Shown piece by piece: positions 1 through 64,000 of a DNA stretch of 64,000 nt. This DNA is from Blastocladiella emersonii ATCC 22665 (Eukaryota > Fungi > Blastocladiomycota). Location of the stretch: the NCBI GenBank assembly GCA_025594325.1, contig JANHCV010000014.1, positions 310,001 to 374,000 of the forward strand. The letters are read 5' to 3'. The translations under genes were made by a program, and so were the position numbers. The first letter of the stretch is position 1. Every line of letters starts with the position of its first letter. The notes below the pieces were generated by a model. That model worked only from the letters and a program-made list of their open reading frames with translations. It had not been told where the DNA came from and did no database searches.

Positions 1-1
1 G

Positions 2-490
2 GTGCACGTGTGGATGGCCATGGTGCGTCTGCGCGGCGAGGGTCCCGCGGGCAAGGACGCGATCCAGGGGCTGGTGAGCCACCTGTTCCGCGACATGGAG
101 GACCGGCTGTGGGCCATGGGCATCCGCAAGAACGCGATCGTCGACCGCTCGCTCAAGGAGTTCCTGTCCATCTTCTACGGCGGCATCATGTCGTACGACG
201 AGGCCCTGGTGCACTCGGACGCCCTGCTGGCCTCGGCCCTGTGGCGCAACCTGTTCCAGTCGCAGGCCGACCCGCAGCACCTCGCCGAGTTTGTCGCCGT
301 CGTCCGCAAGGAGCTCGCGCATCTCGAGACGGTCGACGCCGAGACCGTGCTCGCTGGCCGGTTCCACTTCCTCAACGAGGCCACCGCCGCCCCCGCGTCG
401 TCGTCGGTCGCGTCGGGCACGATCGACGACTCGAAGCCGCTCTCGCCCGACGAGATGCGCGCCCTGCAGCAGCACCTCGGCGGCCTCTAA
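2..490 (+). CDS. CBP3: Ubiquinol-cytochrome c chaperone Cbp3/UQCC1, 5'-partial
   Basis: Translation VHVWMAMVRLR...LFRDMEDRL...FYGGIMSYDEALVHSDALLASALWRNLF matches the Cbp3 C-terminal pattern; stop TAA at 488-490; start lies outside the window. Confidence 0.85.
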   Translation: MHVWMAMVRLRGEGPAGKDAIQGLVSHLFRDMEDRLWAMGIRKNAIVDRSLKEFLSIFYGGIMSYDEALVHSDALLASALWRNLFQSQADPQHLAEFVAVVRKELAHLETVDAETVLAGRFHFLNEATAAPASSSVASGTIDDSKPLSPDEMRALQQHLGGL

Positions 491-773
491 GGTTTTGTGC
501 GATGTCGGCCGTCCGGCCCGAGCTCTCTCCTTCAGTCCCGAGTATTTTCTAGATATATTTCTCATGTCCCTGTTTGACCTACCTGCCGAGTGAGCGAGCC
601 GAGCCATCCCGCCCCACACACGCTCAGGGGGCCGCGGCTCGGACTTGGCCGTCGCGCGGATTCACCTCGTCCGACCCCCTCCCTCTCCAACTCCCGCACC
701 ACCCCAACGCCAACCCATGAATCTTGCCCGCTAGTCGCTGCAACGTCATCGCCGTGCACGCACACGCTACACC

Positions 774-3700
774 ATGACGATCCCGGGCCCGCCGCCGCCA
801 GCACCACCACCTTTGTCGTCGTCCGCCCCACCACCCATGGGCACCCAGCTGCTGTCCCAGTCGCAACCCGATGTCTCGGCGAGCCAGCCCGCCAGCACCG
901 CCGCCGCGCCGCGCCCGCTCGCGCAGCCCGCCAAGTACGTGCCCGACAGCCGGCACACGGCGCTGTACGGCATGTTCGGCGCGCGCGGGTGGATCGAGAA
1001 GCGCCAGCGGCTGGTCATCACGCAGATGGTGCTGCGCGACTTCAAGTCGTACGCGGGCGTGCAGACCATTGGGCCGTTCCACAAGGTGCGTCGCGTCCCC
1101 GCTTCCCGCGCACCCACGCCCGCTCACACTCCCCACCCAACGTAGTCCTTCACCGCGATCGTTGGCCCGAACGGTTCGGGGAAATCGAATGTCATCGACG
1201 CGCTGCTGTTCGTGTTCGGGTACCGCGCGTCCAAGATGCGCCAGTCCAAGATCGGCCACCTGATCCACAAGTCCGAGGCGTTCCCGGACCTGCCGCAGTG
1301 TTCGGTCGAGATCCACTTCCAGGAGATTCTCGAGGAGGGCGGCGACACCACGCCCGTGCCCGGTACGCAGCTGGTCGTGTCGCGGTCGGCCACGCGCAAC
1401 CACCAGTCGCGCTACTTTCTCGACGGCACCCCGAGCACCTACGCCGAGATCACCTCGCTGCTCAAGGGCAAGGGCATCGACCTCGACCACAACCGGTTCC
1501 TGATCCTGCAGGGCGAGGTCGAGTCGATTGCGCAGATGAAGGCCAAGGCCGCCACCGAGCACGACGAAGGTCTGCTCGAGTACCTCGAGGACATTATCGG
1601 CACCTCGCAGTTCAAGGAGCCCATCGAGACGGCCACCCGCGAGCTCGAGGTCCTCCAGGAACGCCGCAACGAGAAACTCGCGCGCGTGCGGCTCATCGAG
1701 CACGAGCTCACGCGGCTCGAGGACGGCAAGGCCGCCGCCGAGGCGTACCTGGGCAAGGAGAACCGCCTGCGCCAGTACCAGGGCAAGCTGTACCGCCACC
1801 ACCGCAAGCGCCACGCCAATTCGTTGGACGTCGCCCGCCAGGCCGTCGCCGAAGCGCGCCGCCGCATTGAGAAGCTCGACGCCGAGCACAACGCACCCGA
1901 GCAGCAGACCCGCAAGGCCGGCCTCGAGCGCGCGGTCCAGGCCGCGACCCAAGCCCTCGCTGCGGCCCGCAAACGCGTCGACCCGCTCGCCGCCGAGCTC
2001 GCGCGGCTCAACAACGAGGACGTCAAGCAGCGCGAGCTCAAGAAATCCGCCGTGACCAAGCTCAAGAAGCTCGCCAAGACCCACGACAAGGCGCGGCGCG
2101 ACGAGGCGACGCACGCCGCGGCCATGGCCGACCTCGACGACGACGCGGCGCGCCTCGAGACCGAGCTCGCCGACCTCGCCGCGCAGCTCGAATCTGCGCA
2201 AACCAAGCTCGACGAGATGCAGATCGACGTGCGGTTCCTCACCAAGGACCTGCAGGCCGAGCTCGACGCGCTCCACGCCGAGCTCCGCCCCTGGACCACC
2301 CAGGTCCGCCAGAAGGAGCAGGCCGTCGCCGCGCTCCACGCCGAGCGCGCACGCGTCACCGACACGATCGCCCGCGCGACCGCCGCGCATGCCCGGATCG
2401 AGAAGCAGGTCGGCGTGCTCGACGCGCAGCAGGCCGAGCTCACGGAGCGCGCGGGGACCGCCGCTGCCGAGCACGAGCGGGCCGCCGCGGCGCTCGCCGA
2501 GCTGCGTAACCGCGGGACCGCGCTCGCCGCCGACCTCCAGACCGCGCGCGGCGACGCGCACGAGGCGACGGTCAAGGCCGAGGACGCGCGGCGCCAGCTG
2601 GCCTCGACGCGCGACCGCGGGACCGTCCTGGCCGCGCTCCGCGAGCAGCGCGCCGCGCGGTGGCCCGGGCTGCGCGACCGGCTCGGCAACCTGGGCACGG
2701 TGCCCGGGAAATTTGACGTGGCCGTCTCGACGGCGGTCGGGAATCTTGACCACATTGTCGTCGATACCGTCGCGACGGCGCAGAAGTGTCTCGATTTTTT
2801 GCGTACCGAGCGGCTCGGGCGCGCGAACCTCATCTGCCTCGACAAGCTGCCGCGGTACGACATCCAGCCGCTGCAGACGCCCGAGGGCGTGCCGCGGCTG
2901 TTCGACCTCGTCGTGGTGCGCGGCAACGACGAGGCGCTGCGCCAGGCCTTCTACCACGCGATGCGCGACACGCTCGTCGCGGCGGACCTCGACCAGGCCA
3001 ACCGCATCGCCTTCAACGGGAAACGCCGGTGGCGCGTCGTCACGCTCGACGGCCAGCTCATCGATACGTCGGGGACCATGTCCGGCGGCGGGAACCACGT
3101 CAGCCGCGGCCGCATGAAACTGAGCGGCGCGAGCGCGGGGGACGCGATGGCCGTCGACGAGCCCGAGGTCACCCAGGACATGGTCCGCGAGCTCGACGCG
3201 CTGCGCACCGCCGCGCAGGCGCGCGCCGCGGAGCTCAAGCGCCAGCTCGACGCCGTCGAGGCCGAGGCGGACGCGCTCGCGCGGACCGCCGCGCAGGCCG
3301 AGACGGACGCCGCCAAGGCCCGCGTCGCGCTCGCTGACGTCAACAAGCAGCTCGACGCCGCGCGCACCGAGCTCGCGGCGCTGGTTCCGTCAGAGGGGAA
3401 GAAGAAGAGCAAGCGCTCCAAGGAGACGGCGGCGGCGAACCCGATCGACGCGGCGCACGCGCGCGCAGCGGCCATCGAAACGGAGCTGGCGGCGCTCGAG
3501 ACGGACCTCGCTGCCGTGCGCGAGCACGCGTCGGTCGTCGAGGCCAAGGTCGCCGCGCAGCAGGCCAAGATCGACGAGGCGGGCGGCGTCGAGTACAAGG
3601 TGCTCAAGTCGCGCGTCGCGGACCTGACGAAGCGCGCCGAGATGGCGACGCGCGCCGCCGCCAAGGCCCGCGTCCAGCGCAACCAGGCTGAGAAGCAGCT

Positions 3701-5234
3701 GGCCGCCGCGCGCGCGATCCTCGCCACCGCGCATACCGAGCAGGCGGCGCTCGAGGCGACCGTCGCGCAGATCTCGGGCGTCATGGACGCGCTCACGGTG
3801 CAGGCGCTCGATGTCTCGACGGCGCTCGAGACCGTGCAGGCCGAGACCGAGGACGCCGAGGATAAGCTCAAGGAGGTGAGCGCCGACCTGCGCGAGTTCG
3901 AGGACGCGAATGCGCGGTACCTCCGCGAGCGCGCCGAGGCGGTCGCGGTCGTCGACGATTTCACGGCCAAGGCGAACGCCGCCGAGGGCCAGGTCGCCGC
4001 GTGGGCCGCGAAACTGCGCGAGCTCAAGGAGGCCGCCGCCGCGACGCGACGCACGCTCACGCTCCCGCGGAACGTGACCGCGACGCTCCTCGCGGCGGCG
4101 GCCGCGCGCGCCAAGGCCAAGGCGCAGGCGGACGCCGCCGCGGCGGGCAAGGGCGAGTCGGTCGCGGTGGTCGACGACAGCGAGGCCGAGGAGGGTGCCG
4201 CGGGCGCGGCGGCGGCAGCGGTCACGTCTGTCCTCGGGACGCCGCCCAACGGCGGCAACGGCGCGGGCGACGACCCGAACGCGATCCCCGTCGTCGTCGC
4301 GGCGGACGTGTTTGACGGTGACGGCGACGACGACGCGGACGACAACAACGACGGTCCGATCGACGTGCCGTCGCTCGAGCGCGAGATCAAGCAGCTCGCG
4401 TCCGAGCTCGCCGGGACGCAGGCGAATCTCGGCGCCCTCGTCGAGTACCGGATGCGCGAGCTCGAGCTCGGGACGCGCGCGCACGATCTGGCGGCGACCG
4501 AGGAGGCGCGCGACGCGCAGAAGCGCGCGACGGATGCGCTCAAGCGCACGCGGTTCTCGACGTTCATGGCCGGGTTCGCCGAGATTACGTCGCGGCTCAA
4601 GGACATGTACGCGCTGATCACGGCGGGCGGGAACGCCGAGCTCGAGCTCGTTGACTCCATGGACCCGTTCGCCGAGGGCATCGTGTTCTCGGTCATGCCG
4701 CCCCGAAAGTCGTGGAAGCAGATCGCGAACCTGTCGGGCGGCGAGCGCACGCTGGCCTCGCTCGCGCTCGTCTTCGCCCTGCACGCGTACCGCCCGACGC
4801 CCCTGTACGTGCTGGACGAGATTGACGCCGCGCTCGACTTCCGCAACGTCTCGATCATCGCCAACTACGTCCGCGAGCAGTCGACGGGACCGCACGCCGC
4901 CCAGTTCATCATCATCTCGCTCCGACACAACATGTTCGAGCTCGCCGACCGACTCGTCGGGATCTACAAGACCAACAACTGCACCAAGGCCATCACCATC
5001 AACCCGTCCGAGGTCGCTGAGCGGCTCGGGATCCAGCCCGAGGCCAATGCGCCGGGCGCGTCGGGGGTCGGGATCCCGCAGCCGTCGCAGCAGCAGCCGC
5101 GGCCCGTCGTCGCGTCGCAGGGGCAGCAACCGCGGCCGCCAGCTCGGCCCCAGCCGCAGCCGCAGGCGTCGCAGCAGCCGTCGCAGCAGCACCAGGTCGA
5201 CGCGGATGGCGACACACAGATGGCCGAGGCCTGA
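774..5234 (+). CDS. SMC4: Condensin subunit SMC4; join(774..1085,1146..5234)
   Basis: LRDFKSYAG..IGPFHK | SFTAIVGPNGSGKSNVIDA Walker A, joined across a 60-nt GT..AG intron; hinge (GRLGNLG-like, VTLDGQLIDTSGTMSGGG); C-terminal LSGGERTL signature and PLYVLDEIDAALD Walker B. Confidence 0.95.
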
Positions 5235-5325
5235 TCCCGCTCCACTCGCTCACTCCCACCACACTTTTTGCTCGCATCGCATCGATTTCAATCAATACAC
5301 CCAGTCTCCCTCTCCTTCCACCACC

Positions 5326-7407
5326 TCACACGGCCGGCTGCACCATACCCGTGACATACCGCTCGATCGTCTCCTCGTTCATCAACACGCGGGCCTTGGC
5401 CTGCGCGATGCGTTCGAGCTCGAGCGTGATCGCCGCGTCCAGCTTCGCCATCTCGTCGAGCAACGGGCGCACCTGGCTCTCCGTCGCCTCGCGCTCCTTG
5501 GCCAGCACGCCGCGCGACTTTGCCGCGTCGGCGCGCCAGAACGCGAGCTCTTTCCCCATCGCGTCCATGTCCTCGTGGATGTAGTCGAGCGTGCGGCCCA
5601 GCGGGTGCGCTGCGCGCGTCACGGCCTGGATGCGTGACTGGAGGGCTTCGGCGTCGCGCGCGGCCGCGGCGGTGACCGTGGTCGCGGTGCCGGGGCGCGG
5701 GCCGCCGAGGGAGGACGAGGGGCGGTCGGCGGAGGCGCGCTTGCTCTCCAGCAGCTTGCGCACGAGCCCACCGTGCGGCTGCGCTGGGTCGAGCGCCGCG
5801 GCGGCCGCGGACGCGGTGAAATTGGCGGTGGAGTCGAGCGCGGCCGCGGACTCGTCTTCTTGCACGACGAACATCTCGTCGTCGTCGCCGGTGGCCGCCG
5901 CGAGTCCACCACCTCCCACGACTGCGGCGGGCGCAGCGGGCGCGTCCTCGCTGATCACATTCACCCCACCACCTACACCCGCCGCACCAGCAACCGTAGC
6001 GGCCGGCCCCGTTACCGTCGCATCGTCCCCGATCCCGCCCTCACCCAGCGGCCGCGCGCGCGGCGGCGCCTTCCGCGCAGTCGTCGGCCGCTCGCGCCGC
6101 TGCACGGGGACCGGGCGCGTCAGCGCGGTGTCGGACCCGAGGTGGTCGGCCGACTCGTGCGCGTCGTCGACGGGGGGCGACGTGTCTTCGGGCGCGGCGG
6201 AGACGGGGGTCGCGGGTTCGGGGGCGGGGGTAGGGGCGGGAGGGGCGGCGGGGGCGGCCATCATGACGGGCGGCTCGGTCGCGGCCGCGGCAGGTTCGGG
6301 TTGCGAGGGGAGCAGGGCAGGGTCGGCGGCAGCAGGTGCAGGAGGGGTCGGCGGGGCGGGCGCGGGGGCCGACATGACGAGCGTGGTCTCAGCGGGCGCT
6401 GGCGCGGCGACGGGGGCCAGCGCTGCAGGTGCGGGGTCGGCGTGCTTCGACTTGCTCGAGCTCGACGACAGCTTCTCCTTGGACCCGGACAGCTTCTCCT
6501 TGGACGCGGCGAGCTTCTCGCGGCTGCCCGATGTCGACGACTTGGCGGGGGCGGCGGAAGGCTTGCGCGGCGAGGTCGACGAGGAGGAAGCGAGTTTGGT
6601 CGACGAGCCCGTCTTCTCCTTGTCCTTGTCCTTTTTCGGCAGCGCGCTGGCGGTGGTGCGCGATGACGAGGACGAGGACTTTTTGTCCTTGCTGGCGGCG
6701 GGGTCCTTGGACGAGGAGGAGGATTTCGAGGTGCTGGTCGGCGGCGACTTGGACGGGCTCTTCGAGGACGACACGGCGGCGGCGGGCTTGGCAGGCGCTG
6801 CTGGTTCGGGCGCTGCTGGCGCTGGCGTAGGCGCAGCGGCCGGCGCGGGTGCGGGAGCAGGCTCAGGTCCAGCAGCGGCAGGTGCGGGTGCCGCTGCCCG
6901 CGGTGGTGGCGAGCCGCCGAGGCTGACGACCATGGCGTCCGAGTCGATCTAGACGCGGCATCGCGCGGGTGAGTCGAGCGAGCGACCCGCCGTGTAGCCG
7001 CGAGAGAGCGTACCGCAGCACATGTCGCGAGGGCCTGCAGCCACGCGTTGGTGGCCTCGGGCTCGAGCCCCGCGACGATCTTGGCGGGTTTCGCGGCGAC
7101 GGGCTGGCCCGTGGCGAGCTCTACACACTCGTAAACCGGTCAGCCGTCCACCCCACGCGCGAGAGCATCGCAGCGTACCGGTCAGCTTGATGATCTTGGC
7201 GAGCCATGCGATCTTGGCGTCCTTTTCCTTGACGGCGGCCGAGTCGGTCTCTTCGCCCGCGAAGAGGCCCGCGCCGAAGCCCGTCTTGGCGACAAACTCG
7301 GACACGAGGTCGTGCAGGAAGCGGAACGGCGGCTTGGCCAGCAGCTTGTCGCTGAGCGGCGTGCGCGCGACGAACGGTTTGAGCGCGGCGATGGTCTTGT
7401 CGGTCAT
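5326..7407 (-). CDS. IFT54: Intraflagellar transport protein IFT54/TRAF3IP1 (MIP-T3), three exons
   Basis: N-terminal LSDKLLAKPPFRFLHDLV and KIVAGLEPEATNAWLQAL motifs, joined across two GTACGC..AG introns; long P/A/S-rich linker; C-terminal coiled coil PLGRTLDYIHEDMDAMGKEL. Confidence 0.9.
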
Positions 7408-7454
7408 CTTTTGCGGGAGTGATACATTGCAGGCAGATAGGCGAGAGGAGAGAA

Positions 7455-7636
7455 ACGCGTCGCGAAACGCGTCGCGAAAGCCGCGCGCGTGGCGCCACGT
7501 GGGGGCGCGGAGTCAGGTGAAGTCACGCGAGCAGTGCGAAACCTGGGTTTTCGCCCCGCGGCCAAGCCGAGCGGCCACACCCGCACTCGCTCAACGCTCT
7601 CCCACACGCTCGCCCCCGAGACCGCCGCACTATAAA
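7455..7636. promoter_or_regulatory. Divergent IFT54/H2B promoter: tandem ACGCGTCGCGAAA (MCB/SCB-E2F-like), GCCACGTG box, TATAAA
   Basis: Two overlapping copies of ACGCGTCGCGAAA at 7455-7479, GCCACGTG at 7494-7501, TATAAA at 7631-7636 upstream of H2B. Function inferred from similarity to known fungal G1/S elements. Confidence 0.45.
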
Positions 7637-7756
7637 GGCAGCGCCCCCCGCCCCATGGAGCCCGCAACGCACCCTCTCTCCCCGACCAAGTGCATCTATC
7701 ATCTCGGACCCGTGCCGTGATTACCACCCGCTCCCAAACACCGAGAACTCGCCGCC

Positions 7757-8449
7757 ATGCCCCCCAAGGACGCTACCGCCACCAAGAAGCCCGCCGGCAA
7801 GGGTACGTCGTCCTGCACGGTCTGACCCGCCCCGCCCCGCCTTGGTCCGGGTCCGAACGCGCCAGTCTGACCGAGTTGGACCGAAATCGAGTCACTTTGG
7901 ACTTCGATGGCGGCCGCCGACTCGGCCGCAACGGGCTGGCTCGGACTTGGGTCACGGCGGGGTCCATCGGGCCCGTTTGCGTCCAAGGCCGGCCTTTTTC
8001 GGACTCGCACGTCCCAAACTGGCCGGTCCTTGAGCGTAGTCGGACCCGACGCACTCATCCGACTCGTTCCGCTGACTCACGTCCTTGTCCCGCACCCCTC
8101 CGTAGCCCCCGTCAAGGCCGCCGCGACCGGCGAGAAGAAGACCGGCAAGCGCAAGGCCGCCCGCAAGGAGACGTTCAACACGTACATCTACAAGGTGCTC
8201 AAGCAGGTGCACCCCGAGACGGGCATCTCCAACAAGGCCATGTCCATCATGAACTCGTTTGTCCAGGACATCTTCGAGCGCATCGCCGAGGAGGCGTCCA
8301 AGCTGTCGGCCTACAACAAGAAGTCGACCATCTCGTCGCGAGAGATCCAGACGGCCGTCCGCCTCCTCCTCCCCGGCGAGCTCGCCAAGCACGCCGTGTC
8401 CGAGGGCACCAAGGCCGTGACCAAGTACACGTCGACGACCAAGCAGTAA
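7757..8449 (+). CDS. HTB: Histone H2B; join(7757..7802,8106..8449)
   Basis: [15 protein letters not shown]|APVKAA...[34 protein letters not shown]...KAVTKYT; 303-nt intron GTACGT..CTGAC..TAG. Confidence 0.96.
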
Positions 8450-8749
8450 GCTTGGCGTTCTTCCCCTCCCGCTCCTCGCGAGTCGTCCCGCCTCGCACCC
8501 TGTACATTTGGTCCTCTCGCCTCCCTCCCTCCCTCCCTCCTATGGTTGTCCTCGATGCAGTCGGTTTCTCGCCCGTGGGGTGTACCCTGTCTCTCAGTTG
8601 TCGCCCGCCCGTGTGAGTCGCTCGTCTCGTCGATGATGGCCGTCCAGTCATAATTTATTTACACTGTTCAAACGAAACCCTGGTCTCCTTCTGAAACGAG
8701 TCGTGAGTTCTCCTACGGGTGTCGTCGGTGATGAGCGTGTGATCGTCAG

Positions 8750-11700
8750 CCTCGAGCGATGGTCCCTAGCAAGATCTCGTTCGTCATGAAGTTCGCGGCG
8801 CGGCCGGTGCAGTCGGTCAGGGAAGTGCCGTCGACGGTGAGCGCCGTGCTCCGGTTCCTGCCCCGCTTCGCATCGCCGTCACCGGCTCGCTGCGCTTCAT
8901 CCCGTTGCGGGCGAACCGCTTCCGCTGAGTCCTGCAAGATGGGCTTGGTGCGTGCCCAGCGCACCCGCGCGTGTGCGCACCAGCGACGACGTCGCGGAGC
9001 TGGCAGAGGCAGTCGTTCGGCGGGCAAGGGACGCGACAAGGGATGGGACCCGTCGCGGCGAGAGCATGCCGTGGCGGCGTCGCGCGGGCGGTTGAGCTGT
9101 CGAATGCTGCAACGAGAGCCGCGCCGACCAGCACGACATGCCAAAGTAGCAAGGTGTGGGCGAGCCAGCGAGGATCTCAAATCGAGCGCGGCGGACGGCC
9201 CCGCGTCGAACACGGTGGACGGCCGCGCCGCGTGAAGGTGAAAATGTGGCCGTGGTCGGCGCGACGACGGGCGAGGATGCCGCGCGACGACGGGCGAGGA
9301 TGCCGCACGCGCACTCATCGACCACGGGCTTGCGACGATGGAGCGGGCCGTGCGAGCATCCTCGCCTTGAAGTTCCGATGAGCGGCAGCGCACATGTATG
9401 CGACACGCCCTGCCGTTCCCGTGCGTGCGAGCGCGAAGCGGCGGCGGCGAGCACGAAGTGGGGATGGGGACGGTTCCACCGTGTGAGCGCGGCGATGTGC
9501 GTCCTGGCCCACGTCCATTGCGAGAGCGCCAGCGCGGGGTGGGACCGGGCGTACCGGTAAGGGTCTGGTGAGCGAGAGGTGATTGCAAGAGCGCGTGCGC
9601 CGCGCTGGTATGCGCAGTCGGCGAAAGTCGTGGAGGGAGAGGCTCGGAGACGCAGGGCGAACGTGAGGTCCGGGAGCTGTTGCCGCGCGGCCGGTCCGAA
9701 CCAAGTCGACGCGACGCTCGCAGGCGACGCGCGTACGCTCTCGGGCGACGGCTGCATCGACGGGTACCACGGCTGGCCGTGGCGAACGTGCGCGGCGGGA
9801 ACTAGCCTAAATGGACACAGTACGCGGGGGCGCACGCTGGGTGAGTATGCCGAACTCGCCAAAGCCGCAGGGCGAGGCGAGAGCGTTCGCGCGGCACCAC
9901 CGCCGCCACGGCGAACGAAGCGACGGGGAAGGTTGGCGTCAAGCGCGCACGCAACGCGCACGCTCCTAAGGGCGCAGCAGTTGCGTTCACGGTAGCACCC
10001 GGCCACCAGCGAGCTGAGCGCGCTCGCGACCGTCAAGGCAGGTCTCCGCGGGCCGCAAGTGCGTGTGGCATGCGACTCGGAGCAGCCAGCCCACTAAGTC
10101 GGCGACGACACCGACTTGCGTGGCCAAGCGAGAGATGAACGGGTACGAATTCGAAGTAGGCAGCGGGAAGCGTCGCTGAGTTGGAGATGTACGGCGCCGC
10201 ATCGGGCTCAAGGCGACCAACTGAGCGAGCCCGCCGTGCGATCCGGCGCTTGCGCGCACGTGGCCGTCGTCGTCCAGTCGGTTTATGGACCAGCAACTGC
10301 TCGCCATGACGCGCCCCGAGCGCGGTTACGCGGCGTGCCGAGGGTGGTGGTCGACGGTCAGCGCCCGCCGAACACGGCTTCGTGCCAGTCCCGCGCGCCA
10401 CGGGAACGGGAACGGTGCCGAGACAGATCCACGCAGAACGCACTCATCAGCACGATGGCCAGCCGGCCAGAAGCTAGCGCGCAGGCTCGCTGTGCCGCGT
10501 GCGAGTGCCGTCAGCGAAGACGGCGCGCGGGAGGACACGCGGGTGGGGGCTCCCCTGATGCACATGGTTCAGCAAGATTCAGAGCCAGCCTGACGCGTTG
10601 CATGGAGCGTTGCTGACAGATCCATGGTTGGGCGAGGCGGAAGGGCCGGGGCCAGGCTCGCATCGCATGTCGGGAGAGCCGGCCGCGCGCACGCCTGCGT
10701 GGGTCGACGCCGCTTCGAAGCTTCGGTTGCGGCGGCGAGCAAGGGACGCGTCGACGGATGCATCACGGCGAAGACATGTCGAGGCGGCGAAGCGCACGCT
10801 GTCGGGCTGCTGGCCGCTGCTGCAGCGGGGGCCGCACCGAGCAGCGTGAGCGCAAGAGGCCAAAGTAGCAAGGCGGGCAAGTCGGACGAGGATGTCGCGT
10901 GGTCCCGGTGTGCGGCCGCGTCGCGTCGAACGTGAAGCGGACCGGCGGCACGATCGGCGGGGACGGACGGGTTCTTGAGCGCCATGCGCGCGAGCTCAGC
11001 TACAGTCGGCTTGCAGCGAAGGATTGCGCCGCGAGGACCAAAGGCTGACTCGTCGCGCCTCAACGAGCGGAGACGCGCGGGGATGGAGCATGCGCGTGCG
11101 GCGCCGCTGCGTGAGAGCGCCGCGGATGACCGGCGGCCATCGGCCGAGCCAAGCCGATGGTCGCGGTCGAGGCGAGCGCGAGGTACACTCTGGTCCGCAG
11201 GCAAGGAAGGAGCGCCCGCGCGAGGAGCGGACGCGGAGGGAACCAGTCCAGCCCTCTGTCCGCGGTAGCGCGCTCTGCGTTCGCGTGTGTAGTCGGCGAA
11301 AGTAGCAACGGGAAGCGAGATATGCATGGCGAGCGGCCGCGACATGCACTGCCGCCGCGTGGTTGGTACGACCTAGGCCGGTCGACACGGCGCTCGCCGG
11401 CGGCACGCACGCGCCCGTGCACATCACTCTCCTGCGCGGGAGCCCTAGTTTCTCGCGTGCCGCACGCCTTCATGGCGATCGCTCGAAGCGCTGGGGGCGC
11501 CCGCGGGCCACGAGTCGGTGTGGCGCGCGTGCCGGAGCAGCCGACCGACGGCACTAAGCGATACCGACTAGCGCGGCTGAGTGGTAGTCGGACGGGCAAG
11601 AGCGCGGTGCGAGTGGTGGTGGAGAAGCTGCGTCGGAAGCGAGCTGCGCTGTGGTAGGTACAATAAGCATGCTCGAGCGGCAGCGCCGAGCGATCCGACG

Positions 11701-12700
11701 TACCACGCGCTCACGACCGTGCTGCGGTCAAGTCCGGAGAGCGTGAGGACGGCTCGCCGCAGTCATGCTTCGACACGGCGCCATGGAATGAGCCTGATAG
11801 TGGTTAGGACGGCTACCCCGGCAGCCCACGCACCAGGACTGCTGTAAGACAGGCCGACGTGAAGCGCGCACGTCCGCGCTCCGCCGCATGAGCGAGAAGC
11901 ATGCTCGCGATCTTGCCGCGTAGCATGTGAGCGCCGTCGGCGGAGACTCCGTGTGGGCGTCGAAGCGGACGGCGCGGCATCGAGCGCAAGGGTGGCATTC
12001 TCGTGTGCTTTCGCGTACACGCGCTCACGACCGTGCGATCGTCAAGTTGGTCGATGTGTCGGCACGGCTCGCCGCGGCACCCCTCGAAGATGGCTCGGCA
12101 GCGCGTCATTGGGTCACTGTCGCGGTCGGGACCCGACGAACGCCGCTTCGCGCCGTTGCCTCGCTCCGAGCGCGCCGTCGCGTCGGATCGACGCAAAACG
12201 TGCTCGTCCGCACTATGACCAGTCGACAGACGACGCCAGAGCTCTCCATTCCGTGCGCAAGCGCCGCCGCCGGCCGAGTCCGCGCGCGGGAGACGCGGGT
12301 GCACGGCTTCCCCTGATCCACATGGTTCAGCAAGACTCAATGCTGGCCTGACGCGTTGCATGTAGTGTGTGTTTCTCCGAGTTCCATGGTTCAGCGAGGC
12401 GTGAAGGCGACGGCGGTGGCGACGGAGGCCGCGGATCACGGAACGTCTCGCGCGAGACAGCGGCTCACCTGATTCTGCGTCGCGTCTCTCGCTTCGTCCA
12501 CGACTGCGAGCGCGCGGCGTGATGGGCAGGCTCTTCACGGCAAACTCAGGTCGAATCGACGGCTAGGACGGCACGGAAGGCGACAGGCAGACGTCTCCCG
12601 CGGGCATGGCTTCGCGCGACGTGGACGTCTCACTGAGACCCACAACCCGTGCGAGTGCACTGACAGCGGTCACCAACCGAAGACCGAGGGCGGCTCACGA
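8750..12700. repeat. Cluster of diverged internal repeats, probably decayed gene or mobile-element copies
   Basis: Recurring blocks: CCCCTGAT(G/C)CACATGGTTCAGCAAGA..CCTGACGCGTTGCATG at ~10552 and ~12311; CCAAAGTAGCAAGG at ~9141 and ~10860; CACGCGCTCACGACCGTGC at ~11704 and ~12018. No ORF with host-like codon usage. Confidence 0.6.
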
Positions 12701-12927
12701 GGGTCGCCGGCTGACGTTGATGTCTCACGGGCACGGCGACCAGTCACATGGTCAGGACAGGAGCAGGCACAAGACAAGGACGAGTTGATGGTGATACAGG
12801 TGTTTATCATGACTGGGGCTATTAGAATAGCCGGTGTTTGAACAAAAGAGGGGAGGAATGACAAAGGTGGGCTTGGAGCAGCTCACGCTGCTAGAGCTCG
12901 AGGGCGAGGCGTGGCGAGGCGAGTCGC

Positions 12928-14790
<1,863 letters not shown>

Positions 14791-15866
14791 CTGCCAAGGC
14801 AATGACACCACCACCTGCGACTATGCAGCAAACCTGCTCCGCGTCGTGTCTCGGCCCTCTCTCCTTCACTGTCACTTTCTGCGCGACCCGCAGTGGATCC
14901 AAATCGATTTCCGGGACCTGTTCGACGAAGCATTTGACAATGACCATGGTCGGGTGATCAAGTGGATTGTTGACAACTTTGACGAGGATCGCAGTCTCAG
15001 CGCTTTTGACGATTTGGAAGAACCCGAGCGCTGCAACAAGTTTGACGACGAGGATGAGGAAGTCTGGGGAGGGCGCTCCTGCGAGTCCGACTCTGCGCTC
15101 TTCTTGAAATACGCGTCCAAAGAACTGGCCGAGAACGCCGTCAAGCACGGCTTCACAAGTGTCCTCGACTGCCTCCCGCTTGACACTTGCCACGACTGGG
15201 CGCATGACATCGACTGGCAGCAAGTGATCCTTGACGCCATCACATCAAGCGCAACCGACCGCAGCTGCTCGAGTGGATCGCGAGGCCTCCCCGCGCATTC
15301 TTCGTGGTGCGCAGCTATTTGTACTTTTACGGCCAGGCGAGGGAGGCTATCGTTGCCGAAAACCCCACAATCACGCCGTTCCACGATCTTGCGCGTGGCT
15401 CAATGTTGAAGCCCCTGCTCGACTTGGCCACTGATGCGGGCGCAACCGAGTGCCTCGAATGGCTCGACCAGCGGCGGCAGGCAGAGCAGTGTGACGCGAC
15501 GCCGCTGCCCGGCTCCCGCGTGTTTGACGTCGCTTGTGTCATCGATGCCGCGACGCGCAGGGATGCTAAGCCGGTCGGGTGGTGGGTCAACTCCGGCCTC
15601 CTTGACGGGGCCCAAATCGAGCAGATCAAGCAGGTCTAGAGCTCGGCTCTGGCGCTCAAGCAAGTCTCTCACCTGTAATCGTGTGATGATTCGGTTCGAT
15701 CCGAGTATATATATTCTGAAGACTGCAGTAACACTCTGAGCGCGAGGGCTAGTTGCTGCAAGGTGGGTATGATCCGAGTGCGCCAAGCGTGACGGTAGAG
15801 ACGCGTCGTTTTTCAGCGCGCTCTCGCGCAGTTTCTTCCGTCCCAGGCACCGCGTCAGTGACATCC

Positions 15867-16742
15867 ATGGAGCAATTGCATGATATCTTGATGCAACGGG
15901 ACCGCTAGCGGTTTTCATACGAGCTTATCGAGCTCATCCTGGTCTCTGCGCTCACGGACTGCGACCCCTACTCTGCCGCCTCGCTCGAGCACGCTGCCAA
16001 GTCGATCTGCGTCCTGCCCGGCCTCCCGATCATCAAGTTCCTGCTGCTCACCTCTCCAAGGTTTGAGGCGCTTCGGATTGCCGCGCTGCTTCTCGACTGC
16101 GAGTCCTTCAGCGACGCGCTCCTCAAATGCCTCGCGTCACCTCCGCCTCCAGCCTACGCCAACCCACGCTTCTGTTTTATGCAAAGCTCGTACCCGTCGC
16201 GGGCCGCGTCGACTTGCTCGAGATGTGTGACGAGTCGCGCGGCGACACGCACGCGTATAATTTTGGATAACGGGGCCTTTGATCTTGCACTCGCTGTTGA
16301 CAAAATCGAGGTGGTGGTGGTGGTCCGAGGTGGAGCTCAAGATTGAGAACCGGGCCGCGCTCCGGCATGCGTTCAAGAACCAAGGTCGTGGCTGCTCGAG
16401 AACTTTGACGAGGGCCGCAACATTGAGCCGTTTGGCGTCGATTTGGACAACATCAAAGTGTGCGACGGGTAAAATATCAACAGGTTCGAGTACACGTACT
16501 TTTCGGAATACGCGCCGCGGGAGCTCGCCGAGCGTGTTATCAAGCACGGCTTCGTGGGTGTCCTTGACTGCCTCCTGCCTCCTGCCTGACAACGCGGGCT
16601 CCGCTAACAGATGGAAGGTGATCCTCGACGCGATCAGGCGATACCAAGACGGTTAATTGGTGGATCAAATCCGGACACCTCGAGGGGCAGTGTATTGCTC
16701 TTGAGGCTCGCCCAGGCGCTGGAGCAAGCTGCCCGGCCTTGA
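15867..16742 (+). pseudogene. Family A copy A2, heavily decayed
   Basis: ATGGAGCAATTGCATGATATCTTGATGCAA start, early TAG, and recognisable fragments (ELIELILVSAL, ASLEHAA, VEVVVVV/WWW block, RWKVILDAIRR) in several frames. Confidence 0.65.
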
Positions 16743-17101
16743 ACGTCGAGTCTCAGGGTTCGTACGGCAGCGATCTGCTGCTCTCATGGGCTCGAATACA
16801 TGATATACTTTCATCGCCTTTGACCCCGCTCGTTTCTGGCGCTCAGCCGGGCAATTGCGCTCGACTAGCGACGCGTTGCGCCACTCACGTGTATTGCGCT
16901 AGTCCATCATTAATGGGTCGATGTTCATCTGGGATTGATGAATTCCGCATCATTTGTTCCTTCGCCTCCGGTGTTGCTCAGATTGCGAGGAATTAAAACG
17001 CGTGATCATGGCGGATGGGAGACGTGGTGGGTGCTGCAGCAGCGCGATCCGACATTTGCTCTCCCGATCCTTGAAAACGTATGCACTGATGAAGCACTGC
17101 C

Positions 17102-18289
17102 ATGAAGCAAAAACATAAAGACTTGACGCAATCGGCCAGTCATCGCCTTCCTATCGAGATTATCGAGTCCATCTTGGTCCTTGCAATCGGCGGCTGTGAT
17201 CCTAAGGACCGCACTTCAATGGAGCAGGCGGCACACCTGGTTCGCGTCGCTCCCGGGCTCTCAAAGTTGCAACGCTTCCTACTACTTGACCCGCGATACG
17301 AAAGACATCGAGACGCGGCGTTAATTCCCGATCACAAGCAGCTTCGCGATGCACTGCTTGACTTTCTTCCCTTGCCACCAGCCTTTAAGGGCGCGCCGCA
17401 CGCGACCTACTTTTACGTTCAGCTTGCTTCTGTAGCGGGCCGGATCGACCTACTCGATCTGTGGAAAGACGAGGGTGGTCCCGTTTGCGGGCAGGAGTTC
17501 TTGATGGATACCCTCAACTTGGCGCTTGCCGCCGGCCACGTGGAAGCGGCCGAGTGGTGGTGGTCGGAATACCACTTCGACATCGAGTATCCGACCTCCT
17601 TTGGTCTGGCGCTCGAAAACGGCCAGGGTCAGTCGATCAAGTGGCTCTTGGAGAACTTTGATGAAGATCGCAGTAGTTACTCGCTAAGCTCTGAAAGGTA
17701 TTGCCGAGATGATCAGGACGAATTTGACTTATTTCTGGAATACGCGGAGGACGGCCTTGTCAAGAAAGCCATCAAACATGGCTTTGCGGACGTGCTCGAT
17801 ATCTTACCGCTTGACAACTCGGGATCCAAACAGGGCTGGGCGCATGACGTTGACTGGAAGCAGGTCATTCTCGACGCTATCAAGCGCGACCAGCCGCAGC
17901 TTCTCGAGTGGATCTCCCGCCCTCCCCGCGCATTCTTCGTCGTCCGCGACTGGATGGGTTGCTACAGAATTAAGGACCCCACCATCACGCCGTTTCGTGG
18001 TCTGGGAACTGGATCGGTATCGCTGTTTGACTTGGCGACGCACGCGAGCGCAGTCGGATGCCTCGACTGGCTTGAGACCCGAAGGCAAACGGAGCAGGCG
18101 CGCGGCACGACGTCGCTGCCTGGATTGCTGACGTTCAACCTCAAGTTGGTCATGGGCGCCGCGAAACGCGGGGACGCCAGGACGGTTGACTGGTGGATTC
18201 GGTCTGGCCGCCTTGAAGGACGACGCGTCGAGCAGGCCAAGAGGGTTTTGAGCATGGCCCATGCCATCGAGGAAGCTGCTCGCCTATGA
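17102..18289 (+). CDS. Family A copy A3, intact 395 aa F-box-like/ankyrin-like protein
   Basis: Uninterrupted ORF; RLPIEIIESILVLAIG (F-box-like LPxEI motif); LASVAGRIDLLDLW, ALAAGHVEAAEWWW and AAKRGDARTVDWWI resemble degenerate ankyrin repeats. Confidence 0.8.
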   Translation: MKQKHKDLTQSASHRLPIEIIESILVLAIGGCDPKDRTSMEQAAHLVRVAPGLSKLQRFLLLDPRYERHRDAALIPDHKQLRDALLDFLPLPPAFKGAPHATYFYVQLASVAGRIDLLDLWKDEGGPVCGQEFLMDTLNLALAAGHVEAAEWWWSEYHFDIEYPTSFGLALENGQGQSIKWLLENFDEDRSSYSLSSERYCRDDQDEFDLFLEYAEDGLVKKAIKHGFADVLDILPLDNSGSKQGWAHDVDWKQVILDAIKRDQPQLLEWISRPPRAFFVVRDWMGCYRIKDPTITPFRGLGTGSVSLFDLATHASAVGCLDWLETRRQTEQARGTTSLPGLLTFNLKLVMGAAKRGDARTVDWWIRSGRLEGRRVEQAKRVLSMAHAIEEAARL

Positions 18290-18576
18290 GTGGTGGTTTA
18301 TGGTTGGTAACAATAGATTGTGCCTCGCGCGGCCTAAACCATGTTCGAACGAGCTTGGATGTGGGGGAGACAGTTCAATTTGACGTCGAGCGTTGTAACA
18401 TATTGGCTTGACAGCGGTGCGATCTTGCATGTGAGTGGCGCCAGCGGAGGAGGACGGGCGGACGCGCCGCTCACGCGCACGCGGCTGCAACGTGATGCGT
18501 TTCAGCAGCGCCACCAGCCTCCTGAGCGCCGATTCGGCGACTCGCTCTCCTGTCCGCCAACACCACAACGACTACC

Positions 18577-19806
18577 ATGGAGCAAACAAATGACAAAACT
18601 TGATGCAAACGGCTCAGAAGCGGCTCCCGATCGAGGTCATCGAGCTCATTCTTGTCTTTGCACTTGGCGGCTGCGACCCGGAATTCGACGCTTCGCTCGA
18701 GCACGTTGCGAGCCTGCTTCGCGTCGCGCCCGGCCTCTCTCAGATCCGACGCTATTTTCTTCACGATCCGCAGTGTGAAGAGCTTCGCCGTGCGGCGATC
18801 CTTCCTGCGTACGTTGCCTTCCGCGACTCGCTCCTCGCCTACTTCGGACCGCCCCCGCCTCCGTCCGACACAGTTGCATCCGTCTTTTACGCTACGTTTG
18901 CTTCCGTTGCGGGCCGGATCAATCTTCTTGAGGCGTGGATACGCGCAGTCGGAGTTCCTCGCGCGGACTGTCTGGCAGAGGACGCATTCGGCCCCGCACT
19001 CGTTGCCGGCCTCGTGAAGGTGCTTGACTGGTGGTGGTCTAAAGCAGACTTTCAAATCGACTACCAAGGTCTCTACAAACAGGCGTTCGAGGATGGTCAA
19101 GGCCGCTCCATCAAGTGGCTCGTACGAAACTTTGACGAGTATCGCAGCCATTACAAAATCGAAATCGACACTGACCAACCCGGAGGACGAGGTCAATTAC
19201 GCGAACAAGAACGAGGACTACCTGTTTCTCGAGTTTGCAACGGCTGGGCTTGCCGAGCGTGCGATTGAGCGCGGATTCACAGGCGTTCTCGATTCTCTTC
19301 CACTTGATGCTTCCGGTAACGACGACGGCTGGGTGACTACGATTAATTGGAATCGGGCCATTTTCAGCGCAATCGAGCGCGACCAGCCTCAGCTTCTGGA
19401 CTGGATTGCCCGACCACCCCGCGCGTTTTTTGTCCGCTACGACCGGGCCGCGCGTAAGTGGACGACAGCTGAGCACCCCTCAGTTCAACCGTTCAACGCT
19501 CTTACGCACGTTTCCAAGTCACTATTCGATCACAGCACGGATGCGGGCGCAATCGAGTGCCTCCACTGGCTCAAGCAACGGCAGCAGCTCGAGCAACAGC
19601 ACATCGTTGCGCCGCTACCTGGTCCTCGCGGCTTCGACATGGACAGCGTTTTTGACGCTGCAAAGCGCAGGGATGCCAAGACTGTGGAATGGTGGATTAA
19701 CTCGGGCTACCTCAAAGAGCGGCGGATCGAGCAGGTCAAGGAAGTCTTGCGCTTGTCTCAAGCACTTCAAGCGACTCTCAGCTGGTCGTTCAGCGACGAG
19801 GAATGA
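18577..19806 (+). pseudogene. Family A copy A4, frameshifted
   Basis: Extra base shortly after the ATG (second Met MQTAQKRLPIE is in frame); second frameshift near 19170 between ORFs 18600..19268 and 19024..19806. Confidence 0.75.
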
Positions 19807-20079
19807 TCCGGCCGCAACATGTTTCTTCGTTGAAGAAAATATACGAGCATTGGTTGTAGTTGCCCTGTCCGTACGTTTGTTGCCTCGCAAACCGAGTACT
19901 CGGTCATGAACGCGTCCCGCCCGTCACACGGTTCGGCACCCGTCGTTCTCGCGCGCGAGGGCGCGCACTTGCCTGCGTCCTCAGCACTGAGTGAGCATCA
20001 TCGGTCCAGTCGAGCCAGGTATAAGTTTATTGAGCGATGAGTTGCAACACGAGGATCGAGCACACGCGAGCCGACAAAG

Positions 20080-21252
20080 CTAGCGGTACTTGCCGTACAT
20101 GTACTGGTCGAGGAACTTGAGGTCGGCGCCGAGCTCGAAGGCGGACCGCGCGACGAACGAGTCGCGCAGGAACTCGCGGGCGAGCATGACCATGTCGGCC
20201 TGGCCGGCCTCGACGATATCGTTGGCCTGCTTGGGCTCCATGATCCCGCCGACGGCGATGGTGCGCACGTCCGGGACCTCGTTCTTGATCTGGGTCGCGA
20301 ACGGCACCTGGTAGTTGGGCCCGATGGCGATCTTCTGCTTGGCGTGGTTGCCGCCCGACGAGCAGTCGACGACGTCGACGCCGAGCGGCGCGACCATCTT
20401 GACGACCTCGACGGCCTCGCCGATGGCCCACGACGACGACTCGACCCAGTCGGTGCACGAGAGGCGCAGGAACAGGGGCTTGTGGGCGGGCCACTCGGCG
20501 CGGGCGGCGCGCACAATGTCGACGACGATGCGGGCGCGGTTCTCGAGCGACCCGCCGTACGCGTCGGTGCGCGTGTTGCTGAGCGGCGACAGGAACTGGT
20601 GCAAGAGGTAGCCGTGCGCGGCGTGCAGCTCGAGCACGTCGAACCCAGCGTGCTCGGCACGGCGCGCGGCCGCCGCAAAGTCCTCGACGACGCACTGGAT
20701 GTCGCCCAGCTTCATCTCGACCGGGTTCGCCATGTACTTTGCCCACGGGATCGCCGACGGCGCGATCACGTCGTCGGGCCACCCGCCCTCGGCCGCGGGG
20801 ACCAGCGAGCGGCCGTCCTTCATGAACAGCGGGTACGTCGACGCCTTGCGGCCCGCGTGGCCGATCTGGATCCCGATCTTGCCGTTGGCGCTGTGGGCGA
20901 GATCGACAATGCGCTTGAGCGGCGCGACGTGCGCGTCGGTCCAGATGCCGAGGTCCTGGTGCGAGATGCGGCCCTCGGGCGACACGGCCGTGGCCTCGAC
21001 CATGGTCATGCCGACGCCGCGCAGCGCAAACTGGCCGGCGTGCACCAGGTGGAAGTCGGTGGCGAGCCCGTCCTGGCACGAGTACATGCACATGGGCGAC
21101 ACGAAGATGCGGTTCGGGAACTCGACGTCGCGGACCTTGATCGGGCGGAACAGCGCAGGGAGCGTCTTGCCCGCCTTGACCGTCGCGGTGCCCGGGATCC
21201 CCGACTGCGCGACACGGAACGCCGCGGCCGCGGCGACGTTGATTTTGTTCAT
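20080..21252 (-). CDS. NADH:flavin oxidoreductase / Old Yellow Enzyme (YqjM/NamA-like), intronless
   Basis: NRIFVSPMCMYS, GIQIGHAGRKAS, ELHAAHGYLLHQFLSPLSNTRTDAYGGSLENRAR, GQADMVMLAREFLRD; ATG with host-like context at 21252. Confidence 0.93.
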   Translation of the reverse strand: MNKINVAAAAAFRVAQSGIPGTATVKAGKTLPALFRPIKVRDVEFPNRIFVSPMCMYSCQDGLATDFHLVHAGQFALRGVGMTMVEATAVSPEGRISHQDLGIWTDAHVAPLKRIVDLAHSANGKIGIQIGHAGRKASTYPLFMKDGRSLVPAAEGGWPDDVIAPSAIPWAKYMANPVEMKLGDIQCVVEDFAAAARRAEHAGFDVLELHAAHGYLLHQFLSPLSNTRTDAYGGSLENRARIVVDIVRAARAEWPAHKPLFLRLSCTDWVESSSWAIGEAVEVVKMVAPLGVDVVDCSSGGNHAKQKIAIGPNYQVPFATQIKNEVPDVRTIAVGGIMEPKQANDIVEAGQADMVMLAREFLRDSFVARSAFELGADLKFLDQYMYGKYR

Positions 21253-21614
21253 GGCGAGTCCGTGGGTGTGTGCAAGTGTGCGTGCGGGTGCGGTCGGTTG
21301 CGGGGAGAGCGAGAGGGAGAGCGCGGGTTTTATAGGGTTCGGTGGAGGCGAACCGATCGCGGGCGCGCGTGCGAAGGCACAGTCAGCGAAACGCGTCCCG
21401 GGAGCGGGAGACGCGCCACCCCGTCGGGCCGGGTCGGCTCGCGCTGGCGATCGCCACCCCTCCTCTCTCGATCTCACAGCGTAAAAGGCTGAAACGCGTC
21501 GCGTCGCGCCACTCCCGCTCCCTAGCGAAACGGGCAGGGAGGGGATAACTCTCATGTATCCGAGCCCATCAAAGCTCGCGATTGAATCAGCTCTGTCGCA
21601 CGGCGATAGCATGA

Positions 21615-22821
21615 TCACGGCCGAGCAACTTCCTCAATAATCTGACCCAGGTCCAAGACTTTCTTAGCGTGCTCGATGCGCCGCTCTTCGAGGTGGCCCG
21701 ACCGGATCCACCACTCGACCGTCTTGGTGTCCGCGCGCTTGGCCGCGTTCATGGCGGTGGCGAGGTCAAACGCGCGAGAGCCAGGGAGCGGGGCCAGATT
21801 GTTCTGCCGCTCCCACCGCGCGCGCTTCTCGAGCCAGTCGAGGCACTTGATCGCGCCCGCATCAGTCGCCAAGTCGAGCAAGGACTTTGAGTGTGGGTCC
21901 CTCGCAAATACCTCGAATGGCCAGACGATCGGTCTGTCAAAGCCGGGGTGCGCGCCGTGGCGTCGGATTCCGTGAAGAAGGCACGCGGCGGCCGAGCCAT
22001 CCACTCGAGCAGCCGAGGCTGGTCGCGCTTCATGACTTTGGGTAGGACCTGAGTCCAGTCAACAGAGAATGCCCATTGAGGGCCCGTGAGACAGTCGAGT
22101 GGGAAGGCGTTGAGCGCAAGGAGTTAAGGATGCCCACGAGACCGCGCTCGAGAGCGCTCTTGACCAGTCCGCCCGACGCGAAGTCCTTAAATTTCGAAAG
22201 CTCGGACTTGTTGGGTTGCAGCCTGTCCGGCTTGAAGCGAGTAAGGCTGCGATCCTCGTCAAAGTGTTCGAGGATCCATTTGAACGAGCGGCCTTGGTCG
22301 GAGTTGAACGCGAGCCGCAGGGCCCCCTGGTACTGGATTTTGACGTCCGTATTGGACCACCAGTCGAGTACTTCGACTTGGCCAGTGGCGAGCGCAAGAT
22401 CAAGGGCAATGTGGACCACGGAGTCGGTATTGACATCGCCGCCCGACTTGCCCCACGCCTCGAGCAGGTCGACGCGACCCGCCGCGGACACGAGCTTGGC
22501 GTGGAAGTTAGACGCAGCTTCGTCAGTCGGAAGCGGGGGCGGCACAAGGTACTCGACGAGCGCATCGCGAAGTGACGTGCACTTGGGCAGGAGCGCGGGA
22601 CAGCGAAGTCCATCGCACTGCAGGCTACGAAGAGCAAATACACGAACAGCCGAAAGACCGGGCGCGACGCGAAGCACGTTCGTCGCGTGCTCGAGCGAAG
22701 CGTCACAGTTGGGATCGCAATCGCCAAGCACGAAGTTGAGAATGGGCTCGATTACATCGACAGGCAGGCGACACTGGGTCCGCTGAGCTGGTTGCATCAA
22801 GTCTCGGTGAGTTTGCTCCAT
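21615..22821 (-). pseudogene. Family A copy A5, frameshifted
   Basis: MEQTHRDLMQ..RLPVDVIEPILNFVLG; frame changes near 22070-22000; C-terminal KSLLDLATDAGAIKCLDWLE..TVEWWIRSG. Confidence 0.75.
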
Positions 22822-23003
22822 GGTTGCCAGTGGTGTGATGTCTCGGGCGGGAGAGGACGGGAAGAAGCGACGCTGAAACGCGACGCGTCGCCGCCGCTGC
22901 GCTCATCCTCACTTGGGCAATCTGCCCCTCACGCGCGAGTCCAGCACAGACATCAAGATAAAATATACTTCCACAAACAAGGATAGCCCACTGCGCGTAT
23001 CAC

Positions 23004-24243
23004 CTAGTCCATGCGAGCCGCTTCCTCGAGCTCCTCGGCCAGGCTCAGGACCTCGCTTCGCCTGCTTGAAGTGGCGCTCGTCAAGGCGACCCGACTTGAC
23101 CCACCAGTCGACCACCTTGGCGTCGCAACGTTTCGCTGCCTTGATGACAGACGCCGGCTCAAACGCGCAGGAGCCAGGCAGCGGCGTCGTACCAAGCTGC
23201 TCCTCGGACAGCCGCCGCTGTTCAAGCCAGCCGAGACATTTGAGCGCGCTCGCATCGGTTGCCAAGTCGAACAGGGACTTTTGCGGAGGAGCACGCGCAA
23301 GATCGTGGAACGGCGTGATTGTGGGCTGCTCGGCGGCGGCGGTCGATCCGCTCCAGCCGCGCTTGGCGAAAAATGCGCGAGGAGGTTTGGCAATCCACTC
23401 GAGCAGCTGCGGCTGGTCGCGCGTGATGGCGTCACGAACCACTTGTTTCCAGTCCATGTCATGGGCCCAGTCGTAACGAGAGTAACGCGAGAGGCAGTCA
23501 AGTACGCTCGCGAAACCGCGCTCGATTGCTTTTTCAGTCCAGCCATCCGACGCGTACTCCATGAAGTAGTCCTCTTCCTCCTTGTAACGCTGTTCAATAG
23601 CGTATTATTTCGCGTCCCAGGCGTTATCAAACTCGGGCGTGCACACCATGTCCTTGAAACTGCGAAGGCTGCGGCTCTCGTTAAAGTTGTGGAGCAGCCA
23701 CCCGATTACAGGGCCTTGGTTTCTCTCGAACGCATGCTCGAACGCGTGCTGAAAGTCAATCGAGAAATCTTCATCGGCCGACCACCACCACCACTCGAGG
23801 CCGTCGAGCTGACCAGCGGCGAGAGCAAGGTCAAAGGCAAGCGGAGCCAAGCCGTTTGCAGTGGCGTCACCGCCCGCGTCGTTCCACTCCTCGAGCAAGT
23901 CAGCTCGGCCGGCCACGGAAGCCAGCTTGGCGTAAAAGGCTGACGCGTCGGCTTCGGCCGGAAGCGGGGGCGGTGCGATGTAGTCAAGGATCGCGTTGCG
24001 CAAGGACTCGCGCCCAGGTTTCAGCGCGGCGCTCCGATGCTCGTCGCATTGCGAGCTGCTCAGAACAAGGCGCCGCACGGCCGGGAGACCGGGGGCGACG
24101 CGAAGCAGGCTCGCCGCGTGCTCGAGCGAGGCCTCGCAACTGGACTCGCACCCACCGAGCGCAAAGACAAGAATGAGCTCGACGATCTCGATTGGGAGGC
24201 GCTTCTGAGCCGGTTGCATCAAGTTTCCATTCGTTTGCTCCAT
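23004..24243 (-). pseudogene. Family A copy A6, inverted counterpart of A1
   Basis: MEQTNGNLMQPAQKRLPIEIVELIL; in-frame TAA at 23605-23607 with coding continuing in the same frame; +1 frameshift near the 3' end; shares PTITPFHDLAR with A1. Confidence 0.78.
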
Positions 24244-24790
24244 GGTAGTGAGTCGTGTTGAAGGCTCGAGGGAGGAGGAGCGAAGGGGCGACGGTGAAAC
24301 GCGACGCGTCGCTCGCTCGCTCGCTTGCGGCGATCATGCGGTTCCTTCGCTGGCCGCCGACCGCCGAACTCTGAATACCGCCGTTACACTGCAACTTGCC
24401 GCGGGCATCCTCGATAAACTTATGCTCCATCTTGCCATTTGACGAGACGCGCTGGTCCAATCATGCGCAAGCGACGAGGGCTCGCCGCGTTCATGTTCAC
24501 AGAACGCAACCAACGCTCACGCTCAGGAGACTCGATCAAGACAAACAAGTTCATAGACATGCGCTGCATTGTATTGAGTTGGTGGCTTTGAGAAAAGCCG
24601 GGTGAGATAGAGAGATGAGAGGGGAGGAAGTGGAGAGCGGGGCGAGGCGTGCGGACGAGGACAAAGGGCTCACGAAGGCATGCATGCACGAGATCACACC
24701 ATGACAACATTCACCTTCTCGACGACGACGGCGACGTCGTCATCATCCTTGTACACCGCGCCACGACCGAGACGGGACGGGACGGCGCGC

Positions 24791-25228
<438 letters not shown>

Positions 25229-25379
25229 CTAACAAATCTTCCATGAACCAACCTACATTGACGCGACGCTTCCTGACGTGCGATCGACATTCAAGGTCAC
25301 AAAAAACACGTTGGAAGCTTGCGAAACAAATTCTTTACATTAATCATGTGGTACTTCACTCTTTTGACATCTCATACTC

Positions 25380-26013
25380 TTAACCCGAAGAATCCGAAGA
25401 ATCCATAGAACCGAGATCGGCTTCGGACGACATTTCCGACAGCAAGGCGAGCTCGGCCTCCTGCTGCTCCGCGCCAAGCGCTCCGGATGCTGCCAGAACC
25501 CGCTGCTTCTGTTCGTCGTTGAGGCGGTCGGAGTTTAGCCAAAACTCAACGACCTCATTGTGCCCGAGTCGCGCGGCCTTGATGAGACACTTCACGTCAA
25601 AAGCGGCGTGCCGCGGGGATATCGCCAGCCGACGCGCGCCATGTAGAAAGCAGGTCTGTACGACCAGCAATTGATGCAAGCTTGACGAAAAAGTCAGACT
25701 CGGAACAGTCGTTGACCGATGGCGACGGGGGCGGTGAGTAGTATTTGAGCAACGCCTTGCGGAGCTGCTCGCGATTGAGGACCAGAGCGGCTTGGCAAAG
25801 CTTCTTGGTCATTGGATGCCGGCGAACAAAGCTCTGCAGCCGAGAGAGTCCGGGGGCAACACAAAGTAGCCGTCGCGCGTGCAAGCGCGCCGTGGCGTTC
25901 TTGCAGTCGCAGGCGCCGAGAGCGAAAATGAGGATAGACTCGACAAGTTCAATTGGTAGGCGCGGCAAGACGCGATTCGAAGGTTGCATCAAGTTATCAT
26001 GAGATTGCTCCAT
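25380..26013 (-). pseudogene. Family A copy A7, large internal deletion
   Basis: MEQSHDNLMQ..RLPIELVESILIFALGAC..FFVKLASI joined to the C-terminal FDVKCLIKAARLGHNEVVEFWL; ~630 nt versus ~1200-1330 nt for full copies. Confidence 0.7.
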
Positions 26014-26319
26014 GGTGGCCAGGGTTACGGATGTCGTGGGAGAGCGGGAACGCGCGGCAGCCGCGTTCAAGCCGAAAGCGTGAACGCGTTGCGCCACACA
26101 CATCACCCTCCCTATCGACTTGACCGTCAATCGTTGGACTCGGAGTCAAAGAGCCGTTCCGGTAAACTCATCACCAGAAAAGTGCGAGCCGGCATTTGTA
26201 AGCGGGGATATGGCGAGACCCGCAGCTGATTCCCGCTTGGTGACAGCCGCGGGCCTTTTCAGAACGGAGCTCGCGTCTCGGGCAGGAACAAGAGCGGATA
26301 TATTGGAGCAATATGAACA

Positions 26320-27648
26320 TCAACGTTCGTCATCCGAGTCAATTCCGTACTCCGAGCCTGATTCGTCAGGCTCAGGATCACGTTCGGACTCCGAATCAGA
26401 CTGCGCGTCCGACTCTCGCTCGCGTGGGCTTAAAGGGGCGCTGGCGGCCTTGGCAATCTTGGCCTTGACAATCTTCTTCACCTTCCGAATCTCCTCTTTC
26501 GTCAGGAGCTGACTCTTGTTGAGCCACCAGTCGACAATCTCGGTGTGGCCAAGCCGCGCGGCCATGATGAGGTGCTTCAGGTCGAAGACGTCGGTGCCAG
26601 GGAGCGGCTTCTTTTTCCTGGCTTCACGGCGACTGCACTCCTTTTCGAACCAGTTGAGACAACCTATCGCGCGCGCCTGGGTGGCTAGATCGAGAAACCA
26701 AATTTCCTTGGCGGCAAGCTCGTGGAATGGGAAAATGTTGGGCTTGTCTCCCATCACGTAGATTTCACCAAGATCCCCGTCGGCCCAGCAGAACGCCTCG
26801 GGAGGTCCGGCCATCCACTCGAGCATGTGCGGCCAGTCGTTATCGATTGCGTCGGCAACAATTTGGCCCCAGTCATCAATTTCGGCGGCCCAAGTAAACC
26901 CAATGTCGTCGTTGAAGAGTCCTCCGAGGCAAGGCGGGAAGGCGTCAAGAACACCAACAAGCCCGCGTTCGATCGCGCGCTCAGGTATCTCCTCGGTCTT
27001 TCGTTTGGCAAACTCGCGCCGCGCTTCCATGTCCGCGTGATCGAGGTAGCTTCCGTAGCCGTCGTCGAGAGTTCGAGGAAGGCGGTAGTTTCCCGTGACC
27101 CAGTTCAGCGAGCCGGTTTGCTCATGCTCGAAGGCAACCTCGTACGCGCGCTCGTAGTCGACCTCGAGTTCCGCCTTGCCCCACCACCGCAACGCCTTGG
27201 TCTTGCCCGTTGCGAGGGCAAGCTCAAACGCCTCGGTCGCATAGTCGACTGCGCAAACGTCACCCTGGGCTTCGCGCCACGCGTCAAGAAGCTTGGTCCG
27301 GCCCGCCGCGGAAGCGAGCTTGACGTAGAAAGCACACCCGAGCTTGTCGGCTGAAAGCGGAGGCGGGCCGAGAATCTCAAGAAGCGCATCGCGGAGCTCC
27401 TTGTTCGCGGGGTGCAGCGCGGCATGCCGAAGCCGCTCGCTCGAAGGACCACGGGTGATAAACTTGCGCAAGTGCAACGAGGGGACAGGGAAGACCCGGA
27501 GCAGGGTCATGGCCTGCTTGCGTGAGCGGATGCTCTTGCCGCGACAGCCGCCGAGTGCGATCAGGATGATTTTCTCGACGAGCTCGATGGGCAGGCGCGG
27601 CAGTGGTTTCTGCGGCGTTTGCATCAAGTCTTCATGTTTTTGCTCCAT
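26320..27648 (-). CDS. Family A copy A8, intact 442 aa
   Basis: Uninterrupted ORF MEQKHEDLMQ..RLPIELVEKIILIALGGC..KLASAAGRTKLLDAW..AARLGHTEIVDWWL, with an acidic tail. Confidence 0.8.
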   Translation of the reverse strand: MEQKHEDLMQTPQKPLPRLPIELVEKIILIALGGCRGKSIRSRKQAMTLLRVFPVPSLHLRKFITRGPSSERLRHAALHPANKELRDALLEILGPPPLSADKLGCAFYVKLASAAGRTKLLDAWREAQGDVCAVDYATEAFELALATGKTKALRWWGKAELEVDYERAYEVAFEHEQTGSLNWVTGNYRLPRTLDDGYGSYLDHADMEARREFAKRKTEEIPERAIERGLVGVLDAFPPCLGGLFNDDIGFTWAAEIDDWGQIVADAIDNDWPHMLEWMAGPPEAFCWADGDLGEIYVMGDKPNIFPFHELAAKEIWFLDLATQARAIGCLNWFEKECSRREARKKKPLPGTDVFDLKHLIMAARLGHTEIVDWWLNKSQLLTKEEIRKVKKIVKAKIAKAASAPLSPRERESDAQSDSESERDPEPDESGSEYGIDSDDER

Positions 27649-27822
27649 GGTGGCCGGTATTACGATCATTCATTGGAGAGCGCGGGTCGGGCGAACTCGC
27701 GGCGGTCGGGAGACATTCCAGCGACCGCTCTCGACCGAGCGTGTCCCCCACCGTCCATCACTGACCGACATCAAGTAGTCGCGAATGATATGCAAAGTTC
27801 TTTGATTGATTACGAACGACTT

Positions 27823-28779
27823 TCACTCACACTGGCCGCGCGCCGCGACAACCTCGTCCACGAGCGCGAGGATCTCGCACGCCGCCACGTCGTAGAAGAT
27901 GGACCACAGCATCTCGCCGACCCAGTTGACCGGGATCTTGCCGCCTGGACTGGCGGGCTCGGTGGGGATCGTCGGGAGCAGCTCGGTGAAGTAGAGGTCG
28001 AAGAACGTGGAGGGCAGCTTGACGCGCTGCATGGCGCGCTTGAGGAGGTCCTGCGGCGTCGCCTTCTCGTACTTGCCGAACATGTTCCACTTCCCCGACG
28101 TCGGCAGCTGCGAGTGCTCAGCGACGATGCGTAGAACCGTGTCCGTGACGGCGCTCGTCGAGCGCGCGGCTGCGAGCGTGTCGGTGCCGCGGAGGACCTT
28201 GTGCTTGCGGAGGATCGTGCCGAGCCGGTAGTGTAAGACCGCACAGAACATGGCGTGCGCGTCGTGAAGGACACCATGGAAGTCGGTTGGGCTGCCAGCG
28301 CACTCTGGTACGACATTCCGTTGGAGATACGACGCGACCCTCAAGTAGGGGAGCATCCCCAGAAAATGCTGGCCTCCCTTGGCCATGACGCTACTGATCG
28401 TGGCGTCGCCGCGCTTGGACAGGACCCAGCCAGCGTCATTGTACTCCTCCTTGGACAGCGGCGCATTAAAGTCGTCCCAGATGCGCTCGTCGACGTGTTC
28501 GAGCGGCGCGAACGCGCGGTCCCACTCGGTCTCGTCCGTGTACCGCTCGAGGCACCGGTTCACGAAGCCGTAGAGGTCCGGCTGCACCTTGAGCTTGGGA
28601 GCGCTCAGAAACTGGTCGAGCCCGGTGCACGTCTCCTGCACGCCATCGGTGGCCTTGACGACGATGCCCTTGGCCGCCTTGCGCTCGCGGCGCGTCTTGG
28701 CCCCCTTTACGCCGCCGCGGGCGCCTTTGACCTTGGGCAGCGGCCGCCCACGAGTTGCACCGAGTCCCGAAGAGTTCAT
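27823..28779 (-). CDS. Family B copy B1 (318 aa): catalytically dead, truncated non-LTR RT-like protein
   Basis: Intact ORF; WDRAFAPLEHVDERIWDDFNAPLSKEEY, RKHKVLRG, QRVKLPSTFFDLYF, MLWSIFYDVAACEI; no YADD motif. Confidence 0.7.
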   Translation of the reverse strand: MNSSGLGATRGRPLPKVKGARGGVKGAKTRRERKAAKGIVVKATDGVQETCTGLDQFLSAPKLKVQPDLYGFVNRCLERYTDETEWDRAFAPLEHVDERIWDDFNAPLSKEEYNDAGWVLSKRGDATISSVMAKGGQHFLGMLPYLRVASYLQRNVVPECAGSPTDFHGVLHDAHAMFCAVLHYRLGTILRKHKVLRGTDTLAAARSTSAVTDTVLRIVAEHSQLPTSGKWNMFGKYEKATPQDLLKRAMQRVKLPSTFFDLYFTELLPTIPTEPASPGGKIPVNWVGEMLWSIFYDVAACEILALVDEVVAARGQCE

Positions 28780-29311
28780 TTGTTTGCAGTGTGTGTGTTC
28801 GTTGCGATGGGGATGGTGGGAACCGTGCCTGATCGGCCGAGCGCTTTCAGTCCACCTCGCTCTCTCGTGTCGAAGCGATTTGACCGTTGCCGACCCAGAC
28901 TTGAGTCTTGCATCTCAGATTCTCCGTCAAAGATTGTTCAAGAACGAACAGCAGTGAATTTGCCTGATGTGCCGTCCCCGCAACACAGATTCGCGATTGG
29001 CGAGTCAAGTCCGTGAGCGACGGCCGTCATTGCCGAGACTGTGAACGACGACCATGGGCTCGTCCGGAACCAGAGGCTTGCTCTCACTCGCCCACTTTGA
29101 AGCGAGTTGCCGCGGTGACCTTGGCGCTCGCGCGTCGACGCGTCGAGATTCGCGTCTCGGTCACGTGAGTGGCTTTTTCAGTCCTCGTCCCTCCGCTTCG
29201 CTTCGGCCGGCCCGCTCACTCTTCAAACGCGTCGCCTAACGCTCAATCCGCAGTGCTAGTGAGTAAAATGGTGCAGTGTATTGCAAACGGCTCATTTATC
29301 AAGGACTCCGC

Positions 29312-30292
29312 TCAAACCTGGCCACGCGCCGCGACGACCTCGTCCGCGAGCGCGAGGATCTCGCACAGCGCGACGTCGTACAACATGTTCCACAGCTCCT
29401 CGCCGACCCAGTTGATCGGGACCCGGCATCCCGGCTTGGCGGGCTGAGTGGCAATCGACGGGAGCAGCTGGTTGAAGTAAAAGTCGATGAACTTGGGCGG
29501 GAGCTTGACGCGCTGCATGGCGAACCGGAGGAGCTTGTGCGGCGCCGGCGGCTTGCTGCTGTTGAACCAGGGCCAAATACTCGCTTCCGGGTTCAGCGCG
29601 TGCTTGGCGACGACGCGGAGCACCATGTCTGCGACCGAACCGGTCGCGCACGCGGCGGCGAGGGCGTCCGCGCCGCGGAGGACCTTGTGCTCGCGGAGGA
29701 CGGCGGCGATACGCTCGCGCAGGATCGCCGAGTACATGCAGTGGCCGGCCTGGAGCATCATGCCGCCGAGGTTGCTGTAGTCGGCCAGGCCGGTGCGCGT
29801 TCCGGCCATCGCGGTGTAATCGCTCATCATCCCGCCCACCAGCTTGCAGGTCAGCTCCTGAATCCCGATGCCCGTGCTCAGGATAAACAGCGCGGCCGTG
29901 TCGCCCTGGGCGCACGCGACCATGGCGGCGGGCCTGAACTCGTCCATGGTCGGCGCCGCCATCAAGTTGGACCAGATTTGCGGGTCGACGTGGTCGAGCG
30001 GGGCAAACGCGCGGTTCCACTCGTTGACGTCCTCGTAGCGCTCCAGCAAGCGGGACACGAGTCCGTGGATGTTGGAGTCCACGTCCGGACCGCCCGCGTA
30101 CTGGGCAAGGCCGTCGGCGTTCGGGTACAAGGTGTTCAGGACACTGGTAGCGTCGTTGGCGTCTACGTTGTTGCTGGCGGCGCTCATCGCCGTCTGACCG
30201 CCACGAGAGTTTGCCGTGTTCCGGCCGCCGCGAGCCTTCTTGCCTTGCGACTGCGGCCGTCTACCCGTTGCACCAAGTCCCGGTCGTTTCAT
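29312..30292 (-). CDS. Family B copy B2 (326 aa)
   Basis: ATG (MKRPGLGA) at 30292; same conserved blocks as B1; ends EVVAARGQV. Confidence 0.72.
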   Translation of the reverse strand: MKRPGLGATGRRPQSQGKKARGGRNTANSRGGQTAMSAASNNVDANDATSVLNTLYPNADGLAQYAGGPDVDSNIHGLVSRLLERYEDVNEWNRAFAPLDHVDPQIWSNLMAAPTMDEFRPAAMVACAQGDTAALFILSTGIGIQELTCKLVGGMMSDYTAMAGTRTGLADYSNLGGMMLQAGHCMYSAILRERIAAVLREHKVLRGADALAAACATGSVADMVLRVVAKHALNPEASIWPWFNSSKPPAPHKLLRFAMQRVKLPPKFIDFYFNQLLPSIATQPAKPGCRVPINWVGEELWNMLYDVALCEILALADEVVAARGQV

Positions 30293-30799
30293 GAGCTTCA
30301 GAGGTATTACAATCCTTGCAGGTAGGGAGAACAAGCCAGCAGCCAACGGTTCGATGAGTGTCGCCCGATGTGGCGCAGCGCGGTGCGTCAGCCCGCCGAC
30401 GTCTAGTGTTGGCAGCTCACCTCACCTCCCTCTCACCTCACCCTCACCAACCCTCACACGACGTGAGGATTTTCTCCTCACTCCTCACGCCGTGCCATAG
30501 ACCGGCACGGATTGACTTGACAGGTCGTGCATGTGACATATTTGGCGGTCTTATCCGGCGGTCCGCCGACCTTCCGTTCTGCTCCCCGAGGCTTTCTCCA
30601 CGTAAAATGTATCATTGATGGTCGCTGCTGAGCTTGGCCACGGTCTCGACGCAAACGACAGGTCTCGACCGCCAGTCCCTTGAGCTTGGTCGCGCTTGGT
30701 CACAGTCCCAACCCGGCCGCGGCCGCCTCGAACCACGAGTTTCCTACCTGCTCATCACGCCGCAGTTCTGTGACGAGCTTAACTTCTACTTGCGCGTGA

Positions 30800-31405
30800 T
30801 CTGAACGCCGTGCGCCTTCACCCCGCTCATCGAGTTGGACGACGCGTCGCTGTTGGACGCGTCGTTCATGTTCGCCATCACGTCTTCGATCACTGAGGTT
30901 GACATCAAGTCGGGTATCTGCACCGGCGAGGGCCTAGAGTTCCCGCGCGAGGCGCGCGACATCATCTAGTCGCGCTGAGCTCGATTGAAGCTCCCCATCG
31001 TCTTCGTCGCGTTCGTTCTTGGCAACCGCTACTCAGACCTGGTCGAATCGAGCCCATCGTTTCGCCGCGGGGCCGTCAACGCCACGGTCGCGCTGTTCGT
31101 CGTACTGTTCCATGAGAACGCTGACTAACTCATTCAAGCAGTTCCTGCGCCACGACCTTACGGGCGAGGATATCGCGCTCACGCTCGCCAGCAACGAGGG
31201 CAAGGCCGCGGACGCCCTTCTGGCGCTCGCTGCTGGCGGCCACGACGACGACCAGGATGCGGCCACCAACCTCTCGCTGTTTGACGAGCTCGATGCGCTT
31301 GAACTCGACGAGACCGAGATCGTGACGCAGCCTCTCGCCCAGGTCTACGCCGTCGCCGTCTCCAAAGTCGTGCAGAGCGAGGCGATCGGCCACCTCGTCC
31401 GCTAG
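30800..31405 (+). pseudogene. Remnant of an unidentified coding sequence
   Basis: Coding-like segments in changing frames with stops (IELDDASLLDASFMFAITSSITEVDIKSG; LKLPIVFVAFVLG; NSFKQFLRHDLTGEDIALTLASNEGKAADALLALA). Confidence 0.35.
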
Positions 31406-31787
31406 GCTGTGTTGACGACGCATCGCTCCCTTCCCCTCAGTAACGGAATACAACTCGCTCTCTTCTTCGTCCTCAATCTTTTGCTTGCTCGTGGTCGTCT
31501 AAGAACGTTTAGAGGTGCGCGGGGTCTGGAAATGACGAACCAGATTATTTCATGTCTTCGGATAGTCTTGATTGATTTGACACCTCACAGACTCCTCACG
31601 CTCACGGTGAGTCTCACCGTGTGAGAGTGAGCATCTTTGCCTCCCTCCTCACACGTGCCAACACTACCGACGTCCCTCGACATCGACCGAGGTGCAAGCC
31701 AAGGCCGATCCTCGACTGTCAGTCACACGACTTGTAGGTGTCAAGTAGCAAGGTCAGATATATTGTCTGCTACAACTACGACTCGAA

Positions 31788-32813
31788 CTACACCTGTCCG
31801 CGGGCCGCCACGACCTCGATCGCGATCCGATGAATCTCGCACAGCGCGACGTCGTAGAAAATGGCCCACAGCATCTCCGATGCGAGTTCGCCGAGCGGGA
31901 CACCGACGCGCGTGCGGGCAGCCTCGGGATCGAGCACCGGGAGCAGGGCCTTGAGGAAAAAGTCGATGAACTTGGGCGGGATCTTGACGCGGCGCATGGC
32001 GCGGATGAATAGGTCGTGCGGCACGTCGTACATGAACTGGGTGACGTTCATGAATTTGCCCCAGATCTTGTTGTCGCGCTTCCGTCCGTCGTTTTCGGCC
32101 ATGCACGCACGCTCGGCCACGATCTGGAGGACCGCGTCGACGACCGTGCTGCGCGACCGCGCGACATCGAGCTCCTGGACGCCGAGAAGAACGTCGTTGT
32201 TGGCAACGACGGAGAGAATCCGGTCGCGCAGCATCGTGGCGAGCACCATCGCAACGGTTTGGGAGAAAGACCCGTCGTCACCACCATCCGAGCCCGCTTC
32301 GTACGCAGGGCTCAAGGGCAGTATGCCCCGCCTAAGGCTCTCGTCTAAGTAGTAGACCATGTGTTCGACCTGTTCGTCGTCAAGATTGGCGAGGATATCC
32401 GCATCCGTGTCGCCACGCTCAACCGCCTCATCTGCGGCGAGGAAGAACTCGCGCGGCAGAAACGGCTCCGCGAGTTCCGCCCAGATGTTCTCGTCGACGT
32501 GGTCGAGCGGTGCGAACGCGCGGTCCCACCCGCTCTCGTCCGCGTACGGCTCGAGGCAGCGGGCCACGAACCCGTGGAGGTTCGGGTCCACGTCGGGCTC
32601 GATGCCGTCGAAGAAGAATTGGATGAGCCCGAGCTCAGACACCGAGTCGTCGTCGCCGTCATAAGCCCTCGATTCGGCCGCCTTCTGGCCGCCTCGACCG
32701 CTAGCGCTCGACTTGTTGCCGCCGACCGCGTTAGCCGCTTTTCGGCCGCCGCGGGCCTTTTTGGGCTTCGGCCGCGACCGGCTCTTCTTTGCACCAAGTC
32801 CAGGGGTATTCAT
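31788..32813 (-). CDS. Family B copy B3 (341 aa)
   Basis: MNTPGLGA start; YDVPHDLFIRAMRRVKIPPKFIDFF and GVPLGELASEMLWAIFYDVALCEI are the clearest RT motif A/B-like remnants. Confidence 0.75.
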   Translation of the reverse strand: MNTPGLGAKKSRSRPKPKKARGGRKAANAVGGNKSSASGRGGQKAAESRAYDGDDDSVSELGLIQFFFDGIEPDVDPNLHGFVARCLEPYADESGWDRAFAPLDHVDENIWAELAEPFLPREFFLAADEAVERGDTDADILANLDDEQVEHMVYYLDESLRRGILPLSPAYEAGSDGGDDGSFSQTVAMVLATMLRDRILSVVANNDVLLGVQELDVARSRSTVVDAVLQIVAERACMAENDGRKRDNKIWGKFMNVTQFMYDVPHDLFIRAMRRVKIPPKFIDFFLKALLPVLDPEAARTRVGVPLGELASEMLWAIFYDVALCEIHRIAIEVVAARGQV

Positions 32814-33007
32814 GAGCTTCGTTTTTGAGGGAGTCGGGCGTGAGGGAGAGAGAGTTGATCGGCCAAAGCGCTGGAGCTCGTTTACCGCCGCCGCCGCAGC
32901 CATCACACCGGCCAACACTTCGCTTCACACCACATCGAACCGGGCCAAAGAGTGCGTCTGTTGACTGGAGCGGGATATATATTACCTCTGTCGACGGATC
33001 GACCACC

Positions 33008-34002
33008 TCAAACCTGGCCGCGCGCCGCGACGACCTCGTCGGCGAGCGCGCGGATCTCGCAGAGCGCAATGTCGTAGAAGATGGGCCAAAGCGCTCCTCG
33101 GTCAAGTGATAAAGAGACACGCCGATTCTGTCGCGGGCCGCGTTGGGGTCAAACTCTGGGAGCAGTCCGATGAGCAGGAACTCGACAAACTCGGGCGGAA
33201 GCTTGACGCGGTCCATGGCGCGCAGGAAGAGATCGTGTGGCACCTTGCACTGCAGCTGAGCCTGGTTCATGAAATGGCCCCAAATCCCGTTGACGAGCGC
33301 CTTCCCGGACTTGACTGGCGCGCACGAGCGCGCCGCGACGATGTGAAGCACGTCGTCCGCGACCTTGCTCCGCCGACGCGCGGCTGCGAGCTGCTTGGCC
33401 CCGTGGAGCACGTCGTGACGGTCGAGGACAGCGTGTACGCGGTTGGCAAGAATCTTGATGAAGAGGTGCATGACCGTTCGAAGCAAGCTGGCCGGGCCGC
33501 GGCCGGGGTTCCAGAAAATGAACACGTCCTCGGTCGTATCCAGCGGGGGGATGCCGCACTGGCGAAGGCACAAGCCAAGAAAGTCGAGGACATTCTGCAA
33601 ATGTTCCTCGCTCCCGTTGACGAGAACGAGCACCGTCTTGTCGCCCCGCGCGACAGGCACTTCGGCGGCGGCCATGAACTCGGCCCGCGTCGGCGTCGCC
33701 ATCAAGTCGGCCCAGATGCGAGCGTCGACATGGTCAAGCGGAGCGAAGGCACGGTCCCACTCGGACGCGTCGGCGTATCGCGCGAGCAGGCGGGCGACGA
33801 AACCGACCAGTGCGGGCTGCATGGCAGGGCCAGGGCCGCGATTGAATTGGACGAGCCCGGCGTTAGACACTTCCCAGCGATCCTGAGGCGTGGTCTCAGC
33901 CGGCCGACGGTCGCCGCCACCCTTGGCCGATTTACGTCCGCGCGGGCCTTTGCTTCTGGGCAGCGGCCGGCCTTTCGTTGCAGCAAGTCCCGAAGAGTTC
34001 AT
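33008..34002 (-). pseudogene. Family B copy B4, 1-nt deletion ~30 codons before the stop
   Basis: MNSSGLAAT start; LLRTVMHLFIKILANRVHAVLDRHDVLHG; frameshift near 33085, after which LWPIFYDIALCEI..VVAARGQV resumes in another frame. Confidence 0.72.
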
Positions 34003-34221
34003 GAGCTTCGTGCGAGTGGGGTTGTTGACGGCGAGGAGAGCGGGTTGACTCACGCGTCAGTTTCGCTTGGCGCGTTGCGCCACGAGCCGTCGCGGTGCTG
34101 CCGCCGCACGAGCAGAATCCACCACAAACTAGGTGTGTGTGCTGCGCACACAATTGGGTCTCAGCTGTAGCTTTACTTGGCTTCTTGAGACTGTTTCAGT
34201 TGGTGAAAGTGAAGTAGTTTA

Positions 34222-35321
34222 TCAATTCTCAATCCTGCTCAGCAGGGACAGTCGCTCCATGTCCTTCGCCACGTGCTGTAATGCCTTCTGCACGAGAACC
34301 CGACTGTTGAACCGGATGATGAGGATGTCCTTGGTCCTGCGCGCTCGAGAGAGGACCATGTACGGGTACCGGGCAGGAAAACGATGCGGGAGCTTGGGGT
34401 CGCCGAAGTCGGCAATGACCTTGTTCAGGGTCATCCCCTGCGCCTTGTGCGCCGTGATCGCGTAGCTCAGCTCAATGGGGAACTGCGATCGCCAAAAGGT
34501 CCACCGCTTGCCGTCAATGGTGACAATCTTGCTAATTGTCTTGCGCTCGATGGGGATGTCACCCAACTCGTCGATTCCGTCAAGTTTTGGGATTCGCTGA
34601 AGGTCGCGGTCGGGTCGTACAAGGACAGCCTTGATCTGGCCGTCTTCATCGACAGCAAAGCCGACGACCTTACCCATCATCCCGTTGACGATTCCGATGC
34701 TGTTATCATGAATCGTTAGCTGGTGAGCGGCGCGGATTTACCTGTGTGCGATGAAACGTACCTTGTCGCGACGTTCCTTGTAACAATGACTCGCGCACCG
34801 GGAAAGAGTGTAATCGCGTGTGGCATGTGATCAAGTTGCTTTGGGGGAAGCTCTTTGATGCGCGCAAACAACGATTGCATCAATGCATCGCTAATCGCCG
34901 GTTCGTGTTGCTTCTCGGACCCGCTCGCAGTTCGCTTCGCTGGTCGAAGCGAATCTGGGTTGGAGAAATCCACGCTGGCCTGCACCGTCACAATCTGGTC
35001 GTCGCGAATGCCCAAGTCGCGCATATGTGTGGCTGCCGCACGATCATTCCATGCGTCACGAAGCTCGTTTGTCGAGGTAATGAAAGTCGCGTCGCGCCAG
35101 TCGTTGTTGTCAATGCCCATGCCTGGAATAACCTTGGCAATGTCGCGCTCCGCGATGAACGCATTGACCGCGTCTGTAACATTGCTGTCTCGGAGGTCTT
35201 GGAGCACCGTCGTAAGCTTGGCGTCGTTTGCCGACGAGCAGGCTGCCGCGGTACGCGACGGCCGTGGCTTGCAGCAAGCCGAGCGGATCGGTCGAGGCGT
35301 TGGCGTTGATGAGGGGAACAC
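34222..35321 (-). pseudogene. PIF1-like SF1 helicase, C-terminal half only, with one intron (34700..34761)
   Basis: FITSTNELRDAWN, ITLFPGARVIVTRNVAT|SIGIVNGMMGKV, RSQFPIELSYAITAHKAQGMTL, YMVLSRAR; no Walker A/B found upstream. Confidence 0.78.
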
Positions 35322-36070
35322 CAGGCGAGTAGCGGACGGGGATCTCGATGTTGAAGAAGAGGAAGGGGCTCGACGGCGGAGACGGAAGCTCGGAGAGAAC
35401 CGTGAAGCGCGACGAGCAGCGCAGCGAGAACGTGGGAGAGAAGTTCATGGTGTTGCGAGTGGTGGAGGAGAGCAAGGACTGTCAGCGGCGGCCCGCGCGC
35501 CTTTATATGTGGCCGCATGGCGGCCAGGCAGACGCCGGATCGCGAAGTATTAAGCGCTGCATGGGGTAGGAGTGGGTAAAGAGCTGGTCAGCACAGGAGG
35601 TCTCAAAGAGCGTCGACGAGCAGCGGCAAGCGCGAGCGAGCGGGCGTGGAGTGGGAGAGCTTCCGAGGACGCGAAAATGCAGCCAGACAGGATCGATGTC
35701 AGGTCACGTGATGCTGAACAGTCAGTTTCGAGCGAGGTCCGTCTCGTCGCGCCTGCGCACGGGAACCGCTGCACAGGACCTCGCTCCCCTCGAAGTGAAC
35801 AGCCTCGAACCGTTGGGGACTAGGCAAAGCACAGTCCAGATTTACGTTGCAGGGGTCGGAATGAAGTGAAAGCGAAAAACAACGGAACTCGTCGCGCGAC
35901 GAAAATCGAAAACGGTCACTGAGCCACTCATGTGACCACAAAAGCAAGGTTGATGTGCCTGATAGGTTTCAATTGCTCCCACAGAAACTCAGCTTCGCTA
36001 AAGCTACAGCTGAGAATAGGTTTCTAGGGAAGTCGCTCCATGGACATACATTCGCTTGCTCAACATCCGT

Positions 36071-37048
36071 TCAAACCTGGCCACGCGCTGCGACGACTTC
36101 GTCCGCGAGCGCGAGGATCTCGCACAGCCCCGCGTCGTACAGCATGGTCCACAGCTCCTCGCCGACCCAGTCGACCGGCGGCCGGCTGCCCGGGCTGATG
36201 GGCTCGGTGGCGATCGAGGGCAGCAGCTTGTTGAAGTAGAAGTCAATGAACTTGGGCGGGAGCTTGACGCGGTGCATGGCGCGCTTGAGCAGCTGCGGCG
36301 ACGGCGGCGGCTTGCTGTTGTTGAACGAGCGCCAGAGCCCGGCAGCCGGCGACTGCGCGTGCTGGGCGACGACGCGGAGGACCGTGTCCGTGACGGCGCT
36401 GCTCTCGCGCGCGGCCGCCAGGTCGGTCGTGCCGCGGAGAACCTTGTGCTCGCAAAGGACCGCGGCAATGCGCTCGCGCAGGATTGCCGAGTAGAGCGAG
36501 TGAAAGGCCTCGCCGAGCATGCCGCCGAGGTTGCTGTAGTCGAAGGTGCCGACGCGTCTCCCGGCCGGCAGGACGTAGCTGCTCATCATCTGGCCGATCG
36601 TGATGCACGTCGTCTGCTTGACCATGATGCCCGCGCTGAGCATGAACAGCGCGCCCGTGTCGCCGCGGGCAACACCGACCATGGTGGCGGTGTTGAACTC
36701 GTCCATGGTGGGCATACCCATGAGGTTCGCCCAGATGCGCTTGTCGACGTGCTCGAGCGGTGCGAACGCGCGATCCCACTCGCTCGCGTCCGTGTAGCGC
36801 TCGAGGAAGCGGGACACGAAGCCGTGCAGGTTCGAGTCTACCTCGGGACCGTCCGCGTACTGGCCGAGACCGTCGGGAGCCGAGACCTGGCTGTCGGAGC
36901 TGCTGCTGGCGTGGATCTCGGTCTCGACGTTGGCGGCGTTCACCGCCTTCTTGCCGCCGCGAGCGTTGGCGGCTTTCCGACCGCCGCGCGCGCTCTTACC
37001 CTAACGCCGTGGCTGGCTGCGAGTTGCATCAAGTCCAGAAGAGTTCAT
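36071..37048 (-). pseudogene. Family B copy B5, nonsense codon at position 16
   Basis: ATG at 37048 (MNSSGLDAT), TAG at 37001-37003; the rest of the frame is open to EVVAARGQV; closest to B2. Confidence 0.72.
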
Positions 37049-37397
37049 GAGCTTCAATTGTTGGCATGCAATCCGAGTTCTGGAGCTCGAGGCGCCGAGC
37101 GCGCCGCAGAACGCGTCTGCTCGCCCGAAGCTGGACGACGCCCGCCCGGCTCGTTCCTTTCGGCCAGCAACCCGCTTGTCACACCAGCGACTGATGCGAC
37201 GTGAGCATGAAGACCTTCGAGACGATCGCGCGCAAGACTATAAGTGGGCCGATCGCGCGGGATGCGCCAAAAACCAAGCAGCGAGCTGAGCCACCGCCAC
37301 GTAGCGACCCGACCGACCCACGCCTGCATCGCCGCTCAAGGGGAGCCCAGCTTCGCGGAATGAGGAAAAACGGTTGCGGTGTATGCACGACAGCGAC

Positions 37398-38555
37398 TCA
37401 AACCTGACCACGCGCCGCGACCACCTCTTCAGCGAGCGCGAGGACCTCGCACAGGCCCGCGTCGTAGAAGATGGGCCACAGAACGTCCATAGTGAACTCG
37501 TCGAGCGGGACACCGACCTTGGTGTGCGCGGCTTCGGGGTCGACCTCTGGGAGCAGAGCCTCGAGGACAAACTCGAGGAACGCGGGCGGGAGCTTGACGC
37601 GGCGCATCGCGCGTGCGAGGAAGTGGTGCGGAGCGTTGAGCTGCAGCTGGGCCTGGTTCATGAAGTGGCCCCAATCCCCGTTGATCGGCTCTTCTCCAGA
37701 GATGCTTGGCGCGCACGAGCGCGCCGCGACGATGTGAAGCACGTCGTCCGTAACCTTGCAGCGCTGGCGCGCGGCCGTGAGCTGCTTGGCGCCGCGGAGC
37801 ACGTCGCCGTGGCGGCGGAGGACGGCGAGGACGCGGTTGGTGAGGATCGACATGATCATGTCCGTCAAAGCTTCACCCATGCCGGTCCCGATCCCGCCGT
37901 CGAAGACTGGCTGCTCCGGGCGAGTCGACGGCAAGGTCTGGTCACGGAAGCACGCGACGATCAGGTCGAGGAAGCTCCGCATCCACTCGCCGCCGCCCTT
38001 GACGATGAGCGTGATCCCCATGCCGCCCTGCTCGAACAGCTCGTCGACGGTCTTCATGAGCTCGTCCTTGGTCGGCGGCGCCATGAGGTCGGCCCAGATA
38101 GCTTCGTCGACGTGGTCGAGCGGCGCGAACGCGCGGTCCCACTCGGCCTCGCCCGTGTAACGATCAAGGCACCGTTCCACGAACCCGACGAGCTCGGGCT
38201 GCATGTCCTCGTCGATGCCCCACCCGTCGCCGAACTGGATGAGCCCGGTGTGGTCCACGGCCATGGGCTCCCGCGGCTGCGTCTCGTCGTCCTCCAATCG
38301 ACTGCGCTGCTGGCCGATCGGGGGAAGACCAGAGATGGCGTGGCCACCCGGAATCGGGGTCACCGTGGCGCCGGGGATGTTGGTCATGACGACGCCGGTC
38401 CGCGAGGGGTTGGGGAAGGGGTCGGCGGCGCCGGTACCGCCCTCGCGAGCACCCGGCGTCGCTGGGCGGCGACCCTTGGCCGGCCTGCGTCCGCGCGGGC
38501 CTTTGCTCCGAGGCACCGGCCGGGCCTTGGTTGCACCAGGTCCCGAGGTATTCAT
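37398..38555 (-). CDS. Family B copy B6 (385 aa)
   Basis: Intact ORF MNTSGPGAT; ILTNRVLAVLRRHGDVLRG, RRVKLPPAFLEF, VLWPIFYDAGLCEV; closest to B4. Confidence 0.75.
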   Translation of the reverse strand: MNTSGPGATKARPVPRSKGPRGRRPAKGRRPATPGAREGGTGAADPFPNPSRTGVVMTNIPGATVTPIPGGHAISGLPPIGQQRSRLEDDETQPREPMAVDHTGLIQFGDGWGIDEDMQPELVGFVERCLDRYTGEAEWDRAFAPLDHVDEAIWADLMAPPTKDELMKTVDELFEQGGMGITLIVKGGGEWMRSFLDLIVACFRDQTLPSTRPEQPVFDGGIGTGMGEALTDMIMSILTNRVLAVLRRHGDVLRGAKQLTAARQRCKVTDDVLHIVAARSCAPSISGEEPINGDWGHFMNQAQLQLNAPHHFLARAMRRVKLPPAFLEFVLEALLPEVDPEAAHTKVGVPLDEFTMDVLWPIFYDAGLCEVLALAEEVVAARGQV

Positions 38556-38699
38556 GCGCTTCGTTTACGACGTAGCCGTTGTGAGGTCTTCGCTTTGGCA
38601 GGGCCGTTGCGCGATCGGCTGACCCTGCTCCGCTCGGCTTCTTCAGCCGGCCTGACGTCGCAGCCCGTCCCTTCTCTCCCCACCCTCACGTAAACCACC

Positions 38700-39856
38700 A
38701 TGAATCAGCCTGCACCGGACACGCCCATGAACCTGGGCCGCTTCGACCCGCTGGCCACGCTGGCGGGCCACACCGAGGCCGTGTGGTCGGTGGCGTGGCA
38801 CCCGTCGGGCAAGCTGCTGGCGTCGTGCTCGTCGGACAAGTCGGTTCGGATCTGGGGTCCGCGCTACCCTTCCGCGGACTCGCCGTGGGACACGAAAGCC
38901 GTTCTGGACGGCGGACACAAGCGCACGGTGCGCAGCGTGTCGTTCGCGCCGAGCGGGAACATGCTCGCGACGGCGTCGTTTGACGCGACGATCGGGATCT
39001 GGGACCGCGATCCGGCGGCGGTCAACGACGGCGGTGCGGGCGAGCTCGAGTTCGACTACGCGGCGACGCTCGAGGGCCACGAGTCCGAGGCCAAGAGCGT
39101 GGCGTGGAGCAGCGACGGCGGGCTGCTCGCGACGTGCTCGCGGGATAAGTCGGTTTGGATCTGGGAGGGTACGTGATGCCGCTTGTCTGATTCCCGGGCG
39201 CGTGGACTGACGCGAACCCCCGACCTAGTGCTCGACGAGAACGACTTCGAGTGCCTGAGCGTGCTGCAGGAGCACGGGCAGGACGTGAAGATGGTGCGGT
39301 GGCACCCGAGCGAGGAGGTGCTGGCGTCGGCGTCGTACGACGACACGATCCGGCTGTGGCGCGACGACTCGGACGACTGGTACTGCGCGAGCATCCTCAA
39401 GGGCCACACGTCGACCGTCTGGGCCGTCGATTTCGACCCGACGGGCGAGTTTTTGAGTACGCATTTTGCTCAACCCTCACTCGCCACCATGCACTGACAC
39501 CCCCGCCACCTCTAGTCTCGTGCTCGGACGACCAATCCCTGCGCGTGTGGCACTACTCCGCGGCGGACCGCGTGTCGCACCTGGTCACGATCCCGAACGC
39601 GCACGCGCGCGCCATCTACAGCGTGTCGTGGAGCCGGCACCTGCCGCTGGTGGCGACCGCGTCGGGCGACAGCACCGTCAAGGTGTGGCGGTGGTCTCCG
39701 GAAACCCGCACGCTGGCGCTGCAGGCGACGCTCGACCGGCCGCACGGGCCCGCCGACGTCAACTGCGTCGCGTGGAACCCGAACGCGGACCAGCGTGGGG
39801 TCCTTGCGACGTGTAGCGATGATGGCGAGGTCAAGCTGTGGCGGTTCACCGAGTAG
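38700..39856 (+). CDS. CIA1: Cytosolic Fe-S assembly WD40 protein Cia1; join(38700..39168,39229..39456,39516..39856)
   Basis: [42 protein letters not shown]|..[33 protein letters not shown]; both introns are GT-AG and in frame. Confidence 0.93.
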
Positions 39857-39931
39857 CTTAGGGGGGGAGCGGGTAATGATGTGGGATACATTAGTGATTT
39901 TGACAAAAAATGAGGGGGTTCTGCGGGAAGC

Positions 39932-40456
39932 CTAAGCGGCGACTGGCCGGCCGTTGGGCCCCTGGTTGACGACGCGGATGTCGTACTTGGTCTGGAACGC
40001 CTTGAGCTCGTCCTCCTTTTTCTTGTACGTGGTGGCGATCTGGCGCATCACGTCGTTGATCTACGCGGTACGCGGGGGGTTAGCCGGGCCACGTCGGCAC
40101 TCGCGAAAGCACGCAAACGTACGCCGTCGAGGTTGAGCTGCAGGGCGGGCAGCACCTCCTTGATGGTGCGCTCCATGAGCACGCCGCCGACGAGGCGGAA
40201 CGTCTTGCGGTCGCCGTCGAGCGGCTTGAGCGTGTCGATCACCTGGCTGTTGTTCACGCATGGTCAGCGCACGCCTGTGGTACACAGAAAGTGTGGCAGC
40301 ATACGTGTGCTCCTCCTTGTCCATCTCGAGCTCGGTCAGCTTGTTGAGCAGGTTCGAGAGTTCCTGGCGCATGGCGTTGAACCGCGACACGATCTCCTGG
40401 TCCGACGGGCGGTTCGCGGCCGCGGCAGACGAGGACGACGAGGCGGAAGACGACAT
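39932..40456 (-). CDS. PFDN2: Prefoldin subunit 2 (three exons)
   Basis: LSNLLNKLTELEMDKEEH | VIDTLKPLDGDRKTFRLVGGVLMERTIKEVLPAL | ..KKEDELKAFQTKYDIRV. Confidence 0.9.
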
Positions 40457-41615
40457 TGCAGTAGGTGGTGGTGCTTGATTCGTTGCACTGAGAGTGTGGG
40501 CGAGGGAAGACCGACGCGGAGGCGCGGCGAAGCGAGGAGGCGCTCGTTCACGCGCTGACAGGCGCGGCACCCGCGTCACATGCCCGACGCGCCCCGACGC
40601 GTCGCGTGGCGGCACGGGTGCGAGACACGCTGCGAGACACTGCTCGAGCAGAATGTATGGCGGGCCGTGATCTCCGCGATAGTAGATGTCCGCCATGTCG
40701 ACCACCTGCAGTCGCACACCCGCCCACCTTCGCTCGGGCACTATTCCGCGGACGGGTCCACGCCGACGACGACTCACTACGAACCCGCGACCCGCGAGCA
40801 CTGTTCAAGCGGCACTCGCCGCCGCCGCCCGCCACGACTGCTACTGCTACGAAGCGACTCTCGACTGACGACTGACGACGGGGCGACGACTGCGACTCGT
40901 GGCGCCCACCCCGTCTCGACCCGACCCACCCCCCGCTGCCGCTGCCGCTGGCCGGCCGCCACCGACCGCGGACCCGCGACCGCCTCGCTCCGCCCTGCTG
41001 CGGTCCCACGCGCCCGCCCGCCCGCCCGTCCGTCCGCGCACACCCGCGCGACTCGTCGGGTCACCGGGTCACCGGGTCACCGGGCCTGATCGGCGCCTTG
41101 CGTGGACTCTTCATCTATTTATTCCCGCGCCCGCCTGCCTCCATCGCGGCCGTGGCCTCCCACGCTACCCGCCGCGCGCGCACGAGGGAGCCAACGGCGC
41201 GCCTTCACCACCGCGTCGTGGCGCCGATTTGTACCCGCTCCCCTCCCACCTCGCTCCCCGCGACCGCCGACCGCCGACCGCCGGCCGGCTCTCTCGCGCG
41301 ACAAGCATCGCATCTCTCTCGCTTCTCTCCCCTTTGCTGATCGTTTGCTCGTGTGTGCGCACACGTACCCTCGCTCCGCGGGCTTGCCGCCGCCGCTTGG
41401 CTCCACTTTCCTTCGCGGGAGGCGCCGCCACCTTCCCACTCCGTCCCTGACCCTGCGGCGCTGGCGCCGCCGCTGCATGCCTCCAATCGCTCCGCATCGC
41501 GTCACCCCGCCCATCACCCTGCTGCCGCGGTGCGCCCGGCCCATTCCTCCTCCCTCTCCTCCGCCGCCGCGCCGCGCGCCCACGACGCCGAATTCGACGC
41601 ACCACCGCCACCACC

Positions 41616-43528
41616 ATGGCAGCCAATGAAACAGGTCCGTCACGGACCACCGCCATCACCGCGCGCGCGGCCATGACGCTGATGTCTCGGCGGAACCGAC
41701 GTGTAGAGGGCGACTACCGCATCCAGGGCAAGCTCGGCGAGGGCACCTTCTCGCAGGTGCTGCGCATGAAGCACCGCGTCACGGGCCGCACGCTGGCCAT
41801 GAAGCGGTTCAAGAAGCGGTTCAAGAGGTGCGTTGTCGTGTCTCACCCGTTGGCCACGGCCATTGACCTCGCGGAAGTGTAGCATCGAGGAGGTCGAGTG
41901 CCTGCGCGAGATCCAGGCGCTCAAGCGCGTCAACCCGCACCCGAACCTGGTGCAGATGGAGGACATCTTATTGTACGCCCGCCCTTCTCGTCCACCATCA
42001 CCACGGTCTCACGCCATCCCGCCCAACGTGTAGCGACCCCGGCACGGGCACGCTGTACCTGGCGTTCGAGCTCATGGACTGCAACCTGTACGACCTGATC
42101 TCCAAGAAGGGCGCGGCCATCACCGAGCCCAAGGTGAAGCTGTGGTTCTTCCAGATCTGCAAGGGGCTAGAGTTCCTGCACGCCAAAGGCATCTTCCACC
42201 GCGACATCAAGCCCGAGAACATTCTGATCCGCGACGGCGTGCTCGTCAAGCTGGCCGACCTCGGGTCGTGCCGCGGCATCCACTCCAAGGGGCCCTTCAC
42301 CGAGTACATTGCGACGCGATGGTACCGCTCGCCCGAGACCCTGCTGACCTCGGGCCGGTACAACTACAAGATGGACATGTGGGGCGCCGGATGTGTGCTG
42401 TACGAGACGGTCACGAAACAGCCCCTGTTCCCCGGGTCCGACGCGCTCGACCAGCTGCACAAGATCCACCGCGTCTTTGGGAGCCCGAGCGACGCCCAGC
42501 TGCGCGCGATTCTCGGGCCCAAGCTCGAGGTACACCCTTCACCTGTCTCTCGTCACCGTCCTTCGCTGACATTCCCCCGAAACTAGGGCAAGTTCACCTT
42601 CCCGCGCACCGACGGCACCGGCCTGTCGCTCGCCGCGCCGTACGACGGCGAGTGCCGGTCGCTCCTCCTCGGCCTGCTCGCGTACCTGCCCGAGGACCGC
42701 TTCTCGGCGCCGCAGTGCCTCGCGCACGAGTTCCTCAAGAACGTGGACCTCTCGGACCTCCCCGCCGCCACGATCGCCGTCTACCGCGGCCACGCGTCCG
42801 CCAGCACCGCGGCCGTCGAGCCGGCGCCGGCGGGGACCGGCGCGGCCAAGTCGGTCGTCACGGAGAAGCCGAGTCATCACGCACACCTCCCGCCCGCCGC
42901 CTCGGTCCCACCCGCCGCCGCCCCGAGCGCTGCGGCCTACGCGGCAGGTGGACTCGCGGCCCACGACGACCTCGCCCTGTCGCGCGACAAGCTGACCGAG
43001 GGGTACCTGACGCGGCTCCTGCTGCGGCGCAAGAAGGAGGGCGGCGGCGGCGGCAACGGCGGCGCGACCGGCGTACCACCGAAGCCGAGCAAGCCGCCGC
43101 AGCTCTTGCCCAACCTCGCCCCGCCCGCGCCGACCGCCGCTGCCGCGCACCACGTCACGGTCGCGCCGCCGCTCGGCGTGTCGATGCGGTACAGCACCAA
43201 CCAGGCGCCGCCGGTTCCCCCAAATGCGGGCGTGTCGAGCCACGGGAAACACGGCGGCGGCGGGCAGACGGTCACGCTCCCGCGGATCGGCGGGCCGCAT
43301 GTCGCTGCCGGCGCCGGCGCGCCAGCGCCAGGAGCACGAAACCCGTTCGCGGCCGTGGCCCCCGGACTCCCGTCGATGCCGCCCGTCGCCGCCGCGGCTG
43401 CGGGACGGAAAGACGCGGGCGCGGGTGGCGCGGGGGACTCGTACCTGTACACGCACCAGCACGGCGGCGGGCATCACGCGGCGGGCGAGGGAGGAGACGA
43501 GCGCAAGATGGGGCGGCAAGGACAGTAG
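41616..43528 (+). CDS. MOK: MOK-like (MAK/MOK/RCK family) Ser/Thr kinase, multi-exon
   Basis: GEGTFSQV, LREIQALKR, HRDIKPENIL, KLADLGSCRG, TEY activation motif (PFTEYIATRWYRSPE); low-complexity tail; three short introns. Confidence 0.85.
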
Positions 43529-43582
43529 CGACAGGGGTGTGGATCCAAGAGTGTACATGAATAATACGACTTATACCGTACA

Positions 43583-46220
43583 TCACTCACCATTCGCGCG
43601 TGGGCGGGAGGTCGAGCGGAACAGCGAGCGGAGACTGAACTTGCCGCCGCTGCCACCGCTCGGGTCGCCCGTGGACGGCGCGGTCGATTCGGACTTGCTC
43701 CGCGGCAACCCCGCCTCGCCGGTCGACGACGACGGGAACGCCTCGAGCCCGTCATCTTCGGTGGTGTCGGTGCTGTTGCTCCGCCGCCGCGGGTGCCGGT
43801 GATGAACCGAAGCCGACTCGCGGAACTCGTGCACCGCATCGAACCTGCGCCTTACCGCCGCGTGGTACTCGCTAACGGGCGGCGACGCGGGGCCCGCGAC
43901 GCCCGCGGCAGTTGTCGTGGTCGTTTCGGAGCTGCCGGCGCGCCACAGCGAGCGGGTCGGTGACGCCGGGGTCGGCGAGGTCGGCGAGGCGGGGACCGCG
44001 GGCGCCGCGGCCGTCGACGTCGTGGTAGTGGTGTTGGACCACAGCGACGTGAGGCTCCGCGTTCTCACGCGCAACGCCTGGGCGCGCGCGCGGAGGGAGC
44101 TGCTCGAGCCCGCCTCCCCCTCGACCGTCTCGGCGACCGACACCGCGTCCGCCTCCCGCTTCTCCGCCGTCCCCGCCCCCACCACCGGCGCGCGCGGGAT
44201 CGGGTAAAACCTCCCGCCCTCGACCCTTTCGGGTCCCGACGGCGCGAAACACACGTCCTCCATGTTGGGCAGCACCATGCTCTGGACCATGAGCTCGCGG
44301 ATCTTGCGCTCGATCACGTCGAGCACGACGCCGAGCCGCAGGTGTTTCGCGTTGACGACGGGTTCGGCGCGCACGCGGATCTCGGGCGCGGAGACGAAGG
44401 CGACCCACACGCGGTTCGAGGGGGGTGCGCGGAGCAGGATGCGCAGGCGGCCGTGGACCGCGGCCAGGGTTACGCCCAGGACGACGGGGACGCGGAGGTC
44501 GTAGCCGCCGGTCGAGGTGGAGGAGGAGGGGGGTGGGCGGGGTGGCGAGGCGCCCGGAGCAGTGGTGGCGGCCGCGTGGGTGCCCGGCAGGTGCGTCGTC
44601 GTGGGCGGCGAGTACGGCGGCGGCGGCGGCGGCGGCTGTCCCGACGCCTGCTGCTGCTGCCCCGCGGCCGCCGCCGCGCCACCCGAGCTCGAAAACTTGC
44701 CCGCAAGCGACGCCATGGCGGACCCGAGCGACAGGACGACCTCGGTCGCGAGCTCGACGCGCGCGCCGCCCGTGTAGTCGACATCGACCTCGACCTCGAT
44801 CTGGCCCGCGGGCCCCACGCGGATCAGCTCGGGCCGGGAGAACCGCGGCGCGGACCCGCCCGCGTGGACCTGGGCGACGCGCAGCGCGGTGAGGAAACTC
44901 GGCGCGGTGATGCGCTCGAGCTTCTTGGTCAGTTTCGCGTGCAGGTAGTCGGCGAGGAGCGGGTGGTCCTGCACGGTTAAAAAGGCGCGGCCGAGCAGCG
45001 CGTTGAGCCACGACAGGCCGCCGCCCGCGCCGTCGTCGGCCGCGATGAAGGCGCGCAGCGAGCGGTATTGCTGCGAGAAGGACGCGCAGTGCACGCGTTC
45101 GCGGCGGCCGGTCGCGGAGGCGCGGCGGAGGGCGAGGTACCAGGCTTCCTTTTCTACGTGACGGGTGGCGGGTTCAGTAAAGAAGTGCGGGCGTGGGGAG
45201 AGTGAGGGGGTACGTACCGACGGCGTTCATGGCGTAGAGGTAATAATCGCGCTGCTGGCCCTCCTCCCCCACACCACCCGTCGCCGTCTCCTCGCCAACC
45301 GCGAGCTGGACATTGGTCGCAATTGGGTCCCACGCATCGGCCTTACGCTTCCCGCTCGCCCCCATCCCCGCCGCCCCCGCCGCCCCCGCCGCTTTCGACA
45401 GCCGGATCGGGTCATCTTTCCCGTACGCCTCCGAGTCGTCCCACGGCACGACGCCCGCGGTCGGCGCGTGCAGCGCGACCTCGTGCAGCGGCAGCAGGAT
45501 CACGCCGACGCAGTCGAGCAGCGTCTCGTCCTCGTACAGGAACAGCGAGTGGTGGCGCAGCACGCCGAAGCACGTGGGCGATCGCGCGCGCTCGAACGGG
45601 AGCAGGTTGTTGGTTGCTGCCGTCGGTGGTGGTGGAGCAGGTGCCGCGGACCCGCGGCTAAGACTCCCACGCCTTGCCGCCGCCGTCCCGCCCGGCACCC
45701 GCGGCGGCGCGCGCATCGGGGCGTGCGTCGGGTCGGCGCCCGGGCTCACGGCCGACGCGTTGCTCGCGGTGCGCGGGCGGTGCGCGGCCGCGTACTCGGC
45801 GCGCGCGCCGGCGTATTTCGGGTCCGACGGGTACGCTGTGTCGTCTTCGGTGGGCGCAGTTGGTGGGGAGGCGGTGGCGGACGCCGGGATCGCGTCCAGC
45901 GCGTACCGGTACACGTTGAGCCAGCCCATGCAGAAGCCGGGGGTGTCGTCGGTCGGGTCTTCCTCGTCGGTATCGGGCTCGGGTGCGGGAGCGGTGGCGG
46001 CGGTGGATGGAGGGTGCGGGTGCGGGTGCAGCAGCTCCTCGAGGGCGCGGCGGACGAGTCCCGTCGCTGGAGCCGCAGCGGGCGGCGCGACGCGAGGTGC
46101 ACCCGCAGGTTTTGGCGGGAGCAAGTGGCGCTTGACGTAGAGCACGGCGAGGGCGACGAGCGCGGCGAGGAAGACGAGCGTCGCGCCGACGCCCAGCAGG
46201 AACGCGAGCAGCAGGTCCAT
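43583..46220 (-). CDS. NVJ2: NVJ2/TEX2-like TM-PH-SMP lipid-transfer protein
   Basis: N-terminal TM (LLAFLLGVGATLVFLAALV), PH-like FGVLRHHSLFLYEDE..VILL, SMP-like SWLNALLGRAF..KKLERITAPSFL..LRAPPSNRVWVAF..MVLPNMED. Confidence 0.8.
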
Positions 46221-46512
46221 GGTGCTGGCGGGTTGGGGGTAGTGCATTCAATGGCGGGGTATCGGTGGAGAGTGGTGGTTGCGGGTTGTTCAGAGTCGGT
46301 CCATGGGCAGCGGGTGCGGCCGGTGGCGGCAGCGATGCATCGCGATGGCGGTCGGTTGAGGGGAGAGAGAAAGAGAGAGGAAAAGAGGGAAGGCGAGTCG
46401 CGTCACTCACCTCAAAAGAGGCAGCGCGACGCGGTCAGGTGACGCCGTCAACACGCCCCATCACGGCCGACCTGCGTGCCCCCGCTCTCCGCTCCCCTAA
46501 CCGCCGTAATCC

Positions 46513-47909
46513 ATGTATCGCCTATACACGCGAGTCGCCGCATCCACGCTCCAGGCCGCCCTGGCCCGCCCCGCGCAGGTCGCGCTGCCGCGGTGCTACT
46601 TGTCATCATCGGCTGAGCCACCATCACCCACCGCCGACCTGCGCACCAAATTCCCGCACTCGACGGTGCCCGCGCGCCACGACGGGACCGTCCTGCGCAA
46701 GTACCTGGGCCGGCACCACGGTCTGCCGACCTCGCTCATCCACCGCGTCACCAAGGGCGCCTCCGTCATGGTGTCGCGCGACGGTGGGGCGACGTTCACC
46801 CGCGAGCGCGACCTGTACACGAAGCTGCACGCGGGCGACGTGGTCCTGGTCCGCGAGCCGACGCTGCGCCTCGAGGCCGTCGATGTCGCCGTCGCCCCGC
46901 GCTCCATCTCGCAGTGGGCCCGCGCCAAGGTCACGCCGTGGATCGTGTTGGAGAACGACGACGTGGTCGTGATCAATAAGCCGTCGGGCGTGCCGGTGCA
47001 TGGCGGGACCAAGACGAGTGATATGGATAACGTCGTGGAACTCGCGCGGGGTACGCTTCGACGGTGGGCGTGCGGTGATGGATGGATGGGACTGACTCGT
47101 TTGGGTTGAGTAGCGCTCAAGCGGTCCGGATACGAGGAGCCGCCCCGGCTCGTCCACCGCATCGACAAGGGCACCTCGGGCCTACTCGTCCTCGCCAAGA
47201 CCCGCCAGGCCGCTGAGACGCTGTCGGCCGCGTTCCGCAACCGCGAGGTTGAGAAGGAGGTCCGTACTCTCGCATCCTCCGAGCTACCTCCCGCCTAACC
47301 GCATCCCTTCACTAGTACATCGCCGTCGTCGAGGGCAAACTCCCGCAACCCTCGGGCCGCATCAAGTGCGACCTGTACCGCGCCATCGTCCGCAACGCCG
47401 CGCCCACGGGCCCCTCCGAGTCCGCCTCCACCGCGCCGCCCGAGCGCGAGCGCACACTCGTCGTGACCTCGGCCGCCCCCGCCCCCGCCGGCTACGACGT
47501 GCACGCCGCCGAAACCACCTTCCGCGTCCTCGGCACCGCGCCGCCGCTCGCCCTCGTCGCCCTCTCGCCCATCACCGGCCGCAAGCACCAGCTGCGCGCC
47601 GTCGCCGCCACGGTCCTCGGCGCGCCTATCGTTGGCGACTACACGTACGGGTTCCGCGACAACGGGCGCAACCGCCCGCTGCACCTCCATCTGTACCGGC
47701 TCGTGGTGCCGGAGATGAAGATCGATGTCACGGCGCCGGTGCCCGAGCATTTCATGGCGACGTGTGAGCGGGTTGGGTTGAGTGGTGGGCCCGTCAAGAT
47801 CCAGCCCCGCGCGGGCGAGGTCGAGGAGGCGAAGAAGAAGAAGGCTGAGGCCGACGCGGTTAAGAAGCGACGCCGGTTGCCACTGTCGCACCGCGATCGC
47901 GTGGTGTAG
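46513..47909 (+). CDS. RluA-family pseudouridine synthase, probably mitochondrial; introns 47051..47113 and 47260..47315
   Basis: VINKPSGVPVHGG, LVHRIDKGTSGLLV (catalytic Asp), PITGRKHQLR, PIVGDYTYG, LHLHLYRL; Arg/Ala-rich N-terminus resembles a presequence. Confidence 0.88.
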
Positions 47910-47999
47910 GAGGGAATAGATGACTATCTTAGCGTAGGTGGGACTATGGATGCCGCGCTCTCTCGTGTGCGTGGATAACAGACCGGCAGCGAATCGCCG

Positions 48000-48900
48000 C
48001 CAACTGTCAGCGATGGAACTCGGAGACGGCGACGCGTGCGTGGCCAACACGCGGCCGCGGAAGGCCGTCTTCAGCGAGAGCTGGAGCTCCGTGACTGCGA
48101 CCTGTTTCACGACGGCCGCGACACTCGCTCTAAGCTCCGGCAGCGCCGTGGGAGGTCAGCCGCTGCCGTCCCAGCGCAAGACGGTCGATGACCAGGCGCG
48201 ATGGTGAAGCACGCTCAGCGATCCCGTCCGAGGAAACCCTGATTTGAACACCCATGCCGAGGCCGTGATCGAGTTGTACGGTCAAACGAGAGGTGAGACG
48301 CCCAAACGACGCGACGACGAGGATCGCGAGGCTCGTGTCGCTCACTCTCAGCGTCAGCAACGTCGTGAGACATCGGCCGCCGTCGCGCCAAGAGAGATTG
48401 GCCGCTGTCGCACCGGTGTACGCTGGTCGATGGCCAGCCGCGATGCTGAAGTTCGCTCGAGTGATTCTTTCCGCGAGCATTGACTCGGACGCGCGCGAGG
48501 GTGGCCGTGGTGGCCGCGATCGAGTCAGTCGCCAGCGCCGCTCCACGACCGTGGCCGCGCAAATGACGAATCGCAGTCGTCGCCGTCACGGCGGCAAGAA
48601 TGGCTATGAGCAGATTGAGCACGGTGACCTCGTCGCACGAGCGCTGATACGGCCCAGTGAGTGAGAGGCGAGGCCGCCCGAACGACGCGGCGCTGAACGT
48701 CGCGATGGTCGTGTCGGTCTCGTGCCGCGCCAACAGCACCGCGCGTAGCGGTCGATAGCCGGCCGCGACGGCAAAGCACGCTCGGCGATCCCGTCCGCGG
48801 AAGCCCTGATTCGGACACGGTGGCCGTGGTGGCCGCGATCGAGTTGGTCGCCAGCGTCGGACCACGGCCACGGTCGCGCCAGTGGCGAATCGTGGTCACC
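48000..48900. repeat. Diverged duplicated blocks related to the 8.8-12.7 kb region
   Basis: GATCCCGTCCG(A/C)GGAA(A/G)CCCTGATT at ~48221 and ~48788; GGTGGCCGTGGTGGCCGCGATCGAGT at ~48500 and ~48819; ATGGAACTCGGAGA (48013) is the exact reverse complement of 12374-12387. Confidence 0.55.
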
Positions 48901-49044
48901 ACGGTGACGGCGGCGAGGTGGATACGACCATATCGAGTGCGGCCATCATCACGGTCGCAACGCGTTGCCGCGTAGTCGCTGGCGACCACCGATCGCGGCC
49001 TCCGTCGCTCGCTGGCCCCGTGAGCGGCGGTGGGTCACGGCCAC

Positions 49045-49130
49045 GACGCCAGCCGACGCCAGCCGACGCCAGCCGACGCCAGCTGGCGCCAGCTGGCGCA
49101 GACTGGCGTTGCCGCTGGCGCCAACTGGCG
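49045..49130. repeat. Decamer tandem array (GACGCCAGCC x3, then GACGCCAGCT, GGCGCCAGCT and variants)
   Basis: Read directly from the sequence; contains the palindrome CGCCAGCTGGCG. Confidence 0.85.
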
Positions 49131-49816
49131 TAGTTTGTTTGTGTTTTCGAGCGCGGCAGGGATCGCGCGATGCGCCACGGCAGCGCCGGTCGCGCTTCCA
49201 GAACCGTGGCGCACCGCGGGCTGCCATATTCTCGAGGGTGTCTAGACGGGCCGGGCAAATGCAAGTCACGCGCACGTAAAATTCAGTGGTTGGTTGGTTG
49301 GCCGAGGGGTCGGAATCCGCCGCGTCCGGTGGCGGGGAACCGGCAGCCGCGTTTCAGCCGCGGGGCGGTCATCTCGCGCCACCGCCGCCGCCGCCGCCGC
49401 CGCCACACACCGCCTGGAAGCTTCGCCGGCTTCCATGGCTTCCGGTCGCGTGGTTCCCGAAGCCGCCGCGTGGGTCACCCGCCCGGCGAGACCTTGTGCG
49501 AGGTACCCCCCGACAATATGGGGCAGCTGACATCGACCGCGGATCGAGGATCGCGCTCCGCTTGTCGTTTCAGCGGCCGCGTGGCGACGCCCGGCGCCGA
49601 GAAGCGCACGAGAAGGCTCGCAATGGCAAGGCTCGCCTGGATTCGCAAGTGCTCAAGCAACGACGCGGAAAGTATAAAACGGACGGACACCCCCGCGTCC
49701 CTTGGACTCGGTTCCTTGTAGAGTGCAGCGCAGCACGAGCTCCCCCGACCGCTTCACCCCCGATCGGCCCTCTCGCCCGCCTACCTGCACCTCCTAGACC
49801 TACACGCATCGACACC

Positions 49817-52422
49817 ATGACCAGCGACGACAAGCACCTCGCCGAGAAGGCTGCCGAGGTCGAGGGCGGCGAGTCGAGTCTCGTCATGGACGCCGACTTT
49901 GAGGAGATGATCTCCAAGGTCGTGCCCACCACCGACGACACCTCGCTCCCGTCGTTCACGATGCGCGTCTGGGTCATCGGCACCTTCTTCTGCTTCATCC
50001 TCGGCGGTACGTTTGCTTGGTTTCTCGACTCGGTCGCTGTGCAGCGGCGGCGCTCACGGCAGCGGGATCGCGATCGCATCATGGTGGCGATCACGACGCG
50101 TGTGCGCCGCCGCCCGACCACGACCGCGACTCCCTCACCCGCACACCCCACGACTAGGATCACTCACACGCTCCCTCCCACACCCTATTACGTAGCCATT
50201 AACACGCTCTTCCTGTTCCGCTCGGTCGCCTTCTCCGTGTCCAGCTACGTGGCCATCCTCCTCGCCTACCCGATGGGCGTGTTCATGGCCAAGACGATCC
50301 CGTCGGTCAAGTTCAACTTCTTCGGCATCGAGGTCGACACCAACCCGGGCCCGTTCTCGGTCAAGGAGCACGTGCTGATCAACATCTTCGCCACGACCGG
50401 CGCCTCGTCCATCTACGGCATCGACAACCTCGGCGTGCAGGAGATCTTCTACGACCTCGACATTGGCCACTTCTGGGGCATCGCGTTCCTGTTCTGCTCG
50501 GCCACGCTCGGTTTCGGTATCGCGGGTCTGTGCCGCTCGTTCATTGTGCGGCCCAAGGCCATGATCTGGCCGTCGATCCTGCCGTCGGTCGCCATGTTCA
50601 TGGCGTTCCACCAGGGCGACCTGCACTCGGCCGTCGAGGACGAGGTCAAGGCCGAGGCCGGCGGCAAGGGCCTCGAGTGGTCGCAGCTCAAGATGTTCGG
50701 CGTCGGCACCCTCGCCATGGCCGTCTACACCTTCTTCCCGTCGTTTGTCGCGCCCATGCTCCGCTACATCCCGCTCCTGTGCTGGGTCTCGCCCGCCGAC
50801 TCGATCATGCAGAAGCTCGGCTCGCCCACCTGGGGCCCCGGTATCGCGTCGCTCTCGCTCGACTGGACGATTATTGGGTCGGGCCCCATGTCGGTCCCCT
50901 TCTGGGTCGCCGTCAACCAGCTCGTCTCGTCCATCATCTTCCTGTGGATCGTGACGCCGCTCGCCTGGACCGGCAACTGGTTCGACCAGCCCAAGACCAC
51001 GCTGCCCCTCAACACGACGGGCCTGTTCAAGAAGGACGGCAAGTCGTTCAAGGGCGCCATGATCATCGACAACTCGACCAAGCGCGTCGTCGACTCGCTG
51101 TACGAGAAGGTCAAGCCGATCCACATGACGTCGCTGTTCGCGTTCGCGTACATGGGCCACTTCGCGTCGCTCACGTCGTCGGTCACCAACACCATCGTGT
51201 GGCACGGCAAGGACATTGCGCGCCAGTGGCGCGCCGGCGGCAAGGCCGACAAGAACGACATCCACTGCCAGCTCATCGACAAGTACCCCGAGGTCCCCAA
51301 CACGTGGTACTACGGCTTCTTCATCGTCACGGGCATCCTCACGACCATCGTCGGCCAGTTCTCGGGCCTCAACACGCCGTGGTGGGCCACCTTCTTCGCC
51401 GTCGCGCTGTCGGGCCTCGGCACCATTCCGATCGCCATCGTGCTCGCCACGTCGGGCATCGCCCTCTACATGAACGTGGTCTCGCAGTTCCTGATCGGGC
51501 TCATCCTGCCCGGCCAGCCCATCGTCATGATGGCCTTCAAGTGCCTCGGCGTCACCGTTTCGCTCCAGTGCCTCACGCTCCTCGGCGATCTGAAGCTGGG
51601 TCACTACATGAAGGTCCCGCCGCGCCACGTCTTCCTCTCGCAGCTGTGGTCGCAGGTCCAGTCCGTCTTCTTCTGCTACATCACGTACCGCTGGTGGATG
51701 GCCAACCCCACGCACCGCGAGTGGGTCACGCTGTTCGGGTCCAAGGCCGCCGTCGGTAACCAGTGGACGTCGCAGACGCTCAACACCTACTACTCGTACG
51801 CGCTTTTTTTTTTCTCTTCCCCTTTCGCGTTTTGCTCGGTTTCGGACCCATCCGTGCTTGCCCACTCTCATGGGCCCGATTCGGGAGGTCGAGATGCGAC
51901 GCGACGCGACGCGCCGCGCCACACACGTGATCCCAAACTGACGCCTCAATTCCTCGCTCGTCCTCCAGGGCTTCGCTCATCTGGGGCGCCGTCGGTCCCA
52001 AGCGCTTCTTCTTCGAGTCGTCGTACGCGCCCGTCATCTACATGGGTGTCGCGCTCGGCATCTCGCTGCCCATCGTGCTCCGCCTGTGCTACCTGTTCGT
52101 CGGCGGCCCGATCCCGTGGCAGCTCATCTACGCGCCCATCCTGCTCCAGCCGCAGGGTCCGTCGGGCAACCAGGCGTACCATCTCACCGGTTTCGTGGTC
52201 TCGGCCTTCTTCCAGTTCTACGTGTACCGCTACCGCTCGTCGTGGTGGAAGAAGTACAACTACGTGCTCGCCACGGCCTTTGACGTCGGCTCGGCCCTCA
52301 CGTCGCTGTTCATCACGCTCGTCATCGAGGACCAGGGCATCACGTTCCCCGCCTGGTTCCTCAACTGTGTCAGCGAGGACCAGACCCACTGCGGTTACGG
52401 TGACTGGTGCCACATCGAGTAA
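49817..52422 (+). CDS. OPT: OPT-family oligopeptide transporter; join(49817..50006,50196..51795,51969..52422)
   Basis: VPTTDDTSLPSFTMRVW, NPGPFSVKEHVLI, LLGDLKLGHYMKVPPR, SLIWGAVGPKRFF, WWKKYNYVL; many TM helices. Confidence 0.93.
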
Positions 52423-54211
52423 CCTGATTCCCCCCCTCGCGCATTTGTTCGTTCCCTCCTCCCTCCCCGTCGCAGTTTTGGCTCTGGGCTGATGCTCGAT
52501 CAGCCCGCTCTTCTCAAAGAATATAGACGCGTTCAAATGCAATCTTTTCGCTGGTGTTTTGGTCGACCATGGACTTCCGTTTAATGCGTTGAAATCTGTG
52601 TCGTTCGTCATGGCTCAATTTCTCTGGCCAGTTCGATGGACAAACACGCGGATTGATTGGCACGCGGAGCAATTTGAGTCGCACGCACACTTTGCTCGCG
52701 ACAGCAGGGACGCGAGACATGAGAGACGCGTCGCGATATCACGTTAGCGTCACCTGACCGCTTCGCTTCCCGCGTTCGCGAAAGCGCTGTTCGCTCGGGC
52801 ACGGATCTTGCTCTTCACCCCACCGTCATCAATGGACTAAATGTATCCTTAGTTGCTGCATCAAATGGAATGAACGCTTGCGAATCTCCTTGCTCAGTTG
52901 TAAGTCATCCTTGCAGATTTTTCCCGCAGCGTCAGTCGGTCGCGAGCCTGGGCATGGCTGCGCCGAAGCAGATTGACCCGCTGACCTGGTGGCTGAGCAC
53001 TACTCAGTGTCGTTAACACATACCTTCTCCTACCGCGGTAGAACGGACGTGCACGCTCGCGCCCACGGGTGCGGTGTCTGTCCAAAAAGCAGTCAGCTTT
53101 GTGGGGCAACCATCTTTGGGGTTGCTCCTGGGATTGTGGGGGTCTATTGCCGTGCCGTCGAGTCGTGATCGCGCGAGACTACTGCATCGGCTGTGCGAGT
53201 AGTTGCTGACTTGTTCGAAATCATGACCGTGCGACGCCTGACGCTGTGTGCCAGCGGATACGCAGTGCTGACCCAACCGTGTTTAGTCCGCGACCTGATC
53301 AGCTCGCGCTGAGTGTTGCCGCCAACTCTCGACGAGCAGACAGTCGTGTCACGTTCGGCTTGCTTATCCCCGCGCGGCAACACCACACCCCCTACGCGAC
53401 AATCGCGTGGTTCAGCGGGCAGCTACTTTGCGGCCCCCTTCGCTGTACGCAAATCCGCTCGCGACCCAGTACGAGATTGACGCGATCACGTTGTAGTAGA
53501 TTTGCTATCACAGCACCTATCGTCCCCTGTTCGCTGGTGTTCGAACAGCACATTTCTCACCCATGCACTGGGCTCACTCAAGCTCTCTGCCATCGCCCGG
53601 TTCGTGATCCTGGCCCGCGATCTCGCGCACCTACCGGTTCTCGCTCGCCCGTCTCCACTTGCTTCCGCCTGCAGTGCAGCAAGGGGTGGTATCGCGTTCC
53701 CCGAATCCCCTCATCCCGCCAACCGGGACGCCGCGAGACTCGCGTTTCTCGCGGCTGCTGCACTGCGAGCCGGACTTTCGCGCTGACGCGGACGGCTCAA
53801 GGGCGCGCGGCGAGCGAGGGCCACTTGGTACGTGCGCGAGGTCACGGGCCGCGCTCTCAAAGTCGGACATGGATGTGGTTGTAAAGTCGATGTCCTGCTC
53901 GGCTGTGACGGTCTTGGGAACACGTAATAGAGTTTTCGCGTCATGAGCTGGCTGGCGCGCTAGGTAAGCGAATCGCGGTCGTGTCTTGACCATCATCATC
54001 AGCGCTAGTTGGAGGAGTCTACTTGACGGTATCGCTGGCGCTGTTGGTGCGAGACAAGCTGCAACAAAAGGGTTGCGAGACGCGCCTCGAAAACAGGTGA
54101 TCGGACACGTGTCTCACTGTTCAGCGCCGCCGCCGCCGCTCCCTCGCCCTGGCGCTGATCGCGCTCCCGCTCTCCCTCTCAACCTGCCTTGCAACGCCAT
54201 CAAAGCAAACC

Positions 54212-55165
54212 ATGAAACAGAAGGCTAATGCATCGGACCCGGCGCACTTCAAGTTCGCGGACCTGCCCGCCGAGCTGATCGCTGCCGTCTTGCACTTTGC
54301 CGAGCCGCGCTCGCTTGTCCCTGCGTCGTCGCGCACCTTCTCGGTGGCACTGGCTCCCAAGTTCATGAAGCACGACTGGCTTGACTCGATCCTCGCGAGT
54401 CGCGTGCCCTCCGCGTGGAAGACCTGCTACGTCTCTGCGCGCGGGTTCCCTGGCGACGTCGGCGCTCTTCTCGAGTACGCAAACGGCAAAGTGGTCGGAC
54501 CGGACGATCTCCGCCGCGCCGGCTTCCAGTACTGTGACCCCGATGACGAGCGCATCATGGCCTCGCTCCTCCCTGTTCTTGCCAACTACCTTTTGGACCT
54601 CGCGCAACCCGCTTATGGCAGTGGCGACGATCTCACACAAGTCACTGCCACCCTCTCAAACCGCATCGACTACGATCTGCGCACAAACCACACGCGCAGC
54701 ATCCGTGCCCGCGCCGAGCCGCTCCTTGGTCTCATGCAACTGATCGGCAACTTGCTTGGGTCGCCTGCCCTGCAGCTCGCCAGGGATCGGCTCCCACGCA
54801 TCTTCCACGTCAAGCTCGCGATCGAACAGTGGGCGGCGCTGGTGCGCATGGTCATCCGGTACGACCGCCTGTGCGACCCGTGGCTGCAGTGGGAGGTCCG
54901 CTTTGGCGTCTTTCTCGGCATGCACGGCGAGCTCCGTTGGAAGCGACCGTCCCTCGACGACCTCTACGAACCGGAGCCAGGCTTCGATCTTGACGAGGAT
55001 TGGGACTACACGTGTCTGGTCCACCGCGGATACGTTCGCATGCTCCTAAGCGACATGGAGATCAACGAGGACAACTGGGGCAGCCCGTCGGGCTTGCTGG
55101 TCGCTTTTTTTCGTGTCTCGCGTAACAGCGCAGCAGTTTGTTTCTTGTTCAATATAAATAGGTAA
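54212..55165 (+). CDS. F-box-like hypothetical protein (317 aa)
   Basis: MKQK start like family A; FADLPAELIAAVLHFA F-box-like motif; remainder unrecognised. Confidence 0.6.
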   Translation: MKQKANASDPAHFKFADLPAELIAAVLHFAEPRSLVPASSRTFSVALAPKFMKHDWLDSILASRVPSAWKTCYVSARGFPGDVGALLEYANGKVVGPDDLRRAGFQYCDPDDERIMASLLPVLANYLLDLAQPAYGSGDDLTQVTATLSNRIDYDLRTNHTRSIRARAEPLLGLMQLIGNLLGSPALQLARDRLPRIFHVKLAIEQWAALVRMVIRYDRLCDPWLQWEVRFGVFLGMHGELRWKRPSLDDLYEPEPGFDLDEDWDYTCLVHRGYVRMLLSDMEINEDNWGSPSGLLVAFFRVSRNSAAVCFLFNINR

Positions 55166-55524
55166 CTTTCGATTTCGATTCTCATCCACGAGTAGTTTGA
55201 ACGCGCGAATCGAGAATTCTAGCATCTCATAGAAGCAGCACGCGGACCACGCACTCGAAAGCGGGACATGGTGCGTTGTCCACGCGATGCGCGAGTTCAA
55301 GTCGCGCTCTCATCTCGGACGCCTTATTCTGTGACACGCGACGAAGCCATCGTCTTTTTGAAGTTAGGCTTCGTCGCGGTGAGGGCTTCGGAACGCTTAG
55401 CAGAGACCAATGCGTGCTTGACTGCTTCGCTCTTCCGAAGATCACGTAAGAGCTGCAGATGTGAGCGGGCTGATGGAACTGACGGCGTGTGTACATCGAC
55501 TCGGAGCCGACTCGTTACGAGGGC

Positions 55525-55755
55525 CGCGAGACGCGTCGCGAAAACAGGTGACCGGGCACGTGTGATGCGCGTCTGGGGAAAGCGATCGACTGACTCACCG
55601 CCAGCACCGTCACCGCTCGCGACTCACCGTTCGCGCGGCCGTTGGCTCCATCGCGCGCTCGAGCTGGATCGCGCTCCCGCTCTCCCTCTCCCTCTCCCTC
55701 TCGTAACGCCCACAGGCACAATTGCAACCATGGAGCAGAAAATGGAGAGGTTGCG
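55525..55755 (+). pseudogene. Duplicated promoter and start codon of a paralog of the 54212 gene, interrupted by a transposon
   Basis: CGAGACGCG..CGAAAACAGGTGA.CGG.CACGTG and GATCGCGCTCCCGCTCTCCCTCTC match ~54075-54180; ATGGAGCAGAA at 55730 parallels ATGAAACAGAA; homology stops within ~25 nt of the ATG. Confidence 0.6.
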
Positions 55756-55828
55756 CAGTGAGAGAAAAAAATTGATCGGTCAGAATTTTTTCCGGACCAG
55801 GCGCGGCGTGGAGCGCGGCGTGAAAGCG
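55756..55828 (+). repeat. Left terminal inverted repeat
   Basis: CAGTGAGAGAAAAAAATTGATCGGTCAGAATTTTTTCCGGACCAGGCGCGGCGTGGAGCGCGGCGTGAAAGCG, with an internal AAAAAATT/AATTTTTT hairpin. Confidence 0.55.
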
Positions 55829-56306
55829 GTGAGCGCGGCGGACACCCGGCGGTTCCCGCGGTTTCGGGGCACGTGCCTGATTCGCGCTGTCTCGCAGCCG
55901 CCACCAAAGGGCTGCCGCCACCCTGTCACCCTGTTGTCGTCGTCCTGCCCGACCTCGCCGGCTCTCGCTCCCGAGGTTGCACCGACCATTGCCCTATGAA
56001 CCAATGCATTGCTTCTCACGCAGCTCGCCCGCATCGCCGATTTGGAGCCCGTCACTCCCAGCCACGGACTGGCTCCTCGGTGCTGACGCGGCGGCCTTCA
56101 GCGCTCGCAGGCCCACTCGTCACCATGGCTCCGCTGCTGGCTCGGGCACCCTCCGCCCGCGCACTTGCGTCCAGATGCCGCGCCTCGGTCATATAACTCG
56201 GCGCGACCCCGCCAGGCGCTCGCCATGACCTGCGCTTGACCGTCTTCCTTCTCCTCGCCCAATCCCCCCCTCTCCCATCCATCCCCCATCCCACCCATCC
56301 CTCACC

Positions 56307-58213
56307 ATGACCTGGCCCGTGCCGTACATCGTCGCAGCCTTCATCCTTCTCAAAGCCCGCATCCGCGCCGACCCCTCTCTGACCCTCCTCCAAGCCACTC
56401 AGCTCGTCGCTGGCAACAGCGTCGCCGCCCGCACCCGCCTCCTTTGTGACGAACTCCCCCTGCCCCGCGAACTCGATCCGCCCCCTCACTGCCTCGAAAA
56501 CGTGGCGGACGCCGCGCGCCGCGTCCTTCGCTCGGCTTCCCTGCCCGCTCGCTTCGCTTTGTCGCCATGGGCCGATATGGCCCAGAGACTCTACAACGAG
56601 CTGTGCGCGCATGAAAAGCGTCTCACCGGTGCGGCGAAGGCTGCGACTGCTGCCGCTCGGGCCTCGCGCGCCGCTACCGAGCAGGCCCGTGATGATCTCG
56701 CGGCCCGCGTGCAGGCTGCAGCGTCCGTGCCGGGTATCGGGCCTGGCTCGCTCCCCGCCGGACCCTCGGGCTCTTCGGCGACGTCGCCCTGGTCCGTGTC
56801 GGCCGCCACGGCCGCCGCCGCCGCCGCTGCTGCGTCGCACCCGCACCCGCACCACGGCGCCTCGTCCTCGTCCATGTCGGCCGCCACGGCCGCCGCCGCC
56901 GCCGCCGCTGCGTCGCACCCGCACCCGCACCACGGCGCCTCGTCCTCGTCCATGTCGGCCGCCATGGCCGTCGCCGCCGCTGCTGCGCCGCACCCGCACC
57001 CGCACCACGGCGCCCCGTCCTCGTCCATGTCGGCCGCCATGGCCGCCGCCGCCGCTGCGTCGCACCCGCACTACGGCGCCTCGTCCATGATGGCGACCCC
57101 GTCGTCAGCGGGCTTCTCACACGGTGATGCGGATGAGTACGAGTACGAGTACGAGTACGGTGACGATGAGGCCGAGCTGCACGCTGAACCCGCTCGGCGC
57201 ACCGCGCCCCGTGGCCGGACCCAGCGCAGTTCGAGTGGTCGCGTTCCTCGCCGCCAGGCTCCGTACGCTCGTGCTCGCTCGCACCATTCGCAGCCCACCC
57301 CTTCCTCACAGAACTCTTACCACGCAGCTGCGGAGGTGACCAGTTTTCCACCCCCGCCCCCGCCCCCGCTTCCGCCTACGCTGCTGGCAGCAAACCCACT
57401 CGCGGCCTTATCCGCCTTTCTCCTCAACGCTGCTCACCATGTGGTCTCTGGTACGCTCAGGACGAAAGAAACTTATCCAAGCCTTGGTCGTGCTCTTGAA
57501 GCTCACGCACCTGTGATCTAGGAGGACTCAACCCGCATCCGCAACTCGGCGGCGCCCAGTACCCGCACCTGCCGCTCGGCGGCGCCCAGTACCCGCACCT
57601 GCCGCTCGGCGGCGCCCAGTACCCGCACCTGCCGCTCGGCGGCGCCCAGTACCCGCACTCGCAGCAGCAGCACCACCACCACTCGCAGCTCGGCGGTGCC
57701 CAGTACCCGCACTCGCAGCAGCAGCACCACCACCACTCGCCGCTCGGCAACGCGCCGCACCCGCCGCTCGGCAACGCGCCGCACCCGCCGCTCGTCAGCG
57801 CGCCGCACCCGCAGCCCGGCGGCGCCACCAACCTGCAGCAGCTGTACATGTCGGTCAACGTGCACCAGCAACCGCTCGACTTTGACCCGTACAACCTGCC
57901 GGTCAACCACTCGCGCGACGACGATGACCAGTTGCCGCGGACGGTCATCCTCAACAACCAGCAGCTCATGGCGCTGATGAGCAACATGATCTCGAGCTCG
58001 CCGTCGTCTCCTACGCGCGGCATGGTCACGCCGGAACTCGCTGCAGGAGAATTCTCGATCCTGCCGCCGCAGCAGTCTCGGGACATCATCAGCACGCCGC
58101 CGCTGCCCGAGACCGCGACGCCGCCGCCTGCGCTTCAGCACGAGGTCGGCGCTCATTCCCCGCTGGCTCAGCCGCAGGAGATTGCGCCGCCGTCGCCCAG
58201 TAGCAGCCTTTGA
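56307..58213 (+). CDS. Repeat-rich hypothetical protein (~611 aa); join(56307..57450,57522..58213); candidate Harbinger partner ORF
   Basis: A GTACGC..TAG 71-nt intron joins ORF 56307 in frame to GGLNPHPQLGGAQYPH..SSSL*; convergent with the Harbinger transposase; weak W..WADMAQRL helix pattern at the N-terminus. Confidence 0.6.
56795..57085 (+). repeat. Coding tandem repeat (~66-72 nt x4) encoding SMSAA(T/M)A(n)SHPHPHHGASS
   Basis: Four units differing mainly in GCC-run length. Confidence 0.85.
57545..57790 (+). repeat. Coding tandem repeats: 30-nt LGGAQYPHLP x4, then QQQHHHH and LGNAPHPP units
   Basis: CTCGGCGGCGCCCAGTACCCGCACCTGCCG repeated, read directly from the sequence. Confidence 0.85.
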
Positions 58214-58320
58214 ATCATCATGTCCTGTCCGTTCTCGCTCCTGTCCGTTTGCACAAAAGATATCGATGTTCGTGATGTACATGCAGTCCTCAATCGTAAG
58301 TGCATCAAAGGGCGAGTGTA

Positions 58321-59424
58321 TCAATCAAACGACACCTCGCCATCAAGGTATTGAACGATAGTGGGCGGGACCAGGTTGAACTTGTCAGAAATTTGGTTGC
58401 CGCGATACAGGCACGTCTTGAGGTTCGTCAGAAAGACGGCGGCAAAGTAGAGATCGCGCATCGAATGGACAAAGAATTTGTTGTTCTTGGCGTAATCGAT
58501 GAAAGCCCAATCGCGAAGAACTTCACCAAAGCCCCACTCAACAGCAGCGCGAAGCGGGCACATGGCATTTCGAAACTGGCGCTGCTCAGGCGTCATTGGT
58601 CCGCGGCGCGTTGGGACGATGGTGGGCAGATTTCCTGGATACGCCGAATCGGCATACAAGACATAGCGGTTTCCGTGAGGAGTCCATGGGAGTTCCAAAA
58701 GACGCGGAAGTAGTTGCGAGCGGCGGAGCACATTTGCATCGTGGAAGGAAGCAGGCCAGACACCGCGAAAATCAATGAAGAGTCCATTCGGCGCGACAAC
58801 ACCTTGCATCTTGAGACCGTGGATCCGTTTTTGGCCCGTGTAGAGAATCCGTTGAACAGCATTGTGTCCGCCAGGCCGAGCAACCTTGCGAATTGTCCCA
58901 TCAAGAAAGCCAAAGCAGTTGGTCATTGGAGCACCTGCTTGATGGATGGCCGTTGAAAAAGCATGAAGCACGCGGGGCGGGTAAGCTTGGGGCCTGATTG
59001 TCAAGAGGTGCATCCAACGGTTGATGAGAATCCGTAGGACCTCGTTCACGACACGCGAAAGCGTTGTCGCGTCGCGTGGAAAGATGAGGCACAAATCTCC
59101 AAGGCGACAAGGGTACGCGAGGCGCCGTAGGAGGATACATAGGGCTTCGATGCGAGGCACGACCGTGTTGTTGTCGATTCGCACGTCTCCAGGGAGTAGG
59201 CGAAAAGCAAGGTATCGAATATCGTCGCGTTGAAAGCGAAATTTGGCCCAGCAGTCTCTGTCGTCATGCTCGTCGAGTTCAAATGGTCCCTGGCGCCACT
59301 GCTGCCGACCCGTGGGCTTGGGCCGGCGCACCTGGAGTGCGAGCTGCTGCTGTTGGTACAACGCGACTAAAACCGCCGCAAACGTGACATAAACCACTGC
59401 AAGAGCGACAGCCTGACGGTCCAT
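58321..59424 (-). CDS. PIF/Harbinger (HARBI1-like, DDE_Tnp_4) transposase, intact 367 aa
   Basis: DCWAKFRF, EALCILLRRLAYP, CFGFLDGT (D), YTGQKRIHGLKMQGVVAPNG, HDANVL, LYADSAY (D), RAAVEWGFG (E). Confidence 0.92.
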   Translation of the reverse strand: MDRQAVALAVVYVTFAAVLVALYQQQQLALQVRRPKPTGRQQWRQGPFELDEHDDRDCWAKFRFQRDDIRYLAFRLLPGDVRIDNNTVVPRIEALCILLRRLAYPCRLGDLCLIFPRDATTLSRVVNEVLRILINRWMHLLTIRPQAYPPRVLHAFSTAIHQAGAPMTNCFGFLDGTIRKVARPGGHNAVQRILYTGQKRIHGLKMQGVVAPNGLFIDFRGVWPASFHDANVLRRSQLLPRLLELPWTPHGNRYVLYADSAYPGNLPTIVPTRRGPMTPEQRQFRNAMCPLRAAVEWGFGEVLRDWAFIDYAKNNKFFVHSMRDLYFAAVFLTNLKTCLYRGNQISDKFNLVPPTIVQYLDGEVSFD

Positions 59425-59690
59425 GGTGATTTCATGCAGTTGCGTGTGCTTGTGGGGACGGCGTATGTGTTCAAGCGAAGCACGAGCGCGGGAGCATGAG
59501 CTGGCGCGCAGGCCGCGAGCGCGGCGCAGGGGGGCGACAACGGCCATCCGCGTGCCATAAAGTCGAGTGGCTGCCACTCCTTTCAACCCGTCCCCCACGC
59601 GTCTCGCTCGCGCGCGGCGGTCAGCTTACCCTCCCGTCGACAGCTCCTTCCGCTTCGCTCATCGTGCATGAACGATTCCCACTCTATGCA

Positions 59691-60600
59691 ATGAAATGGC
59701 CACTCCATGAACATGTGATGTCGGAGAAGAAGTTCCGCGAATTTATGCTCGAATTCATGACCCCGACCGACATCACGCGCGTCATGACGTTCCGGCGACG
59801 CATCGCCCGCGAGGAGGCGCAGATGTTCCGAGAGATCCTGCGCCAGTCAACTACCGCGCGAATCGAGCACTGCCACCGCCGCGCCCTCGCCCTCGCTGGC
59901 CCGCAGGACCATCCAACCGCTTGGGATGCGCCGCTCGGCACGTTTGCGCGCGCCGAGTCGGACCTGGAGCGTAACCTCGCTAGCGCCATCCAGGAGGTGA
60001 ACACGCGGTACGAGCTGCACATGTACAAGGCCGACTGGTACTGGGGGTATCGCGTGTGGGACGAGCCGACGCGCTACTGGCTCGCGTCCATGCAGGAGTA
60101 CGAGACGGGTGTGGTCGGACGTTTGCACCTCGAGCCCCGACGTGCCGAGTTTTGTCCCGCTCATCTCCTACTCGGAGCTACCCTCGAGTCCATCGACTTC
60201 TTCTGCCGAGCTCGTCCAAGGGCTGGGCTCCGGCTCGGGCACAACGGCCGCACCCGCGCCGGCGTACGGTCTCCACGCGCCCGCCGACCTCGCCGGCGCC
60301 ACGCACGGCCTCGACGCGCCCGCCGACCTCGCCGGCGCCACGCACGGCCTCGACGCGCCCGTCCACCTGCCCGCTGCGGCTCCCGGGTTCCACACGCACG
60401 CCGCTCAACCTGCCGTCGCGGTCGGGTTCGGTGTCCCGCTCGCCCAATTCGGGCCTCTCGCCGCTGCCGCCGCCCATCAACTGGATCCGTTCCTGTAAGC
60501 TCAAGCTCAACTTCGAGATCCGCATGGCTTCGCTGTCGTGCAAGCAGCAGCCGCTGTCGCGCTCGTTCTCGAACTTGACCTCCCATCATTGTCCATTGCC
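59691..60600 (+). CDS. Hypothetical ORF(s) divergent from Harbinger; possibly 5' exons of the downstream transposase
   Basis: Coding-like MKWPLHEHVMSEKKFREFMLEF..YWLASMQEYETG, then a 39-nt tandem repeat (60275-60361); exon structure unresolved. Confidence 0.4.
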
Positions 60601-60700
60601 CGCATGATTTCCTCCCTGTATATACTCAGATCTATTCACCGTCCAATGCTTCACTCCCTTGTTCGCCACGCTGCGCTCTTCGACGTGCGGCGGGTCCAAG

Positions 60701-63610
60701 GACGTGCAGTCGCTCGCCATTCTCGCCGTGCAGATCAAGGACAAGGAGGGCATCGAGCTCCTCATCCAGCTGGCCACGGCGCTGTCCAAGGACGGCGAGC
60801 TCCCCCCGCAAGCAGTTCATGTTCCTACATATTCGCGACCAAGTCCGCGGCGTTCTCGGCATCACGATCCAGTTCTACGATCCCGCGACGATCGAGGCGT
60901 GGTGCTACTTCCACGCCGAGGGCGGCGGCCACAAGGCGTTCCGGTACCTGCGCGGGCCCGGAAAGGCCGTGCCCGCCGGCCTGACTGACGGCGTCCGTCA
61001 CAACGCACACGGCACCCCGCACCTCATCAACCTGTTCATCCCGGACACGCGCACAGTGCAGCGCAAGGCCAAGCAGGACCTGGACAAGAAGAACCCGATC
61101 GGGCTCCAGTACGGCCGCATCGAGGACGTGGCCAAGTACGTGACGGAGCAGAAGGCCAAGGGCAACATCGTGGAAGTGTGTGTCGCGTTCGACGGCACGG
61201 ACAAGCCCAACGAGCCGCGTCACTATGAGGACGGCATCGTCCAAGGCGGCCCAGAGTTTGGTAACCTCGTCAAGGCGTTCAAGCTTCTAGCGGAACCCGG
61301 TGCGGCTCGCTTCGTGCGTTATTGTCGCTCGATACGCGCACCCTGACGTCCCGATCCGCGTGTAGTCCACGACGAGCGCTTCAAGGACGCGTCCGACCCC
61401 AAGTTCGCGCTCCCCGTTGAGCTGATCGACAAGCTCAAGGTCGACGAGCTCAACGACGCGTGCGATGCGGCCGAGCAGGCCGTGTCCGAGTTCCACGCCG
61501 CGCCAGCCGCAGCAGCAGCCGCGGTCGGGTCGGAGAGCGGCGGCGCGGCACCAGCACCGGCCACCGCCCTCCCCGGTTTCAACGAGAAGGACAAGCTTTG
61601 CAAGTGCGCGCAGCAGGTCATCGACACGCTGCGCTACCTCTGCGAGCGCGCGAACGTATACTCGGAGGCGCTCGCTGAAAAAGAGGAGAGGAAGCGGAGC
61701 AAGATCGAGAGCTCCTAGACCTCGGACGCCTCCAAGGAGAAGGCCAAGGTGGCCCTCGCCAAGCTGAGCGCCAAGTGCAGCCGTGTCCATATGTACGCTC
61801 AACAGGTTTGTGGTCGGCGATCATGACCGCTTACCTTTGCTGTGTCTGATTAGGAACATTTCCTGGCTCGAGCTCCACGCGCAGCAGCTCGAACAGCAGG
61901 TGGCCATGGTCATGACTGAGCAGGGCCCGGTCCAGCGCCCAACCAAGGTTGCCCTTGATCTGCTGCAGCTCATCATCGAGGCGCGCGATGGTGCCCACGA
62001 CGCGCTCGTGGCCGACACCGCTGCGGCGACGAAAAATCTCGTCTTCACCGTGACCGACCACGCGCTCAACAACCTGCAGTTCGTGGTCGCTCGCCTTCTC
62101 GTCGCATCCGAGTCCGCCAGCATCATTCTACCCGTACTGCGGTACATCAACTACGAGCTCAAGAAAGCTGGTATCTCGGTGGCCGCCCAAGCGTACGTTC
62201 TCCTCGTCCCACATCAGCGGCGCTTGCTGACAGGGAGTTTGCTTGTATAGGAGCGACGGCTCGAACGCCAACTGCCTCATGGGTCGCGGACCTGGCGCGG
62301 CGTGCTACCCGCAGATGGTTCGTGACGCGCAAGCGCAGTGGAAGAACATGGAGGAAGATGCGCTGCGCGAGTGGTTCAACTGCAACGTCGATTCGGCCAT
62401 GTCGCTGCTCAACAACTCGAGCGACGTCAAGGCCAAGTGGAATGAGCACTACTTCACGACCTGGAAGAAGGACGTGCACATCAAGGCCATCATCGAGGTC
62501 CGCGACAAGCTGAGACGGAGCCCTTCCGCGACGGTCACACAGGCGGCGTTCACGAGCGTGCAGACGGTGCTGTGGATCGACGCGCGCCTGAAGCTCAACC
62601 CCAAGCACGACGTACGGCGAGTACCATGGGTTCCTGTGATTCGAGTCGGGCTCGACGGTCAGCTGCACGAGATCGTGACGGTGCACGACCGCGACCACGC
62701 GTTCAAGCGCGCCGCGATCCACTTCAGCGAGAGCTCCATTGAGGGCAAGACGGACCACACGCTGATCGACAAGATCATCAAGCTGTTCCCCGAGGTGCTC
62801 GGCCCAAAGTGGAAGAAACGCGATCGACAAAACGTTCCCGAGGCGCTACGGCTGTTCTCAATGGAGTGCATCGACAAGGTGCGCGAGGCGGCCGGACCCA
62901 ACAACGAAAAAGGTACTGGACTCTGCATCATCCTCAACACCTGCCGGAAGCTCCAGGACGCGATGAACAGCTCCGACCTCGACATTGAGCAGCGGCACCA
63001 GCTCGTCAACGAGGCCGGCAGCATCTTCTACCTCGCGTTCCTCGAGAAGTGGTGTTTGGCCGACGGCGGGTCGCCGACCAAGTACGTGTCCGGCATCCCC
63101 GCCTGCACCATCACGGCCCTGTTCAGCATCATCGGCGCGTTCAAGGCCTTTGACGAGCGCTACGCTCGCGCCAACCCAGAGCCGAACGCCAAGCCGTGGC
63201 GCCAGCGCTTCCTCACCACCGACATGGTCGAGGCGTACTTCTCGGGCTGCCGCAACGCGTGGGGTCAGGACGGGCGCGCCAAGTCCAACACGCTGCCGCG
63301 CATCGTGATCCTGCTCGCCATGAGCAAGGCCGACCACTCGGCCGAGCAGCTCGCGAAGCCGTTTGACGAGCTCGGCGGGTTCGTCGGGTCCTTGTCGCGG
63401 CACTCGATGATCGGCGGGTACAAGCGCAACACGGGCGTGTGGGGGACGATGCGCGGCGAGGGATGGGCACGCGGCACTCCGATCGCTCCCGCCGCCCCCG
63501 CCGACCGCCCGCGCAAGCGCCCAGCAGACGAAGTCGAGGGCGGCATCGAGTCGAGACCGAGCAACCGCGGCTTCCACCGCAACGGCACTCATGTGGGTCC
63601 CCAGTCGTAG
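60701..63610 (+). pseudogene. P-element/THAP9-like DDE transposase, multi-exon, +1 frameshift in a C6 run (60802-60807)
   Basis: GGHKAFRYLRGP, NLFIPDTRTVQR, VCVAFDGTD (D), FTVTDHALNN (D), RFLTTDMVEAYFSGCR (cf. P-family QDxLENxFxxxR; E). Superfamily assignment is by eye. Confidence 0.58.
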
Positions 63611-63973
63611 GCACGGTCGGCGAGATCGTGCCGGGCGCAGCTTCGCGCCGCGCGCCGAGTCCAACGGGTCACGGGCCCGCGAGGGAAGTCAGAGATCGGG
63701 CAGTTGCAGCAAGAGAGAACATTTTTGTAATGCATAGTTATCATGTTTATTGCGATCCACGGGCTTGCCGAGGTCGAAGAGGGAGAGAAGAGCGGCCGAG
63801 GCGAGGTGGCGGGTGGCGCAAGCGGAGGACTGAGAGGCGGATTGGAGTGGCAGTCTATGGCACGCGTCGGCTTCCCTGTGTCGATCATCGCTTCCACAGC
63901 GCGCGCGGTTGTCGCCCCCCTGAGCGCGGCGTCCCGATGGTTTCCGACGCGACGGTCACGCGCTGGGGTCGCG

Positions 63974-64000
63974 CGCTTTCACGCCGCGGCCGGTCCGGAG
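63974..64000 (-). repeat. Inner part of the right terminal inverted repeat
   Basis: Reverse complement reads CTCCGGACCGGCCGCGGCGTGAAAGCG, versus left TTCCGGACCAGGCGCGGCGTG..AAAGCG. Confidence 0.6.

Follow-up and report, generated by a model that had tools for sequence, protein, structure and literature searches.

A Blastocladiella emersonii gene family that probably arose from the front, non-catalytic half of a LINE reverse transcriptase

Six minus-strand paralogs (B1-B6), carried by a 64-kb window of the Blastocladiella emersonii ATCC 22665 genome (the window being the whole stretch of DNA that was analysed), belong to a family that appears to descend from a single ancestral copy, truncated at its 3' end, of the non-LTR lineage native to this genome, here called LINEx. 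The proteins would retain a non-catalytic scaffold consisting of the reverse transcriptase (RT) fingers together with the palm's first half. A sister subfamily, C, would keep a degenerate endonuclease and its linker, both of which B would have deleted, and the family as a whole would evolve fast by birth and death while its reading frame stays under purifying selection. This explanation, a dead-RT family derived from LINEx, selected and multiplied by DNA duplication, is given a probability of about 0.8.

The original prediction of six same-strand paralogs, four intact and two with a single lesion each, was borne out by open reading frames and translations (Table 1). Database protein P0004 corresponds to B2, and the NCBI gene model H9P43_009276 is an erroneous fusion of B5 and B6. 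Amino-acid identity among the six ranges from 38 to 65%, with a mean column identity of ~43%; despite this high divergence, which had also been foreseen, the conserved blocks keep the same order, alternate with variable ones and lead to a shared C-terminus, EVVAARGQV before the stop (...GQCE in B1).

Table 1. Positions in the window of the six B loci and of the start-proximal 12-mer.
Feature	Position	Strand	Description	Evidence
B1	27823..28779	-	intact, 318 aa, end ...AARGQCE then stop	ORF translation; tblastn vs LINEx 287-547, E 2e-16
B2	29312..30292	-	intact, 326 aa from conserved ATG	tblastn vs LINEx 287-547, E 2e-19
B3	31788..32813	-	intact, 341 aa; copy chosen for modelling	BLASTP vs LINEx ORF, E 5e-27
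B4	33008..34002	-	single frameshift ~33091-33094, two pieces otherwise open	three-frame translation; tblastn pieces in different frames
B5	36071..37048	-	in-frame TAG 37001-37003 (codon 16), otherwise open	tblastn vs LINEx 287-547, E 3e-16
B6	37398..38555	-	intact, 385 aa, longer disordered N-terminal insert	tblastn vs LINEx 287-547, E 1e-21
12-mer GACTYGRTGCAA in B1	28755..28766	-	10 nt past B1 ATG	motif count
Same 12-mer in B2-B6	30268-30279, 32789-32800, 33978-33989, 37024-37035, 38531-38542	-		motif count

The RT origin of the B copies is supported by both sequence comparison and structural modelling. All six copies match residues 287-547 of the genome's LINE ORF (tblastn, E 1e-16 to 1e-25), a segment that begins at motif 0 and reaches the helix following motif B, and residues 96-335 of B3 align with LINEx 288-547 at the BLASTP value given in Table 1. 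The collinearity of the blocks with LINE RTs, as originally proposed, is real. A six-frame search of the genome with B3 matched long LINE ORFs (E 1e-19 to 1e-23) in which RVT_1 and RNase H are present and an APE endonuclease domain is either present or absent, and it is through these RVT_1-bearing ORFs that the B proteins show significant homology to RT fingers and palm. A profile that included the LINE segments matched R2 and L1 ORF2p (residues 445-684) in the PDB with E values of 1e-30 to 1e-37; a B-only profile gave no PDB match by hmmsearch. Among the six proteins, Pfam returned RVT_1 (PF00078) below threshold for B3 (E 0.1, 12.7 bits vs a cut-off of 29.6). The same Pfam search also produced a chance DUF2780 match, and from an ESM Atlas feature search came no more than weak leads resembling RVT_1 (score 0.86).

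The AlphaFold2 model of B3 (pLDDT 83.6) superposes on R2 and on residues 424-693 of L1 ORF2p. Its best structural matches in VIA-align were R2 (R2Tg, Z 9.7) and human L1 ORF2p (8c8j, Z 9.3); the top four rows were all non-LTR RTs (Z 9.7-8.6), and Prp8 was also among the matches (Z 7.0-7.2). Modelling followed by Foldseek had been proposed as a check, and its outcome was divided: the likeness to solved non-LTR RTs was recovered by the exhaustive aligner, whereas Foldseek against the PDB gave no match at E 0.001 or better. Helices make up nearly the whole of the model, and the palm sheet may therefore not form. According to the model and the translations, the first 55 residues are disordered and basic and resemble a nuclear-localisation or RGG-type tail; from this basic head a nuclear or nucleolar localisation would be predicted.

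The alignment of B and C makes visible what has been eroded, in agreement with the original prediction on the GKAPG, PIPK and RPI motifs, the motif A aspartate and a stop before the Y/FxDD. Motifs 1 and 2 are gone, as are the dNTP and primer loops (KAPG, IPK, RPI), the motif A Asp is replaced in every B and C copy, the QG of motif B is lost in B, and all members end 10-35 residues past the motif B helix, ahead of motif C (Y/FxDD). The retained scaffold includes the block of motif 0 (W.RAFAPLDHVD..IW), a block located between motif A and motif B (RAM.RVKLPP.FIDF) and the helix of motif B (W.IFYD..LCE). As the loops, the motif A Asp and the whole portion starting at motif C are lost, with neither catalytic aspartate position (motif A, motif C) preserved, the B and C proteins would be unable to polymerise. 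In the 64 kb, tblastn detected no LINE sequence before residue 287 or beyond 547, that is, no endonuclease, thumb or RNase H; for the endonuclease this had been expected. The possibility that spliced downstream exons supply the missing YxDD (YADD) was considered and rejected, given that no LINE residues beyond 547 occur in the window and that the 3' flanks are unconserved. A conserved ...CAG/GT at the ORF ends was likewise dismissed as a splice donor, since the downstream frames close at once.

The family extends well beyond the six members first proposed and comprises at least 12, namely eight B copies and four of the sister subfamily C, all of them located on one 1.25-Mb contig (C6) of the 32.7-Mb genome. 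Part of the APE endonuclease domain persists as a remnant in the C loci (E 8e-9). In the tree, B, C and B+C each form a clade with support of 100/99 and LINEx is the sister to B+C (97/93); additionally, B and C have common alignment gaps of 5 and 9 residues. The N-terminus of protein P0014 aligns with that of B4 (E 0.001), and the basic N-terminus, initially regarded as a new addition in B, is probably not one, because it is common to the APE-bearing sister subfamily. Lesions are present in 3 of the 8 B copies and in at least 2 of the 4 C copies, which indicates a high turnover of the family. A profile search of 1.84 billion proteins gave the genome's own B genes as the sole matches below E 1e-30, followed by long LINE ORF2 proteins that aligned over profile positions 80-318 only; no orthologue of the B family outside the species was found in this search, and a word-indexed protein search gave nothing beyond the genome's own copies. 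On these searches, B and C likely form a multigene family specific to Blastocladiella emersonii.

The analysis of codon substitutions indicates that the B and C frames are under purifying selection, as had been proposed from the persistence of the open frames. Under the GY+F3X4 model omega was 0.26 and omega=1 was rejected (2dlnL 281), an estimate that rests on the model correction because synonymous sites are saturated and GC3-biased and the raw differences by codon position are nearly equal (0.42, 0.36 and 0.43). When the intact copies were analysed by themselves omega was 0.31, close triplets yielded 0.21-0.23, and shifted-frame controls gave 1.03 and 2.84, so that values below 1 were obtained in the real frame only. 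The genes show a GC3 of 0.79-0.93 and a GC2 of 0.41-0.48 vs 0.58-0.64 GC in intergenic DNA. Alternatively, the copies could be neutral fossils, LINE fragments in decay that owe their open frames to a high G+C content. The region does have ~64% G+C and contains spurious antisense ORFs of 349-439 aa, lesions break three of the eight B copies, and the simple NG86 pN/pS is 0.5-1.2. The NG86 value was rejected as a sign of neutrality, overridden by the codon model and the frame controls, because synonymous sites are saturated at a GC3 of ~0.88. Moreover, the neutral simulation gave each copy a 0.4-5% chance of staying stop-free, against five of eight B copies observed intact; the 6-12 indel runs between intact copies are all in frame; and the coding sequences keep 60-80% nucleotide identity, whereas the similarity ends ~10 nt outside them and the flanks are unalignable. 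Together with the alternation of conserved and variable blocks, these results make neutral decay very improbable, with neither an omega near 1 nor a neutral rate of lesions seen. Purifying selection also appears to have acted after the mobility functions were lost, as expected of a domesticated gene, since the crown divergence of B and C postdates the catalytic loss and truncation and shows omega values of 0.2-0.3. Genes that are selected and cannot polymerise probably have a new job.

The distribution of the copies suggests that local DNA duplication within a single contig, and not retroposition, multiplied the family. None of the features of a LINE insertion (APE, thumb, RNase H, a 3' tail or poly(A), dispersal) characterises the B genes, and no poly(A) run was found in the 3' flanks of B1-B6, as the original prediction had held for poly(A). 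LINEx copies are spread over many contigs whereas B and C are confined to one. LINEx copies were also frequently seen near contig ends. A selfish origin of the open frames would nevertheless be conceivable if B and C were non-autonomous half-LINEs, for which mammalian HAL1 is the named model, with a truncated protein that aids trans-mobilisation by LINEx and a frame kept for the sake of the element. Such relics would fit a multicopy family with frequent broken members, derived from the 5' portion of a LINE's ORF, in a genome where young LINEx copies exist that could act in trans. However, the 12 copies lie in tandem or nearby on one contig, unlike the dispersed LINEx, and have no poly(A) or A-rich tail; they share no UTRs or element termini, because their similarity stops ~10 nt from the coding sequence; and they are 35-60% diverged at the protein level with no young bursts. 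Selfish relics without a host function are therefore regarded as improbable.

Regarding function, the loss of the endonuclease and linker part places the basic, disordered K/R/G-rich head of B directly before the dead RT core, and the retained fingers surface and basic tail might together form a module that binds RNA or RNPs without enzymatic activity. Such a module would most plausibly act on the still-young LINEx elements, as a decoy or as a dominant-negative regulator. In its specific form, in which host-encoded and rapidly evolving dead-RT decoys use the retained motif 0 and fingers surface together with the basic tail to bind the LINEx RNA or priming complex and so restrain the element, this proposal is tentative. 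If true, it would represent the first retrotransposon restriction factor made from the element's own polymerase domain.

It is also possible, although not likely, that the family was neofunctionalised for a host role that has nothing to do with transposon control, the dead RT scaffold now being a generic fold that binds RNA or protein in some stage-specific process and is co-regulated with the neighbouring F-box-like array. Apart from the selection on the frame and the NLS/RGG-like N-terminal 55 residues, this possibility draws on the start-proximal 12-mer (also given as GACTTGRTGCAA), which has 13 matches in the window vs 0.32 expected, occurs 188 times genome-wide near gene starts and is common to the adjacent F-box-like A family. 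In the B genes it is read as GGA CTT GGT GCA, all codons ending in A or T despite a gene GC3 of 0.8-0.9. A capture of the B 5' end from the A family was considered and rejected, the 12-mer being genome-wide and the B head aligning to the C head. On the other hand, fast birth and death and the absence of an orthologue outside the species in the searches made would be unusual for a core function, and the evidence gathered is compatible with this possibility and with the decoy role alike.

Compared with known systems, the B proteins are homologous to the ORF2 RTs of non-LTR elements (LINEx, R2, L1 ORF2p) over a stretch that opens with motif 0 and closes with the motif B helix. Unlike LINE RTs, B and C are without the motif A Asp, motif C, thumb and RNase H, and B is also without an endonuclease; furthermore, both are not dispersed, have no 3' tail and score below the RVT_1 threshold. 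Well-documented cases of co-opted retroelement genes include gag, env, integrase, protease and LINE ORF1, and telomerase and Prp8 are ancient co-options involving the polymerase. Prp8 uses a catalytically dead RT fold as a scaffold, in which it resembles B and C, and is ancient, universal, single-copy and full length. The KP protein of the P element, a fragment of a DNA transposase, is a truncated transposon protein that represses its parent element and offers the corresponding likeness to the regulatory role proposed here. No sequence relationship of B and C to Prp8 or KP was found and none is claimed. The rvt genes of Gladyshev and Arkhipova are reportedly domesticated single-copy RTs of fungi and other eukaryotes, and like B and C they are host genes of RT origin in fungi. 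The rvt genes, present in many taxa, have retained their full length and catalytic core and do not derive from LINEs, whereas B and C are truncated, dead and of LINE origin, and are known from a single species. The EKA family (Avrk1/Avra10) of Blumeria graminis is derived from LINE ORF1, has over 1,350 homologues, which are dispersed together with the element, and encodes effectors of a plant pathogen (PMC4641428, PMC2759079). EKA and B/C are alike in being fungal, species-restricted and fast-evolving multigene families co-opted from truncated LINE coding sequence. B and C differ in that they derive from the RT domain of ORF2 (their homology is to the RT part of an APE-RT-RNase H ORF and not to ORF1), in having ~12 members on one contig and in belonging to a saprotrophic water fungus, which is under development as a laboratory model. 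In the literature searched, no young, selected multigene family built solely from the front, non-catalytic half of a LINE RT was found. The series from LINEx through C, with its endonuclease remnant, to B, in which the remnant is deleted, would offer within one genome an unusually clear passage from polymerase to scaffold and, if the B and C proteins act on their parent LINE, a new kind of self-derived transposon control.

The six reverse transcriptase (RT)-like paralogs of the original prediction (B1-B6, four intact and two with a single lesion) were all recovered by ORF calling and translation, on the minus strand at 27.8-38.6 kb of the window, which spans C6:310001-374000 of B. emersonii ATCC 22665. 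They share 38-65% amino-acid identity and end in ...EVVAARGQV (...GQCE in B1). All open with M-N/K-x-x-G-L-G-A-T, after which comes a region rich in K, R and G; the first 50 residues include 9-14 basic ones. Two NCBI models, H9P43_009276 (626 aa), which joins B6 to B5 (37398-38555 plus 36071-36943), and H9P43_009274 (249 aa), in which an intron spans the frameshift of B4, look like artefacts of annotation that work around single lesions. Antisense ORFs of 349-439 aa opposite B2, B5 and B6 are by-products of the G+C-rich codon structure, not genes, so that ORF length by itself means little in the B. emersonii genome. The wide B4-B5 spacing is due to part of the C-terminus of a PIF1/UvrD-like helicase (weakly matched in Pfam by UvrD_C_2 and Herpes_Helicase), possibly a Helitron remnant; the 1.3-kb B3-B2 insert, flanked by GTGAGG-rich, partly inverted stretches, is possibly a decayed transposon. 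On the downstream side of B1, 154 bp away, lie two members of the neighbouring F-box-like A array (heads MEQ..DLMQ...LPRLPIELVE), in which Pfam finds no domain.

Coordinates of family members, LINEs and neighbouring features (window positions, or assembly loci L and contigs C where named)
Feature	Position	Strand	State or content
Two A-array members	25597-27669	-	
B1	27823-28779	-	intact
B2	29312-30292	-	intact
B3	31788-32813	-	intact
B4	33008-34002	-	single frameshift near 33091-33094
B5	36071-37048	-	single in-frame TAG, 37001-37003
B6	37398-38555	-	intact
Antisense ORFs (B2, B5, B6)	29276-30325, 36056-37204, 37374-38693	+	
B3-B2 insert	30400-31700		coding-like remnant, 30800-31450
GTGAGG-rich stretches	~30410-30530, ~31590-31690		
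Helicase fragment	34222-35321	-	
B7	L007:1489-2484		intact
B8	L035:5480-6393		frameshifted
ORF near B8	L035:2116-4458 (G000:C6:~1,048,100-1,050,450)		780 aa; DUF5906, VapE-like (D5-type primase-helicase)
C member L010	C6:563.8 kb		in-frame TGA
C member L015	C6:695.7 kb		355-aa open frame
C member P0014 (KAI9152589.1, H9P43_009381)	C6:~698 kb		597 aa
C member L016	C6:713-714.5 kb		frameshifted near its end
LINEx reference	L031:3325-8517		1730-aa open frame; RVT_1, RNase H
LINE at L034	L034:4331-9235		1634-aa open frame; RVT_1, RNase H, Exo_endo_phos endonuclease domain
LINEx-type copies near contig ends	C2:3012, C6:5248, C21:4244, C19:2011873, C15:2634584, C3:1495685		L017, L018, L021, L011/L031, L012, L027

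Pfam evidence for an RT origin is not convincing on its own, since only B3 matched RVT_1 (E 0.1, 12.7 bits) and nothing RVT_1-like was found in the other five copies. The origin is settled because the genome itself holds matching LINE ORFs: searching the entire assembly in six frames with B3 returned the B copies and many long open frames (E 1e-19 to 1e-23), among them those at L031 and L034, and by BLASTP B3 residues 96-335 align with residues 288-547 of LINEx, a non-LTR element and putative parent lineage (E 5e-27). LINEx 287-547 is the exact match span for all six window copies (E 1e-16 to 1e-25), and three full LINE proteins gave no match in the 64-kb window outside this stretch. A profile including the LINE segments places it on human L1 ORF2p residues 445-684 and on R2 (E 1e-30 to 1e-37). 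The AlphaFold2 model of B3 (pLDDT 83.6, pTM 0.79, residues 1-55 disordered) found no match with Foldseek; with an exhaustive structural aligner its top four were non-LTR RTs, R2Tg (Z 9.7), L1 ORF2p 8c8j (Z 9.3, model residues 91-341 on chain residues 424-693), and 9hdo and 8sxt (Z 8.6), ranked above Prp8, a diversity-generating-retroelement RT and group II intron RTs.

The proposed LINE RT origin thus stands, and alignment with the LINEs bears out the erosion of GKAPG, PIPK, RPI and the motif A Asp claimed with it. KAPGxxG is absent from B, which has also lost YLIPK (motif 1) and RPITLLE (motif 2) by deletion; motif A F-E-D-K-S-K-A-F-D has become F-M/N-N... without its catalytic Asp, and motif B GxPQG reads GVPLG or similar. 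The proteins end 10-12 residues past the motif B helix, before the F/YxDD motif as predicted, inside the loop preceding AYMDD/AYMGD in LINEx and FVDD in LINEy, a second LINE group of this genome. Kept are non-catalytic scaffold blocks (W.RAFAPLDHVD..IW..LM.PPT, VLRG, RAM.RVKLPP.FIDF, W.IFYD..LCE).

The family is larger than the window six: the contig carries two further B copies some 710 kb off, and together with four members of a sister subfamily, C, they bring it to at least 12. The C proteins are likewise catalytically dead (KAPG to GPExxDL, YLIPK to YVVLPG, RPITLLE to RFRSNTL, FEDKSKAFD to F-L-T-K-N-T-A-L-F); they retain GIPQG and stop at the same point as B (...LAVEVK...). Judged from these motifs, B and C proteins cannot polymerise. 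An endonuclease-domain remnant lies upstream at C loci (database protein P0009 residues 19-228 against L016:35-691, E 8e-9) and the P0014 head (MENECTGLAATHPTDRADPAPNNGGPRPRK) aligns with that of B4 (MNSSGLAATKGRPLPRSKGPRGRK; E 0.001), so that B most likely derives from a C-like gene that lost its endonuclease-and-linker portion; the basic N-terminus, originally read as newly added, would then not be fresh. The 780-aa ORF, which lies at a distance of about 1 kb from B8, has the appearance of a piece of a virus-like insertion.

A maximum likelihood tree (LG+C20) recovers B, C and B+C as clades at 100/99 each, with LINEx as sister to B+C (97/93) and with LINEy and external LINE ORF2 proteins placed outside. 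Support for the B+C node could be inflated by long-branch attraction, but B and C also end at the same point and have gaps of 5 and 9 residues in common relative to all LINEs, which argues for the same grouping. All 12 members lie on one contig, C6 (1.25 Mb of the 32.7-Mb genome), in about five separate places, whereas LINEx is found on many contigs. No A-tails were found at the B copies and inter-copy DNA similarity ceases about 10 nt beyond either end of the coding sequence, so that the mode of spread was DNA duplication and not retroposition; the genes are unlikely to play a selfish half-LINE role. Of about ten LINEx-type copies, six have a contig end within 3-8 kb. LINEx motif C is AYMDD (AYMGD in L031), and in the L031 copy none of the frames upstream of the RT showed similarity to the LINE endonuclease domain (APE), which external relatives and LINEy possess; LINEx may represent a telomere-associated lineage without endonuclease.

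The 12-mer GACTTGRTGCAA occurs at 13 sites in the window (14717-38542; 0.32 expected), each just past the ATG of one of seven A genes or six B genes; the two families differ in the frame in which they read it. The whole genome has 188 exact copies of it and at most 1 of its reversed control. About half of 20 sampled sites have ATGAA(Y/A) roughly 2-25 nt upstream and several are near an ATG, in some cases where the surroundings are plainly non-coding. It resembles a general, putative start-proximal cis-element.

Selection on the open frames, also part of the original prediction, was upheld by codon models. NG86 pN/pS among B copies (0.5-1.2) was set aside because synonymous sites are saturated (GC3 0.79-0.93). 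Under GY+F3X4, omega is 0.26 on B1-B7 and omega=1 is worse by 2dlnL = 281; the five intact copies give 0.31 (2dlnL 143) and the two closest triplets 0.21 and 0.23. The same ungapped blocks in two shifted frames give 1.03 and 2.84, so that the purifying signal belongs to the real frame. Three of eight B copies carry a lesion, as fossils might, but only one each; the other five are intact, whereas simulated neutral evolution over 0.15-0.35 substitutions per site leaves 5% down to 0.4% of copies stop-free, and every one of the 6-12 indel runs that separate intact copies preserves the frame. The codon positions also keep their contrast in G+C (GC2 0.41-0.48, GC3 0.79-0.93) beside intergenic DNA of 0.58-0.64 GC. 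Neutral fossils are thus very unlikely. Since the divergence arose after loss of the catalytic motifs and the C-terminal half, the selection is not inherited from an active element.

What selection preserves would be motif 0 and the fingers scaffold together with a basic disordered head, and the B/C proteins are most likely putative non-enzymatic RNA- or RNP-binding modules. Within such a role, decoy or dominant-negative action on LINEx would be favoured (about 25-30%) since the genes evolve fast by birth and death, are confined to one species and coexist with young LINEx copies; a putative function that has nothing to do with transposons has about the same probability.

Against 1.84 billion representative proteins, the B-family profile gave seven matches below E 1e-30, all of them B. 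emersonii B genes, and a next tier at E 1e-23 of LINE ORF2 proteins (1,300-1,900 aa) matching profile positions 80-318 only; within the genome, B3 residues 1-95 match B copies only. Prp8 is an example of a dead RT fold, and the P-element KP protein of a truncated element protein that represses its parent. The genome paper of B. emersonii mentions neither transposons nor reverse transcriptase (PMC9730499), and the literature searched held no multigene family under selection that consists of the front half of a LINE RT without its catalytic residues. The closest fungal precedent is EKA (Avrk1/Avra10) of Blumeria, co-opted from a truncated LINE ORF1 (PMC4641428), the source there being ORF1; as far as our searches reach, the B/C family is a so far undescribed variant of known transposon-gene co-option.
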